Below, piece after piece: positions 1 through 64,000 of a stretch of 64,000 nt of DNA. The translations under genes were made by a program, and so were the position numbers. The first letter of the stretch is position 1, and every line of letters begins with the position of its first letter. Origin of the DNA: Candidatus Hydrogenedentota bacterium. GTDB taxonomy: Bacteria > Hydrogenedentota > Hydrogenedentia > Hydrogenedentales > SLHB01. The stretch lies in contig CAXXTH010000017.1 in NCBI GenBank assembly GCA_963668025.2, positions 1,152,001-1,216,000 on the forward strand. The letters are read 5' to 3'. The notes below the pieces were generated by a model. The model was given only the letters and a program-made list of their open reading frames with translations, was not told the DNA's origin and ran no database searches.

Positions 1-958
1 AGTCGGCTGCAAGGTATAGGCATACCATGAAGACCGCGCGTAGCGCAGAGACACGCGCTCCGGATAACAGCGCAAACGCGCATAGAAACGCCATAACAAC
101 ATACGCGCGGGCCTTTCGATGCGTGATCAGTATGCGAAGAAGCCACTCCACGCTCATAAAAACGATCCCCACATGGATGCCGGAGACCGCCAGGATGTGA
201 GCCGTCCCAGTGTTGATATAGTGTTGGTATTCTTCCCCGCCCACACTACCGCGTTCTCCCAGCCAGATGGCGCAGATAAAAGGAAGTATGTTTGGCGGGA
301 CAATATGCGCAAGCTTGGCGGCGATGGCGGCGCGAAGCCGGGATGCCCCATGGCGGGGCGGCCACCAGGAGTCTTCGCTCATGCGCTCCACCGAACTAGC
401 GCCCCATGCGCGCAAAACACCCTCGACCCCTTGGCGGCGGTAGTAATCTTCCACGCCGGAAACACCGGGATTCGTATGCCCGATGGACGGGGAATAGCGG
501 CCTCGAATGCGGAGATGCTCTCCCGCACGCACCCAAAACGCGGGCTTGTTCCATTGGACACGCAGGCCGCCGTTCACCTCTTCCTCATGCGAGCCGATCC
601 GTGCATGATTTGTATCAAGGATGAACCAACAAGGCTGGTTTGGTTCGATGTTCAAACTGACCTCGCGCACGACGCCTTCGAATTCGGCGAACTCCCGTCC
701 AGATGCGGTATTCATGGATGGCAGCCTATTCTGGGCCAGATACTGGGATTGCGCCCATTCACGTGCGCCACCGGCGGCGATGAGGCAAAGGACCACGCTC
801 AAGGCGCGCAGGAAGGGATGGAAGCGATGCCACACCGCGCAGCAGATTCCCGCCAGGCTAAGGATAAAAATGCCTGGGAGCCGGGCGCTAGGAAAAAGCG
901 TGGCGAGCAGCACTCCGCTGGCCAAGGCAAGGGCGGCAAGGACAAGGGGCCGTTTCAT
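1..958 (-). CDS. comEC: ComEC/Rec2 DNA-uptake competence protein, N-terminal part (runs off the window edge)
   Basis: Not in the ORF track; translated manually from ATG at 958 with AGGAGG upstream. Reads MKRPLVLAALAL... and contains the ComEC motif TGTAHILAVSGIHVG and the later SGARVSALRA segment. Confidence 0.88.
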   Translation of the reverse strand, partial: MKRPLVLAALALASGVLLATLFPSARLPGIFILSLAGICCAVWHRFHPFLRALSVVLCLIAAGGAREWAQSQYLAQNRLPSMNTASGREFAEFEGVVREVSLNIEPNQPCWFILDTNHARIGSHEEEVNGGLRVQWNKPAFWVRAGEHLRIRGRYSPSIGHTNPGVSGVEDYYRRQGVEGVLRAWGASSVERMSEDSWWPPRHGASRLRAAIAAKLAHIVPPNILPFICAIWLGERGSVGGEEYQHYINTGTAHILAVSGIHVGIVFMSVEWLLRILITHRKARAYVVMAFLCAFALLSGARVSALRAVFMVCLYLAAD

Positions 959-977
959 CCAGACCTCCTGCTCATCT

Positions 978-1020
978 AAACAAAGGACCCCCCGCGGTTG
1001 GTACTCCGCGGAGGGCCCTT
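978..1020 (-). terminator. Probable intrinsic terminator downstream of the porin gene
   Basis: GC-rich stem AAGGGCCCTCCGCGG...CCGCGGGGGGTCCTT followed by TGTTT on the minus strand. Confidence 0.45.
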
Positions 1021-1082
1021 GTAGTCAGCTGCCATCTTTGTTCCGCCCACGTTACACGGCCGGAACCTTCACCAAACACACC

Positions 1083-2645
1083 TTAGAAGGCAAGCTTGGT
1101 CTCGACGAAGAAGTAATTCGGGTCGTCATCGCCAGCACCACCCGTGAAGCCAAGGCCGTTAAAGACCGAGAAGGCGCCGTCCGTCAGGCCTTCGCCAGCG
1201 AACAGGTGCGAGTAACCGGCTTTGAACGAAAGGTCTTCCGTGTAGTGGTAGGTCGCATACAGGCCGACTTCCCAGCCAAGTTCGTTGTCATTTTCGGTCG
1301 TAGCATAGGAGCGAACCGGCATGAGCGGGATGCGGAAACCGCCGAAATCCCAATATACCGGCGAATCAAACTCTTCCTGAGCCAGGAAGTAGGACACGGA
1401 CAGCAACAATTCGATGCTCTCGGTCGGCATAGCTTTTACGCTGCCATGGAACACATGAGCATTGCTCAGGTCGGTGCTATCAAGGAAATCACTGTACTCG
1501 ACATTCGAGAACAAGCGGTTGAAGCTAATGCTTGCTTTCGGCTTGTCAAAGGGCGAAATCCACTCGAGCCAGCTAATGTCGCGGTTGTCTTCACCACCAA
1601 GATAGGCATAACCCAAGCAAACACGCGGCTGCCAGGCGATGTCAAAGGTGTAACCGACGTCCAGATTGGCGCCCCATGTGCCGAAATCAGCGCCATCGTC
1701 ACCATACAGGAACGGCGCGAAATTCCAACCAACAGCAGAGGCATTGCCCCACTGATACGCAACTTCAGCATCAAAATCAAAGGCACCAATCGTGCCGGCT
1801 CCGCGGAGGCCGATGGTGTTCAGGTTGGTTACGTCGTAATCATCGACGCCGATCCAATTCTCGACGGTTTCAGGCCACCACGAGAAGTTGGTGTCATTAA
1901 AGCTGCGAGCGTCACGAACGAGCATGTAGTACGCATCAATCGTGATGTCTTCAAGGCCTAAATAGCTGCCATACAAGGCGTAGAAGTCGACGTCGCCGTC
2001 TTCTTCCGCCAAGCCGCTTTCAGCAAGCTTCGCCGCGATGGCGTCTACGCTGAACATATCGGTGGCATAGGTCAAGCGCAACGCGTCAAAGGACAAACCC
2101 GTGAAGTTCGACGCGGTGTCATTCACGCCCACGAGCCATTGGCTGCCCAATTTGATCTCTTGACGGCCAACGCGAGCGCGAAGCGGCATGCCCCACATCT
2201 CATTGGCTTCGATGTAACCCTGGTAAAGGGAAACGTCGTCATTCGCATCATTCTGGCGGAAGTCCGCGCCCGAGATGTAGTTCGAGCGGAAGTCTTCACC
2301 ATAGATGTCATAGCTGTCCATCTCGATGTATGCACTTACTTCATCCGTAAAATCCGCTTTCACGTTCAAGCGCGTGCGCTGTTCCGTAAATTTAAGCGAA
2401 TTGCCGTCCGCATCCCACGCAAATTGAGAGAGGATGCCCGTGCCGCGCCCGCCAATGGGACGGCCTTGAAGCCAGCCATTTGGCCACGCAACAGCGAAAC
2501 CGTTCGGCGACGCATACACCGAATCCACATAATTGTAGCGGATTTGAATCTCGCCGCCCACCTGTACGTTCTGCAATTCAGCGAACGCAGGCACTGCGGT
2601 GACGATCATAGCCGCAGCGAGTAAGAACATTATACTTGTACGCAT
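1083..2645 (-). CDS. Outer-membrane beta-barrel porin, alginate-export family
   Basis: Signal peptide (…VPAFA|ELQ), motifs RTRLNVKADF, RVGRQEIKLG and FDALRLTY, C-terminal Phe (ETKLAF), RBS AGGAG. Confidence 0.8.
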   Translation of the reverse strand: MRTSIMFLLAAAMIVTAVPAFAELQNVQVGGEIQIRYNYVDSVYASPNGFAVAWPNGWLQGRPIGGRGTGILSQFAWDADGNSLKFTEQRTRLNVKADFTDEVSAYIEMDSYDIYGEDFRSNYISGADFRQNDANDDVSLYQGYIEANEMWGMPLRARVGRQEIKLGSQWLVGVNDTASNFTGLSFDALRLTYATDMFSVDAIAAKLAESGLAEEDGDVDFYALYGSYLGLEDITIDAYYMLVRDARSFNDTNFSWWPETVENWIGVDDYDVTNLNTIGLRGAGTIGAFDFDAEVAYQWGNASAVGWNFAPFLYGDDGADFGTWGANLDVGYTFDIAWQPRVCLGYAYLGGEDNRDISWLEWISPFDKPKASISFNRLFSNVEYSDFLDSTDLSNAHVFHGSVKAMPTESIELLLSVSYFLAQEEFDSPVYWDFGGFRIPLMPVRSYATTENDNELGWEVGLYATYHYTEDLSFKAGYSHLFAGEGLTDGAFSVFNGLGFTGGAGDDDPNYFFVETKLAF

Positions 2646-2887
2646 CGTGCGTAATCTCCTATCAAGTTTAACTCACCCCCGCAGGCCTATATACGCCTGC
2701 GGTCCAGTGGAGAAATCGACATTTATCTATAGACACATCGTGTTTTAACAGCCTCGGACTCTATAGCTCGGAACTCGCTTGCATCCCTCCTCTCTTGTCC
2801 GAAATGAGGCCATTAATGATGTTGTTGTCTGACGTTCCCCGTTAGGAATTCGTAGTGTAATGCTTCTTTCCCTTTATTTAGTTAGCA

Positions 2888-2916
2888 AATATAGCACCAT
2901 CGCCATAGGTTGTCAA
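2888..2916 (-). promoter_or_regulatory. Sigma70-type promoter for the porin
   Basis: TTGACA-N17-TATATT with extended -10 TG; implies a leader of about 235 nt. Confidence 0.6.
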
Positions 2917-2937
2917 GTAATTGTTCGCCTATTTCAG

Positions 2938-2983
2938 GCTGGCTCAGTTTCCAAACATACGCTGGCTCAGTTTCCAAACATAC
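2938..2983. repeat. Exact 23-bp tandem duplication
   Basis: GCTGGCTCAGTTTCCAAACATAC at 2938-2960 and 2961-2983. Confidence 0.9.
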
Positions 2984-2995
2984 CAGTAGTTCGAG

Positions 2996-3604
2996 TTATT
3001 TCAACTCTGTTCCGCTTGCTTTCGGGGTGTCGCTTATCTCCACACGGGCGTTATCGAAATACGCCGGGCTCGAGGGCGAGCCGCCATGGCCGAGGGTAAT
3101 GGTAAAGGCCGTCTGGTCGGAATCCTTCGGCGCCTCGTACACAACCTGCAACCGGCGCCACTGCTTGTCCCCGGGGTGTTTTTCTCCATATATGGATTCG
3201 CCGCCAATCTGGATAATGAGATTGGGTTCAGAACCGGCGGCATAGGTGTCGGCATAAAACGTGATGGTTTTTCCCGCTAACGGTTTCCCGTAAAAGACGT
3301 CTTGCGAGACTTGGTTGTAATAATAAGGTGGAATAGTAGACAGCGAGGCGGTTCCACTCTTCACCGTGGTGCGGGAAGGCTCGATGGAATCCGGCAGCTC
3401 GGTTTTCCATCCCACGGGGGATTTGCCGTTCCATTCCTCGAAGCCGGGATTCACCAGTGCGGCTTCGTTAGGATTGCGCGAGGGCTCCTGCGCCGCTGGC
3501 GGCTGGCCCAGATTGGGCGGCGCGGCCACTTCGGGCGCTTTCGGCTGCATACACCCCGCCAAACTTGCCAGCACCAGCAGAGATATAGCCAGCATTCTAT
3601 TCAC
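2996..3604 (-). CDS. Lipoprotein with a carbohydrate-binding-module-like (CBM4/9-type) domain
   Basis: Lipobox LAGC, Pro-rich linker, LVNPGFEEW…W start and AYFDNARV end typical of a galactose-binding fold. Confidence 0.7.
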   Translation of the reverse strand: MNRMLAISLLVLASLAGCMQPKAPEVAAPPNLGQPPAAQEPSRNPNEAALVNPGFEEWNGKSPVGWKTELPDSIEPSRTTVKSGTASLSTIPPYYYNQVSQDVFYGKPLAGKTITFYADTYAAGSEPNLIIQIGGESIYGEKHPGDKQWRRLQVVYEAPKDSDQTAFTITLGHGGSPSSPAYFDNARVEISDTPKASGTELK

Positions 3605-3648
3605 GCTTCACCCCTCCTTGTTCGAGACCGATAAAGCCGCAGGCCGCC

Positions 3649-4230
3649 TTAATCTAGTTCATGGATGGAATGGATAATGCGCGCAATAAGGCCATATTCT
3701 TGCGCCTCTTTCGCGCTCATCCAGAAATTCCGGTCGCTGTCCGTTTGAATCTTTTCAACAGGATGGCCCGTTTCTTCAGCAATGAGCTGATTGAGCCGCT
3801 CCCGGATTTTGAGCAATTCTTGCGCCTCGATGCGTATATCCTGCAAATTGCCGCGCACGCCGCCGCTGGGCTGATGCAACAAAAAGCGGGTGTTCGGCAA
3901 TGCGGAACGATGCTCCTTTTTAGCCCCAAACATAATAGGAACAGCGATGCTGGCAACCCATCCGGCGCCAATTGCCTGCAAATCGGATTTGATGAAGCGC
4001 ATCACGTCCATGATAGCGAGACCCGAGTCCACATGCCCGCCTTGCGAGGAGACGATCACCCGAATAGGGTCATTCGATTCCGCATCCAGGACTAACAACG
4101 TGGATATTACGCGTTCCGCCAATTCTTGATCCACTTCGCCCGCCAACAGCAATGTGCGCGATTTTAAAAGCCGTTCGGCTACGCTGAAAGGCGCTTTGCC
4201 TTCTTCTTTATTCTCTTCAGGGCAACTCAT
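3649..4230 (-). CDS. clpP: ATP-dependent Clp protease proteolytic subunit
   Basis: SQGGHV, VAS (catalytic Ser), LLHQPSGG (His), EAQEYGLI. Start reassigned to MSCPEE; the longer track ORF runs through a REP. Confidence 0.92.
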   Translation of the reverse strand: MSCPEENKEEGKAPFSVAERLLKSRTLLLAGEVDQELAERVISTLLVLDAESNDPIRVIVSSQGGHVDSGLAIMDVMRFIKSDLQAIGAGWVASIAVPIMFGAKKEHRSALPNTRFLLHQPSGGVRGNLQDIRIEAQELLKIRERLNQLIAEETGHPVEKIQTDSDRNFWMSAKEAQEYGLIARIIHSIHELD

Positions 4231-4428
4231 GCGTCGTTCTCGCTCTCCGGGGTTGATTCCTATCACCCGCCACGGCGCGCATAGGCGCGGCGGCGCGCTG
4301 CAAACCCGTATTGTGCCATGCCTTCGAAGGAGGGTCAAGGCGCCGCACCCTTGCGAGGATAAAAGAGATGCCTGTAAGCATGTCGATACAAATAGCAATT
4401 CCACGACGCAGTCATGAACGTAGATCCC

Positions 4429-4476
4429 GTAGCATGGGCGTCCCGCCCATGCGCATGGCCGGGACGGCCATGCTAC
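4429..4476. repeat. REP-like doublet, family 1 (GTAG-footed palindrome)
   Basis: GTAGCATGGGCGTCCCGCCCATGCGCATGGCCGGGACGGCCATGCTAC, identical to 25011-25058. Confidence 0.85.
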
Positions 4477-4613
4477 GAGAACTGCATCTCTCTTTTCTCG
4501 TATCCGGCAATTTGAGCCGCACTGCGACGCATCATCCGTGGAGCAATATGGGCGCTCCCCGCCGCCCGCGCCAGGGATCGCGGGCGGGGGAGAGCGCCAG
4601 ATGGCAAGCCCCA

Positions 4614-7121
4614 TCAATACGCTGGAGGACTGATGCGGGCGATGATGGGCAGTTTGGCTAATGCATTGATGTCTTCGACGCGGATGCTGGCCAGCACTTG
4701 CTTGCCGCCTTCGTTCTTGGACTTGATCTTTACACCCGCCTGTTCGAGCTGCTGGAGCGCCTCATCCGACCAGTTGGCCAGCTCGATGAACACATCCAGG
4801 CGGCCATCGCGCACCTTGACCGCACCTTCCTCATACCGGCCTTCTTTCACTTTGGCCGACAGATCACGCAGCGCGGGATCAATTTTCGCCAAAGCGGCTG
4901 CGTCAAGCGCTTCCTCTTTTTTCGTGGACTCTTTGCGTTCCAATTCGGGTGATGGCTCCCCTGGTGAATTTATTATTGTATCCGCTGAAGATGAGCTTAC
5001 TCCGCTCGAATCCGCAGCGAGAGATGAGGGTGCTAATTGGGGCGAAGTGGCGCTCAAGGATTTATATTTCGTCACTCCTTGGGCTCTCACGCTCTTAACA
5101 GCCATCATTTCCTCGCCGAACACCCCCTCGTAGCTCACGCCATCGGCCATCTCGATGGGCACTTGCACCGTCTTGGTCTTGCCGTCTTTATTGATGACCT
5201 TCTCTTCGACGGCCACGAAGCTGGTGTATTGCGTCACGAGATTGAACTGCAAGCCAGTTTGGATGATCTGCTCTTTGACATCCCGTTTCGGTTTCCCCGA
5301 TTGCATGCCTTCCCAGTCCTGATTCATCAAATCCTCGACGCGCGCCCGCGCCCATAATGACGCTAGGGCGTCGTGTTCAGGGGCCGTCCGGGGCAAATCA
5401 AACGACAACGTGCGCTCGAAGGCTCCCGTGGCGGTTTTACCCTTTATCGTGACCGTACAAGGCAGCGAGGGGCCGGACGATAATTCTGGCGCGAAGCGGC
5501 CCGTCAGAATAATCGGACGCCCCGCGAAAAGATCCGGCAAATTCTTGGGATCGGGATACACCTCTTGCACGCCAGTGAGCCCCTCGATGGTGATGTCCGC
5601 GAGCAGCGGGCTTTGCGTCCAGGCGTGGAAGCGTTCCGCCGCTTTGTCGGCCTGGTTCTCTTCGGCCTGGCCGGAGATGGTAATGACCTCCGAAGCCCCC
5701 CGGCCCACGCGGCCCATGCCCTCGATGAGGAAGCGGTTGACGCTGTTGCCGATGCCGAAGGCGAATACCCGAGCCTTTCCGGCGTTCCGCTGGATGGCCT
5801 CGAGAATGGCCAAGTCGTTGCCAATGAAACCGTCCGTCATGAAACAGACCACACGCAAGCGTTCGGGGTCATCCTGCCCTTCGAGCGCCTTCTGAATCGC
5901 GGCCATCATCTCCGTTCCGCCGCCGCCCTCGAGGTTAGCCAGGTAGTCCAGCGCTTTCTTGCGGTTTTCCTCCGTATTGGGCACGGGCTTCTCGAAGCAT
6001 TCGCCTAACCCCCCCGAGAACGACACCAAGTTGAAGGTATCATTGGGATTCATCTGTTCGATGCAGAGCCGCATGGCCTTCTTGGCCTTCTCGATGGGAA
6101 AGCCGGTCATGGAGCCACTCTTGTCGATGACGAATAGCAGCTCTTTCGGCAGCACTTCCTCGGGAGCGGTCCGCGCGGGAGGCTGAAGAATCAAAGTCAC
6201 GAATCCGCCGCGTTCCGAGGCATGCACGAGCGCCGCATCGGCCACTTTTTCTCCCGCCACTTTGTATTTCAGGATAAAATCACGGTTCGGGATCTCCGCC
6301 TTGTTTTTCAATGCCACCACCGCCTTAGTATCCCCCTCGCGCTGGATATCCACCTCATGCAAATCGGAGCGGATATCCTGGAGCGGCACGCCTGCATCTA
6401 GTTTTACGGTGAGGGCGATATCATGTCCGGCCCGCGTGCCTTCGGGGGTGATAGGCGGCGTGATGCGGCTCGAATCGGGCACTTGATCCGTGCTGGCGGG
6501 CCCAGGCTTGAGGCCCGTTTCGACATCGGACTCGATAGCGTCATCCGGCGACGGCGTGATCTGGCCAGGGATATACCTCGGCCCCACCGTCATGGGAAAG
6601 GCGAATGTGTATTCACCGCCGTCATACACGAGCGTCTCGACATACGATATGGTAATGCGGATCGTGTCGCCAGGCATAATATTCGCCACGGACTGGGTGA
6701 AAATATTAGGCCGCTCCTGGTCGAGGAGGCTTGCGGCCTTGCCCTCATCGCGGGCCTTCTCATAGATCTTCCGCGCTTCCTCGCGCTCCTTGATAAGCCC
6801 TTTGATGACCCGATCCCCGATCGACATGGTCATCGAGTCCACCGCCGCCCGCTCGGACATCGGGAAGGTATAGACCGCTTCGATGGGGCTGTCAAAGGGA
6901 TTGGTGAATTCCTGGGTCAAGGTGATGCGGGCGATAAACCCGGCGATGTCGGCTTGGACATCCGTATGCTTGAGGGGGCACATCCCTTTGGGCTGGCCGT
7001 CTTCATCAAACGCTTCGAGCGCGCCCGGGTTGGACGGGCATTCCTCGAAAGCGGCCGCATTAGGCCCGCCCAGCACCGCCGCGCATATGGCAAGCATTCC
7101 GGAAACCAACAACTTGTTCAT
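4614..7121 (-). CDS. Secreted VIT + von Willebrand A domain protein
   Basis: Signal peptide, VIT motifs (FTNP…EAVYTFP; LLDQERPNIF), MIDAS DKSGSM, TDG, LWARARVEDL. Confidence 0.9.
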   Translation of the reverse strand: MNKLLVSGMLAICAAVLGGPNAAAFEECPSNPGALEAFDEDGQPKGMCPLKHTDVQADIAGFIARITLTQEFTNPFDSPIEAVYTFPMSERAAVDSMTMSIGDRVIKGLIKEREEARKIYEKARDEGKAASLLDQERPNIFTQSVANIMPGDTIRITISYVETLVYDGGEYTFAFPMTVGPRYIPGQITPSPDDAIESDVETGLKPGPASTDQVPDSSRITPPITPEGTRAGHDIALTVKLDAGVPLQDIRSDLHEVDIQREGDTKAVVALKNKAEIPNRDFILKYKVAGEKVADAALVHASERGGFVTLILQPPARTAPEEVLPKELLFVIDKSGSMTGFPIEKAKKAMRLCIEQMNPNDTFNLVSFSGGLGECFEKPVPNTEENRKKALDYLANLEGGGGTEMMAAIQKALEGQDDPERLRVVCFMTDGFIGNDLAILEAIQRNAGKARVFAFGIGNSVNRFLIEGMGRVGRGASEVITISGQAEENQADKAAERFHAWTQSPLLADITIEGLTGVQEVYPDPKNLPDLFAGRPIILTGRFAPELSSGPSLPCTVTIKGKTATGAFERTLSFDLPRTAPEHDALASLWARARVEDLMNQDWEGMQSGKPKRDVKEQIIQTGLQFNLVTQYTSFVAVEEKVINKDGKTKTVQVPIEMADGVSYEGVFGEEMMAVKSVRAQGVTKYKSLSATSPQLAPSSLAADSSGVSSSSADTIINSPGEPSPELERKESTKKEEALDAAALAKIDPALRDLSAKVKEGRYEEGAVKVRDGRLDVFIELANWSDEALQQLEQAGVKIKSKNEGGKQVLASIRVEDINALAKLPIIARISPPAY

Positions 7122-7177
7122 AATCGAACCTCCCTATCGTTTAGCGCACATTATGTGCGCGCACATATTTCTATCTC

Positions 7178-7205
7178 TAAGACACCATAATAGGTTTCAG
7201 GTTCG
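7178..7205 (-). promoter_or_regulatory. ECF-type promoter upstream of the VIT-vWA gene
   Basis: CGAAC-N17-GTCTTA; same architecture as 46248-46275. Confidence 0.55.
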
Positions 7206-7434
7206 AACTTTTTTTTTGGTGCGCTTGATGCGTATGCACAGCCTGGCGATAGGCTCATAAAAAGATCAGAAAGCGGTAGCATGCCACCCCGCCCCACATG
7301 CGCTCTAAGCCTTTTCCAATCCAAGAGCATGGTACGGCAGCTTGCTGCCGCTTTGGGCGTGCGGATTCCTTCTGGATGCGCCATATTGGTCATGCCAAAG
7401 CGAGTCGAGCGGCAATGATGGAACGGCACTTTTA

Positions 7435-7696
7435 GTAATACTTTAGTCGGCTGAAGTAGCATCTTGTATTTGGCAGCCTTGTTTATTCCTTTTCGCCGGT
7501 ATTGATACATCATTTTGCATCTGACGACCGACGAGGGCGCAAAGTATCGCAGAGGTCCATTTTTCTCTATTCACGAATATGCGAATAAACAGTTCGAGAG
7601 TGTTTTTTCTACTTTGCGGATCTCTGCGTTCTCCGCGCCTCCGCGTTGAAAATGACCATCCGCCGGCCTTTCTTCACCACGAGGCTGAAGTGTTAC
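7435..7696. mobile_element. MITE-like element, copy C
   Basis: Ends GTAATACTTTAGTCGGCTGAAG and GGCTGAAGTGTTAC; flanks CACTTTTA/TACTATTA match 6 of 8 (degenerate TSD). Confidence 0.55.
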
Positions 7697-7753
7697 TACT
7701 ATTATTTTAAAAGAAGAGCCCAACTGGAAGCCCAACGACAGGATGCCGCTTCG

Positions 7754-10700
7754 TCAGCTATCCAGCACTTCACGCACTTTCTGGCCAAATGATTGCTGCG
7801 AAAATGGCTTCTGAAGGAAGTTGACCCCCTCGTCCAGCACGCCCTGGTGGGCAATCACATTCGCCGTGTAGCCCGACATAAAGAGGTGCTTGACGTTTGG
7901 GTAAAGCGATAAGAGGTGTTTAGCCAAATCGCGGCCGTTCATATCTGGCATCACTACATCGGTGATTAACAGATGGATGTCATCCGCGTGTTTTTCCGCC
8001 AAGCAAATGGCCTCTCCGGGAGTAGAGGCGGCCAGCACATGGTATCCCCACCGTTCAAGCATCCTCGTTCCCATCGCCAGGATGGCCGGCTCATCTTCCA
8101 CCAGCAAGATCGTCTCATGCCCCTTCGCCACCGGTTGGGATGGGATTTGTTTTCGCGTCTCGTCGTTTTTCGCGGCATTGCTCACGGGAAAGTAAATGCG
8201 GAAAGTCGTCCCTTGTCCCAGTTCGCTGTACACGTTGATGAAGCCTTGGTTCTGCTTGACGATGCCGTACACAGTGGCCAGCCCGAGGCCGGTGCCTTCG
8301 CCCACATCCTTCGTGGTGAAGAAAGGCTCGAAGACCAGCGCCTTTGTTTCTTCATCCATGCCGCAGCCATTGTCGCTCACCGCCAGCATCACGTAGGAGC
8401 CAGGTATGAAGCCTATATGGTCGGCGCAATAGGCTTCGTCAAATTGGACCTGCCCCGTCTCGATGGTGACTTTGCCGGCCTCGTGTCCGATGGCGTCACG
8501 GGCATTGACGACTAGATTGGCCAGCAATTGGTCTATCTGGGCGGGATCGATTCGAATCGTCTCCAATCTTTGAGCCGGTTTCCAGCGCAGGTCGATGTCC
8601 TCGCCAATGAGGCGCCGGAGCATCTTGAGCAAGGATTCGACGGTTTCATTGATGTCTAGAATCTTGGGCGCGACCGTCTGCTTGCGGGCGAAAGCCAGCA
8701 ATTGGCGCGTAAGATCCGAGGAGCGTTCGGCCGCCCGCTTGATTTCGTTGATGTCGGTGCGCAAGGCGCTGTCGGCGGATAAATCCTCAAGCGCCATCTC
8801 CGAATACCCGAGGATGACATTGAGCATATTGTTGAAATCGTGCGCCACGCCCCCCGCCAGCCGCCCGACCGATTCCATCTTTTGGGCTTGAGCCAATTGC
8901 CCGCGCAGCTTTTCCCGCTCTTCCTCTGATTTTTTCCGCTCCGTAATCGTTTCCGTGTAGATGATGATGCCGCCGATCACTCCATTTTTTTCATACCACG
9001 GGCGGCATTCCCATCGGCTCCAATCTACCGTGCCATCTGCCCGGTAATACGGGTCGTCTTCGGCGCTAGTTATTTCACCCGCTAACGCCTTCTGGTGGGC
9101 GTCCCGCCATTTTTGAGGAAGGTCTGGGAAAATATCGTAATGGCTTCTCCCGATAATGTCCTGTTCCTTGATTCCATACTCTTCCATGAAGCGCTGACTT
9201 ACATAAATATAATTCATATCCTTATCATACACTGCGACGGCGCTTTGGGTATGCTCGATGATGTATCGCATCATCTCATAGGAATGGGCAATCTCGTCCG
9301 CGGCGCGTTTGCGGTCCGTAATATCCCGGCTCACGGCAAGCATGGCCTCTTGGCCGCCGAAATGCACTTTCGCCGTCTTGATCTCGACTGGATACACATC
9401 ACCGTTCTTGGTGCGATGATACGATTCCAGAACGCTGCCTTCGCCAGGCGCCCATTGGTTCCATTCGCGCAGGATATCCTCCCGTCTGGATTGGCTAGGG
9501 TGCAGATCGAACACACTGCTTTGAAGCAACTCCTCTTTGGAGTATCCCGACTGTTCAACAGCCGCCCTATTCACATCTAGGATGCTCCCATTCACATCAT
9601 GCACGAAAACGCCGTCCGCCAACTGCTCGAACAGAGACCGGTATTTTTCATCACTTATACGCTGGGCTTCTTCGGCCCGTTTACGTTCGCTCAGGTCGCG
9701 GCAGAAACAAACAAACTGGCCTCCATGCTCGGGCAAGAAGGAAGTTGACACTTCAACGGGAAACGCGTGGCCGTCCTTGCGCCGATGGCATGCCTCGAAA
9801 AGCATCGAACCGCTTTGGATAATACGATGAATGAGTGCGGCGGTTTCTTCAGGCGCTTCAGTTGCGTCGACATCGCTTATGGCCCGCCCAATGATTTCCT
9901 CGCGGGTATAACCCAGCATGGCGCAATATGCGTCATTCACCTCGAGAAAGCGCCCTTGGTTGTCAAGCACAAAGAATCCGTCCGGCGTGGTTTGCAGCAC
10001 CATGCGCAGGAATTGCTCCCGTTCTTTGATGGCCTTATCCGCCTGCTTGATTTCGGTGATGTCCGCATGGGTGCCGAACATCGACAAGGGCTTGCCGTCC
10101 GCGTCATAACTCATTATCCGGCCACGGTCCGATATCCAGACCCAATGCCCATCCTTGTGTCGCATGCGGAATTCGCACTCGTAGTCGGGCTTCTCGCCTG
10201 CCACGCAACGGGCCAGGTGCTCTTGCGCCTTCTGCAAATCATCGGGATGCACCAAGCGCTTCCATGTGTTGTAATCACATGGAGCCAGTTCCTCAAGCGT
10301 ATAACCAACGATGCCCGCCCAGGTTTCGTTGAAAACGGTCGCGTTGGTCTGGACATTCCATACCCATGTTCCCTGGCGGGAGCCGTTTATGATAAATTCC
10401 AGCCGCTGGCGCTCCAGCCGCAGGGCGTCTTCGATTTGGTTGCGCTCGGTGATATCATGAATTATGGAGAAGAGAAGCTGTCTTTCTCCGAAATGAATCG
10501 CGCCGCTGTAGACTTCCACATCGCGAACCGCGCCGTTTGCAAGGCGATGGCGGAAATAGAAATGATTGCGTTGCGCTTCACGGGCGGCCTGCATATCTTG
10601 TTTGATTTCGTCGAGCGTCAGGGTGTTGACATCCGAGACTTTCTTGCGTCTCATCTCCGCCCGGCTCCATCCGTAATACCGCTCCGCCGCAGGATTTACG

Positions 10701-11374
10701 TCCACAATGCCGCCATCTTCCGGATCAACAAGCACCATAACGGCATGGTTGTTCTCGAAGAGGCTGCGGTAGCGCTCATCGCTTTCCGCAAGCGCCCGCA
10801 CTCCCAGGCGCTGCCGTTCTCCGGCTAAAAAAACTTGGGCAATCAGTAGAAATGCCGCTGGATAACACAGAAGTATGGGCAAACCGAAGTGGCGCAGGAT
10901 GATTAGTCCCATTCCTCCCGGTAGAAGCAGTTGCAGCGCCAGCATGACGGCATGCACGACAAGGGAAAATAGGAGCAGAGGGGCCGGCCGGACCCACCAT
11001 TCATTCCGGCGGCGCAGATAATGCAACCCAGCGCCCAGCGCCGCCGATTCCACTACAACCGCCGTGCCCACCCACGCGCCCGGGCCTCCGACATAAAAAA
11101 AACGATATGCTCCGCAGAACAGTGCAGCAACCGCCGCCGGGACCGCGCCGCCGAAGAGTCCAGCCAAGCTCAATACGATGGAACGCCCATCATAAATCAC
11201 GCCTGGCGCAAACCGGACGGGCGTCATCATGCCTATGACGCCCACCAGCCCAAATAGCAGGCCTACCACCAAGCGGTACTCGAAGCGGCGGCCTTCAAAC
11301 CGATGCGCCAGCATCTGGAGCGCAATGGCCAGCGCTGTCAGCAGAGCTATGTTGTGAATCAGGTCGAGCAGCAT
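7754..11374 (-). CDS. Hybrid sensor histidine kinase (5TMR-LYT membrane domain, multiple PAS, HisKA, HATPase, receiver)
   Basis: IYDGRS LytS-type TM region, about five PAS/PAC repeats, AGGVAHDFNN, FFTTK…GTGLGL, C-terminal REC (LLITDVVMP). Confidence 0.95.
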   Translation of the reverse strand: MLLDLIHNIALLTALAIALQMLAHRFEGRRFEYRLVVGLLFGLVGVIGMMTPVRFAPGVIYDGRSIVLSLAGLFGGAVPAAVAALFCGAYRFFYVGGPGAWVGTAVVVESAALGAGLHYLRRRNEWWVRPAPLLLFSLVVHAVMLALQLLLPGGMGLIILRHFGLPILLCYPAAFLLIAQVFLAGERQRLGVRALAESDERYRSLFENNHAVMVLVDPEDGGIVDVNPAAERYYGWSRAEMRRKKVSDVNTLTLDEIKQDMQAAREAQRNHFYFRHRLANGAVRDVEVYSGAIHFGERQLLFSIIHDITERNQIEDALRLERQRLEFIINGSRQGTWVWNVQTNATVFNETWAGIVGYTLEELAPCDYNTWKRLVHPDDLQKAQEHLARCVAGEKPDYECEFRMRHKDGHWVWISDRGRIMSYDADGKPLSMFGTHADITEIKQADKAIKEREQFLRMVLQTTPDGFFVLDNQGRFLEVNDAYCAMLGYTREEIIGRAISDVDATEAPEETAALIHRIIQSGSMLFEACHRRKDGHAFPVEVSTSFLPEHGGQFVCFCRDLSERKRAEEAQRISDEKYRSLFEQLADGVFVHDVNGSILDVNRAAVEQSGYSKEELLQSSVFDLHPSQSRREDILREWNQWAPGEGSVLESYHRTKNGDVYPVEIKTAKVHFGGQEAMLAVSRDITDRKRAADEIAHSYEMMRYIIEHTQSAVAVYDKDMNYIYVSQRFMEEYGIKEQDIIGRSHYDIFPDLPQKWRDAHQKALAGEITSAEDDPYYRADGTVDWSRWECRPWYEKNGVIGGIIIYTETITERKKSEEEREKLRGQLAQAQKMESVGRLAGGVAHDFNNMLNVILGYSEMALEDLSADSALRTDINEIKRAAERSSDLTRQLLAFARKQTVAPKILDINETVESLLKMLRRLIGEDIDLRWKPAQRLETIRIDPAQIDQLLANLVVNARDAIGHEAGKVTIETGQVQFDEAYCADHIGFIPGSYVMLAVSDNGCGMDEETKALVFEPFFTTKDVGEGTGLGLATVYGIVKQNQGFINVYSELGQGTTFRIYFPVSNAAKNDETRKQIPSQPVAKGHETILLVEDEPAILAMGTRMLERWGYHVLAASTPGEAICLAEKHADDIHLLITDVVMPDMNGRDLAKHLLSLYPNVKHLFMSGYTANVIAHQGVLDEGVNFLQKPFSQQSFGQKVREVLDS

Positions 11375-11645
11375 TGCGTATACCTTTAGCCTATTTACTC
11401 CCCGGCCTTTCGGCGCGAGTATCTAAATGTTTCGATGGCTATTGGCGCACGGGCTCCTTTTTTCTATGTGTATACGGCATCGGCAGATCCATCCCGCATT
11501 TAGTATCAACACTTTGGGGGGGCGGTTCAAGGTTTTGCGGTCCGCATGCTTATTCTTGGATAAACTGTACTCCGCCATTGCGGGATTGGTATGATGCTTG
11601 GAAAATAGAAATGGCCTTGTATGTCATCGTAGAGGAATACGTATT

Positions 11646-12419
11646 ATGAATCGCATTGCATGGGCATTGTTGGTGGTGTTGGGACTCAGTGGGTGCTGGC
11701 AGCCGGAGCCGATTCCGTTCGAGCCTCCCAAGGGCGAACCAGGAGTGAAGCCCGCAGCACCCGTGGATGACACATCCGCGGTCATGGGCAAAGAATTGAA
11801 GGTGGGCGATGTCGAACAAACCGTCACGATAAATATGTCCCTATCGCAGCGTTCCCAGGCCCGGAATATAACGGAGGAAGTGCTTGCCGACAAGCTCGAG
11901 CGGGTTCGATTGCTGACGATTAATATCAATCCGCCGTTCCCGAATTCCTTGTGGCTTGACACGGTAGTGAAAGCGAAAAACGACTTTCATTACACGCCGG
12001 TCGTATTGCGAGGCTCCTATCTTCGTAATGAAAAGGAATCGCTAGGGGATATCAAGCTGGTCTTGGCTGGGCGCTTCAGCGACGATTATAATTTACAGCC
12101 AATCGATGTCCTGGCGGGATTGGAGCAGGTTCCAGAGACCATGCTCATCAGCATGGACCTCGAAGCGCTATTGATGCCGCCAGGCACAGACCCTGCCGCG
12201 ATAAAGCCGGATACCGCTACTACGCCGCCGGAGCGCATCACACGGGCCATGTATTATAAGACCGCTGTTCGTATTAATTTTAACAAAGGAGGCGGCGCGC
12301 AAGCATCCGAATCGGCGGCGGCGGTTCCTTTATCGGAGAACAGCGCCGCGAATACCGCCGCGCCGCCCGCACCGTCCTTGGCGGCCCCTCCGCCCGCACC
12401 ACCGGCTTCGGCGCAATAG
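11646..12419 (+). CDS. Hypothetical lipoprotein
   Basis: GAGG RBS, lipobox LSGC, Ala/Pro-rich tail. Confidence 0.7.
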   Translation: MNRIAWALLVVLGLSGCWQPEPIPFEPPKGEPGVKPAAPVDDTSAVMGKELKVGDVEQTVTINMSLSQRSQARNITEEVLADKLERVRLLTININPPFPNSLWLDTVVKAKNDFHYTPVVLRGSYLRNEKESLGDIKLVLAGRFSDDYNLQPIDVLAGLEQVPETMLISMDLEALLMPPGTDPAAIKPDTATTPPERITRAMYYKTAVRINFNKGGGAQASESAAAVPLSENSAANTAAPPAPSLAAPPPAPPASAQ

Positions 12420-12588
12420 CGCGTTTGGCGGGCGGAACTGCTTTGCATTCCAGCCGGGGAATCTGGGATGTGAATGATGGGAAGGCTTTTTACGTTACAA
12501 TTAACGAGCATTTCGTGCAAACGCTCGTTTTTTGACAGGTTCGGCTTCACGAAATTACAATTTATTCACACTATTAGGAGGCCGTGTC

Positions 12589-12903
12589 GTGTATATTGTA
12601 CGCATAGAAGATGTGAAACCGGATCAGGTGCTTGCTAAAGCAGTGACTAACCGGACGGGCGCTACGCTGTGTCCGCCTGGATTCAAAATGACTGAGGCCG
12701 CCATTGCCCGGCTTAAAACGGCTGGCATCGAGTCGGTAATCCTGGAAGGCGGGCCCGATGAAGACACTCATTATCAAGAACGCCTAGATGAGTTGAATAA
12801 GCGTTTCGAGGGGGTCGATGATCCCATTATGTTGCAAATAAAGGCCGCTCTGGTCAAGCGCATCTCATTCATGGCCATGGAAGACGGCGAACAACGGGAA
12901 TAA
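12589..12903 (+). CDS. Small hypothetical protein upstream of the HDOD gene
   Basis: GTG start after AGGAGG; resembles N-terminal extensions of HD-GYP/HDOD proteins (VKPDQVLAKAV…TL…G…T…IARLK). Confidence 0.65.
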   Translation: MYIVRIEDVKPDQVLAKAVTNRTGATLCPPGFKMTEAAIARLKTAGIESVILEGGPDEDTHYQERLDELNKRFEGVDDPIMLQIKAALVKRISFMAMEDGEQRE

Positions 12904-12949
12904 GCGGCGTAAGTTGATAGCGGCAGGCAGCAAATGAAGGAGCCTTTAG

Positions 12950-13792
12950 GTGCCTCTGACCGAAGCAAAGATAGAAGCAAAAGTCATCGAGCTGGTTAAT
13001 TTGCCGACACTTCCGGGCATTTTGAAAAAGATCAGCAAGATGACGGAGAACCGCGAATCGAATGCGGCCGATGTCGCGGAGATCATCAGCGCGGACCAAG
13101 TATTGAGCGCCAAAGTATTGCGGCTGGTCAATTCGCCAGTGTATGGCTTTCCGGGCCGCATCTCCTCGATTACGCATGCGGTGGTGCTGTTGGGTTTCAA
13201 TGTGGTCAAGGGGATGGTGCTCGGAACGGCGGTGTTTAACTCGATAGGCTCCCACGGCCAGGGCCTTTGGGAACACAGCCTCGGTTGTGCGATCTTGAGC
13301 AGGCGAATCGCCAAAGAAATCGACCTTCATGATGTGGAGGAAGTCATGATCGCCGGCTTGCTTCATGACTTAGGCAAAGTCGTGTTGTCATATCTGTTTC
13401 CAAAAGATTATGAGCGCGCCGTGGCAATGGCCCAGATGCGCCATTGCCATATTAGCGAAACGGAACGGGAAGAGCTGGGAGTGGACCATCCCCGCGTGAG
13501 CCGGTGGCTCGCGGATGAATGGCATTTTCCCGACCGGCTTTCTGAACCGCTCATTTATCATCACATGCCGGAACGCGCCCGGCGCAGCCAGGAAGTCACC
13601 GATGTCGTGCATATAGCGGATATTTTGACGCGAGGCATGGGATATGGGTATCCTGGCGATTCCACGATGCCGCTGCTGGACCATGAGTCATTTCACCGAC
13701 TCGGGCTTTCTTTTGACCAAATCGACCGGATCCTTGCTGACGCGGAGATGGAGTTCCTGGCGGGCGCTGATGTATTTGCAATGGGGGCATAA
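12950..13792 (+). CDS. HDOD domain signal protein
   Basis: LPTLP, D.VLSAKVLRLVNS, LWEHS, AGLLHDLGK, HH.P. Confidence 0.92.
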   Translation: MPLTEAKIEAKVIELVNLPTLPGILKKISKMTENRESNAADVAEIISADQVLSAKVLRLVNSPVYGFPGRISSITHAVVLLGFNVVKGMVLGTAVFNSIGSHGQGLWEHSLGCAILSRRIAKEIDLHDVEEVMIAGLLHDLGKVVLSYLFPKDYERAVAMAQMRHCHISETEREELGVDHPRVSRWLADEWHFPDRLSEPLIYHHMPERARRSQEVTDVVHIADILTRGMGYGYPGDSTMPLLDHESFHRLGLSFDQIDRILADAEMEFLAGADVFAMGA

Positions 13793-13803
13793 CGAATACA
13801 ATC

Positions 13804-14742
13804 ATGACGGATACACCCAAAATCGTGCTTGTAGCCGATTCACAGTCCAGCACGCTCAATTTATTAAGCGGCGCGGTTGCGGCGGCAGGATTTCTGGTGC
13901 GTCCCGCGGCATCTTTCCACGAAGCGATTGAATCGTTTTACGCCCAGCCTCCCCAATGCATCATTACGCGCTTGGAAATGGAAGATTCGCCCTGCTCCAA
14001 ACTGCTGGATGAAATCAAACGGGATAACTTTTATGGCCATTTGCCGGTCATCCTCGTGGCGAGGCAGGAATATATCGAGCGTGGCATCGATTGGCATCTC
14101 GTTCCAGCGGATGATTATTTGATAGAGCCGTTGAGCGTATGGGAGGTGGCTTCCCGAGTCCGGTTGTGCTTGTCCAGGGCGCTGCGTGATGTCAATGCGA
14201 ATCCGCTTACGGGCCTGCCGGGCAACTTAACCATCATGCGCGAGGCCGAGCGCCGCCTCAGCACGGGCCAGCGCTTCAGTTTCGCCTATCTCGACGTGGA
14301 CAGTTTTAAATCGTTCAATGACAAATATGGCTTTTCACGCGGCGATGAAGTGCTCCGAATGACCGCCCGGATCATCGTTAATGCCGTCCGCTCCCTTGAT
14401 AGCCTCGATACTTATGTCGGCCATATCGGCGGCGATGATTTTGTCTTTATTACGCCATGTGAGTTCATGGCCCACGCCTGCCAGCGCATCGCCAGCAATT
14501 TCGACCTTATCGTCCGCGATTTTTATGATGCCGATGATCGGGAAAATGGGTTTATCCAGTCCATGGACCGCCAAGGCAAGCCCCAGACCTTTCCCCTTAT
14601 GAGCGTTTCCATCGGAGCCGTGGACACGAGCACTGCGGAAATCCAGCATGTAGCCGATATGTTCACGCGCGTCACGGAAGTCAAATCATTCGCCAAGCGC
14701 CTGCCCGGCTCGAATTTCATCATGGACCGCCGCCGCGGATAA
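13804..14742 (+). CDS. Receiver-like domain + GGDEF-family diguanylate cyclase
   Basis: NPLTGLPGN, DVDSFKSFND.YG…GD, HIGGDDF. Confidence 0.88.
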   Translation: MTDTPKIVLVADSQSSTLNLLSGAVAAAGFLVRPAASFHEAIESFYAQPPQCIITRLEMEDSPCSKLLDEIKRDNFYGHLPVILVARQEYIERGIDWHLVPADDYLIEPLSVWEVASRVRLCLSRALRDVNANPLTGLPGNLTIMREAERRLSTGQRFSFAYLDVDSFKSFNDKYGFSRGDEVLRMTARIIVNAVRSLDSLDTYVGHIGGDDFVFITPCEFMAHACQRIASNFDLIVRDFYDADDRENGFIQSMDRQGKPQTFPLMSVSIGAVDTSTAEIQHVADMFTRVTEVKSFAKRLPGSNFIMDRRRG

Positions 14743-14827
14743 TACATCGCCCCCCCCTTCATGTTAGAATACCGTCAGGAAGGGCAGGGAAAATGGAATG
14801 CTTGCCCCTATGCAGAAAGGGCGCAGC

Positions 14828-15226
14828 ATGAATTCTTCCGAGCTTTTTCCCAGCAAGCCCCATCACCGCCCAACCCGGCTGGTCATCCTATGCTCCATTT
14901 TAGCGCTCTCCGTGACCGCTGGCGCCGCCCATTTTGTCCGCGTGCATCACGACGAAGACACCTTGCTGGAATATGGAAGAGCCATCGTGGAACAAGCCAA
15001 TGCGGAGGATCCGGTTCCAGTCTCCGAAGCAGGCCCTGAAGCGGATGTCGAACTCGAGGCCTACTGTTCGTACGCTTATCTTGTCGCAGGAAAGAAGACG
15101 GGGAAGATCCGCATGATTCTAAAGCCCCGCCCCCATGCGCCCGTCCAAAAAATGACCCCCATTTGTTATATCTGTGATTACCAAGAGGGTGCTTGGCGTC
15201 AGGTCGAAAGCTATTCCGAGCATTGA
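14828..15226 (+). CDS. Hypothetical membrane-anchored protein
   Basis: One N-terminal hydrophobic segment; start at 14798 or 14828. Confidence 0.55.
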   Translation: MNSSELFPSKPHHRPTRLVILCSILALSVTAGAAHFVRVHHDEDTLLEYGRAIVEQANAEDPVPVSEAGPEADVELEAYCSYAYLVAGKKTGKIRMILKPRPHAPVQKMTPICYICDYQEGAWRQVESYSEH

Positions 15227-15291
15227 TTCGCGGCCGTTTCCATGATGCTTCCAACTGAACGGCCCGTGCAGGCGGCTGTTTTTTAGGCAGC

Positions 15292-15326
15292 AAAAGCGGG
15301 CAGCCCTTCCGGGCGGCCCGCTTTTT
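15292..15326. terminator. Bidirectional intrinsic terminator
   Basis: AAAAGCGGGC-AGCCC-TTCC-GGGCG-GCCCGCTTTTT between convergent genes. Confidence 0.75.
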
Positions 15327-15357
15327 ATTCCTGTTCCGCTTTCCTCGATAGGTGTAA

Positions 15358-15777
15358 TCAGTTCGTTCGGGACAATTCCATATCTCCGTAGAAGAGTTTC
15401 CCGCCGCGCACCGTGACGATATAGGACATATCTCCTGTTTTCACCGTGATTTGCCCCGCGTCAAAGGTCCATTCGCCAGATTCCGAGCCGTTGGCCGTCA
15501 ATTTGCCGTCTTGCCCGAAAGCCAGCGTGAGCGGGCCCGCGCTCCAAGCGGTTCCTGGCAGCGATTCCGCTGTCAGGGCAGCTTCGGGCGCTGGATTCGC
15601 CGCAGGTGCGGAAGCGGCGCTAACTGGTTTTACCGTTTGTGCGGGCTCTGCCGGCTTGCCGGTTTCGCCGCCACAACCAGTTGCCAGAATGACAACCGCT
15701 AATGCCATGGCTCCATGCAAGAAGATCCTCCAAGGGGCCATTTGATTGCTGTTACGCAGCCATTTCCCGCTTTGCAT
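15358..15777 (-). CDS. Hypothetical lipoprotein
   Basis: AAGGAG RBS, lipobox ATGC, Pro/Ala linker, small beta domain (LPGTAW). Confidence 0.65.
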   Translation of the reverse strand: MQSGKWLRNSNQMAPWRIFLHGAMALAVVILATGCGGETGKPAEPAQTVKPVSAASAPAANPAPEAALTAESLPGTAWSAGPLTLAFGQDGKLTANGSESGEWTFDAGQITVKTGDMSYIVTVRGGKLFYGDMELSRTN

Positions 15778-15795
15778 CTGTCGGACGACTCCTTT

Positions 15796-16218
15796 TTACT
15801 TTTCAGCAGCCTTGCCCAAGGCCAGCATGATGGACGATTGTGCATCATCTTTTATGACCTTGATGCTTAATGTACGCGAATCCTTGCTATAGGTCATCGT
15901 GTACATCAGGCCGCCTTGATCCGCAGACATCTCTTCCGTCCACTGATTAGCTTTCGCCTGCTCTTTGAAGCTCTTGACTACCTGGCCATACGTATCGGGC
16001 GTTACCGCGGATAGGGTATAGACGCCCTCTGCCGCACCCTTGGCGCACATCTCGATCTTCATGTCTTTGTAGAGCGGCACATCTTTTGGAAAGTCTTCAG
16101 GAATCTGTGCATCTTCACCGATCAGCACTGGCGGGGCATCGGATTTCTTCGACGCCGCCGACTCTGCGCCATCGGCCACCCCGGCTTCGGCGATAGAAGC
16201 CTGAGCCGGGGTGACCAA
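15796..16218 (-). CDS. Globular domain ORF, probably the -1 frame extension of the upstream lipoprotein
   Basis: IPEDFPKDVPLY motif seen in exported proteins; no signal peptide or RBS at its TTG; frame is open back to the slippery site at 16236. Confidence 0.65.
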   Translation of the reverse strand: MVTPAQASIAEAGVADGAESAASKKSDAPPVLIGEDAQIPEDFPKDVPLYKDMKIEMCAKGAAEGVYTLSAVTPDTYGQVVKSFKEQAKANQWTEEMSADQGGLMYTMTYSKDSRTLSIKVIKDDAQSSIMLALGKAAEK

Positions 16219-16226
16219 TTGATGGT

Positions 16227-16529
16227 TTAGTTTCCCGCTGGGGCCGGGGCTGGCGCTGGCGCTGGCGCCGGAGCTGGTGCCGGAGCCGCAGGGGCTGCCG
16301 GAGCTGGTGCCGGAGCCGCAGGCGGAGTTATCGGAGCAGGCATAGCCGGCGGCGCAGGCGGCTTCGGCATGTCAGGCTTTGCCGTGTCAGGCTTCGGCAT
16401 CGGAGCTGGCTTCTCGCCCACGCCTGGTTTTTGCACAGGTTCCGACGGTTTCTGTCCGCATCCTGCTACTACGAGCGTCACCGCCAGCAGTATGCAGCAC
16501 GCCAATCCAAGAGCTGCCATTTTCTTCAT
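16227..16529 (-). CDS. Pro/Ala-rich lipoprotein (100 aa), N-terminal part of a putative frameshift fusion
   Basis: GAGGAG RBS, MKK…lipobox VAGC, then only PAPAPA linker; ends GCG GGA AAC TAA. Confidence 0.75.
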   Translation of the reverse strand: MKKMAALGLACCILLAVTLVVAGCGQKPSEPVQKPGVGEKPAPMPKPDTAKPDMPKPPAPPAMPAPITPPAAPAPAPAAPAAPAPAPAPAPAPAPAPAGN

Positions 16530-16717
16530 AGATGCACTCTCTCCTCTCGCTGGCAACACGAAGGCTGCCTGGTTGAGTGTTTGTTTACGTGCAAAGGGCA
16601 GACGAACTTTCGTTTGCCACAACAATTCTTCGCACGCTCCTTTAGACTACACCTGATGCACATTCACGTCAACATGCACCGGTACATTAATGTAATCCGC
16701 CGAATCTGTCAAAAGTT

Positions 16718-17971
16718 TCACCGATTCTTTTCCGCTTGTTCCATATCCCGAAACACGGCGGCGGCCAGAAAAACCAACAGCAGCGCCCCGGCGGCAGGGA
16801 CTGCCCAGAAGATGCGGTAATCAATGGCCCCGTCCGCATAAGTAAACCATTGGGCGAGTTTTCCAGCAAGAAGGCTGCCTCCGAGCACGCCTCCGCCCGA
16901 GAATATCATGGCGAAAATCTGCTGGGCCCCCGAGCGCTCGCCTGGCCGGCAATAGGTGTCCAGGCAAATGAAAGCCGCTGCGAAATACAACGCATAGCAC
17001 AATCCATGTGACGCCAAAGCCATCAATACTAATGTATCCGGTTTGCCGATAGCTAACGCGCCATAGCGGAACACCTCCGCCAGCAACCCGGCTATCAATA
17101 CCCGCTTAAACCCCCACCGCGCCAAAATGCGGCCCAGGCAAATCATGACGCCGACTTCGGTGACTTGGCCCAGGCTCATGGCGGGCATGATATAGGCGTC
17201 CGCATAGCCTCGGGCGTGCAGAAAGGGCGCCGCGCCAAAATAAAAAAAACGGTCCACCACGGCCGCCAAAAAGGTCAGTATTCCCAATCGCGCCACGGAA
17301 CCATTAAAGTATAGCTTTAGGGCGTCCCATGGAGACGCCTTTAAAGCGCCTGATTCTTGGCGGCGGCTTTGAGGAAGGGCGAGAGCGCCCGCGGCGAATA
17401 CGAACGATACGATAGCGGACAGCCATAAGGTATCTTGCAGGCGGCCCGAATTTAACTCGCCCGAAGGCGTTCGCAGCCAGCCGAAGCCGAATATGACTGC
17501 CACGACGATGCAGCTTGCCGTGCCCCATAACCGGATGATCCCAAAATCACGCCCATTTTCTTTCAAGTGGTGAAAGACAATGGCGTTGGTCAAACCGAAT
17601 GTAGGCGCGAAGCAGAGGCTGTATATTAAGTACCATATTATAAATGGACCATATTTGGTTTGCTGGGCCAGCATAAGCATGGCCAATCCGCCCAATGCAT
17701 TGCAGAGGGACAGCAGGCGCTCGTCGCTGATCCGATGATTCGCAAGACGCATGATGAAAAGCGGCGCGATGATTGCCGCCACCGCAGGCATGGCCAGCAC
17801 TTTTCCTATTTGGAATGCCTCGAAACCAAGCGTATCTTTCAAATAGAGGCTCAATATGGGCACGGTCGCACTTGGGATGAGATGTTCCAGGAACATCATG
17901 CTGTTGAGCCGCCAGCGAATGCTTCGTTTCACGGATTGATCCAGTCTGTTGTGTGAATGCCGATAACGCAA
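16718..17971 (-). CDS. MFS transporter, nucleoside:H+ symporter (NupG/YegT-like)
   Basis: About 12 TM segments, MMFLE, DFGIIRLWGT, MSLGQVTEV; start uncertain. Confidence 0.85.
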   Translation of the reverse strand: MRYRHSHNRLDQSVKRSIRWRLNSMMFLEHLIPSATVPILSLYLKDTLGFEAFQIGKVLAMPAVAAIIAPLFIMRLANHRISDERLLSLCNALGGLAMLMLAQQTKYGPFIIWYLIYSLCFAPTFGLTNAIVFHHLKENGRDFGIIRLWGTASCIVVAVIFGFGWLRTPSGELNSGRLQDTLWLSAIVSFVFAAGALALPQSRRQESGALKASPWDALKLYFNGSVARLGILTFLAAVVDRFFYFGAAPFLHARGYADAYIMPAMSLGQVTEVGVMICLGRILARWGFKRVLIAGLLAEVFRYGALAIGKPDTLVLMALASHGLCYALYFAAAFICLDTYCRPGERSGAQQIFAMIFSGGGVLGGSLLAGKLAQWFTYADGAIDYRIFWAVPAAGALLLVFLAAAVFRDMEQAEKNR

Positions 17972-18259
17972 AATCGGGTATTCTAGCCCGGCAGGCCTGT
18001 TTCACCCGGAGCTGCAAGATGATAGCGCATCTTCGTGAACCACGCCAGGATGTTAAATCATAATAAGATTTTGCCCCGTGGTGAAGAATGGCCATCGAGG
18101 GCGGCGGCCACACACATTGCTTGCTAGAAAACAAGGCCAAAAGCCTTCAGATGCGGCTTCCATTGGGTGAGTGTTGCAGGTCAATATACGTGAATAGCAA
18201 GCCTATCTTCGCGTAATATGGGAAAGGAGGATATTTACACAGCATATGGGGAGGATGCG

Positions 18260-19684
18260 ATGGCTTGGTTATCCTGGCTGCTATTGATCAGCGAATGGAC
18301 GATCCGCATCACCATGCTGCTCGTGGTGGCGCGCAAGCGGAGGCCGAATTCGGCCGTGGCCTGGCTATTGATTATCTTTTTCGAACCGCTCATCGGATTG
18401 GCCCTATACCTGCTCATCGGTGAAAACCGCCTGCCCCGGCGGCGCATGGGCGAGTATAAGGAGGTGCTCGACGCCGGGCATGTGCGGGAACGCTTCCGGG
18501 GGCACTCCGGCATTGTGCAGCCGCGGGTCGAAGAGCGCTTCAAGGCGACGATCTCCATGGCCGAGCGATTGGGCAATCTGCCCATTCTGGGAGGCAATCA
18601 TGTGGCGCTTATCGGCTTGGACGGCGATTTTGCGGAACAGCTCGTTCAAGACATTGATCATGCAAAAGACCATGTACACTTGCTGTATTACATTTTCGGG
18701 TGCGAAGACATAGGCGAGCGTGTGGGCCAGGCGCTTGCGCGGGCGGTCGAACGGGGCGTGGCCTGCCGCGTGTTGATGGACGGCGTGGGCTCCCGAAAAA
18801 CGCTGAAGCGGTTTGGCCCCGGCTTGCGGCAAGTGGGTGTCGAGGTGCATGCGGCGCTTCCCGTGGGCGTCTTCCGGCGGCGGGTGGCGCGTTTTGATCT
18901 CCGCAACCACCGCAAGCTGGCGGTCATTGACGGCTCCATTGGGTATACCGGCTCGCATAACCTCATCGGCGCGTCATCGTATGGGCGCCAGGATTTGGCA
19001 TGGGTGGATTTATCCGTGCGCGTGCAAGGCCCGGCGGTGCTCAACTTGCAGTCGGTTTTTATGAGCGATTGGAATTACGAAACTGGCCAAGCGCTTGACG
19101 AAGAGCGGTATTTCCCCGATGTGAAACCTAGCGGGAATGTGGCCCTTCAAGTGTTTCCTAGCGGGCCAATATATAACATCGAGATTTTCCAGCGCCTAGT
19201 TGTGTCTGCTCTGCATGCCGCACAGCGGCATGTGGTGATTACGACTCCCTACTTCGTGCCGGATGAGGCGTTTTTACAGGCCATGCAGACAGCGGTTTGG
19301 CGGGGGGTCATGGTGGAGATCATCGTGCCGGAACGGTTTGATCAACTCTGGGTTGGGGCGGCGTCGCAGGCCTATTTCGAGGAATTACTCGAAGCGGGCG
19401 TACGGATTTACCAGTATCAAAAGGGCATGCTCCACGCCAAAACCTTATGCGTGGATGATGCGATGGCCTTCATCGGCTCGAGCAATTTCGACATCCGGTC
19501 GTTCGCGTTGAATTTCGAGATCAATAGCGTGGTTTTCGATCCGCATATCGTGGAAACCTTGCGACAAGAGCTGGCCCGCTACCGAGCGGATTCGCGCTTG
19601 CTGATACGGGAAGACTGGGCGAAGCGCTCGTTGGGGCTCAGGGCGTTCCACCAATTGGCCAAACTCATGAGTCCGGTATTATAG
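18260..19684 (+). CDS. cls: Cardiolipin synthase
   Basis: Two N-terminal TMs, two HKD motifs (NHRKLAVIDG, LHAKTLCVDD), TTPYFVPD; GGAGG RBS. Confidence 0.92.
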   Translation: MAWLSWLLLISEWTIRITMLLVVARKRRPNSAVAWLLIIFFEPLIGLALYLLIGENRLPRRRMGEYKEVLDAGHVRERFRGHSGIVQPRVEERFKATISMAERLGNLPILGGNHVALIGLDGDFAEQLVQDIDHAKDHVHLLYYIFGCEDIGERVGQALARAVERGVACRVLMDGVGSRKTLKRFGPGLRQVGVEVHAALPVGVFRRRVARFDLRNHRKLAVIDGSIGYTGSHNLIGASSYGRQDLAWVDLSVRVQGPAVLNLQSVFMSDWNYETGQALDEERYFPDVKPSGNVALQVFPSGPIYNIEIFQRLVVSALHAAQRHVVITTPYFVPDEAFLQAMQTAVWRGVMVEIIVPERFDQLWVGAASQAYFEELLEAGVRIYQYQKGMLHAKTLCVDDAMAFIGSSNFDIRSFALNFEINSVVFDPHIVETLRQELARYRADSRLLIREDWAKRSLGLRAFHQLAKLMSPVL

Positions 19685-19703
19685 ATATGTGAGGGCATTG
19701 GCG

Positions 19704-20468
19704 ATGGCAGGCCTATGGATGCTGGCTATCAAAAATCTGGTGTTTCCGCAATTCTGCAAGCAGTGCGGCATGCGGATTCTCACTGAGGAGAACTGCCATT
19801 TCTGCCCCACGTGCTGGGGCTTAAGCCCGAGGATCGAGCCGCCGTTTTGCAGCATATGCGGGCGTCCCCACCCAGAAAGCGTGGGGTTGTTTGCCATGGA
19901 AAGCTCGCAGGTTTTCCCATGCGGGCCTTGCGCATCCGGAAAGGAACAGCGGCATTATGGGCGCACCGTGGGGGCGGCCGTGTTTGACGGGCCTATCGCC
20001 GAAGCGATCAAGCTGCTTAAATTCCATGGGCGGACCAATCTCGTCCCGCCATTGGCGGCGCTCTTGCTCGATACGGCGGCACGCTGCCTGGATACCGAGG
20101 CGTACGAGGTGATCACCCCAGTGCCGCTACACCGCATACGCCAGCGCGAACGCGGCTTCAACCAGTCCGAACTGCTGGCGCAGGCAGTGCTCCCCGCTTT
20201 CACCGGGGCGCGATTCGAGCGCTTGCTGCTCCGCGTGCGGCCCACCCGCACCCAAAGCCTTCTCGAAGGCCGCAAAGAGCGCCTCGACAATGTGCGCGGG
20301 GCGTTCGCACTGGCGGAAGGGGCGCGGGTGGCAGGCGCGACGGTGCTGCTCGTTGATGATGTGGTCACCTCGCACGGCACCGTATCGGAATGCGCCCGGG
20401 TGCTCCGGCAGGCGGGTGCAAAACGGGTGGATGTGCTGGCGGTGGCCTTAGCCAGCGCGGCAGGATAG
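19704..20468 (+). CDS. comF: ComF family protein (double zinc ribbon + PRTase)
   Basis: CxxC pairs, PVPLH…ERGFNQS, LLVDDVVTS. Confidence 0.9.
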   Translation: MAGLWMLAIKNLVFPQFCKQCGMRILTEENCHFCPTCWGLSPRIEPPFCSICGRPHPESVGLFAMESSQVFPCGPCASGKEQRHYGRTVGAAVFDGPIAEAIKLLKFHGRTNLVPPLAALLLDTAARCLDTEAYEVITPVPLHRIRQRERGFNQSELLAQAVLPAFTGARFERLLLRVRPTRTQSLLEGRKERLDNVRGAFALAEGARVAGATVLLVDDVVTSHGTVSECARVLRQAGAKRVDVLAVALASAAG

Positions 20469-20804
20469 CATATAAGTAAGGATTTTGCCGATCAGTGGCT
20501 AAGGATTGCATTCTAAGATCCGGATTCTTTGGCCACGAAATACGCTATAACTTGAGTAGATACTTTTGTAGGGGAGGCAAGCCAAACCCTACTATTAACC
20601 GTGTATTTGATGGCCTGGAAATCCGTATCTTTGGTTTCGGCTATGCCGTGCGGTGAATACTCGATCAAGCCGTCTTAAACAAAGTAACTATCTGCTCGTT
20701 ACTTTTGGCTCTTGAATTCAATATTTTTGTCAAGTAAACACTTTCCTTTTTCGCAGTTTTGCGGTACCATTACAGGGCGGGGGTGTTTAGGAAGGGAGAA
20801 CGTC

Positions 20805-21533
20805 ATGCGAAAGGGAAGCGACATGGCTCCATCTATACGGTTTTCGACTATGTGTTGCACCGCCGCCGCACTGTTGGCGATAGTTTTTTTGCTTGCGCCA
20901 GCGGCGTGGGCGGGCAATGTGCTGCAAGTGCGCGCCAATGACGTGGACGGCGCGGCGCAGGGGTATGTCCAGTATTTCCGATGGGATGACACGGCGCAAG
21001 CGTATAAGCCGCTCCATTCGAGATATGTCAAAAAAGGTCTGGACCGCATCGCCTTGGCCCCGGGCAAATATTGGGTCAAGATGACCTATACCGAGACCTG
21101 CGCCGAGCAAATCCAGGAAGAAAAGGACATTGTCCTGGATGACGGCCAGGAAAGGGAGTGCTTTTTCTATTTTCCAAAAGGCGTGGCGGAGTTCAGCGCG
21201 CAAGATAACGACACCTGCGTGACCGCGAACGCCATGCTGACGATTTCGTATTGTGATGGAAACGAATTTAAGCGCCTCAAAAGCCGCCGGATTGATTCAT
21301 CCATGAAATGGGACGACATCTTTCTTGCCCCAGGCATCTATAAGGTGCGCTTTGATTATCTCGAGACACGCCCCCACATGGAATACGCGGAGCGGACCTT
21401 CGAGATTAAAGATGGAGAAGTGGTGTCCATATTGGGCCTGTTCCAGCATGGGCCATGGGAAAAGATCAGTGAAATCCACGCCGAAGAGCAAGTGAACGGG
21501 CCGATGGATAAAGGCCCGGCATGTAACGAGTAA
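20805..21533 (+). CDS. Secreted hypothetical protein with two internal repeats
   Basis: Signal peptide (PAAWA); repeats LAPGKYWVKMTYTET and LAPGIYKVRFDYLET. Confidence 0.65.
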   Translation: MRKGSDMAPSIRFSTMCCTAAALLAIVFLLAPAAWAGNVLQVRANDVDGAAQGYVQYFRWDDTAQAYKPLHSRYVKKGLDRIALAPGKYWVKMTYTETCAEQIQEEKDIVLDDGQERECFFYFPKGVAEFSAQDNDTCVTANAMLTISYCDGNEFKRLKSRRIDSSMKWDDIFLAPGIYKVRFDYLETRPHMEYAERTFEIKDGEVVSILGLFQHGPWEKISEIHAEEQVNGPMDKGPACNE

Positions 21534-21674
21534 GCGCTGGGTGTTTCTTTTGGACATGATTTACTTCCGGTCAGCTCGCTAGAGCGCCGCTGCTTACATA
21601 GTTATATCCATCTAAACACCCCGGCTTCAGCCGGGTGCTAAGGAGAGCCTGTTTAGACAGGCTAAAAAGGCACC

Positions 21675-21961
21675 GTAATATGTTAGCCGACTGAAGAAAT
21701 GGCCGCTTTTTTAGACATGATTTACAAGATTAACAAGATTGGACATGATCGTAACAATTCTTTATAGAGTTGAGCCATGAAAAAGCGGACGTGCTTTTTC
21801 GTGTAGCGGAATTGCCATTAAAAAATCTTGTCCATCTTGTAAATCCTGTCTAAAATAATTCTCCCATTAACGGAGCTTGGCCATGTATTCGCGTCTATTC
21901 GCGTCTATTCGCGGTTCAAAAATCTGCCCACTGCTTTTGCTCCAGATGGCCAAAGTGTTAC
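21675..21961. mobile_element. MITE-like element, copy A
   Basis: Aligns along its length with the reverse complement of 62521-62817; ends GTAATATGTTAGCCGACTGAAG and GGCCAAAGTGTTAC; flanks AAGGCACC/AAGACGCC match 6 of 8. Confidence 0.75.
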
Positions 21962-22076
21962 AAGACGCCAAGCAACCTGGTGTCTATTGCATGCAAGGTT
22001 GGGTTCTCCTGGCTACCGTACTGCGCAAAAAGAGAAACATGCGTTAATCGGCCGGATTTTCGTCGGTATTCCCCTC

Positions 22077-22105
22077 TTGACAGAATGGGCGGGAAGGTGT
22101 ACAGT
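22077..22105 (+). promoter_or_regulatory. Sigma70-type promoter for the DUF1559 locus
   Basis: TTGACA-N17-TACAGT. Confidence 0.65.
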
Positions 22106-22110
22106 ATTGT

Positions 22111-22128
22111 TTAGTAAACGTTTTCTGG
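22111..22128. promoter_or_regulatory. LacI-family operator O1
   Basis: TTAGTAAACGTTTTCTGG, CG-centred, at the predicted start of transcription. Confidence 0.6.
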
Positions 22129-22240
22129 TTGCGCGGGTTTGGTGAGCAGCGGGCGCTATGGTGCTACTGGGCAATGAAGTCTGGGGCTCAGTATCGTATG
22201 AAATGCATGAGCGGGTGGGATAGGCAATTTTCGCACGCTT

Positions 22241-22262
22241 GATTAGTAAGCGTTTTCTAATC
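22241..22262. promoter_or_regulatory. LacI-family operator O2
   Basis: GATTAGTAAGCGTTTTCTAATC; centre 132 bp from O1. Confidence 0.6.
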
Positions 22263-22366
22263 CAGGCGCGGGCAACGGGAAAAAGAATGGGTCAGCATTC
22301 GCATTATAGAATTGGGTGAGTTGGAGTGGTAAGGACGCAGTCATTCAAAAAAGGAGGAATGGAACA

Positions 22367-23473
22367 ATGAACAAGGTCCGCAGGCGGGGTTTCACCTTGA
22401 TTGAACTCCTAGTGGTTATTGCCATTATTGCGATTTTGGCGGCTATTTTGCTGCCGGCATTGGCGCGTGCCCGGGAAGCGGCGCGGCGCGCTTCGTGTTC
22501 GAGCAATCTCAAGCAATGGGGAATTATCCTCACGATGTTCTCGAACGAGGCGAAAGGGAATTACTTCCCGACGATGTCGCCGTTTGTATATAAGATGGAC
22601 GAAGATGCCAAGGCAACGACGTTTTATTCCCTTTCCATTAACGCTTCCACGGTTTATCCCGATTATTGGAATGATGCAAACATCGCCCTTTGCCCGTCGG
22701 ATTCCCGCGCAGGCATGAGCTATGTGGGTGTGGAGGAAGATTTTCCGGCGCAGATCACCGAAGCCGCCAAGGCGTATTCGAGCAATCCAACCCCACAAAA
22801 TAAAAGTTGCCGGGATCTTTTAATGTCAATGCCTGTCTCATACCTATATTTTGGGTACATGATCACTAGCTTGGGCGAATGGGCGCTATTTGGTGAGTTG
22901 CGGCGCAACTATTTAAATTACTATATCAATATCATTCATGAATATAATGGATATACTGGGAAATCTGGTGAAATCTGTAATACAACATGGGGGGAAGCCA
23001 TATCGGACTTTTCGGAAAAAGATCTTGCTCGAAGTTCCAAGCAAGGAGACTACAATCATACATATTGGGATGGCTATTCCTATTGTAAAGACGAAAACGA
23101 TAAAAACATCGATGTGGCGGCGAAGCCGAGTTTCATTCGTCTGCGCCAAGGCGTCGAGCGATTCACCATCACCGATATCAACAATCCCGCAGGCGGTTCC
23201 ACAGGCCAAAGTACGATTGTCACGATGTTTGACGCGTGGGGCGGCAGAAGCGTAGACCCACGTGAGGCATGGAATGGTTTCGGCCATGAGAAGGCGATTC
23301 AGAATTTCAACCATGTACCGGGCGGCTCGAATGTCCTGTACATGGACGGCCACGTGGCATTCCAACGGTTCCAGGACAACAAGTTCCCCATTGGCAGCGG
23401 AGATGTGGCGGGCAATGATGATATCTCGATTGTACCAGCGCTAGTGGGGCATTTGTATGGTGGAGTGGGCTGA
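22367..23473 (+). CDS. Prepilin-type N-terminal cleavage / DUF1559 / H-X9-DG protein
   Basis: RRG|[24 protein letters not shown]…AR..SC..NLKQ; C-terminal [15 protein letters not shown]; AGGAGG RBS. Confidence 0.92.
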
Positions 23474-23582
23474 TCAACCGTATCTGATGTTTTCGATTGG
23501 ATGCGGATGAATGTCAGAGAGGGGGAAGAGCTTAGTGGCTTTTTCCTGGGTAGACAGAGGAGCAGGAATGAGGAGAATGAAC

Positions 23583-24905
23583 ATGAGCAAGACGAGAATC
23601 GTTGTGGCAGCGCTGGCGCTGCTGTTCGTGGTGGCCTCCGCCGATGCGGCGACTATCCATGTGTCCAAGGCCTACGCTGGCAGTGCGGACCTGGGCGGCG
23701 GCGTGTACCAGACTCCCAATATGGGATATGCACGGTATATCGCGAGTTGGGTGTCCACGGACACTGCCGTGACTGATGAAATCATCGTCGAGGACAGTTC
23801 CACTTATTATGAGAATGATGGCGATGATGGCAATTTCCATTTTGAGAACGCCGGTCCCATCTATTTGCATGCGGCGGAGGGCGCACACCCAGTTTTCAAT
23901 GCCGATGTGACGGCAGCGAATGCGATTCTAATTCTGAAAAATCCGACGGATTGCGTCATCGAAGGCATCACGTTTACGACCAACCGTGTGTTCATGGATA
24001 ATGGCGGCAGTTACAATGAAAGCATGCTGATGTGTGGTGATTGGGCCAATGCCTACACAGCGCCGATTGTCCGGGATTGCATCTTTATCAGCACCAAAGG
24101 CCATGGCTGCATCTCGTACGCCAGTGGTGGCGTCGAAGCGACGGATGCTGTCGAGATTGATCATTGCGCCTTCTATTTTTCCGGTGATGGCGATAAGATT
24201 GAGAATCGTGATCCCATCCACTGGAACAGTGGCTGCTACGGTAATTACGACATCGACCAAAGCACGATCGTGATGAATAATTGCAACTATGTGGGTTGTC
24301 ATTTCCCGGGTGGAACTCTGATTACTTTCACCAACAGCATCATCACCAACGTGCAGGAATGGGGCGCCTTCACGAGTCCGACGACTAATATGATCGACCG
24401 CTGTTTCCTTTCCTATATGGGTAGCTGGAGCGGCAATTTCCCGTCTCCCGACACCAATCTGCCCGCTGGCCATGATGGCGGCGTGTTCGCTGATCCCGTG
24501 TGGGCGGGCGATCCCGCGGCGGGGAACTTCATGATTCAATCCCCGTCTCCCTGTGCGTTCAGTGGCGCGGACAACATCGGCTATGACATCTGGACCACGA
24601 GCGGCGCGACGCCGACCGTGCCGGATGTGTCGGGCATGACACAAACGGAAGCCACGACGGCGCTCGAGGACGCCGGATATGTCGTCACGGTTGAGCAGGA
24701 AGCGAGTGACACTATTCCCGCGGGCACGATCATCCGCACCGAGCCGGCGATTGGCAGTGAGCTTGCCGAAGGCGAGACGGTCACGTTGGTGGTTTCCACC
24801 GGCAGCGCTTCGACGGACCTGCCCGTAGCGGGCTTGTTTGGATTGATGGCGTTGGGTGGCGCTATTGGGCTTGGAGGAACGCTGCGGATTCGCCGCCGGC
24901 GCTAA
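23583..24905 (+). CDS. Secreted beta-helix-like protein with PASTA domain and C-terminal sorting-type tail
   Basis: Signal peptide ADA|ATIHV, pectin-lyase-like repeats, PASTA (VPDVSGMT…VTLVVSTG), tail LPVAG-TM-RIRRRR. Confidence 0.8.
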   Translation: MSKTRIVVAALALLFVVASADAATIHVSKAYAGSADLGGGVYQTPNMGYARYIASWVSTDTAVTDEIIVEDSSTYYENDGDDGNFHFENAGPIYLHAAEGAHPVFNADVTAANAILILKNPTDCVIEGITFTTNRVFMDNGGSYNESMLMCGDWANAYTAPIVRDCIFISTKGHGCISYASGGVEATDAVEIDHCAFYFSGDGDKIENRDPIHWNSGCYGNYDIDQSTIVMNNCNYVGCHFPGGTLITFTNSIITNVQEWGAFTSPTTNMIDRCFLSYMGSWSGNFPSPDTNLPAGHDGGVFADPVWAGDPAAGNFMIQSPSPCAFSGADNIGYDIWTTSGATPTVPDVSGMTQTEATTALEDAGYVVTVEQEASDTIPAGTIIRTEPAIGSELAEGETVTLVVSTGSASTDLPVAGLFGLMALGGAIGLGGTLRIRRRR

Positions 24906-25010
24906 TTCCCGCTCCTCTACCTAAGTAATGCATAGGTATATGGGATGGACCGCTGGCCATTTTCGGCCGGCGGTCCTCATGTTTAGGATTTGAGAAGAAC
25001 AAACATGCTT

Positions 25011-25058
25011 GTAGCATGGGCGTCCCGCCCATGCGCATGGCCGGGACGGCCATGCTAC
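25011..25058. repeat. REP-like doublet, family 1
   Basis: Identical to 4429-4476. Confidence 0.85.
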
Positions 25059-25088
25059 AGGGGCTTACATTTATAAAATGGGTGTTTC

Positions 25089-26654
25089 ATGAACAATTTA
25101 TTCATATCTATCGCTTCATTTAGCCTTATTTGCGCCGCATGCCTGCCGCCAGCTTGGGCGGCGGATGTGACGGTAGATACATCCACCGTGCTGTGCCCGG
25201 ATTTCATGGGATTTGGCTGCCACGGTTTTTATTATCTCAATTGCGGATTTAATACGTCGCGGGGGGTGGGCACGGCGGACCGCACCTTGAACAATGAGCG
25301 CATCCGAAAGATGCGCATGGATGTTTGCCGTGTGTTTTGGGCGCATAAATGGTGGGAGCCCACGGAAGGCGTTCAAACTCCGGATGACGAGAATATTCAA
25401 GATCAAGTGCGTTTTTTCACGCTCCTTAAAGAATCCGGATGCCAGGTGAACCTTGTTCCTTGGGGGGACTGGTGGTCGTATCCTAGTTGGTGCGTGGATG
25501 GGGAGCGCCGTTTGCCGAAGGCGGAAAAACGGGATGCGGCCAACCGGAGTTTTGTTGATTACATCCAATACCTGCGCGAAACGAAAGGCCTGGACAATGT
25601 CTCACAAGTAACGTTCATGAACGAGCCGGACAACAATCCGGCCACCGCTCCCACCGTGCCGGAGTATCAAGCCATGGCGCTTCAGCTCGATGCCGAGCTG
25701 GAAAACCGGGGCCTTCGCGGCAAGATCTCGTATATTGGGATCGACGGCTCTTCCTGGTACGCCGCCAAATCCGGGGAATGGTTTTATGACGTGGCCCATA
25801 GCGCGCAAGGGCTCGAGTATTGCGACGCCACCGCGCAGCATACGTATGGATATAAGCTGGATCTTTCCACGGTTTTTGGCAATGTTCCCCCGATGAGTTT
25901 ATGGATTGATTCGCGGAAGAACGAGATAGGGGAAAAGCCATGGACCGTGCAGGAATTCAATATTTATAACACGGACCCGGACGCGGGCACATGGGGCCCG
26001 GCCCCCGGCTCGGATTTTTTTGAGCATGGCCTGTATGTAGCGGATTTCGCCTTGGAGTGTGTGAATCGCGGCGCATCGAGCGTGGTGTTTTGGTGCCTTT
26101 CCGACCAGATTTTGGATTATGCGGGCAATCAGCAGCATTACGGTTTATGGAAATACAAAACCGATGGGTGGGAGCCGCGCCCGGCATTCTATTCCTGGTC
26201 GCTGGTGACGCGGTATACTGCCGCGAACAGCCAAGTATATGCCCTTGATGGCTTGCCTTCCGGCCTGAAAGGAGCGGCCTTTATATCGCCCCGGAAAAAG
26301 ATGACGGTGTTCATTTTGAACCGGACCGCCTCAGACCAAACGCTAAATATGGATTTAGGCAGGCCGGTTCCCACGTCATTCCGCCATTATCTGTATGCGT
26401 CCGACACCGTGCCTACGGCGACCCAGGGCATGCTCGATGCCTGTGAATCGCTCATTTACGACCCGAGCCATCGTATGCCATTCGTGTCGCGGGCGAATAG
26501 TTTCAGCGTGTTGTCCAGCTTGAATCCCGATGCGGGGGATGATGAGCCGGTTCAAGTTCCTGCGGCGCATGCGGCAGGATTATTTTCAATGGTGGCGGGC
26601 ATTTTTGCAGGTGTTTTCCATTATGGGTGCGCCAAGCCGTCAGGGTGCATATAA
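25089..26654 (+). CDS. Secreted clan GH-A glycoside hydrolase (GH30/GH5-like)
   Basis: Signal peptide, FMNEPD acid/base motif, VQEFN nucleophile, C-terminal beta domain, VPAA-TM tail. Confidence 0.75.
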   Translation: MNNLFISIASFSLICAACLPPAWAADVTVDTSTVLCPDFMGFGCHGFYYLNCGFNTSRGVGTADRTLNNERIRKMRMDVCRVFWAHKWWEPTEGVQTPDDENIQDQVRFFTLLKESGCQVNLVPWGDWWSYPSWCVDGERRLPKAEKRDAANRSFVDYIQYLRETKGLDNVSQVTFMNEPDNNPATAPTVPEYQAMALQLDAELENRGLRGKISYIGIDGSSWYAAKSGEWFYDVAHSAQGLEYCDATAQHTYGYKLDLSTVFGNVPPMSLWIDSRKNEIGEKPWTVQEFNIYNTDPDAGTWGPAPGSDFFEHGLYVADFALECVNRGASSVVFWCLSDQILDYAGNQQHYGLWKYKTDGWEPRPAFYSWSLVTRYTAANSQVYALDGLPSGLKGAAFISPRKKMTVFILNRTASDQTLNMDLGRPVPTSFRHYLYASDTVPTATQGMLDACESLIYDPSHRMPFVSRANSFSVLSSLNPDAGDDEPVQVPAAHAAGLFSMVAGIFAGVFHYGCAKPSGCI

Positions 26655-26721
26655 AGAAGCAATGGATGAAACTAGGGCCGTTTATGGGCTGTGTCGAAAA
26701 GAATTGAAAGGATTCCAAACA

Positions 26722-28860
26722 ATGCCGGAAACAAAAAATGAGTTGAAAGAAACATGCATGGGCAATGGACAAGCCAATCCCAGCGCGTGGTATAAGCATG
26801 CCTATCGGCGAAACGTGGTCGATATGCACATACCAGACTGGCATGAGTCCTTTCTTTCGCAGTTTGATCCCAAGGCGTATGTGCAGACGCTCAAAATATC
26901 GCGGGCGCAATCAGCGGTTCTATATGCCCATTCCCACGCGGGCCTCACATTTTATCCCACAAAATATGGGCAGATGCATCGCGGCCTCGATGGGCGGAAT
27001 ATTTTCGCGGAGACGGCGGAAGAATGCCGCAAAAACGGCATCGCCGTGCAGTTATACTTCAGCCTTATCTACGATACATGGGCCTATCGCACCCATCCCG
27101 ATTGGCGCATCCGCCGGGCCGATGGCGCGGGCGCGGGCGATGAGAGCCGTTATGGCGTTTGCTGCCCCAACTCCCCGTACCGGGAGCATGTCGCGCGCAT
27201 GGTGGCCGAGATCTGCCAGGAACAGAAATTCGATGGCATCCGTTTCGATATGACCTTCTGGCCTACGGTCTGTTATTGCATTCATTGCCGCAATCGATTC
27301 CGCGAGGAAGTGGGCGGAGAATTGCCCACGACGGTCAACTGGGATGATCCGGCGTGGGTGGCCTTCCAGCGGAAGCGGGAGGAATGGCTGACGGATTTCG
27401 CGGGCGTGGCCACATCGACCGTGAAGCAATACCGGCCAGACGCCAGCATTGAACACCAGTCCTCGACCTATAGCCTTTCGTGGCGGTTTGGGGTCGCATG
27501 GCATCTGGCGCAACAGAATACGTTCTTGCAGGGCGATTTCTACGGGGATATTTTGCAGGGCAGCGTGGCGCGCAAGATGTTCTATAACTTAACGCCCGAG
27601 CATCCCTTCGGCTTCGAGACGAGTTTCAGCGTGAGCCTGAACAACCACACGGCGAAGAAGAGTTTCGATTGGCTGCGGTGCAAGGCGTATGCGGCCATTG
27701 CGGATGGGGGCGCGTTTGTGTTTATCGACGCCATAGACCCCGTAGGTACGATGAATCCCCGGACCTACGAATGCATGGGGCGCATTTTCAGCGAGACCGA
27801 AGGGTATGACCCGTATCTTGGAGGGAAACGCTTACAGGATGTGGCCGTGTATTTGAGCACGGAATCCAAGTACTCGCTCAATGAAAACGGTTTGCGCCTG
27901 ATAGGGGATGATTCCGCCGCCACCAATCAAGAGGCCGCCCCGAGCATGCCGCACGTGGACGGCCTGTTCTACGCCGCCGAGGCCCTTATTCACAACCATT
28001 TGCCCTATGGCGTGCTCACGCGCAAAAGCCTGGGCGATTTGAGCAAGTTTAAAATTGTCATTCTGCCGAATGTGCTCATGATGTCCGAAGAGGAAGTGGA
28101 AGCCATCCGCGCCTATGTGGCGGGCGGCGGCTGCGTGTATGCGAGCAAATATACCTCGTTGCAGCGTACGGACGGGGTGAAGCCTGGCGGCTTCATGTTG
28201 GGCGATGTGTTTGGCGTTTCCTATGTGGGCGAGACGCCGGAAAACTTCACCTTCATTGCACCGGCCAAGGATAAGGAAGAGTTTTTTGATACATATACGG
28301 AGAGCTGGCCCATCGGCATGGCGGAAACGCAGATTCGCGTGAAGGCGAATCCGGGCGCGGAAGTGTGGGCTTCGCTGGTGCTGCCTTATTCCAATCCTGC
28401 GGACTATGAGCGCTTTGCCTCGATCCATAGCAATCCTCCCGGCATCTGGACCGGCGAGCCAGCGATTGTCTTAAACCGGTATGGAAAAGGCAAAGCGATG
28501 TACTGCACGGCTCCCCTCGAGACGCCGCGCATGTTTGGCGATATCTTTGTCAATCTGCTTCGTGTGTTGAGCAATGATTTCGCCTTTGAAGCCAGCGCGC
28601 CGCCCTGCGTTGAAGTCACGGCCTTCGAGCAGCCGGAACACAAGCGCAGCATGATCTGCCTGCTCAATTTCCAGAAAGATCTGCCCAATGTGCCCGTGCA
28701 AGGCGTGCGTGTTTCCGTGCGCACCGATGGCCGCGCTGTCCAGCGCGTCGTGGTGGCGCCGCATGAGAAAGAACTCGATTTCACGGTGCAAGAGGGCCGT
28801 GTGTGTTTTGAATCGCCCGTGGTGGAGAACTTCCAGATGATCGCCGTCGAGTATAAGTGA
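26722..28860 (+). CDS. Glycoside hydrolase-like protein (GHL6/alpha-L-fucosidase-like) with beta-galactosidase trimerisation domain
   Basis: DMHIPDW…FDP, H.G..YPTK.G, CCPNSPY, DGIRFDM, IVILPN…YVAGGG; start uncertain. Confidence 0.8.
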   Translation: MPETKNELKETCMGNGQANPSAWYKHAYRRNVVDMHIPDWHESFLSQFDPKAYVQTLKISRAQSAVLYAHSHAGLTFYPTKYGQMHRGLDGRNIFAETAEECRKNGIAVQLYFSLIYDTWAYRTHPDWRIRRADGAGAGDESRYGVCCPNSPYREHVARMVAEICQEQKFDGIRFDMTFWPTVCYCIHCRNRFREEVGGELPTTVNWDDPAWVAFQRKREEWLTDFAGVATSTVKQYRPDASIEHQSSTYSLSWRFGVAWHLAQQNTFLQGDFYGDILQGSVARKMFYNLTPEHPFGFETSFSVSLNNHTAKKSFDWLRCKAYAAIADGGAFVFIDAIDPVGTMNPRTYECMGRIFSETEGYDPYLGGKRLQDVAVYLSTESKYSLNENGLRLIGDDSAATNQEAAPSMPHVDGLFYAAEALIHNHLPYGVLTRKSLGDLSKFKIVILPNVLMMSEEEVEAIRAYVAGGGCVYASKYTSLQRTDGVKPGGFMLGDVFGVSYVGETPENFTFIAPAKDKEEFFDTYTESWPIGMAETQIRVKANPGAEVWASLVLPYSNPADYERFASIHSNPPGIWTGEPAIVLNRYGKGKAMYCTAPLETPRMFGDIFVNLLRVLSNDFAFEASAPPCVEVTAFEQPEHKRSMICLLNFQKDLPNVPVQGVRVSVRTDGRAVQRVVVAPHEKELDFTVQEGRVCFESPVVENFQMIAVEYK

Positions 28861-28895
28861 CGCCGCCAGGGAGGCAAGGCGGGAATGGGGATGCA

Positions 28896-29714
28896 TCACG
28901 CCCCCTTCGGGCGCAAATCCGAGGGGGGCATGCCCGCCACTTTTCGGAAAACACGGCTGAAATAAAAGGGATCATCGTAACCCACCGACTCGGCCACCTG
29001 GTTGATCGGCAGCGTGGTTTCCCGAATCCAGTACATCGCTTGTTGAATGCGGACGCGCGTGAGAAAGGCGTTGGGCGTTTGGCCGGTGCGGCGCTTGAAC
29101 AAGCGGTGGAGATGGCCTTCGCTGCATCCAAACCGGCGTGCAAGATTGGCGACCGATATGGGCTCGGCGAAATGGGCCGTGATATGGCGCACGACTTCCT
29201 CCACTAAATAGCCCTCGGAGGCATGCGCGCCCGATTCGAGCGCGCGCAAGAAACGGCCTAAGACCGCTTCGATCAATCCATCGAGTTCAAAACCCGTTCC
29301 GGGGCCGCCGTGCTCGCCCACCATCCAAATCTGCTCGACAAGCGGAGCTAATTCGGGCGCTTGCACCCCTACCGGATGCCGGATATCCCATTTGCCAAGG
29401 CGTGTGCCGTTAAACTCCACCCAGATGGTGTCCATGGGGGTGCTGGCCCATTCGTCGTGGAGATACAGCGGAGGTGTGACGCACACCAAGCCCCCCGACA
29501 TATCGAGCTCGTGTTCGCATAACAGCCGCCCTTTGCCGCTGATGACGCAGGTGAGTTCCCAATTGTCGTGTGCGCGGCGAGAATCGCTCAGGCGTATGCC
29601 TCGAAAACGGCCAATCCCGCAGACCGTGAGTTCTTGGGAACGTCCCGCAAGGGGGCCTTCCCAGAGCGAATCAGGCAAAGCATGCAGCGTATTGTACCCT
29701 ACCATTTGCACCAT
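28896..29714 (-). CDS. AraC family transcriptional regulator
   Basis: Cupin N-terminus (HDNWEL); VGYDDPFYFSRVFRKVAGMPP. Confidence 0.92.
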   Translation of the reverse strand: MVQMVGYNTLHALPDSLWEGPLAGRSQELTVCGIGRFRGIRLSDSRRAHDNWELTCVISGKGRLLCEHELDMSGGLVCVTPPLYLHDEWASTPMDTIWVEFNGTRLGKWDIRHPVGVQAPELAPLVEQIWMVGEHGGPGTGFELDGLIEAVLGRFLRALESGAHASEGYLVEEVVRHITAHFAEPISVANLARRFGCSEGHLHRLFKRRTGQTPNAFLTRVRIQQAMYWIRETTLPINQVAESVGYDDPFYFSRVFRKVAGMPPSDLRPKGA

Positions 29715-29960
29715 CCTGTTTTATTTTCAGTTATACGCCTCAATGGAGCATATCAGAATTGTCTATCCCTTAGGATTCTTTTGTGCATGGATTTTATACA
29801 GGTATTGATTAAAAATAGCGCTCTGAAACAAAGCAACCGTATCGAGTGCCTAAACAGAATAATGCATGCGGCCCGGCAAGGCAAGCAGCCGTGCGCAACT
29901 GGCTCGATTGTAGGCGGGAGCTTGGCGTAAGGCCTCAAACCTGGAGAAGGATTTCGAATC

Positions 29961-31025
29961 GTGAAGCTCAACGTAGGCGTCATTGGATGCGGCAATATCG
30001 CCCGGTTCCATTTTGATGGACTCGAACAGGCGGGCGCGCGGATTGCCTGGGTCTGTGATGTGGATGCGGAACGCGCCCGGGCCGTTGCCTCGAGGTTCAA
30101 TGCGCGCTGTACGCAATCATACCAAGATATGCTTCAGGATCCGGAAGTGGATGTGGTGGACATCGCCGCGCCCTCCTCGCTGCATCTTGAGGCTGGCCTT
30201 GCCGCCATCGAGGCCGGCAAGGCGGTTATCTGTGAGAAAACACTGGCGACTAATGCCGAAGATGCATTGGCTCTGGTCCAGCGGGCGCGGGATAAAGGCG
30301 TGATTCTGTATACGTCTTACATGAAGCGCTTCATCCCCGCCGTGGAGCGGCTCAAGGAATTGCTGCCACGAATCGGCCAGCCCATGAGCGCCTCGATTCG
30401 CTCCTACCAGCAATGGGGGGATTTATGGAGTGTGACACCGCAAGAAGGTTTCTTTCACACGCCGCCAGGCGGCGTGTCCGAGCTGGTGAACCGGTATGGC
30501 GGCGGCGTGCTGGTGTGCGGCGGCAGCCATCTGCTGGACCTAGTGAATTTCGTATTCGGCAGGCCTAAGCGCATTTACGCCCAGATGCATATCCCGGAAG
30601 GCCGTGACTACGATTTAACTGCGACCGCGATTCTCGACACGCCCGAGTGCCCCGTCCACTTTGAAGCCGTGGCCCATCCGTTGAAACATATTGGTTTCTT
30701 GCGCGATGGATGGGACGAACGATTGGAAGTATCGGGCACAAAAGGCCGGCTCGAGTTTTTCAGCGCTGCATGGGACCAATTCGAGCACAAGGCCTCCATG
30801 CTGGCGCATTATGATAATGAAACCGGCGCGTCCACCGAACATCGTTTCGCGCCCTGTTCGCCCTTTGCCCGCGCCTTGGCCTTCTTTTGCGAAAATATTG
30901 CCCGTGGCGAACAAGGAGCCCAGCCCGCCACGACCGGCTACGATGTGGATGAATGCATCGCCGCCATCACGCGCAGTGCGCGCGAGGGGCAAGCCGTGGA
31001 TGTCACCTATAGGATCGAGCCGTAA
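29961..31025 (+). CDS. Gfo/Idh/MocA family oxidoreductase
   Basis: VGVIGCGNIA, H…GKAVICEK, GGGVL…SHLLD. Confidence 0.9.
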   Translation: MKLNVGVIGCGNIARFHFDGLEQAGARIAWVCDVDAERARAVASRFNARCTQSYQDMLQDPEVDVVDIAAPSSLHLEAGLAAIEAGKAVICEKTLATNAEDALALVQRARDKGVILYTSYMKRFIPAVERLKELLPRIGQPMSASIRSYQQWGDLWSVTPQEGFFHTPPGGVSELVNRYGGGVLVCGGSHLLDLVNFVFGRPKRIYAQMHIPEGRDYDLTATAILDTPECPVHFEAVAHPLKHIGFLRDGWDERLEVSGTKGRLEFFSAAWDQFEHKASMLAHYDNETGASTEHRFAPCSPFARALAFFCENIARGEQGAQPATTGYDVDECIAAITRSAREGQAVDVTYRIEP

Positions 31026-32182
31026 TGATGGACGGAAAGCAGCGGATGCTCAATGCCTATCGCGGCGTGTTCAGCGACCGAATCCCGATAGCGCCCGAAT
31101 TGTGGTATTACTACCCCGCCAAACTGATGGGCGTGGATATGCTGGCGTTCCAGCGGGAAGTGCCGTTCCACCAAGCATTGAAAAATGCATTTGCCCATTT
31201 TGACTGCGAAGGCTGGGGGATTGCCTTTGGCGATAGCTTGGCCCCAGATGTGAAGCGGACCGTGAAAGAGACCTGGCGCAATCCAGACACGCTCGAAGTA
31301 TGCACCACTTTGCACGCGCCATCGGGAGACATCGAACAGCGGGAAGTTTATGCGCGCCACGAACCTTCCTGGCTCACCGAACGCTACATCAAAGATCCGG
31401 CGCGCGATTTGGATGTATTCCTGCATGCGTGCATGGCGGACCCCGAAAAAATGGATGTGTCCCCTTTCACGCGCGCCTGGGAGGAAATCGGCGATGCCTA
31501 TTTGCTCGAGGCTTGGCTTGGCGTGCCATTTTTTGATTTTTACGGGGGTAATCGCGAAGGCGGGCTCGAGGCCGCCGTCATGGACTTCTTCGTGCAAGAG
31601 CCTCTTTTTGAAGGTTTGCAGGAGCGATATACCGATTATATGGTCCGCTTGGCGCGCACGATTTGCGAGCGTACGCCGTTCGAGAGCCTGTGCATCGGCT
31701 GTTCATGGAGCTGTAACAGCTTGATTGGCCCGGAGATGTGGCGGCGGTGGGACAAGCCGGTCATCGCCGCCGTGGCGCAAGAAGCGCACCGCCACGGGCG
31801 TCTGCTCCATATCCATTTCCATGGGCGCTGCATCGAGACCGTGGCGGACTTCGCCGAGATGGGGATTGATTGCGTCTGCCCCTTCGAGCGCCCGCCCGGC
31901 GGCGATGTCGTGGGCCTGGACGGGCTTCGCCAAGTGGTGCGCCTGCTGGATGGCCATACCACGATGAACGGGAACATCCACACCGTCGAGACCCTCATTC
32001 GTGGAACCGAAGGAGATGTGCGCCGGGAAGTGCGCGAGGTGATGGAGGCCTTCAAGGGCAATCCCCGCGTGATTTTAGGTACGGGTGATCAAGTGGGGTA
32101 TGAAACGCCTGAAGAGAATATATACGCCCTAATCGACGAGGCCCGCCGACTGTCGCCGGAATGGCGCGGCGCGGGAAGCTAG
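31025..32182 (+). CDS. Uroporphyrinogen decarboxylase / MtaA-CmuA-like TIM-barrel protein
   Basis: DRIPIAP, SLIGPEMW, HIHFHG, PFERPPGGDV, GNI, ETPEENI; translationally coupled to the oxidoreductase. Confidence 0.8.
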   Translation: MMDGKQRMLNAYRGVFSDRIPIAPELWYYYPAKLMGVDMLAFQREVPFHQALKNAFAHFDCEGWGIAFGDSLAPDVKRTVKETWRNPDTLEVCTTLHAPSGDIEQREVYARHEPSWLTERYIKDPARDLDVFLHACMADPEKMDVSPFTRAWEEIGDAYLLEAWLGVPFFDFYGGNREGGLEAAVMDFFVQEPLFEGLQERYTDYMVRLARTICERTPFESLCIGCSWSCNSLIGPEMWRRWDKPVIAAVAQEAHRHGRLLHIHFHGRCIETVADFAEMGIDCVCPFERPPGGDVVGLDGLRQVVRLLDGHTTMNGNIHTVETLIRGTEGDVRREVREVMEAFKGNPRVILGTGDQVGYETPEENIYALIDEARRLSPEWRGAGS

Positions 32183-32192
32183 CGATATCTTC

Positions 32193-32726
32193 CTAGAGCC
32201 TGCCGGTTTCTTGATAGGCGTCATTGAGAGATTGCAAGGCGGAGAGAACGCCTTGCTTGTGCGCATGATATTCTTCTTTGAAAATTTTGCCAGCGGTTTT
32301 CCAATCAATGCTGGAGCCTTGGGTATGGTAGTCTGTATTCTCATCCACGGTGCTACCGGTAAGATGAAGCCCCCAAGTCTCGACATGCCACTTGGGAATC
32401 CAGTAAACAATGCGTTCACTTGGTTCTCGATGCGGATTTGCTTGCGAATCTAGCATCTGCCTGCGCTGGGCCACCGTTTGTTCATCGGCTTCCGTGCCTA
32501 GAAGCAACGCTCTGTTTCCGCCATATCTACGTAATATGACAATTTCACTTTGGCACTTCCTGTCTACATATTGTTTTCCAGATCCTTTGCCTTGTCTGGG
32601 ATAATCCGGTTCTACACGTATTTTATTTCGGTCAAACCCTAAAGCCTTCAGCGCTTGCCTGGCAAACTGCTCGAGCCGTTGGTCTTCGACAATTACCACG
32701 ATTTGTACGCCACTCTTTTTCCCCAT
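32193..32726 (-). CDS. TOPRIM-like / DUF4276-RloB-like partner of the ATPase
   Basis: IVVIVED, TEAD, IPKWHVETW; TAATG overlap with the ATPase stop. Confidence 0.6.
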   Translation of the reverse strand: MGKKSGVQIVVIVEDQRLEQFARQALKALGFDRNKIRVEPDYPRQGKGSGKQYVDRKCQSEIVILRRYGGNRALLLGTEADEQTVAQRRQMLDSQANPHREPSERIVYWIPKWHVETWGLHLTGSTVDENTDYHTQGSSIDWKTAGKIFKEEYHAHKQGVLSALQSLNDAYQETGRL

Positions 32727-33832
32727 TAATCTTCCCATCCCCTGGCGACGATTTCCGCGGGAGATATTCCGTCCGCTTCCCATTGAAAAGGCTTGATCCG
32801 GGCGTGGCCGTTCTCGCCGCGATACATACGCATGCCATTTTCGGCAGCCAAGGTGTTGATGAGTTCCGGGTGATGAGATATCAGGATGCATTGGCGTCCT
32901 TGTTCTTCAACCAAATCTCGAACGGCGGTCAGCCAAGGCTGGATTTCCCGCAAAGAGACATAATTATCCGGTTCGTCCCACAACAAACTGCACTCCTCAT
33001 TTTCTGCAAGAACAAGACTTGTGTAGAGAACCGTTAGGCAGCGCTGGCCATCGCTCAGACCATTGAATGGCACATCGAACGGCCTCTTGGACCCATTTTC
33101 TCCAAAATCAAACGTAAAAACGAGCTCCTTTGTCGAGCCTCCAATATCCTTAAGCCGCATCCCTTCAAAACCATCAAGCACGGGCTGCAATAACTCTTTG
33201 AGACGGACGGCGTATTCTGGCGTATTAAATAAATAGCGCAACCAGGAGACATAATGAGCAAGCCTGCAGTCTGGTTCCGCCTTTTCACTCTCCGAAATGC
33301 CACGCATATCCTGTGGAATGGGCGAGAATAGGTGGACATGCCGCAGCCGTTTGCGAAACCACGTCAAGCGTGTATTATCCTTGCGCTCGGGTATTGACTC
33401 AATGAGTGATTTGGACCAATCAATCGGGAAGTAGGAGCCTGCGGAACCGTCGTCTCGGAACAAGTGGGCCTCACTACCATCGAACTGATACAATAGAACA
33501 TCATTGTATTTAAGCTGTTCCTGTTTAATACGGTTGCGCCGATTGTCTTCGTGGTGTTCAATGATCAAGCCATAGGTATAACGCCCTTCGTTTCCGAGGA
33601 TGCCTAACTCGAATGTTTGTTCCGTGCGATTTCCTGTTGCGGTGCGGGTGTTCGAGGGAAACGCGGTTTCCGTCTTCATTGGTTCGGTGAGAAACGCCTG
33701 CAATGTTTTTATGACATCGAAAAGGCTGCTCTTGCCGGAGCCATTGTCGCCAAGAAGCAATGTCAAGACGCCTGGCTTCCATTCAAAATTCGTGAAGCAG
33801 CGGTAATTATCTATGTACAGATGGTCAATCAT
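32726..33832 (-). CDS. AAA_21 / AbiEii-like ABC-type ATPase
   Basis: IDNYRCF, Walker A GDNGSGKS, signature LSDGQ, Walker B LLWDEPDN, ISHHP. Confidence 0.85.
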   Translation of the reverse strand: MIDHLYIDNYRCFTNFEWKPGVLTLLLGDNGSGKSSLFDVIKTLQAFLTEPMKTETAFPSNTRTATGNRTEQTFELGILGNEGRYTYGLIIEHHEDNRRNRIKQEQLKYNDVLLYQFDGSEAHLFRDDGSAGSYFPIDWSKSLIESIPERKDNTRLTWFRKRLRHVHLFSPIPQDMRGISESEKAEPDCRLAHYVSWLRYLFNTPEYAVRLKELLQPVLDGFEGMRLKDIGGSTKELVFTFDFGENGSKRPFDVPFNGLSDGQRCLTVLYTSLVLAENEECSLLWDEPDNYVSLREIQPWLTAVRDLVEEQGRQCILISHHPELINTLAAENGMRMYRGENGHARIKPFQWEADGISPAEIVARGWED

Positions 33833-34083
33833 GCCGATATCCTTCTCTGCGACGCAAGCCTGTAAGCTCAATGCCGTATATAGCTTGTGCGAAGTATTAT
33901 GCCAATGCCATGGAATATGTGCAAAGCTATAGACAGATAGTTTTTTTACTGTTGTTTTCCCCTTTTGCCGTTGCTGTCATGCACTCGGTTCTCGGGTATC
34001 CGCCAGATCGACAATACGTTTCCGGCAGTATAAGATGGAGGCGTAACGACATCACGCCATACCAGGCTAAACAGGAGCGTGGC

Positions 34084-34587
34084 ATGCAAAAACCGAATCT
34101 GGTTCCCTTACAAGTGCTTGGCGTAAGCAGCGATGGCCGTTTTTCGCCGCTCGTGCTGCTGCATCATGAAGACCGTGTGCTGCCTATTCTGGTGGGCACG
34201 GCGGAGATGGACGCCATTCTGGCCGCTCTTACAGGCCGGGATCTGGGCCGTCCCATGACCCATGACCTTATCTGTAATCTTCTGGCCGGCCTGCGGGGCG
34301 AGCTCAAGAGTGTGGTGATCTACAAGCTCGAAGAGGAAACCTTCTACGCCCATCTCAACATCGAACAAAAAAACGCGGATGGCCAGGTCGAGCAAGTGCT
34401 GCGCATCGATTCGCGGCCCAGCGACGGCATCGCCATCGCGTGCCGGGTGCATTGTCCGATCTTCGCTTCCGAGCGCGTCATGGAGCAAGCCTCCGTGGAC
34501 CGTTCCATCATCAGCAATGCGGATGAAGAGGAGGAAGAAGGCCCCGAGGACGAGGGTGAAGATACTTCCGAGTTCGAGGAAGGCTGA
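34084..34587 (+). CDS. Bifunctional nuclease family protein (DUF151)
   Basis: LPILVG..E, RPMTHDL, IDSRPSDGIAIA. Confidence 0.9.
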   Translation: MQKPNLVPLQVLGVSSDGRFSPLVLLHHEDRVLPILVGTAEMDAILAALTGRDLGRPMTHDLICNLLAGLRGELKSVVIYKLEEETFYAHLNIEQKNADGQVEQVLRIDSRPSDGIAIACRVHCPIFASERVMEQASVDRSIISNADEEEEEGPEDEGEDTSEFEEG

Positions 34588-34659
34588 TGTTCCGAAGGTG
34601 CGGATTTTGAGACCACTAAATACGCTCAATACATACAGCAGCATAGCTGCAACCAAAGA

Positions 34660-34930
34660 TCCGGATTTTGCACCACGAATAAACGAAGGACACGAAGAAT
34701 TTCCACAGATGGCGCAGATGACACAGATGAAATCTAGAATTGATATCGTTTTACTTCGTGCTCTTCATGGTGGAAATCTGGTCTCTAACGAGTTGATGTA
34801 TATTGATTTACACAGAAAATCCATGCAAGGAAACATGATTTCGACAAATAGTAGCACCAAAATATTAAGAGGGATACTTTGTGACTCTGGTAACTCCGTT
34901 ATTAATTGCTCATCAGTGTCATCAGTGGAT
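34660..34930. repeat. Degenerate, roughly 9-bp-periodic inverted-repeat remnants
   Basis: CCACAGATGGCGCAGATGACACAGATG versus CATCAGTGTCATCAGTGG; CACGAATAAACGAAGGACACGAA versus TTCGTGCTCTTCATG. Confidence 0.5.
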
Positions 34931-34958
34931 CAGAATAGCTTCAAATTCTGAAGTGGTT

Positions 34959-34980
34959 GTAAGGTGGGGCTTGCCCCTCC
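34959..34980. repeat. REP-like palindrome, family 2
   Basis: GTAAGGTGGGGCTTGCCCCTCC; related to 36708 and 38993. Confidence 0.6.
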
Positions 34981-35006
34981 GTTCAAACAAGATCTGACAA
35001 TTTCTC

Positions 35007-35681
35007 ATGTTGAAAGAATCACTGGCCTCCAAGCGTTCGCGCGCCGCGCATATCTACGAACGATTGCGTGCGGCGTATCCTGATGCCTGTTGCAGTTTAG
35101 ACCATGGCAGCCCGCTCGAACTCCTGGTGGCCACCATTCTTGCCGCGCAATGCACGGACGAACGGGTCAACCAAGTCACCAAATCGCTTTTCCTCAAATA
35201 TCCGGACGCCCTGGCGTATGCCAGCGCACCCCAGGAAGCGCTTGAACAGGATATCCACTCTTGCGGTTTTTACCGAAACAAAGCCAAGAACATCCAGCAC
35301 ATGTGCCGGGCGCTTCTCGAACGCCACGGCGGGCAAGCGCCCGGAACGATGGAGGAATTGCTGAAACTCGGCGGCGTGGGCCGGAAGACGGCCAATGTGC
35401 TCTTGGGCGAATGCTTCGGCGTGCCCGGCATCATTGTGGACACCCATTGCGGGCGCATCGCCCGGCGGCTCGGGCTCACCATGGCGGAGGAGCCGGTAAA
35501 GGTCGAGCAGGATTTAATGAACCTTTTGCCCCGGGAAACGTGGACGGCTTTTTCCCATGGCATGGTGTTCCACGGCCGCGCCACGTGCCAGGCCCGCGCA
35601 CCTCGCTGCCCGCAATGCCCCGTCCGCGAATGGTGCCCTTTTCCCCACACGCCGGAGGGACGCACATTTGCCTCGGGATGA
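35007..35681 (+). CDS. nth: Endonuclease III
   Basis: LLVATILAAQCTD, HhH GVGRKTANV, VDTH, C-x6-C-x2-C-x5-C. Confidence 0.95.
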   Translation: MLKESLASKRSRAAHIYERLRAAYPDACCSLDHGSPLELLVATILAAQCTDERVNQVTKSLFLKYPDALAYASAPQEALEQDIHSCGFYRNKAKNIQHMCRALLERHGGQAPGTMEELLKLGGVGRKTANVLLGECFGVPGIIVDTHCGRIARRLGLTMAEEPVKVEQDLMNLLPRETWTAFSHGMVFHGRATCQARAPRCPQCPVREWCPFPHTPEGRTFASG

Positions 35682-35982
35682 CTCATTTCGCGATTTTGTG
35701 CTTGATCAGCTTGCATCCGTGCCCGGCGTACGTGCAAAGGCCATGTTTGGTGGGCATGGGGTGTATGCGGGCCCTTACTTTTTTGCGATCATCGCGGATG
35801 GGCGGTTGTTCTTCAAAGTGAGCGCGGAGTCGAAGAAAACATACGAGGTGTGGGGCATGGAGACATTCCGCACCGGAAAGTCCTATTATGAGGTGCCTTC
35901 CGATATTTTAGAAGATTCGGAGCAACTGGCGGAGTGGGCCGAAACCGCCATTCAAGCCGCACGCAAGGCTGTTGAAAAATGA
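35668..35982 (+). CDS. TfoX/Sxy N-terminal domain protein
   Basis: F..FVLDQL…KAMFGGHGVY…FAII..GRLFFK…SYYEVP; TTG start after GGAGG. Confidence 0.8.
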   Translation: MPRDDSFRDFVLDQLASVPGVRAKAMFGGHGVYAGPYFFAIIADGRLFFKVSAESKKTYEVWGMETFRTGKSYYEVPSDILEDSEQLAEWAETAIQAARKAVEK

Positions 35983-36698
35983 ACAGAAAACGCCCGCCGA
36001 TATGGCCGCTCATCGCCTTGCTGGCCTATGTGGCCGCCGTGCATGCGGTGGACACGATGGCCACGCTGGGCTTCCGCGAGCCCATTGCATGGCGGATGTT
36101 TCATTGGACCGCCTGGCCGGGCAGCGCCTTTTTGGCCGCCACCAATGGCGGGCGTGTCTATATGCAGCCTCCGCCCGTTGATCTGTTCAAGTTCGCGGCA
36201 TGGTTTATCTTGCCGTTTTGTTTCTGCCTGCCGTGCATGGATTGGGGCGCTCTCGGCGTCACACGGTGGCGGCGGATGGATTGGGGGCTGCTGGCGGGCC
36301 TGGCGGCCTTAGGGGCCTTGGCTGTCCTCGTGATCCTCGCCGTACCCGGATTGCGCGGATTTTATCCCTCGCTCGAAGGCGCGGCGGCGGGCGACAAAGC
36401 CTCCTACGCGCTTCATACGACGGCCTACACCTTGTCATGGCTCATGGGGTGGGAGTTCATCCACCGCTACGCGCTGCTGCGCGTCCTTGACGCCCGCTGG
36501 CCGCGCTACGGCTGGCTGCTCATCCCCGTCTATGAAGGGGCCTACCACCTCGTGAAACACCCCCTCGAAATGGCGGCCATGGTGGCGTTTTCACTGCTTC
36601 TTACGTATTGGGCCAAACGGCGGCGCAACGTACTCCTGCCTTTTCTCGCGCACCTGGCCGTGGAACTCGAACTGCTCGCCTTCATGGTGTTGGTGTGA
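35979..36698 (+). CDS. CPBP/CAAX-protease-like (Abi) membrane protein
   Basis: Multi-TM; WEF.HR, YH..K..LE and AH motifs. Confidence 0.65.
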   Translation: MNRKRPPIWPLIALLAYVAAVHAVDTMATLGFREPIAWRMFHWTAWPGSAFLAATNGGRVYMQPPPVDLFKFAAWFILPFCFCLPCMDWGALGVTRWRRMDWGLLAGLAALGALAVLVILAVPGLRGFYPSLEGAAAGDKASYALHTTAYTLSWLMGWEFIHRYALLRVLDARWPRYGWLLIPVYEGAYHLVKHPLEMAAMVAFSLLLTYWAKRRRNVLLPFLAHLAVELELLAFMVLV

Positions 36699-36707
36699 CG
36701 AGTTGGC

Positions 36708-36806
36708 GTAGGGTGGGGCTTGCCCCACCGCTGACTCTGGAAGCGTTTCAAGATTGCATGGCGCACGGATTGTAAATGATGCGTGGAGATATGAAGGCCG
36801 CCTCTA
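36708..36806. repeat. REP-like inverted pair, family 2
   Basis: GTAGGGTGGGGCTTGCCCCACC … GAAGGCCGCCTCTAC (GTAG on the opposite strand). Confidence 0.6.
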
Positions 36807-36832
36807 CAAAAGATCCTCAAGACAAATAGAGT

Positions 36833-36916
36833 CATCGCAGAGGCGCTGAGGACGCGGAGTTTCGCGGAGAGAATGCCTACTCCGCGCATCTCCGCGTCCT
36901 TAGCGTTCTCCGCGAT
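36833..36916. repeat. Roughly 9-bp-periodic long imperfect palindrome
   Basis: ATCGCAGAGGCGCTGAGGACGCGGAG…CTCCGCGTCCTTAGCGTTCTCCGCGAT. Confidence 0.65.
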
Positions 36917-37082
36917 TAAAAAGCTTTTTTCCCGATTCCAGCCTGGCCGCTGCTGCCCGAGCCTGATGCTACTGCAGAAAGAAACCTTGTTGCAGCTTGC
37001 AAATCATGTCCAAGAAAACAACTTTTACATCACCAAATAACTCGTCTCATTGTATCCAATCCTGAACCACGCAAGCCCCGCG

Positions 37083-37406
37083 TTACGCTTCTTCGCTGGG
37101 CGTAAGCGAAATGAAGATATCTTCGCCTTCGACTTTCACGCTATATTTGCGCAGGCGCAGGGAGTCGTGGGTGAGGCATTCGCCGGTGCGGATGTTGTAG
37201 GACCATTGGTGGCGGGGGCAGGTGGCGATGTCGCCCTCGATGCGGCCCGTGGTGAGGTCCCAGTTCTGGTGTTTGCAGGCGCATTCGATGCCGTAGAACG
37301 AGCCGTCCGCCTCGCGGAAAATAGCGACTTTTCTTGCGAGCAGCGTATAGCGGTTAAACCGCTTGCCCTCGAAATCCTTCACTTTGGCGATGCGGACGAA
37401 TTGCAT
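37083..37406 (-). CDS. Rieske (2Fe-2S) ferredoxin
   Basis: CKH … CPRH Rieske ligands; G.C motif. Confidence 0.88.
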   Translation of the reverse strand: MQFVRIAKVKDFEGKRFNRYTLLARKVAIFREADGSFYGIECACKHQNWDLTTGRIEGDIATCPRHQWSYNIRTGECLTHDSLRLRKYSVKVEGEDIFISLTPSEEA

Positions 37407-37422
37407 CGGGTTTCCCTGCGTG

Positions 37423-38970
37423 CTATTCCCACTCGATGGTGCCGGGGGGCTTCGAGGTGATGTCGTAGAGCACGCGGTTGATATGTTTCACTTCATTGCA
37501 GATGCGGTTAGCGGTGCGCTGGAGCACTTCGGGCGGAAAGCGGAACCAGTCGGCCGTCATGGCGTCCTCGCTCGTCACGGCGCGTAGCGAACAGACTTCC
37601 TCGTAGGTCCGTTCGTCGCCTTGGACGCCCACGCTGCGCACGGGCAGCAGGTCCACCAAGGCCTGCCAGATGTCATCGTAGAGCCCCGCGTTTTTGATCT
37701 CGTCGATGAAGATGGCGTCGGCCTCGCGCAGCGTGTCGAGCCGTTCCTTGAGCACCTCGCCGATGCAGCGCACGCCCAATCCCGGACCGGGGAAAGGGTG
37801 CCGTCCGACGATTTCCTCGGGCAGGCCTAGTTCACGGCCCAGCGCACGGACTTCATCTTTAAACAGTTCGCGCAATGGTTCGAGGAGCTGGAGATTCATC
37901 TGCTCGGGCAAGCCGCCCACATTGTGGTGGCTCTTGATGGTGGCGGATGGGCCGCCCGTGGCCGAGATGCTCTCGATGACATCCGGATACAGTGTGCCCT
38001 GTGCGAGAAAGTCCATATGCCCAAGGCGCTGGGCTTCTTCCTCGAATACCTCGATGAACACCTTTCCGATGGCCTTGCGCTTCAACTCGGGGTCCGTGAG
38101 GCCGCGCAAGGCGCTGAGGAAACGTTCTTCAGCATCCACATAGCGCAAGTCGATGTGGAAGTTATCGCGGAACACCTGTTGCACGAGTTCTTGTTCGCCC
38201 TTGCGCAGCAGGCCGTTATTAACGAAAACACAGGTAAGGCGGCTGCCGATAGCGCGGTGGATAAGGACCGCCGCGACGCTTGAATCCACGCCGCCGCTCA
38301 ATCCGCATACGACGCGCCCTTCGCCCACGGTGGCCTGAATACTCTGTATGGCCGTATCGACAAAAGAGCCCATATTCCAGTCCGCGCCGCAGCCGCAGAT
38401 GGTGTGAACGAAGTTCGAGAGGATATGGGCGCCTTGGGGCGTATGGACCACCTCGGGGTGGAATTGCACGCCGAAGAAGCGGAGCGGCGCATTCACGATG
38501 GCGGCATACGGGCAATTTTCCGTGCGCGCGATGGACTGGAATCCGGGCGGCATCTGCGAGATGGCGTCGCCATGGCTCATCCAGACTTGGGTGTTTTCAT
38601 CGACGCTGTCGAAAAATCCCGTCGAATCCTCATGGACAAGATGGGCGATGCCGTATTCGCGCTTCGTAGAGCGCTCGACCTTGCCTCCGAGCATGTGGGC
38701 GAACACTTGTACGCCGTAGCAGATGCCGAGTATCGGCACGCCCAGCTCAAAGACTTTGGGATCGGGCAGGGGGGAGCCGGGGGCATGGACGCTTGCCGGG
38801 CCTCCGCTGAAGATCAAGCCAGCGGGATTGTGTTTCTGGAGCGTGTCGATGGGCGTATTATACGGCAGAATGAGGCTGAAAACATTCGCCTCCCGCACCC
38901 GCCGGGCGATGAGCTTGCTGTATTGCGCCCCGAAATCGAGCACAATCACCGGCCTTGAAGAATGGTCCAT
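37423..38970 (-). CDS. guaA: GMP synthase (glutamine-hydrolysing)
   Basis: [45 protein letters not shown]. Confidence 0.98.
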
Positions 38971-39021
38971 TTATTACCTCACGTCCATCGGCGTAAGATG
39001 AGGCCTGCCCCACCCACAGCA

Positions 39022-39657
39022 CGAAGCAAGCCCACCTCTGCTACTATGCGAAGCGAAATCAATCCAATTCTCATACATGGGCGGGACGCCCATGCTACGC
39101 TAAACCCTACTGCTGCTCCGTGCCTTGAGCAGCACATCATGGGCGAAGCAAGCCCACCTCTGCTACTATGCGAAGCGAAATCAATCCAACTCTCATACAT
39201 GGGCGGGACGCCCATGCTACTCTAAACCCTGCTACTGCTCCGCTCCTTGAGCAGCACATCATGGGCGAAGCAAGCCCACCTCTGCTACTATGCGAAGCGA
39301 AATCAATCCAACTCTCATACATGGGCGGGACGCCCATGCTACTCTAAACCCTGCTACTGCTCCGCTCCTTGAGCAGCACATCATGGGCGAAGCAAGCCCA
39401 GCCCTGTTACTATGCGAAGCGAAATCAATCCAATTCTCATACATGGGCGGGACGCCCATGCTACTCTAAACCCTGCTACTGCTCCGCTCCTTGAGCAGCA
39501 CATCATGGGCGAAGCAAGCCCACCTCTGCTACTATGCGAAGCGAAATCAATCCAACTCTCATACATGGGCGGGACGCCCATGCTACTCTAAACCCTAGAC
39601 CCTAGACCCTACTACTGCTCCGTGCCCGCGTCACGTTCCTTGAGCAGCACATCATGC
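39022..39657. repeat. 122-bp tandem array (about 5 units) of REP-like palindromes plus a guaB 3'-end fragment
   Basis: Units start at 39022, 39144, 39266, 39388 and 39510; the last unit merges into the guaB stop region. Confidence 0.95.
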
Positions 39658-41117
39658 GCGCCGCCTTCGCGGATGCTTGTGGAGGACACTAAGGTGAGCC
39701 GTGCGTTTTGTTGTAATTCACGAATGTTGAGAGCGCCGCAATTGCACATGGTGGATTTGATCTTCACGACCGACAACGCCACGCTGTCCTTGAGGCGGCC
39801 CGCATAGGGGACGTAAGCGTCCACGCCTTCCTCGAACGACAAATCGTTCTTGCCGCCCATGTCATACCGCTGCCAATTGCGGGCGCGGTTCGAGCCTTCA
39901 CCCCAATACTCTTTCATGATGCGCCCGCCCACCCAGAGCTTGCGGCCTGGGCTTTCATCGAACCGGGCGAAATAGCGGCCCTGCATGACGAAATCCGCGC
40001 CCATGGCGAGCGCCAGCACGACGTGGTAGTCATGCAAGATGCCGCCATCCGAGCAAATCGGCACATATTCGCCGGTTTCTTGCAGGTATTGATCGCGGGC
40101 CTTGGCTACTTCGATGACCGCCGTGGCCTGGCCGCGCCCGATGCCTTTTTGCTCGCGGGTGATGCAAATCGAGCCGGGGCCGATGCCTACCTTGACGAAA
40201 TCCGCGCCCGCGTTGGCGAGGTAGCGGAAGCCTTGGTCATCTACTACGTTTCCCGCGCCTACTTTTGCCCTCGGGCCGAAGATTTCTTTGATGTAGCGGA
40301 TGGTATCGGCTTGCCATTCGGAAAAACCGTCCGAAGAGTCGATGCATAAAATATCCACGCCTGCTTCGAGCAAGGCGGGCACACGTTCTTTATAATCGCG
40401 TGAGTTGATGCCCGCGCCCACCATGAGCCGCTTTTCCACGTCCACGAGCTCTTCGGGATTTTGCCGGTGCTCCTCGTAATCTTTGCGGAAAACCAGATAG
40501 AGCAGTTTTTGGTCGTTGCTGATGATGGGAAGGCAGTTCAGTTTGTGCTCCCAGATCAGCTCATTCGCTTCCGTGAGGCTTTGGCCTTCTTTGCCGTAAA
40601 AGAGTTTTGAGAAGGGCGTCATAATCTCGCGCACGGGCGTGCTCAAATCCGATTTGTGGGGCCGGAAATCGCGCCCGGTGAGAATGCCCAGCAGCGTGCC
40701 GTTGGGCGTGCCATCGTCCGTGATGGGAATGGTCGAATGCCCCGTGCGCTCGATGGTGGCCACCACATCCTCGAGCGTGCTATCGGGCCGGAGATTCGCG
40801 TTGCTGATGACGAAGCCCGCCTTGAATTTTTTCACGCGCCGCACCATCTCCGCTTGGCTCTCGATGGGCTGGGAGGAATAGATAAAGGAAATACCGCCGC
40901 TACGCGCCAGCTCGATGGCCATGACATCATTGGATACCGCCTGCATGATGGACGATGCGAACGGGATATTCAGGCGCAACGGCTCTTCGTTTTCCCGGTA
41001 GCGGGTGAAGGGGCTGCGCAAATCCACATTCCCGGGCGTATGTTCTTTGCGGGTCTCATTCGGAATTAACAGGTATTCCGAAAATGTGCGCGAAGGCTCG
41101 TCGTAGATAAATGCCAT
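39612..41117 (-). CDS. guaB: IMP dehydrogenase with CBS pair
   Basis: [42 protein letters not shown]. Confidence 0.97.
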
Positions 41118-41237
41118 CCGATGCTCCCTTGCAAGTGCATGCCATGGGGCCATTGTTCCCATTTACGGAGGATATGCGCCTCCCGCTGGGGCGGAATGGG
41201 CTTTTCCCGCGTAAATGATTCCGTCTTGTAATCAACC

Positions 41238-41267
41238 AGAATATGGGATTTCGGAGTGTGCTGTCAA
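41238..41267 (-). promoter_or_regulatory. Sigma70-type promoter for guaB
   Basis: TTGACA-N18-TATTCT. Confidence 0.5.
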
Positions 41268-41474
41268 ATTTATTTGGAAATTATCCTGAAAACGGTGATT
41301 TTCGGCCTATATTTCAGTACAGTATGGGCGTTGCGCGTGTATCCGGCGCTATCGGATTCCGGGCCAATCCTATGGATAGAGATATTCATGCGCGGTTTGG
41401 CTTTGATCATGATGTGAATATCATTGGGCGGTTCCGTTACAGTGGCGGCTTCCCATCGGAAAGAAGGAAATGAA

Positions 41475-42428
41475 ATGAGCGAATATCGCTATGTATTTGG
41501 CCCCGTATTATCCAGGCGGCTGGGCCGCTCGCTGGGGATCGATTTGATCCCATTTAAAACGTGTACGTTTGATTGCATCTATTGCCAATTGGGTTGCACG
41601 ACGGTTCATACGGCGGAACGGCGGGAGTATGCGCCGCTCGATGAGGTGTTCGCTGAACTCGAACGCAAGCTGGCGGAGGGCCCGCGTCCGGATTACATCA
41701 CCCTTGCGGGCTCGGGCGAACCTACGCTGCATGTTGGGCTGGGACGCTTCATTGAAGGGGCCAAACAGCGCGCGGATATCCCTGTTGCGGTCATTACCAA
41801 CGCTTCGCTCGTGGGCGGCGTGGTGGTGCGCCGCGAGTTGCTCGAGGCGGATCTATTGATTCCCTCACTGGATGCGGGCACTCCGGAAACTTTTGCGCGG
41901 CTCAACCGTCCTCATGCGGATGTGGCGTATGAAAGCATCGTGGATGGTTTGGAGGCGTTGCGCGCGGAATACCAAGGGCTGATTTGGCTCGAGGTCTTGC
42001 TGGTGCGTGGGATAAACGATTCGGAGGAGGAAGTGCGCCAGATCGCCGGGCATGCTCGGCGCATTCGGCCTGACCGCATCCAGCTCACGACGGTCGTCCG
42101 GCCCGCAATGGCCTCGGAAGTCCTGCCGGTCGAGGCTGCCGAACTCGAACGCCTGGGCGCAATACTGCGGGAAGCAGCGGAATCGTATGGCGGCATCGCC
42201 GAAGTCGTGGCGGCATATTCCGGCGGCGGGAGTGAACAAGCTGGTGATTCCAGCCCCGAGGATGTATATGCCTTGCTGCTCCGCCACCCCTGCTCGATGG
42301 ATGGCGTGGCCCAAGGTTTGGGCTTGCATCCCAACGTGGCGCTCAAGCATATTGCCCGCCTGCTCGAGGCCGGGCGCATCACCGCCGAGCGCCTCGCAGG
42401 CGAAGTGATGTATAGGGCGATGAAATGA
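41475..42428 (+). CDS. Radical SAM protein (TYW1-like/uncharacterised) with C-terminal winged-helix-like domain
   Basis: VFGPV.SRRLGRSLG, CTFDCIYC, GSGEPTL. Confidence 0.88.
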   Translation: MSEYRYVFGPVLSRRLGRSLGIDLIPFKTCTFDCIYCQLGCTTVHTAERREYAPLDEVFAELERKLAEGPRPDYITLAGSGEPTLHVGLGRFIEGAKQRADIPVAVITNASLVGGVVVRRELLEADLLIPSLDAGTPETFARLNRPHADVAYESIVDGLEALRAEYQGLIWLEVLLVRGINDSEEEVRQIAGHARRIRPDRIQLTTVVRPAMASEVLPVEAAELERLGAILREAAESYGGIAEVVAAYSGGGSEQAGDSSPEDVYALLLRHPCSMDGVAQGLGLHPNVALKHIARLLEAGRITAERLAGEVMYRAMK

Positions 42429-42486
42429 AGATCTGACGGATCCGTCGGATCCGACGGATCATGATTATAAGGGAAGCGAGTAAAGC

Positions 42487-44343
42487 ATGAACGAAGTAGA
42501 AGTGTTGTTTGAGCCCGAGGGGATCCGGGTGCGTGTGCCAGCGGGTACGCTTCTTAGCAAAGCGGCAGTGCTGGCGGGCATCGCCATTGACATGCCCTGC
42601 GGCGGAAAAGGCGGATGCGGCAAATGCCGGGTGCAAATCATTGGCCATGCGCCGGACGCCTCGGCGGAAGACTTGAAATCATTTGGCGCCAAAGATATCG
42701 AGCAAGGCATGCGCCTGGCCTGCCAGACGCCTGTTCATATGCCCATGACGGTCGTGGTTCCCCATAATTCCCGTCTTACGGAGACGAGCCAAATCCTGGG
42801 CAGCGCGGGCGGCATCCATGACGTGTCGGAAGCGCAAGATCCGCCCATATGGAAGCGGTATGTCCGCCTGAATGCGCCCACGCTCGAGGATGACCGCGCG
42901 GATATCGAGCGCCTGCTCGATGCGATTGGCCCTTGTGAGGTTCGCCTGGAAATGGCGCGTTTATTGCCTGGTAAGCTGCGAAAACAAGGCTTCCGTGGCA
43001 CGGCGGTGCTCTCGGAACGTTATCTGCTCGATTTCGAGGAGGATAACACCGAGCCGGAATGCTATGGCGTGGCGTTTGACTTGGGCACGACGACGCTGGT
43101 GGGCGTGTTGCTCGATCTCGCCACGGGCCGGGAGATCGCCTCCGCTTCGCGCATGAATCCACAGACGCAATACGGCGATGACGTGTTGTCGCGGATCCAG
43201 CGGGCGCGCGATGAATCGGGCGGGCTCGAGGAGCTCCACGGCATCATGCGCGACGCCTTGAACGCGATGATCGCGGAATTGTCGGAGAAAGCATCCATTC
43301 GCACGGAACGCATCTACGAGGCCACCTTCGCGGGCAACACGACCATGCAGCATTTCCTGGCGTGCATCCCGCCCAATGCGCTGGGCGAGATCCCCTTTGC
43401 GCCCGCCTTCCGCCGTTCGCTTCTGTTTCCCGCCAGCAAGATCGGCATGGAAATCCATCCGCGCGGCTGTGTCGTGGTGTTTCCGGTCATTGGCGGATTC
43501 GTGGGCGGCGACACCGTGGCGGGCATACTCGTCACGGGGATCGCGGAGGCGGCCAAGCCTACGCTGTTCGTCGATATCGGCACGAACGGCGAGTTGGTGG
43601 TGAAACACGGGGATATCCTGCTGAGCGCTTCGACGGCGGCGGGGCCTGCTTTCGAGGGGGCCAACATCAAGCACGGCATGCGCGCCATGAGTGGGGCTAT
43701 CGAGCAAATCGTGCTTGATGGCGATGTGCATTACAAAGTGATCGGCGGCGCGAAACCCGTGGGGCTGTGCGGCTCGGCCCTGATCGACATCACCGCCGAA
43801 TTGCTCCGCAAGGGGATTTTGTCGTATCACGGCCTCTTGTTGTCGGGAGATGAACTTCCTGCGGATTTACCGCCTCGACTGCTCGATCGGGTGATAATGG
43901 GCGAAGACGGCCCCGAATTCGTGGTGGCGCTGGAATCCGAAAGCGGCACAGGCGCGCCCGTTACCGTGACGCACCGCGATTTCCGTTCACTCCAACTGGG
44001 CACGGGTGCGATCCGCACCGGCATCGCGATCTTGCTCAAGCAGGCCGGGCTTACTCCCGCCGAACTCGACCGGGTTTATGTGGCGGGCGCATTCGGAAAC
44101 TACATCCGCCCGCACAACGCCCAGCGCATGGGGCTGCTGCCCTTCAACGTCGAGCTGCCGCGCGTCTCGTTCGTGGGCAACACGTCGCTGGCGGGGGCGC
44201 GCCGTGTGGCGACTTCACGGACAGCGCGCCAGCGTGCGGAGGAACTGGCGTTCCTGGCCAAGCACGTCGAGCTTTCCCGCGATCCCAACTTCCAGATGGA
44301 ATACATGGAGGCGATGTTTTTTCCTATGGAAGAGCCGGTATAA
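42487..44343 (+). CDS. ASKHA-domain reductive activator of corrinoid proteins (RACo/DUF4445) with N-terminal 2Fe-2S
   Basis: CGGKGGCGKC, RLACQ, DLGTTT, DIGTNGE, AAGPAFEG, AGAFG. Confidence 0.92.
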   Translation: MNEVEVLFEPEGIRVRVPAGTLLSKAAVLAGIAIDMPCGGKGGCGKCRVQIIGHAPDASAEDLKSFGAKDIEQGMRLACQTPVHMPMTVVVPHNSRLTETSQILGSAGGIHDVSEAQDPPIWKRYVRLNAPTLEDDRADIERLLDAIGPCEVRLEMARLLPGKLRKQGFRGTAVLSERYLLDFEEDNTEPECYGVAFDLGTTTLVGVLLDLATGREIASASRMNPQTQYGDDVLSRIQRARDESGGLEELHGIMRDALNAMIAELSEKASIRTERIYEATFAGNTTMQHFLACIPPNALGEIPFAPAFRRSLLFPASKIGMEIHPRGCVVVFPVIGGFVGGDTVAGILVTGIAEAAKPTLFVDIGTNGELVVKHGDILLSASTAAGPAFEGANIKHGMRAMSGAIEQIVLDGDVHYKVIGGAKPVGLCGSALIDITAELLRKGILSYHGLLLSGDELPADLPPRLLDRVIMGEDGPEFVVALESESGTGAPVTVTHRDFRSLQLGTGAIRTGIAILLKQAGLTPAELDRVYVAGAFGNYIRPHNAQRMGLLPFNVELPRVSFVGNTSLAGARRVATSRTARQRAEELAFLAKHVELSRDPNFQMEYMEAMFFPMEEPV

Positions 44344-44361
44344 CCGGGAGGCGGATGCCAA

Positions 44362-45579
44362 TTACTCGTGCGGAGCAGTGGGCTGGGATTCGAGGCAGAG
44401 CCAGGAATCACCGTGCTTAAATATGATGGATTCGGGCCAATCGAGCAGCGCCTCGAGTTCCGGCTCGGAGGCCAGGAGGGCTTTCCACTCGCTGGAATCG
44501 CGCCGTAACGCCGTACAGGTTTCACCGGCATACCCTGCTTGCCGCCATACGCCGCCATGCCACTCAAAGAGCCGCGAGCCTGCCGTGCGCGGGCTTGCGA
44601 TGGAAGATGCATCATCTTTAGAGCTACCGCCGAGGTTTTGAGGCAGATCTTTTATCTCTGATGCGGCGGACATGGATTCCATGCGTTTGCGCGTGTTCTC
44701 GTCTTCCGCGCCGACGCCTGCCGCTTTGCTTGCCTTCTCGCCTACAACCACGGTGTTTTGGACTTCATACAGATAGTCGCGCGGTTTGGCTGTGGCCTGC
44801 GGTACGGCTTCCATGGATTCTGGTTTCAACTCAGCGGCGGATGGCGCTGGACTGGCTGCTGCTACAGGCGGGCTGGCGGGAGGTGCGGCAGCGGATTCTT
44901 TTTCATTTTCAAGATATGCCTGCCCAGCATGCACCTTATATGATTTCAAATCCAGCTCGGATTGGGGAATTCTCTGTAGCGGCTGGGCAGGCTCCAATTC
45001 TGCTTGAGGTTCGCCGCGAGAGGTGAGAGCACCGCCAGCGCAGGATATGTTTTCGTTAGTCTTTGCCACTCGTCTGTCTGCATCAACAGTTGTAACGGCA
45101 TCCGCGGCGACGGCCTCGTCTGGCGCTGGCTCACTAAGGGGCATGCCGGGTTTATTTTCCTCCGTTTTTTCGCAGATAACGGAGTATCTTCCTAATGCTT
45201 CCTGCGGTTTCCCACTCGCCGCCATTTCCCGCTTCGCTGCTTGCCTGCCGCCCATCGAGGAGGGGAGCATTATGATTCCCGCTACGATAAGCAGCGCCGC
45301 CGCCGCGGCTATTGGAAGCGCTATGCGCCACACACGCCGATGGAGCGCCGCTGGGCGCTGGGCCGCTTCGATGCGCGCCCGCACGTCATCGGCGAAGCCT
45401 TCCGGGGCGGCCATCGGGGAAAGGGAGCGGTAGAGTTGATCCACCCGGCGCAGGGCGTCCAGTTCCGCACGCGCCTCCGGGTCCGCCTCGATACGCTCCT
45501 CCAGGATGCGGCGCTGCTCCGGCTCGAGTTCATCATCGAGCAGCGGGGATAGCTCTTCTCGAATGTCATCCGTATCCAT
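44362..45579 (-). CDS. Anti-sigma factor (degenerate zf-HC2-like N-terminus, one TM, long extracytoplasmic region)
   Basis: ELSPLLDDEL…, TM segment AAAAALLIV; lies directly after the ECF sigma gene. Confidence 0.8.
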   Translation of the reverse strand: MDTDDIREELSPLLDDELEPEQRRILEERIEADPEARAELDALRRVDQLYRSLSPMAAPEGFADDVRARIEAAQRPAALHRRVWRIALPIAAAAALLIVAGIIMLPSSMGGRQAAKREMAASGKPQEALGRYSVICEKTEENKPGMPLSEPAPDEAVAADAVTTVDADRRVAKTNENISCAGGALTSRGEPQAELEPAQPLQRIPQSELDLKSYKVHAGQAYLENEKESAAAPPASPPVAAASPAPSAAELKPESMEAVPQATAKPRDYLYEVQNTVVVGEKASKAAGVGAEDENTRKRMESMSAASEIKDLPQNLGGSSKDDASSIASPRTAGSRLFEWHGGVWRQAGYAGETCTALRRDSSEWKALLASEPELEALLDWPESIIFKHGDSWLCLESQPTAPHE

Positions 45580-45582
45580 GGC

Positions 45583-46230
45583 TCACAAAACCGCCAGGGC
45601 CTCCAATCGCTCACGCAGCAGGCGACGGGCCTGGTTGAGGCGCGATTTCACCGTACCCGCCGGACATTCCATCACGGCGGCGATTTCTTCATAACTCAAA
45701 TTCTCGAATATGCGCAACACAAACGCTTCGCGGCACGCCTCGGGCAAGTGCATCAACGCGCCATGCAATATATCGCTCAATTCGCCTGCGGAGGCCGTAT
45801 CAGCGGGAGAAGGCAGCGGCGATGCGGCCATTGCGGCCACGGCAGGCGCATCCGTTGAAATGGCGTCTAAAGGAACGCCCATGTTTCGCCCTTTGCGCGA
45901 ACGGTTGCGCAAGTGGTTCCGGGCCATGTTCACGGCGATGCGGTACAGCCACGTCGAGAACTGGGCGTCGCCCCGGAAGCCATTCAGGCTTTGATAGGCG
46001 CGCACAAACACCTCCTGTGCCACGTCCAGGGCGTCCTCGCGGTTTCCCACGAGCCGGTAGGCGGCGTGGCAGATGCGGTCCTGGTGCCGCCGCACCAGGA
46101 TATCGAATGCGTGCGACTCTCCTTCACGGCATTGTTCCACCAATGCCGCGTCAGAGATGGCGTTTGTATCTGGTGCGGCTGCCACCGGCTGCTGTTGCCC
46201 GGCCTCTCTATGTAGTGGGGCTTGTCCCAC
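45583..46230 (-). CDS. ECF RNA polymerase sigma factor
   Basis: DALDVAQEVF, FSTWLYRIAVN, SYEEIA…GTVKSRL. Confidence 0.93.
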   Translation of the reverse strand: MGQAPLHREAGQQQPVAAAPDTNAISDAALVEQCREGESHAFDILVRRHQDRICHAAYRLVGNREDALDVAQEVFVRAYQSLNGFRGDAQFSTWLYRIAVNMARNHLRNRSRKGRNMGVPLDAISTDAPAVAAMAASPLPSPADTASAGELSDILHGALMHLPEACREAFVLRIFENLSYEEIAAVMECPAGTVKSRLNQARRLLRERLEALAVL

Positions 46231-46247
46231 TGGCTACTTCCACCTTG

Positions 46248-46275
46248 TTAGACCCCATCGCCTCACTTGAGTTCG
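46248..46275 (-). promoter_or_regulatory. ECF autoregulatory promoter
   Basis: CGAAC-N17-GTCTAA just upstream of the sigma gene. Confidence 0.65.
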
Positions 46276-46284
46276 GACTGTCTT

Positions 46285-47193
46285 TCACCGCGAAGCGCGG
46301 GCGGCTATCTGCGTGACGAGCGGCATGCCCGCGTCAGGCTCGGCCAATCCGGCGATTCCCACCAGGCATGCCCCGGCTTGCTGCACCACCAGGCCCTTAT
46401 AGAGCGGATCGCGCGTGACGGCGCGGCCTTCGGCTTGATCGGCGTCTGTACCTAGCGGCAGTTTTTTCTCCCGCAGGTAGGCGCGGTAGGCGTCCAGCCC
46501 TGCTTTCGCCGCCGCCGCATCCGCGTACAATACGACAAACACCCGCGCATCCGCCTCGCCAACCCGAGCATCCGCCGTCATGCCGCGCGGGAAAAAGGCG
46601 TATCCCAACACGCTCTTGGCGAGATAGCGTTCCGTGCCGGGCGTTACGCCGTCTACTTGGAGCATATCCAATTCGGGTGGGCGCGCCGCTTTTGGGAGGC
46701 GCATGCTAATGGCCTTGGCGCATTGTTGTAAAGCGTCTTGGGCGCTTGCATCCGCCGTGGCAGCGTATAGCCGGACAAAGTATTCGCCCTGATAGAACAT
46801 GAGTTGCTGTTCCGAAGCGAAGCCTTCCGCGCCTACCGCCACCGGCTGTTGTGTGGATGAGCGGTAATTCGAGTAGACGCCGAACGCATCCAATGCCGAA
46901 CCCATCTGGTACACATCGGCGTTTATCCGCATGGACGGTTCAGCGGCGCGTTCATACGCCGCAACGCGCGCCTCTTTGAATCCATACGGCATGTACAGAT
47001 CCGCTTCCCCGTCAATGTAGTTGAAGAGATTCTCGGGCGTGTATGTCTTGATGCCTTCGGGTGCGGCCCAGCCCTCCGCGAATCCCGGCAACGGCAGCCA
47101 TTGGCCATCGGATACAGCGGCTGGGTTTGTTGCGCAGCCAGCTAGGGCTGTGGCGCACGCCACGGCTGTGCATAATAAAATCAGGTGTTTCAT
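46285..47193 (-). CDS. Lipoprotein, DUF6599-like
   Basis: Lipobox LAGC; LFNYIDGEA..Y..YGF and AFGVYS motifs. Confidence 0.7.
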   Translation of the reverse strand: MKHLILLCTAVACATALAGCATNPAAVSDGQWLPLPGFAEGWAAPEGIKTYTPENLFNYIDGEADLYMPYGFKEARVAAYERAAEPSMRINADVYQMGSALDAFGVYSNYRSSTQQPVAVGAEGFASEQQLMFYQGEYFVRLYAATADASAQDALQQCAKAISMRLPKAARPPELDMLQVDGVTPGTERYLAKSVLGYAFFPRGMTADARVGEADARVFVVLYADAAAAKAGLDAYRAYLREKKLPLGTDADQAEGRAVTRDPLYKGLVVQQAGACLVGIAGLAEPDAGMPLVTQIAARASR

Positions 47194-47214
47194 AACACTC
47201 CTTAGAGGCCGGGA

Positions 47215-48399
47215 TTATGCAAACAGCGCCCGAGCCGTGTTCATCCGTTCCCCGATGCAAAGCCCATGGATACACTGGGCCACACAGGTGTCGCACTCCC
47301 CGCATATAACCGGGCTGGCGTTCAGCGGAATCCCGTGGTATGTGGCGCTCGCCAGGCGCATATCGCCATACCCTTCCGCATACATCAAGCTGCGGTGGGC
47401 CGTCTTGATATCCACGCCAAGGGGGCACGTGCCGTTACACCCGCCGCAGCGTTTACAGTAGACCGAACTAATGGCCTGGGCGTATTGCATCAGCACTTGC
47501 GATTCGATGCGCGTCAGTTTCAAATCATCCATCATGACCGCCACATCTTCTTCAACCTGCTTGAGGTCCACCATGGACGGGATGGCGCAAGCCACATTTG
47601 TATTCTGAAGCACCCATTTCAACGCCGCCTGATGCGGGCTGATAGCGCCCAATTCCGTTGTCTTATATCCTCCGGCCTGCGTCTTCATTGCGACGATGCC
47701 GATGCCCGCTTTCGCGGCGCGTTCGATGGCTGCGGTATGCTCGGGCGGACTCTCGAAGTTATAGCCCACGAGTACGACATCGTATATTTTGTCCGGATCC
47801 GCCGCCACTGCGTCGAGCACTTCCACATGCCCCTCGTGAGTCGTCACGCCCGCGAAGCGGATCTTGCCTTGTTCCTTGAGTTTGGCCAAGGCTTCCTTCG
47901 CCCTCGGTTCCGCGACGTTGTCTTTGGAGGATATGCCGTGCATTTGCAGGACATCGATATAATCCACCTCAAGGGCTTTCAAGCTTTCTTCGGCGGACTT
48001 GATGGTGGCTTCATATGCATCTGCGCCATTCGAATGCCCGAATTTGGTCGCCACGTAGACCTTGTCCCGGTAGCCTTTCAAGGCCTTGCCTACGATCACT
48101 TCATTTTGCCCGCCCATATAGCCTCGGGCCGTATCCACATAGTTCACCCCTTTCTCGAAGGTGGCTTGTAAAATCGCGGGTTCACTCGTGCCCATTGCGC
48201 CCACGCTGACGATGCTCACCTCGAGCTTGGTGCGGCCTAGCGTGCGGTGTTTAGCTTTGCTGGGCGCGGCGGGTGTGGAGGCTTCTTGCGCCCAAGCGCC
48301 GCCCGCCAAGCCTGAAGCCGCCGTGGCCAGTCCGGCAGCGGAACCGAGTTTGAGAAAGGCTCTTCTGCAGAGTTCATTTGGGTGGGAGGGATCGCTCAT
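47215..48399 (-). CDS. Tat-signal aldo/keto reductase with C-terminal Fe-S Cys cluster
   Basis: RRAFLK, RTLGRT, DTARGY, ATK, C-terminal CxxCxxCxxxC motifs. Confidence 0.88.
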   Translation of the reverse strand: MSDPSHPNELCRRAFLKLGSAAGLATAASGLAGGAWAQEASTPAAPSKAKHRTLGRTKLEVSIVSVGAMGTSEPAILQATFEKGVNYVDTARGYMGGQNEVIVGKALKGYRDKVYVATKFGHSNGADAYEATIKSAEESLKALEVDYIDVLQMHGISSKDNVAEPRAKEALAKLKEQGKIRFAGVTTHEGHVEVLDAVAADPDKIYDVVLVGYNFESPPEHTAAIERAAKAGIGIVAMKTQAGGYKTTELGAISPHQAALKWVLQNTNVACAIPSMVDLKQVEEDVAVMMDDLKLTRIESQVLMQYAQAISSVYCKRCGGCNGTCPLGVDIKTAHRSLMYAEGYGDMRLASATYHGIPLNASPVICGECDTCVAQCIHGLCIGERMNTARALFA

Positions 48400-48641
48400 A
48401 ACCGGTCTCCATCTAATAAGGATAGTGAATTCAGATTGCTGTATGCGCATGCACAGGACATCTCATGCATCTCAAGTCTACGCCCTCACGCCAGCGTGGT
48501 CAATTTGTCTCCAGCCTGGACGCGCCGGAATCAATGGGCATGAAATGAAAAGCGCATGGTAATCCTGCCGGGGGTATTTATGCCGGGTTATTTTCTGTGT
48601 TATCATGAAAGCTATGGGTTGTCGCCACTATGGAGGGAGTA

Positions 48642-49283
48642 ATGTTGCTAGAACTAATCCAAAAAGCTGCTGATGAACTGCGAAACACGGAATCGGGCTG
48701 GGTCACACGGCGAGACGCCGCTGAATTGTTGGGGAAGGCTGCGGCATCGGCGTTGGTGGTGCTGCATGAATGCCGTGATGAAATGGATGTGGATGTGCGC
48801 CGTTCCGTGGATAAAGCCCTTGCCCAGGCCGAAACCATTTTGCGGAGTGCGCCTAAGGAAAGCAGCAAGCATGGGGGGCCCTGCACGCTTGAGGCGCTTG
48901 CCAAAGTGTGCGCCAAACCCGGAGAGCGGGAAGTTAAGCAGAACGGCGAGGGATATGCCATCCAAGTAACGCTCAAGATGGGCCGCAAGCAGACGGTTTT
49001 TCTGGAGCAATTCCGCCGCAGGGATGACTTGGTTTTGATCCGTATTTATACGTATTGCGGCGCATTTTCCGAAGATTCGGCCAAATGGGCCTTGAAAGCC
49101 AACACGAAATTGGCCCAAGGGGCTATCGCTATCGCGGAAAAAGACGGCGAAGAACATTTTGTCATCATGAATTGCTTTTTAGCCAAGGAAGTGTCGCCAG
49201 CCGAAGTCAAGGCTTCCGTAAAAGAGATCGCTTTTTATGGTGATTGGCTGGAGCATAAGCTGAGCGGGATGGATGATTTCTAA
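48642..49283 (+). CDS. HEAT-like repeat + YbjN/T3SS-chaperone-like domain protein
   Basis: RRDAAELLG…DVDVRRSV..AL, then GRKQTV…YTYCG…EIAFYGDWLE. Confidence 0.6.
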   Translation: MLLELIQKAADELRNTESGWVTRRDAAELLGKAAASALVVLHECRDEMDVDVRRSVDKALAQAETILRSAPKESSKHGGPCTLEALAKVCAKPGEREVKQNGEGYAIQVTLKMGRKQTVFLEQFRRRDDLVLIRIYTYCGAFSEDSAKWALKANTKLAQGAIAIAEKDGEEHFVIMNCFLAKEVSPAEVKASVKEIAFYGDWLEHKLSGMDDF

Positions 49284-49786
49284 TGCCCGATACCCCCCAA
49301 TCGGACGCCGCTCGCGCCGTATTGCTCGCTGCATTGCTGGAAGGCAAGGGCGAAGGGGCATGCCTTGAGGGGGTGGATCTGTCGGGCATGCGTCTTTCCG
49401 GCGTATGCCTGGCCCACGCGAATTTGCGCCATGCGCATCTTCGCGGCGTGCTGCTGGATTTTGCGAATTTGCGCCAAGCGGATTTATGTGGCGCGGACCT
49501 CGAATTCGCCGTGTTGGGCGGGGCCGATTTGACCCAGGCCAATCTGGCGGATGCGAATATGAAACGATGCAATCTGGTGGGCGTAAAAGCTTCCGAAGCG
49601 GATTTTCGCGGTGCGGACCTTTACTATGCGCGCACCGGCAATGGCGATTTCCACAAAGCGGATTTTCGGAACGCGCATATCGAGCGGACGATATTCCGCC
49701 GCGCCAATTTGTCAGGAGCTGATATGCGGGGGGCGACAGGCTCGCCCATTCTCGATCGGGCGAATCTGGATGGAGCGCTGCGATGA
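49283..49786 (+). CDS. Pentapeptide repeat protein
   Basis: Tandem A(D/N)L/F-x-x repeats. Confidence 0.9.
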   Translation: MPDTPQSDAARAVLLAALLEGKGEGACLEGVDLSGMRLSGVCLAHANLRHAHLRGVLLDFANLRQADLCGADLEFAVLGGADLTQANLADANMKRCNLVGVKASEADFRGADLYYARTGNGDFHKADFRNAHIERTIFRRANLSGADMRGATGSPILDRANLDGALR

Positions 49787-50361
49787 TCGAACCGGCCGCA
49801 TTGGGATTCCGCCATTTCCTGACCTCGTCGAATGAGAGCAACGCCTATATTGTTTGGTGCGGCGAAGAGGGCGAGGCTTTGCTGGTGGATGCAGGCGCTT
49901 TCGCGCCCGCCATGGCGGATTTTCTCGAACAGACTGGCCTGCGCTTGCGCCAGGTGTTCATTACGCATGATCATTATGACCATACAGGCGATTTGAACAT
50001 GGCCGTGGCGCGTTATGGCGCGGAAGTGCTTGCTGCGCGCAATCCTTGCGGCGGCTGCCCCACGAAGATGGTGCGCCATGGCGATACGGTGCGCGTGGGA
50101 CGCCGTGAGGGCCATGTCCTGGCGACGCCAGGGCACACGCCCGATTCGTTGAGCCTCGCCTTGCCGGGCATGGTGTTTACCGGCGACGCCCTATTCGCCG
50201 GGTCCGTAGGCGGCACGGGTTCAAGCGCCGACGCCGCTCGGCAAATCCAGGGCATCCGCACGCACCTTTTCTCGCTGCCTGCTGAAACCATCATCTATCC
50301 CGGCCATGGCCCGGCAAGCACCGTCGAGATCGAAAGCCGTTTTAATCCGTTCTTTGTTTAA
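49783..50361 (+). CDS. MBL-fold metallo-hydrolase (glyoxalase II-like)
   Basis: THDHYDH, TPGHT, FTGDALF, YPGHGP. Confidence 0.9.
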   Translation: MIEPAALGFRHFLTSSNESNAYIVWCGEEGEALLVDAGAFAPAMADFLEQTGLRLRQVFITHDHYDHTGDLNMAVARYGAEVLAARNPCGGCPTKMVRHGDTVRVGRREGHVLATPGHTPDSLSLALPGMVFTGDALFAGSVGGTGSSADAARQIQGIRTHLFSLPAETIIYPGHGPASTVEIESRFNPFFV

Positions 50362-50411
50362 GGGCGGCTGGAGAGAAAAATCTCCAGCCAGCCCATGTGT
50401 TTCGCCGTTAT

Positions 50412-51650
50412 TTATACGGCCTGCCAGAGCGTACTGATCGGCAGCGCATGCAACGCCGGGCCAAACGACACCGCTTCCCGTCCGGTGTAGAGCACGATGC
50501 CGCATTTGAAGCGTTCGCCTAGCTCCTGCTGTAAGAACCGGAGCTGCTTGAAATCGTGGCTGCTGGCCGAAGCGGCGGCTTTCACTTCGATGGCTACGAT
50601 GCCGCCGCCGGGGCTTTCCAGTATCAAATCCACTTCCTGCCCCGTGAGCGCACGGAAATGGTACAGGCTCGGCTGCGTAGCGCTCCAGGAGGCTTGCTTC
50701 CGCAGTTCCACGGCCACGAAGCTCTCGAGCAACTGCCCCGCCAGTTCCCGGTCCTGGGTAAGCCGGGCGGGGTCCGCCCCGAGCAGATGAATGGCCAGGC
50801 CTGTATCACAAAGCATGGCTTTGGGCGATTTAGCCAGCCGCTTGCTCAGGTTAACAGACCATGCGGGCAGGAGCTGGACGAGGAATGTCGCCTCGAGCAG
50901 CGCCATGTAACGCTTGAGGGTCGTTTGCGGCATGCTGAGGCTGCGCGACAAGTCCGAGTAGTTCAGAAGTGTTGCGGTGCGCATCGCCAGTATCGCCAAC
51001 AGCCGGGGCATCTCGGCCATATGATCAATTTGGGCCAGATCGCGCACATCCCGCTGGAGAATGGCGGTGACGTAAGAGCTAAACCATGCCCGGCGGCGGG
51101 ACTGGTCCTTGCGCATATACGCCTCTGGATAACCGCCGCCCACCATCATGCCAATAAGATCCTGCATCGCGCACGGCTGCGCCGTTGGCCAGGATGCCTG
51201 CCCGGCAAACGCGCGGTCGATGAAGGTTTCACGCACCCCGTTGATTTCGCCTTGCGAAAAAGGCCATAGGGTGATGATTTCCATCCGCCCCGCCAGCGAT
51301 TCCGAAACCGTCGGCAGCATCATGATATCCGCGGAGCCGGTCAGCAAAAAACGGCCCGGCTGGCGGTTGCGGTCCACCTGGCTTTTGATGGCCACCAGCA
51401 AATCCGGCGCGCGTTGAATTTCATCCAACACCACGGGGCCTTGAAGGCCGTCAATGAATCCGGCGGGGTCACTGGCCACGGCGGATAGCACCGTATTGTC
51501 ATCCAAGGTGACGTACCGCATGCCCGGCGTATTCCCGGCCAATTCGCGCATGAGGGTGCTCTTCCCCGTTTGCCGTGCTCCGTGGAGGAGGATGACTGGG
51601 GTGTCCGCAAGGGCCGCCTGAATGGCGCTCTGGATATTACGCTGGATCAT
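50412..51650 (-). CDS. AAA_14 ATPase with DUF4143 domain
   Basis: GARQTGKS, LDEIQ, LTGS, SESLAGR, GGYPE, DTGL, EVDL…IEVK. Confidence 0.92.
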   Translation of the reverse strand: MIQRNIQSAIQAALADTPVILLHGARQTGKSTLMRELAGNTPGMRYVTLDDNTVLSAVASDPAGFIDGLQGPVVLDEIQRAPDLLVAIKSQVDRNRQPGRFLLTGSADIMMLPTVSESLAGRMEIITLWPFSQGEINGVRETFIDRAFAGQASWPTAQPCAMQDLIGMMVGGGYPEAYMRKDQSRRRAWFSSYVTAILQRDVRDLAQIDHMAEMPRLLAILAMRTATLLNYSDLSRSLSMPQTTLKRYMALLEATFLVQLLPAWSVNLSKRLAKSPKAMLCDTGLAIHLLGADPARLTQDRELAGQLLESFVAVELRKQASWSATQPSLYHFRALTGQEVDLILESPGGGIVAIEVKAAASASSHDFKQLRFLQQELGERFKCGIVLYTGREAVSFGPALHALPISTLWQAV

Positions 51651-51709
51651 GGTTGAATTTTAACCGTTTAGTGGTTAAATTTCAACCACTAAATGGTTAA
51701 ATTTCAGCT
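51651..51709 (-). promoter_or_regulatory. Leaderless promoter overlaid by three palindromic boxes
   Basis: TTGAAA-N17-TAAAAT ends 6 nt before the ATG; GGTTRAATTTYAACC-like boxes at 51651, 51673 and 51695. Confidence 0.65.
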
Positions 51710-51841
51710 TTTTAAGATGGGCCTGCTTCAAAGAGAAGGAACAGCGGTGAAGAACCGCTTTTTTTTCGCGTAGAAGCAGTTGAATGAGTTGAGGATGCGC
51801 CGGTGCGGGGAGTTTTTTCTTCGCATCGGCGCTTTTTTTTG

Positions 51842-51877
51842 TTGACTTCTGGTACGGAAGTATATATACTTCCGTAC
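51842..51877 (+). promoter_or_regulatory. IS promoter with a perfect 26-bp palindrome
   Basis: TTGACT-N17-TATACT; GTACGGAAGTATATATACTTCCGTAC at 51852-51877 abuts the orfA ATG. Confidence 0.75.
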
Positions 51878-52225
51878 ATGGAAGGGAAACCTGTCACGAA
51901 CTCGGCGGGACGCAAGGTCCAGGCGCGCCTGGCGCGTCTGGGGCCCTTTCTTCCCGCCACGCTCACCATCACCCGCAGCCGCTGCGGGAACCCGCGCTGC
52001 CGGTGCGTCCAGGAAGGGCCGATCCATGAAACGGCCCTGCTGACGTGGAAGGAGGGCGGGAAGACCCGCACCCTCCACGTGCCCCGTGAATTGCGCCGCG
52101 AAGTGGCGCAATGGATTGAGGAATGGAAAAAGCTCAAGAAGCTCGTCGAGGCCATGGGCGCGGCCCAACGGCAGTTCCTGCAAACCCGCAAGAAGAGCAT
52201 CCGGAAATCATCCGGGCCTTCTTGA
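51878..52225 (+). CDS. IS accessory protein (DUF6788-like, Cys/His zinc motif)
   Basis: CGNPRCRC…H…GKTRT.HV; basic protein; overlaps the transposase. Confidence 0.75.
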   Translation: MEGKPVTNSAGRKVQARLARLGPFLPATLTITRSRCGNPRCRCVQEGPIHETALLTWKEGGKTRTLHVPRELRREVAQWIEEWKKLKKLVEAMGAAQRQFLQTRKKSIRKSSGPS

Positions 52226-53559
52226 GGACGTTCACCCACTTCTTTGGCCCGGTGCGCAAGCGCTTTGCGGGCTTGCCCGATCCCCGCAAACCCGAGCAAG
52301 CCGGCGACGTGGACTACAGTGTCGCGTCGCTGGTGTTCTTGGGAGTGCTGATGTTCGCATGCCGGCTCGGGGCGCGCCGGCAAGTCCGCCTGCAGTTGTA
52401 CACGACGTTCATGGTCCATCTGTACAAGGTCTTGTTTGACGTGGACAGCGTGCCGCATGGCGATACGATGAACGGGGTATTTCGCGGTTTGCCGTTCGAG
52501 GCGGTCCAGGAACTCGTTTCCGGCATGACGCAGACGCTCATCGACAAGAAGGTGTTGTACCCCCACCGCCTGTTCGGGCGCTACTACGTGGCGGCCATCG
52601 ACGCCACGGGGACACGCAGTTATGATCATCGCCACTGCGCCCATTGCCTCACGCGCAAGCACAAGAGCGGCAAGATCACCTACTACCATCCCGTGCTGGA
52701 GTCCAAGATCGTCACGCCAAACGGGTGGGTCTTTTCGCTCATGACGGAGTTCATTGAGAATCCAGAGAAAGACCTGGCGAAAAGCGAGCAACAACGCAAG
52801 CAGGATTGCGAGACCAAAGCCTTCTACCGGCTGGCCCCACGCCTGCATGCCCGATTCCCCCGCTTGCCGCTGCTGTTGGCGATGGACGGCCTGTACGCCA
52901 CGGGACCGGTGTTTCGGCTGTGCCAGCAATATGGCTGGAAGTTCATGATTACGCTCACGGACGGCCAATTGGCCACCGTGAACGAAGAATTCGAGAGCCT
53001 CGCGGCCGCGACGCCCGAAAACCAGCTTACGTGGCGTTGCGGCAACAAGAAGGAAATCCACCAGCAGTTTCGCTGGGTCAACGACATCCCCTACCGCGAT
53101 TCCGAGCGGCGTGAACACATCCTGTCCGTGCTCGAATGCGTGGACACCCGCCCGGACGCGGAAGGCATGATAAAGAAAACCAAGTTCAAATGGGTGACCA
53201 ACGTATCCGTATCCGCGCACAATGCGGCCGCCTTGGCCAATGAAGGAGGACGCTTACGCTGGAAGATTGAAAATGAAGCATTCAACGTGCAGAAAAACGG
53301 CGGCTACAACCTCGAACACGCCTATACCCAAAACGAACAGGCCAGTAAGATCTACTACCTCTTGATGCAGATAGCCCATCTGCTCATGCAACTCCTGGAG
53401 GATGGCAGCCTTCTGGCCGCCCACTTTCCAAAAGGCTTTGGCTCCGCCAGAAACCTTGCCCATCGCCTCCTCGAAGCCCTGCGCAACGCCACCCTGTCCC
53501 GCGAACAATATGACGCCCTCTGCACCGAGGCCATCCAGATCCGCTTCAGTTCCGCGTAG
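52123..53559 (+). CDS. DDE transposase (DDE_Tnp_1-type; ISAs1/ISNCY-related, family not assigned)
   Basis: LPDPR, AIDATG, DGLY, RWKIENEAFNVQKN.GY.LEH; start uncertain. Confidence 0.9.
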   Translation: MEKAQEARRGHGRGPTAVPANPQEEHPEIIRAFLRTFTHFFGPVRKRFAGLPDPRKPEQAGDVDYSVASLVFLGVLMFACRLGARRQVRLQLYTTFMVHLYKVLFDVDSVPHGDTMNGVFRGLPFEAVQELVSGMTQTLIDKKVLYPHRLFGRYYVAAIDATGTRSYDHRHCAHCLTRKHKSGKITYYHPVLESKIVTPNGWVFSLMTEFIENPEKDLAKSEQQRKQDCETKAFYRLAPRLHARFPRLPLLLAMDGLYATGPVFRLCQQYGWKFMITLTDGQLATVNEEFESLAAATPENQLTWRCGNKKEIHQQFRWVNDIPYRDSERREHILSVLECVDTRPDAEGMIKKTKFKWVTNVSVSAHNAAALANEGGRLRWKIENEAFNVQKNGGYNLEHAYTQNEQASKIYYLLMQIAHLLMQLLEDGSLLAAHFPKGFGSARNLAHRLLEALRNATLSREQYDALCTEAIQIRFSSA

Positions 53560-53957
53560 AGAGCCCGCGAGTTCCCGGTTGCGCCGCCGCCCTGCACGTC
53601 ACGCCCCCCGTTCACCGGCTTTACGCACAGCCGCTGCCCCTCCTGTCGCCTGTCGGCCTCGCCACCCCCCGTCTAACCCGCATCACCTCAACGCCTGACC
53701 CTGGGGCGCCGCTATTCTTCACCGCTGGAGAAGGAATGGGAAGGTGGAAAATTCAGGTGAAGATATGCAAGAATATACATGAGGCTACGCCTGATCTTTA
53801 AAATCGACAAATTATACTATATCCAAGATGGAAGAAAATGGTAAAACGTTATAATATAAGTGGATAAGCTTTCTATGCTAATCGAAACGACATATATTAT
53901 CAGACACAAAAGTATGAATATCATCCACCAAGTGGATGATATTCAACCACTTGGTGG

Positions 53958-54212
53958 TTAATTTTCGTCTATTTCTGGCGGGCGGGCCTCCATGGGATGA
54001 TAAAATTCCGCCTCATGATCCGATAATATGCCGGACTTTATCCTCTGGCGTATTTCATCCATATAAGCGCCCTCCTGCTGTGGGCTTCCTTCAACACTTT
54101 GGATGCTGGGGGGCGCTTCTTCGCTTAAAAAAGCATGGGACAAGGAGAGGCCCACAAAGGCGGCAACGGACAAGGCCAATCCGATGAAGTATGCGGTATC
54201 ACGTATTCTCAT
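53958..54212 (-). CDS. Small membrane-anchored hypothetical protein, last gene of the AmmeMemoRadiSam operon
   Basis: ATG overlaps the upstream gene's end; one TM; ends LSDHEAEFY. Confidence 0.55.
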   Translation of the reverse strand: MRIRDTAYFIGLALSVAAFVGLSLSHAFLSEEAPPSIQSVEGSPQQEGAYMDEIRQRIKSGILSDHEAEFYHPMEARPPEIDEN

Positions 54213-57200
54213 GGCGGCACCTATCGCAGCACAGGCAATCCAAGTCTGTGCCCTTCTCCACGCCGAGGTCGCAGGCGGGCGGCCGCACGGCGGGCCTCCA
54301 TACCCGCAGCATGCGTATGCCATTCAGAAACGCCAGAAAAGCCCCCGCTGGACAGAGATTGCGGCACCAAAAGCGCCGGTAAAAAAACGACAGCGCCACG
54401 GCTCCGCCCGCGAGCAGCCCTATTCCGTGCTCCCAGACGCCAGCGAATACGGTCAACAACGGGTCAGCGGCAAGCGCTGCGTAGTCTCGGGTAAAGGCGA
54501 ACAAGGCAATGACAAAGAGCAGCACCAGATACTTGACCGCGCGGCCGTAACGCCAGAGGCGTTTGGGCGGATCTGTTTGCAGGACGGCGGGACGCAACTC
54601 TCCCACTAATTCCTGCAAGGCCCCAAAGGGGCAGGCATAGCCGCAATAGACATTCCCGAAAAGCAGCACAAGCGCGGGCACGCCGATGGCCAGGAGGCAA
54701 GGGCCATCTAGATGGAATCCAGGCCATTCCAGCGCAAGCAACTGGAGCACTTGCTGCGTCGAATACTGCATATTCAGCCAGAGCCCGCCGAGTAGCAGGC
54801 TCGATAGGAGCACCACACGGCGCAGCCAAGGCCGGGGTTTGATGCGCGCCACAATACTGGCCAGCAGGAGCAGCGCCAGCAAGATAAAATCTTTGCCCGG
54901 CCGCCAGGTTCCCTTGTCCTCTTTTGTTTCGAGCGTGCGCCCCAATGCTGCCGCGAACAGGCGGCCTGCGCTTTCGATGCTATCCCGGATGGCGTTCGAT
55001 GAAAGGGTGGCGCCGCTTGCGGCGTCCACGCCAATGAAGGGATCCGGCGCAAAGATGTTGCGGCCCAGCAACTGTGTTTGCCACGATTCCGTCCTTTCGA
55101 GATAGGCGGGGGATTCGCGGGATTTCATGACGCGGCAGGCGTGCAGGACGCCTTCGGTGTCGGTAAAGACGGCGAGCTCGATGGGGCCAGCGTAGCCGGA
55201 AACACCCGGCGCAAGAGGAGCCGTGCTGAATACATAGCCTTCAAGCTGGCCTGCCGGGCCCAGCACGCGGAGATAGGGAAGGGTTTCTCCATTGGGCATG
55301 CGGGCTTGGGCGGTTTCCGGGGTGCGTTCTTTTCCCGCCAGCATAGGCACGATGCCAGGCGGCAGTGCGGGTGTGGTTGCGGCGCGCGCTTGCTCGACAA
55401 AATAGGAAGCCGTTAAGAGCATAACCGCCAATCCGGCTAATACATATTTCGTGGGCCGGGCGAGCCGTTCGAACGCGCCTTCTGCGGATGCGGGCCGGCG
55501 CCGTTCCATGAACCACGCCGCATTCGCGGCTAGGAGAAGCGCGATGGCTCCCGCAGTGGCATTCGCGCCAGCGGCCGGGAGCAGCAACAGGCTGGCGGCA
55601 GCGCCTCCCGCCGCGCCGCCCAAGGCGTCGAGGGCTTCGAGAAGCCCTCCCGCCATGGCGGCGGATTGCCCGGCTGTTTCCAGACGGTGCGCCGCGACGG
55701 GGAAATAAACGCCCGTGAATATCCCCCCCGCCAAAAAGAAAACCACGAAGAGGATATGCGGGGCTTGCATGGGCAGATAAAGGACGGATAAGAGCATCGC
55801 CGCGTGAAGGGGAAGGCAGATGGCTAGGAAAAGGCGGGGGCTAAGCCCGTGCTCCAGCAGGCGGCGCGCCAATAGGCTTCCAATAAAAATGCCACACATG
55901 AAAAGCGCGGAGATGAGTCCAATGTATAAAAATAAGGAGCCATGCTGGATTTGATAGAGAAACATCAGGAGTATGGAAAACGCCATGCCTGCAAAGCCTG
56001 TGGTGAATACCAGCATGCCATTGTCGAATGTTGCTACCCCGGGATTCTTGCCGGTTCGGAATCGATATCCGGCTCGTAGGACGCCATAGATGCATATGGC
56101 GGCCAAAAGGATTTTCATCGAGCATGCCCGCGCCACATCCGCCCATGCGCTGGGATTGGAAACACCCGCTTGGCGCAACACGAGGAGCATGGCGTCAAAC
56201 AAACAGGCGGGCTTCCGGTCCGTGTTTATAAGGGTTTCGCGCGCGCCTCGGGCTTCATAACTCGCAAGGACTGCGCGGTACGCGCCCAGTTGAAAATCTA
56301 TACGATCCCGGCGAAACAATGAAGGAATCCCCTGGACGGGATACAGGGCATTCGCGCCGGGAATGCGGGCGTAGTTGCGCCGCAAGCGGCCCGGCCTGTC
56401 CGCGAAATCTTGTCTGGACGCCATGAGCCATGTCTCGCCGCCAGGCTTGAGCGTGACATATGGAAATACGGATTCGAGCGTGGCCAAGGCCGACGCGCCG
56501 ATCACCTCCAGTTCGCCGCCTAGGTAATTCTCGCCTCCGGGAATGCGTAAAGACACTATTCCATTGGGCGTGAGGCGCGATAGGAGCAATGAAAAGCATT
56601 CCCGCGTGGCGTAGCGGTTGAGGGCGAGGGAAGCGGCATTGGGCAAATTCAACAGGATGAGATCGTAGGCCGGGCCATCTTGCGCCAAAAACGCGCGCAA
56701 ATCGCTGCTCTGTATATCCACGCGTGAAGCCCCGGCTTGAAAACGGGGCGGCAACGCTTGCATTAGCGCTTGCGGGTATTCCGGATCGGGGCATAGCCAC
56801 GTGGCGTGTTCGAGCTGCGGTATATCCAGCAGGCGCATGCATATGGACATCGAGCCTGCGCCAAAAACCAAGGCGTTCCGAATGCCGGGGCGCTGGGCTA
56901 GGTGGGCCGCCGCGATCGCTGAGGCGTGTTCTTCATCCGGCAGGGCCTCGGCCACGCTTCCATTGGCTACGACGACAAATTGCCCGTTTCGCTCGCCGTA
57001 GGCATATGCGGCTTGGGCGGTCGAAAATGTCCCGGCATATGCCGCGCCGGGGAGCATGCGCTCCCAGGCCAGGCGGTTCGACGCGTCCGCCCAGCGGCCT
57101 CCAACTCCCATGGCTAATAGCAGCAACAATAGCGCCGCCGGGAGTCCGTGCGCCCATCGCCTGCGCCACATGGAAGCCAAGCCGCTGGCTGCGGCTACGA

Positions 57201-57735
57201 CAAACATTCCCGCAAGCGCGATGGCCTCCGGGGCAGTGTGGTGCGCCAAAAGCAGCGTCACAACAACACCGGCAACCGCTCCGCCCAGGCTTTCAGCGAT
57301 ATACACCAGCGGAACCGCGCCTTTTTTCCCAGGAAGCCATTCGCATGCCGCAGTGAATAATGCGCCGGTGGCGAGGCTTACCGGAGCGCTGGCCAGCCAG
57401 GCGAGCAGCGCCATGCGGGTGAACGGGAAAACCTCGTAGGCTGCTGCGCCCGCGATTGCGCGGGCATGCATGAATAGATAGTACTGCGCGAGAAATGCGG
57501 GGATGTAGAGCAGCGAGGCCCATTCCAATTCCGCCGCCGCATACCGCCGCAAAGCAGCGATATGCCGCACCGCCATGGCCCCTGCCGACACCCAAAACAG
57601 CCACGCGCCAAAGTAGCAGCCAATGGCCAGCTCGTTTCCCTCGAACACCGGCAGAAATTGCCGGAACAGCAGCGTCTGCGCCAGTAATGCGAATAAGCCC
57701 AGGGCGAATACAAGGCTTAGCCGCGCATAATTCAT
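54199..57735 (-). CDS. Large membrane protein: MFS/spermidine-synthase-like + FMN-binding + 4Fe-4S (NosR-like) fusion
   Basis: FEGNEL TM block, degenerate methyltransferase-like core, second TM block, GYAGPI…DAASGATLSS, CGYACP.G and CRNLCP.G, CLCCDRC. Confidence 0.8.
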   Translation of the reverse strand: MNYARLSLVFALGLFALLAQTLLFRQFLPVFEGNELAIGCYFGAWLFWVSAGAMAVRHIAALRRYAAAELEWASLLYIPAFLAQYYLFMHARAIAGAAAYEVFPFTRMALLAWLASAPVSLATGALFTAACEWLPGKKGAVPLVYIAESLGGAVAGVVVTLLLAHHTAPEAIALAGMFVVAAASGLASMWRRRWAHGLPAALLLLLLAMGVGGRWADASNRLAWERMLPGAAYAGTFSTAQAAYAYGERNGQFVVVANGSVAEALPDEEHASAIAAAHLAQRPGIRNALVFGAGSMSICMRLLDIPQLEHATWLCPDPEYPQALMQALPPRFQAGASRVDIQSSDLRAFLAQDGPAYDLILLNLPNAASLALNRYATRECFSLLLSRLTPNGIVSLRIPGGENYLGGELEVIGASALATLESVFPYVTLKPGGETWLMASRQDFADRPGRLRRNYARIPGANALYPVQGIPSLFRRDRIDFQLGAYRAVLASYEARGARETLINTDRKPACLFDAMLLVLRQAGVSNPSAWADVARACSMKILLAAICIYGVLRAGYRFRTGKNPGVATFDNGMLVFTTGFAGMAFSILLMFLYQIQHGSLFLYIGLISALFMCGIFIGSLLARRLLEHGLSPRLFLAICLPLHAAMLLSVLYLPMQAPHILFVVFFLAGGIFTGVYFPVAAHRLETAGQSAAMAGGLLEALDALGGAAGGAAASLLLLPAAGANATAGAIALLLAANAAWFMERRRPASAEGAFERLARPTKYVLAGLAVMLLTASYFVEQARAATTPALPPGIVPMLAGKERTPETAQARMPNGETLPYLRVLGPAGQLEGYVFSTAPLAPGVSGYAGPIELAVFTDTEGVLHACRVMKSRESPAYLERTESWQTQLLGRNIFAPDPFIGVDAASGATLSSNAIRDSIESAGRLFAAALGRTLETKEDKGTWRPGKDFILLALLLLASIVARIKPRPWLRRVVLLSSLLLGGLWLNMQYSTQQVLQLLALEWPGFHLDGPCLLAIGVPALVLLFGNVYCGYACPFGALQELVGELRPAVLQTDPPKRLWRYGRAVKYLVLLFVIALFAFTRDYAALAADPLLTVFAGVWEHGIGLLAGGAVALSFFYRRFWCRNLCPAGAFLAFLNGIRMLRVWRPAVRPPACDLGVEKGTDLDCLCCDRCRHENT

Positions 57736-59330
57736 GCGCCATGCTCTCCGAACACGATAGCTTCAAACACGGTGTACGATGCGCCTTCTTTCCAGGCATC
57801 GGAAGACAATCCCGCTTTCATCGAGAGATGGCTAAGGGTTTGCTCCAGCGTCCAGCCTTGCTCGGGGGCCACTTGGGGCAGAAACACGGCGCGGCGTCCA
57901 TCTTTGCTCAAGACCATGCCATGTTTCCCGATGATGATGTCTTGGTAAGACCCCACCGGACGCGGAGGAGTAAGGGCCGAAATCTCGATGTCCACCTTGG
58001 GCAATTCTTCCGTGGTAAGGGGCGAGAATCGCGGGTCGCTGAATGCGGCGTTGATGGCGTTGCCGATCACGGCCTCGAAGAGCGGCCGCCGTGGCTCGAT
58101 CTCGCCGATGCATCCCCGAAGCTGGCCGCGTTCGTGCAGGGTGACAAAGGCCCCCATGACTTGCCGCATGCCGGAGGCCACCGTCACGCCGAGTTCTTCC
58201 GCCGTGGGCTGTCCGTGATGCGTAAAGGCCCAATCAATGGTTTTCCGGGCCAGTTCGAGCAGGCTGCGTTTTTCATCCTCGGTTAATGCTGGCGTGTCAT
58301 GTGGTTCCACGGAATCGCCCCCTTTCTTGCTCCATTTCCCAGTTGCGGCTGCGCTGACATAACTGACCGAAAGAGTGTAATCGTTCGTAAGCTCTCCTGA
58401 CTTGCTATAGTGCAGTAAATGGACGGACGCATCGGCAGGCAGCATCTCCAGCAACACGCCAATGGGATTGCGCCCGCAAATCGTAGCCTCTTTCTCTTCC
58501 ACATACGACTGGAAACCGGCGGGGTCTTTTTTCTCGATAAACGCGAACGCGCCCATGTCCAGCGCTGTAATGTTTTCCGGGATATTCTCCGTGAACGGAG
58601 TATAGCCGTAGTTTGCGCCATAGTGTGTAAAATCGCTGCTGGCGATGACAAGCGTGCGTTCATCGATAAGGCCGGCGAGGGTTTCCGCCATGGCCTGGCT
58701 GGTTTTCGCATTCAGTTCGCCTACGATAACCGGCACGAGCTTGAAAGCGCCCAGCGTACGCTGTAACAACGGCAATTCGATCTGCACGCTATGCTCGCCG
58801 CGGCAAGCCGCTGGTTCGCTGATGAATTCGGGATGCTGTTTGAGCGCCACGATGAATTCCACATCCAGGGGAATTTCACCCAAAGGCGTTTCGTATGCGG
58901 TGGCGTCTGGCACGCCAGCCTGGTTGGTGAGGGCCGCGTGGTGCGATGGCCCCATGACGACGACGCGCGCATACGATTTGCCAGCGATTTGCTTGACGCC
59001 ATACGCCGCTGTTTGGCCCGAATAGGCATATCCGGCATGGGGCAAAATCAGGGCGATCACATCCGGATACGTTTCATCAGGAGTCTTCGCCAGAAAGCCA
59101 TCTATCTGTTCTTTCAGCGCTTCTGGCTCCTTTGGATACCATTTGCCCGCCAGCGTGGACGCCGCCACGCACGGTGCTGGCGCGGCTGGCTTTTCAACGG
59201 CTTCATCCTGGCCTGCCTGCGCCGTTTTCCCATGGGCTCGCAGCAAGGGGATGGCCGCCACGGAGGCCGCCAGCAGTAAAATCAAGAATCCTAGGGTTAA
59301 CGCCGGGGCCAGCCACTGTTTCTTGCTCAT
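57732..59330 (-). CDS. AmmeMemoRadiSam protein B (Memo) / protein A (AMMECR1) fusion with N-terminal membrane anchor
   Basis: PHAGYAYSG, GPSH, EHSVQIELP, SSDFTHYG, TICG; then GAFVTL…LRGCIG, DPRF, FLPQVA.EQGW. Confidence 0.92.
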   Translation of the reverse strand: MSKKQWLAPALTLGFLILLLAASVAAIPLLRAHGKTAQAGQDEAVEKPAAPAPCVAASTLAGKWYPKEPEALKEQIDGFLAKTPDETYPDVIALILPHAGYAYSGQTAAYGVKQIAGKSYARVVVMGPSHHAALTNQAGVPDATAYETPLGEIPLDVEFIVALKQHPEFISEPAACRGEHSVQIELPLLQRTLGAFKLVPVIVGELNAKTSQAMAETLAGLIDERTLVIASSDFTHYGANYGYTPFTENIPENITALDMGAFAFIEKKDPAGFQSYVEEKEATICGRNPIGVLLEMLPADASVHLLHYSKSGELTNDYTLSVSYVSAAATGKWSKKGGDSVEPHDTPALTEDEKRSLLELARKTIDWAFTHHGQPTAEELGVTVASGMRQVMGAFVTLHERGQLRGCIGEIEPRRPLFEAVIGNAINAAFSDPRFSPLTTEELPKVDIEISALTPPRPVGSYQDIIIGKHGMVLSKDGRRAVFLPQVAPEQGWTLEQTLSHLSMKAGLSSDAWKEGASYTVFEAIVFGEHGA

Positions 59331-59334
59331 CGCA

Positions 59335-59526
59335 TCACCCTTTCCATGGGCCGGGCGTGTTTATCTTTTCACGGTCGAGACGCGCCACGCGCCCGGGATA
59401 TGGTTTTCCACGCACGGCCTCTATCCAGTGCATTCGGGCCGTGTTTGCATATACCGCCAGCGGCGCAGATAGCGCCGCTGCCGCGCATGCGCCAAGCGCC
59501 GTGCGCAGGAAACAGCGCCGGGGCAT
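59335..59526 (-). CDS. Small protein with a twin-arginine-like motif
   Basis: MPRRCFLRTALG plus hydrophobic stretch; fills the gap between operon genes. Confidence 0.5.
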   Translation of the reverse strand: MPRRCFLRTALGACAAAALSAPLAVYANTARMHWIEAVRGKPYPGRVARLDREKINTPGPWKG

Positions 59527-59534
59527 ATCCCATT

Positions 59535-60515
59535 TTATGTCCATATGCCGTGGATCTCCGCATTGCAGCCCGGGCAGCGCCCGTTCCGCACTTCGTTGCG
59601 CAAAATCGAGAAGCCTTTCCGTTCGATGAGCAGCATGCCACATGCGGGGCAATGGGTGTTCTCCCCGCTGGGACTCAGCACGTTGCCGATATAAACATAC
59701 TGCATCCCTTCACCGCGTGCGATATTTCGGGCGCGTTCGAGGGTCTCGGTGGGCGTGGGTGGCAGATGTTGCATCTGGTACTGGGGGAAAAACCGGGAAA
59801 AATGCAGGGGGGTGTCCACCCCAAGGTTCCGTGCGTGCCACCGGCACAAATCGCGCAAATCCGCATCGCTGTCATTGAGCGTGGGAATGACAAGGTTCGT
59901 CACCTCCACCCAAATGCCCAATTCCTTCGATTGCACCAAAGCGTCCTGCACGGGCTTCAACGTCGCGCCGCATATCGTGCGGTAGAAATCGTCGCGTATG
60001 CTCTTCAGGTCAATGTTCGCCGCATCCGTAACCCGCCCGATGCGCGCCAATGGCTCGGGATTGATATAGCCCGCCGTCACCAGCACATTTTTTAGTCCTG
60101 CTTTGCGGGCTGCCAGCGAGCAATCATATGCGTATTCGTAATACGCAATAGGGTCCGTATATGTATAGGCAATGGACAGGCAGCCATTCTCTACTGCAAG
60201 CTGCGCGGCCTCCACTGGCGAAAGGGCTTTGGCTTCCAAATCTTCCGGATTCGCCTGGGATATCTCCCAGTTTTGGCAGTTCTTGCAATGCAGATTGCAG
60301 CCCACGGTAGCCAGCGAAAAAATGGAGGTGCCCGGCAGGAAATGGAATAGCGGTTTTTTCTCGACGGGATCTACATGAACGGCGCACGGGTGGCCATAGG
60401 TGGCCGCCACGAGCCGCCCATCCATATTGAAACGAATCCGGCACTCGCCTCGCTGTCCGGGCCCAATGACGCAGCCTTTTGGGCATAAATCACATTGCAA
60501 GTCCATGATGCACAC
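59535..60515 (-). CDS. AmmeMemoRadiSam radical SAM enzyme
   Basis: CDLCP..C, DPVEKKPLFHF.PG, CNLHCKNC, PLHFSRFFP, YVYIGNV, terminal CxxC pairs. Confidence 0.93.
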   Translation of the reverse strand: MCIMDLQCDLCPKGCVIGPGQRGECRIRFNMDGRLVAATYGHPCAVHVDPVEKKPLFHFLPGTSIFSLATVGCNLHCKNCQNWEISQANPEDLEAKALSPVEAAQLAVENGCLSIAYTYTDPIAYYEYAYDCSLAARKAGLKNVLVTAGYINPEPLARIGRVTDAANIDLKSIRDDFYRTICGATLKPVQDALVQSKELGIWVEVTNLVIPTLNDSDADLRDLCRWHARNLGVDTPLHFSRFFPQYQMQHLPPTPTETLERARNIARGEGMQYVYIGNVLSPSGENTHCPACGMLLIERKGFSILRNEVRNGRCPGCNAEIHGIWT

Positions 60516-60684
60516 TCACTTCACGCCATCATCATAGCATAAAACGCTTGTTTGCCGGATTAACGATGGGTGTGCTAGAGTGGCCTTTTATTTGGAATTC
60601 ACCATGCGCGCGGATATGCCTCAAGCATATGAGTATCAGCGGGCCCGCGTTTGAAGTGCTTCTCGAACATAAGGGGATGGGGAA

Positions 60685-61599
60685 TTGTCTTCAATCGATA
60701 CAGTGGATCTGGCGCAATACGATTTCCTGGATTTCGGCTCATCGAAGGGGGCTTCGACGGATTTCGCCCAGCATCATCTCGGGGGCAAGCGCGGCCTTGG
60801 CCTCGATTTTGATCCGCGCAAGGTCGAAGAAGCCACGCAAGAAGGCTATGAATGCGTCTGCACCAATCTGATCGAGGTGGATTTGCCCGAAAAATGCGTG
60901 GACTTCGTGATAGTGAACCACCTCCTCGAGCATTTACACAGCATCCCGCAAATCCGCAAAGTGATCGAAAACGCGCTGCGCTCCGCCCGAAATTTCGTGT
61001 TTATCGGCGGGCCATGGTTCGACGCGGACGAGTATCTGAGCAGCCTGGGCTTCAAATTCTACTGGTCCGACTGGCATCACCACCGCGTGCATGTGACGTG
61101 CGAACTGCTAACACGCCTGTTTCGGCAATTGGGCGTGAAGGACTACGCCTTTCTCGGAAGCGAGCGCATTTACGATTCCATGCATTCGACCATCCACCCG
61201 TTTGAAGCCCCGCCGAACCAGCATCATTACAAAGAAGCGCATGGATTCAAACCCTACATGCGGTTTTCGAAGCCATTGTTTCGCGAGATGATGTGCCTGG
61301 TGTATTTGCAGGATTTTCCAGGCAGGGAAGGGCTGTTGACCATGGCGGATGGCGTGTGTCCGATTCAGCCGCTGTTCGAGGAGCGCCTCAACCATGAGCA
61401 CCTCTATACAAAGGATGACATCATCAATGATCAAATTGTTCTTTCTTGGATGCTCCGCGAGCGTCTCGAAAAAGAACGCTTAAAAAATGAATTGCTCGCC
61501 AAAGGGATTCCCGTACAAGAAGAGGATGTGGCGAATACGCCTACGCGGCTCACTCGGTTTTTGGATTTCTTCCGCAAACAGGCCCGCAACGGCGGATAG
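60685..61599 (+). CDS. Class I SAM-dependent methyltransferase-like protein
   Basis: FLDFGSSKG, GLD, NHLLEHL. Confidence 0.7.
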   Translation: MSSIDTVDLAQYDFLDFGSSKGASTDFAQHHLGGKRGLGLDFDPRKVEEATQEGYECVCTNLIEVDLPEKCVDFVIVNHLLEHLHSIPQIRKVIENALRSARNFVFIGGPWFDADEYLSSLGFKFYWSDWHHHRVHVTCELLTRLFRQLGVKDYAFLGSERIYDSMHSTIHPFEAPPNQHHYKEAHGFKPYMRFSKPLFREMMCLVYLQDFPGREGLLTMADGVCPIQPLFEERLNHEHLYTKDDIINDQIVLSWMLRERLEKERLKNELLAKGIPVQEEDVANTPTRLTRFLDFFRKQARNGG

Positions 61600-61614
61600 G
61601 AGCTTGGCGGCCAT

Positions 61615-62499
61615 ATGCCGAACCTCGGAAACGAAGCGGATATGCGCCCTTGTCCCGAAAACGCCCCTCTCGTCTCGGTCATTCTCACCAGTTACAATCA
61701 TGAGCCTTATATCGCGGAAGCTATCCGGAGCGTTTTTGCACAGAGCTACCGGCCCATGGAGCTTGTCGTCGTGGATGATGGCTCGAAAGACGGCTCGCGC
61801 GGCGTAATCGAAGAGGTGTTGCGCGATGCGCCCATTCCCGCCACGCCAGTATTCAAAGAAAACGGCGGGCAGGCCAGCGCCTACAACGCCGCCTGGCCCC
61901 ATGCCAGGGGAAGCCTGGTCTGTTTTATTGACAGTGATGATGTGTGGCTGCCGGACAAGGTGGAACGCATGGTTTCCTTCTGGCGGGAACACCCGGGCGG
62001 GGCGCTCTATCAACACCAGGTGCTCGTGGGCGGCGGGGTGAGCCGGCATGAATTGGTTTCCGGCGATATGCTCGCCTATTGGAGCCAATATGGCGGCGTG
62101 CTCAACATCGCTACACACGGCAGCCTCATGAAGCGGTTCGTGCCGTCGGTAGGGCTCATGTTCCCAAAGGCTATATTGGAGCGCCTGTTCCCCATGCCCG
62201 AAACGCTGGTGGTCTGCCCCGATGGCTACCTCACGCGCACGGCCTGCGCCTTGGGGCCGCTCTATTCGCTCGACACGCCATTGGCGCGCTGGCGCGATCA
62301 TGAGCGGAACTCGGGAAAGGCTTCCTGCTTCAGCTTCTACCGGTACTGGCTGCCGGTGGTCATGCCCGCCGTCAATGCGTTCTACGAAGCCCATGATGTG
62401 CCGCTGCGCTTTGTATACGACACATCCTCGTGGCATGCCAAACTATGCGATTGGGCCACCCGCTGGCGGCAATGGAAACGACAATGGCTGCGAAAATAA
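61615..62499 (+). CDS. Glycosyltransferase family 2
   Basis: VSVILTSYN, VVDDGS.D, ENGGQ, FIDSDD. Confidence 0.9.
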   Translation: MPNLGNEADMRPCPENAPLVSVILTSYNHEPYIAEAIRSVFAQSYRPMELVVVDDGSKDGSRGVIEEVLRDAPIPATPVFKENGGQASAYNAAWPHARGSLVCFIDSDDVWLPDKVERMVSFWREHPGGALYQHQVLVGGGVSRHELVSGDMLAYWSQYGGVLNIATHGSLMKRFVPSVGLMFPKAILERLFPMPETLVVCPDGYLTRTACALGPLYSLDTPLARWRDHERNSGKASCFSFYRYWLPVVMPAVNAFYEAHDVPLRFVYDTSSWHAKLCDWATRWRQWKRQWLRK

Positions 62500-62520
62500 G
62501 AAACCGGGTAACAAAACCGG

Positions 62521-62817
62521 GTAACACTTTAGCCAACTGAAGCAAAAGCACTGGGCCGTTTATCAAACCGCGAATAGATACGAATATACGCAAATACCTG
62601 GTAAACTTCCGCTAATGAGAGATTTTTTGGACAGGATTTACAAGATGGACAAGATTTTTATAATGGCAATTCCGCTACATGAAAAATACACGCTTTTTCA
62701 TGGTTTAGCTTTATAAAGAATCGTTGTGATCTTGTTCAATGTGATCTTGTTCAATCTTGTCCATCTTGTTAATCATGTCTAAAGAACTGCTCTTGCTTCA
62801 GTCGACTAAAGTATTAC
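62521..62817. mobile_element. MITE-like element, copy B
   Basis: 30-bp TIR GTAACACTTTAGCCAACTGAAGCAAAAGCA versus GTAATACTTTAGTCGACTGAAGCAAGAGCA (26/30); GAAACCGG on both flanks (62500-62507, 62818-62825) with a 13-bp duplication at the left junction. Confidence 0.8.
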
Positions 62818-62938
62818 GAAACCGGAGAGCTTCCGGATGCGGAACAATCCGTGGAATCCGGGCAAACCGCTTCGTGGCGAATCCTCACGGCTCTTTCTCT
62901 ACAAAGCCACGTTTTCCATATATCCGAGCTGTCCCGCG

Positions 62939-63943
62939 CTATTGGTTCTTTTGTAGCTTTTCCTTGAAGTTGTAATGCGCGGCATATTGGCCCGCTTTGT
63001 AGAGCGCGCACGCTACGAGGGCATATCCAACAAGAAAGGCGAAAGAAAAGGCGATGCTTGTCGCGATGCCGTGTAATTGCGCGGTAGACGAAAGAGAAAA
63101 AACGACCTTTGTCGCGCTGCTGCTTATTAATTGCGTGGCGGACGAAGAGGACTCCAGCTTCGTCAGATGGTCAATATTCGCCACCGTCGATGAAAAAAAC
63201 ATCCATATAACCCACCAGCCTGCCGCGGTTCCCATCGCCCGGGCTTGTCGAGGCGGCCGGTCACACCACCAGAGCCATGTCATGCATATGAACACGGGAG
63301 ATGCGGTTATACTTATCATGATAAGCATCAAAAGGCCCTGTGGCCACATCGATCCTGATCCTGATACAGGTGTTGTGTTGAACAAGTTCAAGGAAATTCG
63401 TACGAGCGATTGAATTGCTAAAAGAGCCGTTATGGAACCAGCCAAGTATGCGGGATGCCACGTGAGGAACCATGGCGTATGTCCCGCATCCAATCGCCGC
63501 TGGTAGCGCCACAGAAGCAGCCACGAGAAAATAACTGTTAGGACAGAACCAACAGCAAGTAACGCCATTAATACGCCCATATTCCAAGTGGTTGGCCATA
63601 ATCGCCTGACTGCGATTCCCAAGGAGAGGCAGATGATTTCAACTCCCGCAGTAACAATCATCGCCGCCGCCAGCCGCCGGAAAAGGCTCACATTTGTTTC
63701 ATGGCTATGCACTTCTTGAAATAACGCTTTTACTTGCGACGGATCTCCGAAGTGCTCGCGGACAAGGATGAGTGCGTCTTCCTCGGCAAGCGTTTCCTCG
63801 CCATTCAGATACGCGAGCAGCTTATCCTCCATGTGGGCGTACAGCTCCTCCTGGATTTCCGCATCCAAGTTATGAGCCACGGAGATCTTCTTGCACAACG
63901 CCCGCATCTTCTCAGACGTATACGGCTTCAGTTGCTCACCCAT
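62939..63943 (-). CDS. Membrane protein with a permease-prefix-1-like N-terminal domain
   Basis: EIQEELYAHMEDK…EEDA….EHFGDP, then several TM segments; GGAGG RBS. Confidence 0.75.
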   Translation of the reverse strand: MGEQLKPYTSEKMRALCKKISVAHNLDAEIQEELYAHMEDKLLAYLNGEETLAEEDALILVREHFGDPSQVKALFQEVHSHETNVSLFRRLAAAMIVTAGVEIICLSLGIAVRRLWPTTWNMGVLMALLAVGSVLTVIFSWLLLWRYQRRLDAGHTPWFLTWHPAYLAGSITALLAIQSLVRISLNLFNTTPVSGSGSMWPQGLLMLIMISITASPVFICMTWLWWCDRPPRQARAMGTAAGWWVIWMFFSSTVANIDHLTKLESSSSATQLISSSATKVVFSLSSTAQLHGIATSIAFSFAFLVGYALVACALYKAGQYAAHYNFKEKLQKNQ

Positions 63944-64000
63944 TGCGCGCCTCCCCAATCTGTAGAACCATCGGATTGAATGCGTTCCACTCCTTTGTAC
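63936..64000 (-). CDS. Probable C-terminus of a PadR-family regulator (partial)
   Basis: Manual frame …TKEWNAFNPMVLQIGEARNG* overlaps the next start; PadR genes usually precede permease-prefix genes. Confidence 0.45.
   Translation of the reverse strand, partial: TKEWNAFNPMVLQIGEARNG

What the first reader, a model, noticed from the sequence alone, without database searches (positions are those of the whole stretch)
15796..16529. Candidate -1 programmed ribosomal frameshift giving two isoforms of a chromosomal lipoprotein
Seen in sequence: the minus-strand mRNA reads GCG GGA AAC UAA A CCAUC AAUU GGUCACCCCGGCU [17 nt] AGCCGGGGUGGCC GAUGG. (1) G GGA AAC (16236-16230) is a correctly phased X XXY YYZ heptamer directly before the stop of a 100-aa ORF that has only a lipobox and a Pro/Ala linker. 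(2) A hairpin starts 4 nt downstream (16225-16169): a 13-bp GC-rich stem with one G-U pair plus a 5-bp basal CCAUC/GAUGG stem. (3) The -1 frame (GGG AAA CTA AAC CAT CAA TTG GTC...) is exactly that of ORF 15796-16218, which has no RBS or signal peptide. Established: heptamer plus 3' structure is the classical -1 PRF signal; G GGA AAC is used in SRV-1 gag-pro and PEG10, and G GGA AAG in lambda G/GT; non-mobile bacterial cases (dnaX, copA) are few. Inference: the locus makes a 100-aa lipidated stalk and a 244-aa stalk-plus-domain form at a set ratio, with junction …PAPAG(N/K)LNHQLVTPAQ….
Basis: partly seen in the sequence, partly recalled or inferred. Interest (0 to 1): 0.85.

Follow-up and report, generated by a model that had tools for sequence, protein, structure and literature searches.

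The report
Frameshift-split lipoprotein gene with slippery site
A small lipoprotein gene that is one reading frame in every relative is split here by a one-base frame break that lies on a textbook ribosome-slippage signal, so it is either a young broken gene or a newly arisen frameshifting site, and the sequence data cannot yet say which.

Summary
ORF1 (16529-16227, minus strand; lipobox, Pro/Ala linker) ends in G GGA AAC UAA. A -39.5 kcal/mol hairpin starts 4 nt later. The -1 frame continues into ORF2 (16218-15796).

The two ORFs are halves of one gene:
- In 19 of 19 relatives from other genera the ORF2 domain lies in a single open frame. In 18 of them I can read a lipoprotein signal peptide; one is masked.
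- The closest full-length orthologue (P0006, 249 aa, 61% identical) is one in-frame ORF.

The break is present in the DNA. Contigs built separately from two runs of one study match the window with no differences.

The signal is statistically exceptional:
- It is the only in-phase heptamer in ORF1.
- It ranks first of 590 genome-wide candidates for downstream structure.
- 0 of 5000 synonymous recodings fold as well.

The split is not seen in any orthologue I could read. G GGA AAC is a low-efficiency heptamer in E. coli. The hairpin probably predates the break.

My estimates:
- lineage-specific frameshift mutation, default product a truncated lipoprotein: about 0.5
- functional or compensatory -1 frameshifting: about 0.33
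- sequencing error or separate translation of ORF2: the rest

The deciding evidence is the DNA of two relatives and a reporter assay. Neither was available.

The parts
16227..16529 (-). ORF1: 100 codons plus TAA. Signal peptide, lipobox Cys24 and Pro/Ala-rich linker, ending PAGN*.
   Evidence: The N-terminus is nearly identical to that of the fused orthologue P0006.
16458..16529 (-). Lipoprotein signal peptide with lipobox (V-A-G-C), residues 1-24.
   Evidence: Read from the translation. The same motif is seen in 18 of 19 relatives.
16236..16277 (.). Tandem hexamer array (7 copies, 80% matches) that encodes the Pro-Ala repeats and abuts the heptamer.
16230..16236 (-). G GGA AAC, an X XXY YYZ heptamer in phase with ORF1. 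It is the only one in ORF1.
   Evidence: tRNA-Gly(UCC) and a single tRNA-Asn(GUU) are encoded in the genome.
16227..16229 (-). TAA stop of the 0 frame, directly after the heptamer.
16169..16225 (-). Hairpin: 5-bp base CCAUC/GAUGG, a 4-nt bulge, a 13-bp G+C-rich stem (16216-16204 with 16186-16174) and a 17-nt loop. -39.5 kcal/mol.
   Evidence: (I8)
15796..16218 (-). ORF2: 140 codons from TTG, in the -1 frame relative to ORF1. That frame is open upstream to 16371. No signal peptide of its own.
15799..16116 (-). C-terminal folded domain (ORF2 residues about 35-140), with beta-beta-alpha-beta4 topology and pLDDT above 90. Family PF27226 (AF_1845, START-like) by precomputed annotation.
15358..15777 (-). 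Context: a second small lipoprotein gene 18 nt downstream (139 aa, no family), followed by a terminator-like palindrome at 15285-15332.
   Evidence: (I6)

Best explanation
The locus is one lipoprotein gene: signal peptide, lipobox, Pro/Ala linker, and a ~105-aa C-terminal PF27226 (AF_1845, START-like) domain. In this Hydrogenedentota species it carries a real, lineage-specific frame break at the last codons of the linker. The break is equivalent to the loss of one base. It lies either in the G/A/C runs at 16227-16238 or in the C-runs just upstream.

Standard decoding therefore ends at UAA (16229-16227) and gives a 100-aa lipidated Pro/Ala tail without the domain. The domain-coding part has no export signal of its own. 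It is still intact because the break is young.

The hairpin was probably already present in the intact ancestor. The heptamer follows from a break next to a GGG-AAA string. On this reading the PRF-like look is not an evolved programme.

Shown: one gene in all relatives; the break present in DNA contigs of two runs; the anatomy of the signal. Inferred: the age of the break, and that no useful amount of full-length protein is made.
For: 1. Single ORF in relatives.
- In 19 of 19 loci from other genera the domain lies in one open frame of 157-381 codons. I read a signal peptide with a lipobox Cys upstream in the same frame in 18 of them. L004 is masked there.
- In 139 of the 150 best of 600 family representatives the match starts at residue 35 or later.

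2. The closest full-length orthologue is fused. P0006 is 249 aa, 61% identical in the domain, with a near-identical signal peptide. It is one in-frame ORF reading ...APGNPKLATPADPSDAEAGAAD... across the junction. P0003 is a fragment of the same protein.

3. No orthologue with a split was found. All 54 genomes of the family were searched, genome contigs were scanned, and protein searches were run.

4. The break is in the DNA. Contigs built separately from run X1 (9834 nt) and from run X3 (814 nt, word depth 52, another sample of the same study) match the window with 0 differences and 0 gaps across 16225-16255.

5. The hairpin is probably older than the break. In the disordered linker (ORF2 residues 1-31, pLDDT below 50), the only 6 residues invariant among the window, P0002 and P0003 all lie in the 9 residues encoded by the two stem arms. 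P0003 belongs to the in-frame species. Chance is 1.1e-4.

6. A one-base loss in or before in-frame GGG AAA codons automatically creates an in-phase G GGA AAC. This is my reasoning.

7. G_GG.A_AA.C is called 'of low efficiency' in E. coli (PMC4066793, passages).

8. Against the nearest strain (L021) ORF2 differs at 2 synonymous and 4 non-synonymous sites. That fits neutrality but has no power.
Against: - The break coincides with three features at once: the only in-phase heptamer of ORF1, a directly adjacent stop, and the most stable downstream structure among 590 comparable sites in the genome. My rough estimate for that coincidence under a random mutation is a few in a thousand.
- The stem is optimised at the nucleotide level. 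0 of 5000 synonymous recodings match it, and all five wobble-wobble pairs are complementary (and my reading).
- ORF2 shows purifying selection against a more distant strain in run X6: 9 synonymous to 5 non-synonymous changes, P = 0.0006-0.004 under neutrality. It is not known whether that strain has the break.
- ORF2 is intact in every strain seen (window, L021, and the X4 and X6 pieces).
- G GGA AAC is among the more frequent heptamers in IS1/IS3 frameshift sites.
Confidence: 0.5

Rival explanations
1. Functional -1 ribosomal frameshifting, either newly evolved or 'compensatory'. A fraction of ribosomes slip at G GGA AAC while paused by the adjacent UAA and the hairpin 4 nt downstream. tRNA-Gly(UCC) re-pairs from GGA to GGG and tRNA-Asn(GUU) from AAC to AAA. 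The ribosomes then continue in the -1 frame to make the 244-aa full-length lipoprotein. The rest terminate and make the 100-aa lipidated stalk. The hairpin was co-opted from the ancestor. The indel was tolerated or fixed because the site is leaky.
For: - The anatomy is complete and correctly phased.
- The site ranks first of 590 genome-wide.
- The stem exceeds what the peptide requires.
- The -1 product is collinear with the 249-aa fused orthologue.
- ORF2 has no signal peptide or convincing RBS, yet it is intact and was under purifying selection.
- tRNA-Gly(UCC) is present.
- G_GG.A_AA.C is frequent in IS frameshift sites.
- 'Corrective' or 'savior indel' frameshifting is a recognised class (PMC5009743, abstract and passages).
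Against: - No conservation. The one readable close orthologue and all distant ones are in frame.
- The heptamer is inefficient in E. coli.
- I see no SD-like stimulator upstream.
- The main 13-bp stem starts 13 nt after the heptamer. Only a 5-bp base with a bulge lies at 4 nt.
- No expression-level or protein data exist.
- The prior for a split gene being recoded rather than broken is low.
Confidence: 0.33
2. Sequencing or assembly error. One base is missing from the record in the G+C-rich stretch 16238-16255 (two C4 runs), and the true gene is one ORF.
For: - The genome is a 24-contig draft with a 1.6-Mb contig, so it was probably built from long reads. That is my inference.
- The runs that confirm the sequence belong to the same study as the probable source.
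- An added base in the C-runs would also give a plausible Pro/Gly-rich junction (my reading).
Against: - Two separately assembled runs, one at word depth 52, agree with 0 differences.
- An RNA-library contig from another study (X4 record 18, 0 differences) covers 16077-16237. Metagenome contig L021 is identical to the window from 16237 down to 16057 (first difference at 16056). Both therefore confirm GGG, AAA and the stop. A second X4 contig covers 16256-16673 without gaps.
- The homopolymers are only 3-4 long.
Confidence: 0.08
3. ORF2 is translated on its own, by termination-reinitiation or coupling. Ribosomes that end at UAA open the hairpin and restart at the TTG 8 nt downstream or at the GTG inside the 3' arm. 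The result is a cytoplasmic domain without a lipid anchor.
For: - TTG (16218) lies 8 nt after the stop.
- Gene callers pick TTG (P0005, 140 aa) or GTG (P0001, 127 aa).
- The hairpin covers both candidate starts.
Against: - All relatives export the domain as a lipoprotein, so a cytoplasmic copy has no evident role.
- There is no SD-like sequence at a proper distance.
- No promoter-like site was found.
Confidence: 0.07

Closest known systems
IS1/IS3-family transposase orfA-orfB -1 frameshift sites and phage tail-chaperone G/GT sites
   Same: - An X XXY YYZ heptamer at the end of a short upstream ORF.
- A 0-frame stop close by.
- A 3' stem-loop.
- The long fusion protein is the frameshift product.
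- G_GG.A_AA.C is listed among the more frequent IS heptamers (PMC4066793).
   Different: - This is a non-mobile, single-copy chromosomal lipoprotein gene.
- There is no conservation of the split among orthologues.
- I see no upstream SD-like stimulator.
Chromosomal bacterial -1 PRF genes: dnaX, copA, csoS2
   Same: A cellular gene that gives two products from one mRNA through a heptamer plus structure. copA and csoS2 are described in PMC5009743 (passages). dnaX is recalled.
   Different: In copA and csoS2 the shifted product is the shorter one, and the signals are described as conserved features of those genes. Here the shifted product would be the longer one, and the closest orthologue is in frame.
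'Corrective' or 'savior-indel' frameshifting (Atkins et al. 2016)
   Same: An indel in DNA is compensated at low level by ribosomal slippage at a shift-prone run, and the non-shifted product is largely useless (PMC5009743, passages).
   Different: The known examples quoted there are mitochondrial or viral. There is no evidence here that any shifted product is made.
Ordinary frameshifted (split) pseudogene
   Same: The orthologues are intact, there is a single frame break, and the downstream part lacks its own signals.
   Different: The break sits on a complete PRF-like cassette, and ORF2 shows no decay.
PF27226 (AF_1845, START-like) lipoproteins, with weak fold likeness to DcrB, PsbP and Mog1
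   Same: - The precomputed Pfam label is on P0001, P0003 and P0004.
- Atlas clusters are named 'Lipoprotein family' or 'AF_1845 START domain-like' at scores 0.87-0.90.
- The best Foldseek hit is the periplasmic lipoprotein DcrB (6e8a_B, E 1.1e-3, TM 0.47).
   Different: - The local Pfam copy gives no hit.
- The fold matches are weak: none at E <= 0.001.
- Function is unknown.

Membership tests
-1 programmed ribosomal frameshift site | In-phase slippery heptamer X XXY YYZ inside the 0/-1 overlap | tested here: met
   G GGA AAC at 16236-16230. It is the only in-phase heptamer in ORF1.
-1 programmed ribosomal frameshift site | Stimulatory RNA structure a few nucleotides 3' of the heptamer | tested here: met
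   The hairpin base starts 4 nt after the heptamer and the 13-bp stem 13 nt after it. -39.5 kcal/mol. First of 590 sites. 0 of 5000 synonymous recodings fold as well.
-1 programmed ribosomal frameshift site | The -1 frame encodes a meaningful continuation of the 0-frame protein | tested here: met
   The -1 frame holds the PF27226 domain, which follows the linker in frame in P0006 and in 19 of 19 distant relatives.
-1 programmed ribosomal frameshift site | Split, heptamer and structure conserved in orthologues | tested here: not met
   0 of 1 readable close orthologue (P0006) and 0 of 19 distant loci are split. P0002 cannot be read because no DNA was available. Strains at 96-99% identity are too close to count.
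-1 programmed ribosomal frameshift site | Heptamer shift-prone in bacteria | tested here: inconclusive
   Literature only. It is 'of low efficiency' in E. coli but frequent in IS1/IS3 sites (PMC4066793, passages). Nothing is known for Hydrogenedentota.
-1 programmed ribosomal frameshift site | Trans-frame protein actually made | not testable with these tools
   Needs a reporter assay or proteomics.
Frameshifted pseudogene | Orthologues intact; the frame break present in the DNA itself | tested here: met
   (intact orthologues); contigs of runs X1 and X3 are identical to the window, though both come from one study.
Frameshifted pseudogene | Relaxed selection or decay of the part downstream of the break | tested here: inconclusive
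   2 synonymous to 4 non-synonymous changes against L021 (no power). 9 synonymous to 5 non-synonymous against the X6 strain, whose frame state is unknown. No stops or indels in ORF2.
Bacterial lipoprotein | Signal peptide ending in a lipobox with an invariant Cys | tested here: met
   Residues 1-24 of ORF1 end in V-A-G-C. This was judged by eye; no predictor was run.
PF27226 (AF_1845, START-like domain) | Match to the family profile above threshold | tested here: inconclusive
   Precomputed label on P0001, P0003 and P0004, and atlas clusters 46-79% PF27226 at scores 0.87-0.90. The local Pfam copy returned no family.

The most novel reading that the evidence does not exclude
A very young, species-specific -1 frameshift site in a non-mobile chromosomal lipoprotein gene. 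A one-base loss just upstream of an older, conserved linker hairpin created G GGA AAC UAA. Ribosomal slippage now yields two products: a 100-aa lipidated Pro/Ala stalk, and a minority of full-length 244-aa AF_1845-domain lipoprotein. If true, this would be recoding caught at its origin from an in-frame ancestor that still exists in a sister species.
Probability: 0.3. Interest if true: 0.7.

Novelty: new member of a known kind. Interest (0 to 1): 0.4.

Why it matters
Known bacterial chromosomal -1 frameshift genes are few, and almost all known sites are old and conserved. How such sites arise is not documented.

In this case the in-frame ancestor-like state (P0006) and the split state exist in close relatives. 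The stimulatory hairpin seems to predate the break. If slippage occurs, the locus would show a route by which a frameshift mutation next to an existing structure becomes a recoding site, or is rescued by one. It would also extend recoding to an uncultured phylum, Hydrogenedentota.

If slippage does not occur, this is an ordinary young pseudogene. It would then be a useful caution that homopolymer indels create slippery heptamers by construction.

A separate open question is what a strongly selected hairpin does inside the linker-coding part of this lipoprotein gene.

Tried and rejected
Searches that gave nothing usable:
- Protein search with ORF1: 8000 Pro/Ala-rich candidates were scored and none reached E <= 0.01. 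It says nothing about ORF1 relatives.
- Protein search with P0006: swamped the same way. It returned only P0003.
- Closer genomes: none. The best identity was 42% among all 54 genomes of the family and 45% in the genome-contig scan.
- Pfam and NCBIfam gave no family for ORF1, ORF2 or the downstream gene.
- A PDB sequence profile gave nothing below E 0.09.
- Rfam gave one chance-level match elsewhere in the linker.
- There is no promoter-like site and no terminator-like site at the hairpin.
- Distant relatives have no comparable hairpin at the linker/domain border.

P0002 (140 aa, 64% identical):
- It starts at the residue that matches the window's TTG. I first read that as a second split gene.
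- I rejected it as evidence. Its 942-nt contig is about the size of L021 (1001 nt), which begins at the repeat boundary. A contig cut there would give the same gene call. No tool could fetch its DNA.

Contig ends at 16237:
- X4 record 18 and L021 both end there. I considered an RNA 5' end or a polymorphism.
- It is the boundary of the hexamer array. L021 and X4 carry the same variant letters, so they may not be independent.
- I make no claim from it.

Other points:
- X4 has no contig over 16238-16255 and X6 none of this organism over about 16121-16231, so the frame state of those strains is unknown.
- The multi-copy element recovered by the genome scan (A8 run, DUF6788 + UPF0236) is not a proven frameshift site, so it is not a positive control.
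- I considered a hairpin-templated (quasi-palindrome) mutation as the origin of the break. It could not be tested.
- Supplements of PMC4066793, which hold the per-heptamer values, were not seen. 'Low efficiency' is the paper's wording in the main text.

Full report
**What is there**

On the minus strand, ORF1 (16529-16227) encodes a 100-aa protein. It has a signal peptide, a V-A-G-C lipobox and a Pro/Ala-rich linker that ends PAGN*. The last two sense codons and the preceding base form G GGA AAC (16236-16230). TAA follows directly.

The -1 frame is open from 16371 to 15796 and contains ORF2 (TTG at 16218, 140 aa). The hairpin at 16225-16169 has a 13-bp stem with one G-U pair on a 5-bp base. 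It folds at -39.5 kcal/mol.

**Is it more than chance?**

- G GGA AAC is the only in-phase X XXY YYZ heptamer in ORF1.
- Only three other loci in the 64-kb window, on either strand, fold as stably over 57 nt. All three are intergenic-type palindromes.
- The hairpin is single-copy in the 6.1-Mb genome.
- I scanned the whole genome for in-phase heptamers within 30 codons of the end of an ORF of at least 80 codons, with the -1 frame open for at least 100 codons. That gave 590 sites. This locus has the most stable downstream fold (-40.6 against -33.1 for the next).
- I resampled synonymous codons for the same 21-residue peptide from the genome's own codon usage. 0 of 5000 versions were as stable (mean -23.9, sd 4.5).
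- All five wobble-wobble pairs of the stem are complementary (my reading).

The structure is therefore selected, or recently created, at the nucleotide level.

**What the gene is**

The relatives named are Hydrogenedentota MAGs. In 19 of 19 loci from other genera, the ORF2-like domain lies at the end of one open frame. In 18 of them I can read a lipoprotein signal peptide in the same frame. L004 is masked there.

A full HMMER search found 600 cluster representatives with E <= 0.001. In 139 of the 150 best, the match starts at residue 35 or later.

AlphaFold2 on a 24-row alignment gives a confident beta-beta-alpha-beta4 domain for ORF2 residues about 35-140. Residues 1-31 form a disordered linker. 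The domain carries the precomputed label PF27226. Atlas clusters name it AF_1845 / START-like and 'lipoprotein family'. Foldseek gives only weak likeness to DcrB, PsbP and Mog1 folds; the best hit has E 1.1e-3 and TM 0.47. The local Pfam and NCBIfam copies give nothing. Function is unknown.

**The decisive comparison**

The protein database holds three closer relatives.

- P0006 is 249 aa and 61% identical in the domain, and its signal peptide is nearly identical to ORF1's. It is one in-frame ORF that reads ...APGNPKLATPADPSDAEAGAAD... across the point where the window changes frame.
- P0003 is a 208-aa fragment of the same protein.
- P0002 is 140 aa and 64% identical. It starts where the window's TTG lies, but it comes from a 942-nt contig that probably begins at the repeat boundary. 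Its frame state cannot be read, and no tool could fetch its DNA.

The ancestral and sister state is therefore a single ORF. The split is specific to this species as far as can be seen. No closer genome exists among the 54 genomes of the family or in the genome-contig scan.

**Is the break real DNA?**

Contigs assembled separately from run X1 (9834 nt) and from run X3 (another sample of the same study, word depth 52) match the window with 0 differences and 0 gaps over the junction.

An RNA-library contig from a different study (X4 record 18) and metagenome contig L021 confirm the sequence from 16237 downstream. That stretch includes GGG, AAA, the stop and the hairpin. A second X4 contig covers 16256-16673 without gaps.

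Only the same-study runs cover 16238-16255. I therefore keep a small probability of a sequencing error there.

**Selection**

- Against a strain in run X6, about 4% diverged, ORF2 shows 9 synonymous and 5 non-synonymous differences. Under neutrality P is 0.0006-0.004. The domain was therefore under purifying selection for most of that divergence. Whether the X6 strain carries the break is unknown.
- Against L021, the count is 2 synonymous to 4 non-synonymous, which has no power.
- ORF2 has no stop or indel in any strain.

**Age of the hairpin**

Within the disordered linker, six residues are invariant among the window, P0002 and P0003. All six lie in the nine residues encoded by the two stem arms. 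None lies in the loop or in the following 16 residues. Chance is 1.1e-4.

P0003/P0006 is the in-frame species. The hairpin, or a motif it encodes, therefore probably predates the break. This weakens 'hairpin next to heptamer' as independent evidence for an evolved programme. It leaves open that a break next to an existing structure is leaky. Distant relatives have no such hairpin.

**Mechanistic assessment**

For a -1 slip:
- tRNA-Gly(UCC) can re-pair from GGA to GGG. The single tRNA-Asn(GUU) would re-pair from AAC to AAA with a wobble mismatch.
- Sharma et al. 2014 (PMC4066793, abstract and passages; supplements not seen) state that in E. coli the best motifs allow cognate A-site re-pairing.
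- They call G_GG.A_AA.C 'of low efficiency'. They also list it among the next most frequent heptamers in IS1/IS3 elements, where it is 'very likely used'.

Geometry:
- The adjacent stop and the 4-nt spacer to the hairpin base are compatible with stimulation.
- The 13-bp stem proper starts 13 nt after the heptamer.
- I see no SD-like sequence upstream.

Atkins et al. 2016 (PMC5009743, abstract and passages) describe 'corrective' and 'savior-indel' frameshifting as a class. They also describe copA and csoS2 as chromosomal -1 cases.

**Weighing**

A one-base loss in or just before in-frame GGG AAA codons creates an in-phase G GGA AAC by construction. Such runs are where indels happen. Even so, the joint placement is unlikely under a random mutation. 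That placement combines an adjacent stop, 4 nt to one of the strongest structures in the window, and the top rank in the genome. My rough estimate is a few per thousand.

Against this stand the low prior that a split gene is recoded, the absence of any conservation, and an inefficient heptamer.

My estimates:
- about 0.5 for a lineage-specific frameshift mutation whose default product is the truncated lipoprotein
- about 0.33 for functional or compensatory -1 frameshifting
- about 0.08 for a sequencing error
- about 0.07 for separate translation of ORF2

**Verdict**

- The 'one protein in two frames' reading is right.
- 'Programmed frameshift giving two isoforms at a set ratio' is plausible but unproven.
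- This is a good candidate for a reporter assay and for reading the DNA of the two relatives. It is not yet a finding of recoding.

Noticed in passing
window 4422-4483, 25010-25059 and 4551-4598: Two copies of a REP-like palindrome share one core, and a third strong G+C-rich palindrome lies nearby. These are the only structures in the window as stable as the hairpin studied.
   Followed up: no
L035 (G000:C17:826800-829400), 391-753 and 777-2090: A multi-copy element, at least 9 copies in the genome scan. It has a DUF6788 orfA ending in an A8 run, followed by a UPF0236 (transposase-like) orfB with its own ATG. It may use slippage at the A-run.
   Followed up: partly
window 16236-16277: An imperfect hexamer array (7 copies) encodes the Pro-Ala repeats and ends at the heptamer. 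An RNA-library contig (X4 record 18) and metagenome contig L021 both end at 16237, the array boundary.
   Followed up: partly
window 16174-16216 (ORF2 residues 2-15): The residues encoded by the two stem arms are the only invariant ones in an otherwise variable, disordered linker across three species. One of those species has the gene in frame. This points to a conserved hairpin of unknown role inside the coding sequence.
   Followed up: partly
window 15358-15777 (minus strand): A second small lipoprotein gene (139 aa) lies 18 nt downstream, with no family in Pfam or NCBIfam. It is co-linear in contig L021 and is followed by a terminator-like palindrome at 15285-15332.
   Followed up: no
window 13804-14742 (+) and 16718-17971 (-): The neighbours are a response-regulator/GGDEF protein and a nucleoside:H+ symporter-family MFS transporter.
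   Followed up: no
L021 890-1001: The end of the metagenome contig repeats an earlier stretch after a long perfect palindrome at the terminator. This looks like an assembly artefact rather than biology.
   Followed up: no
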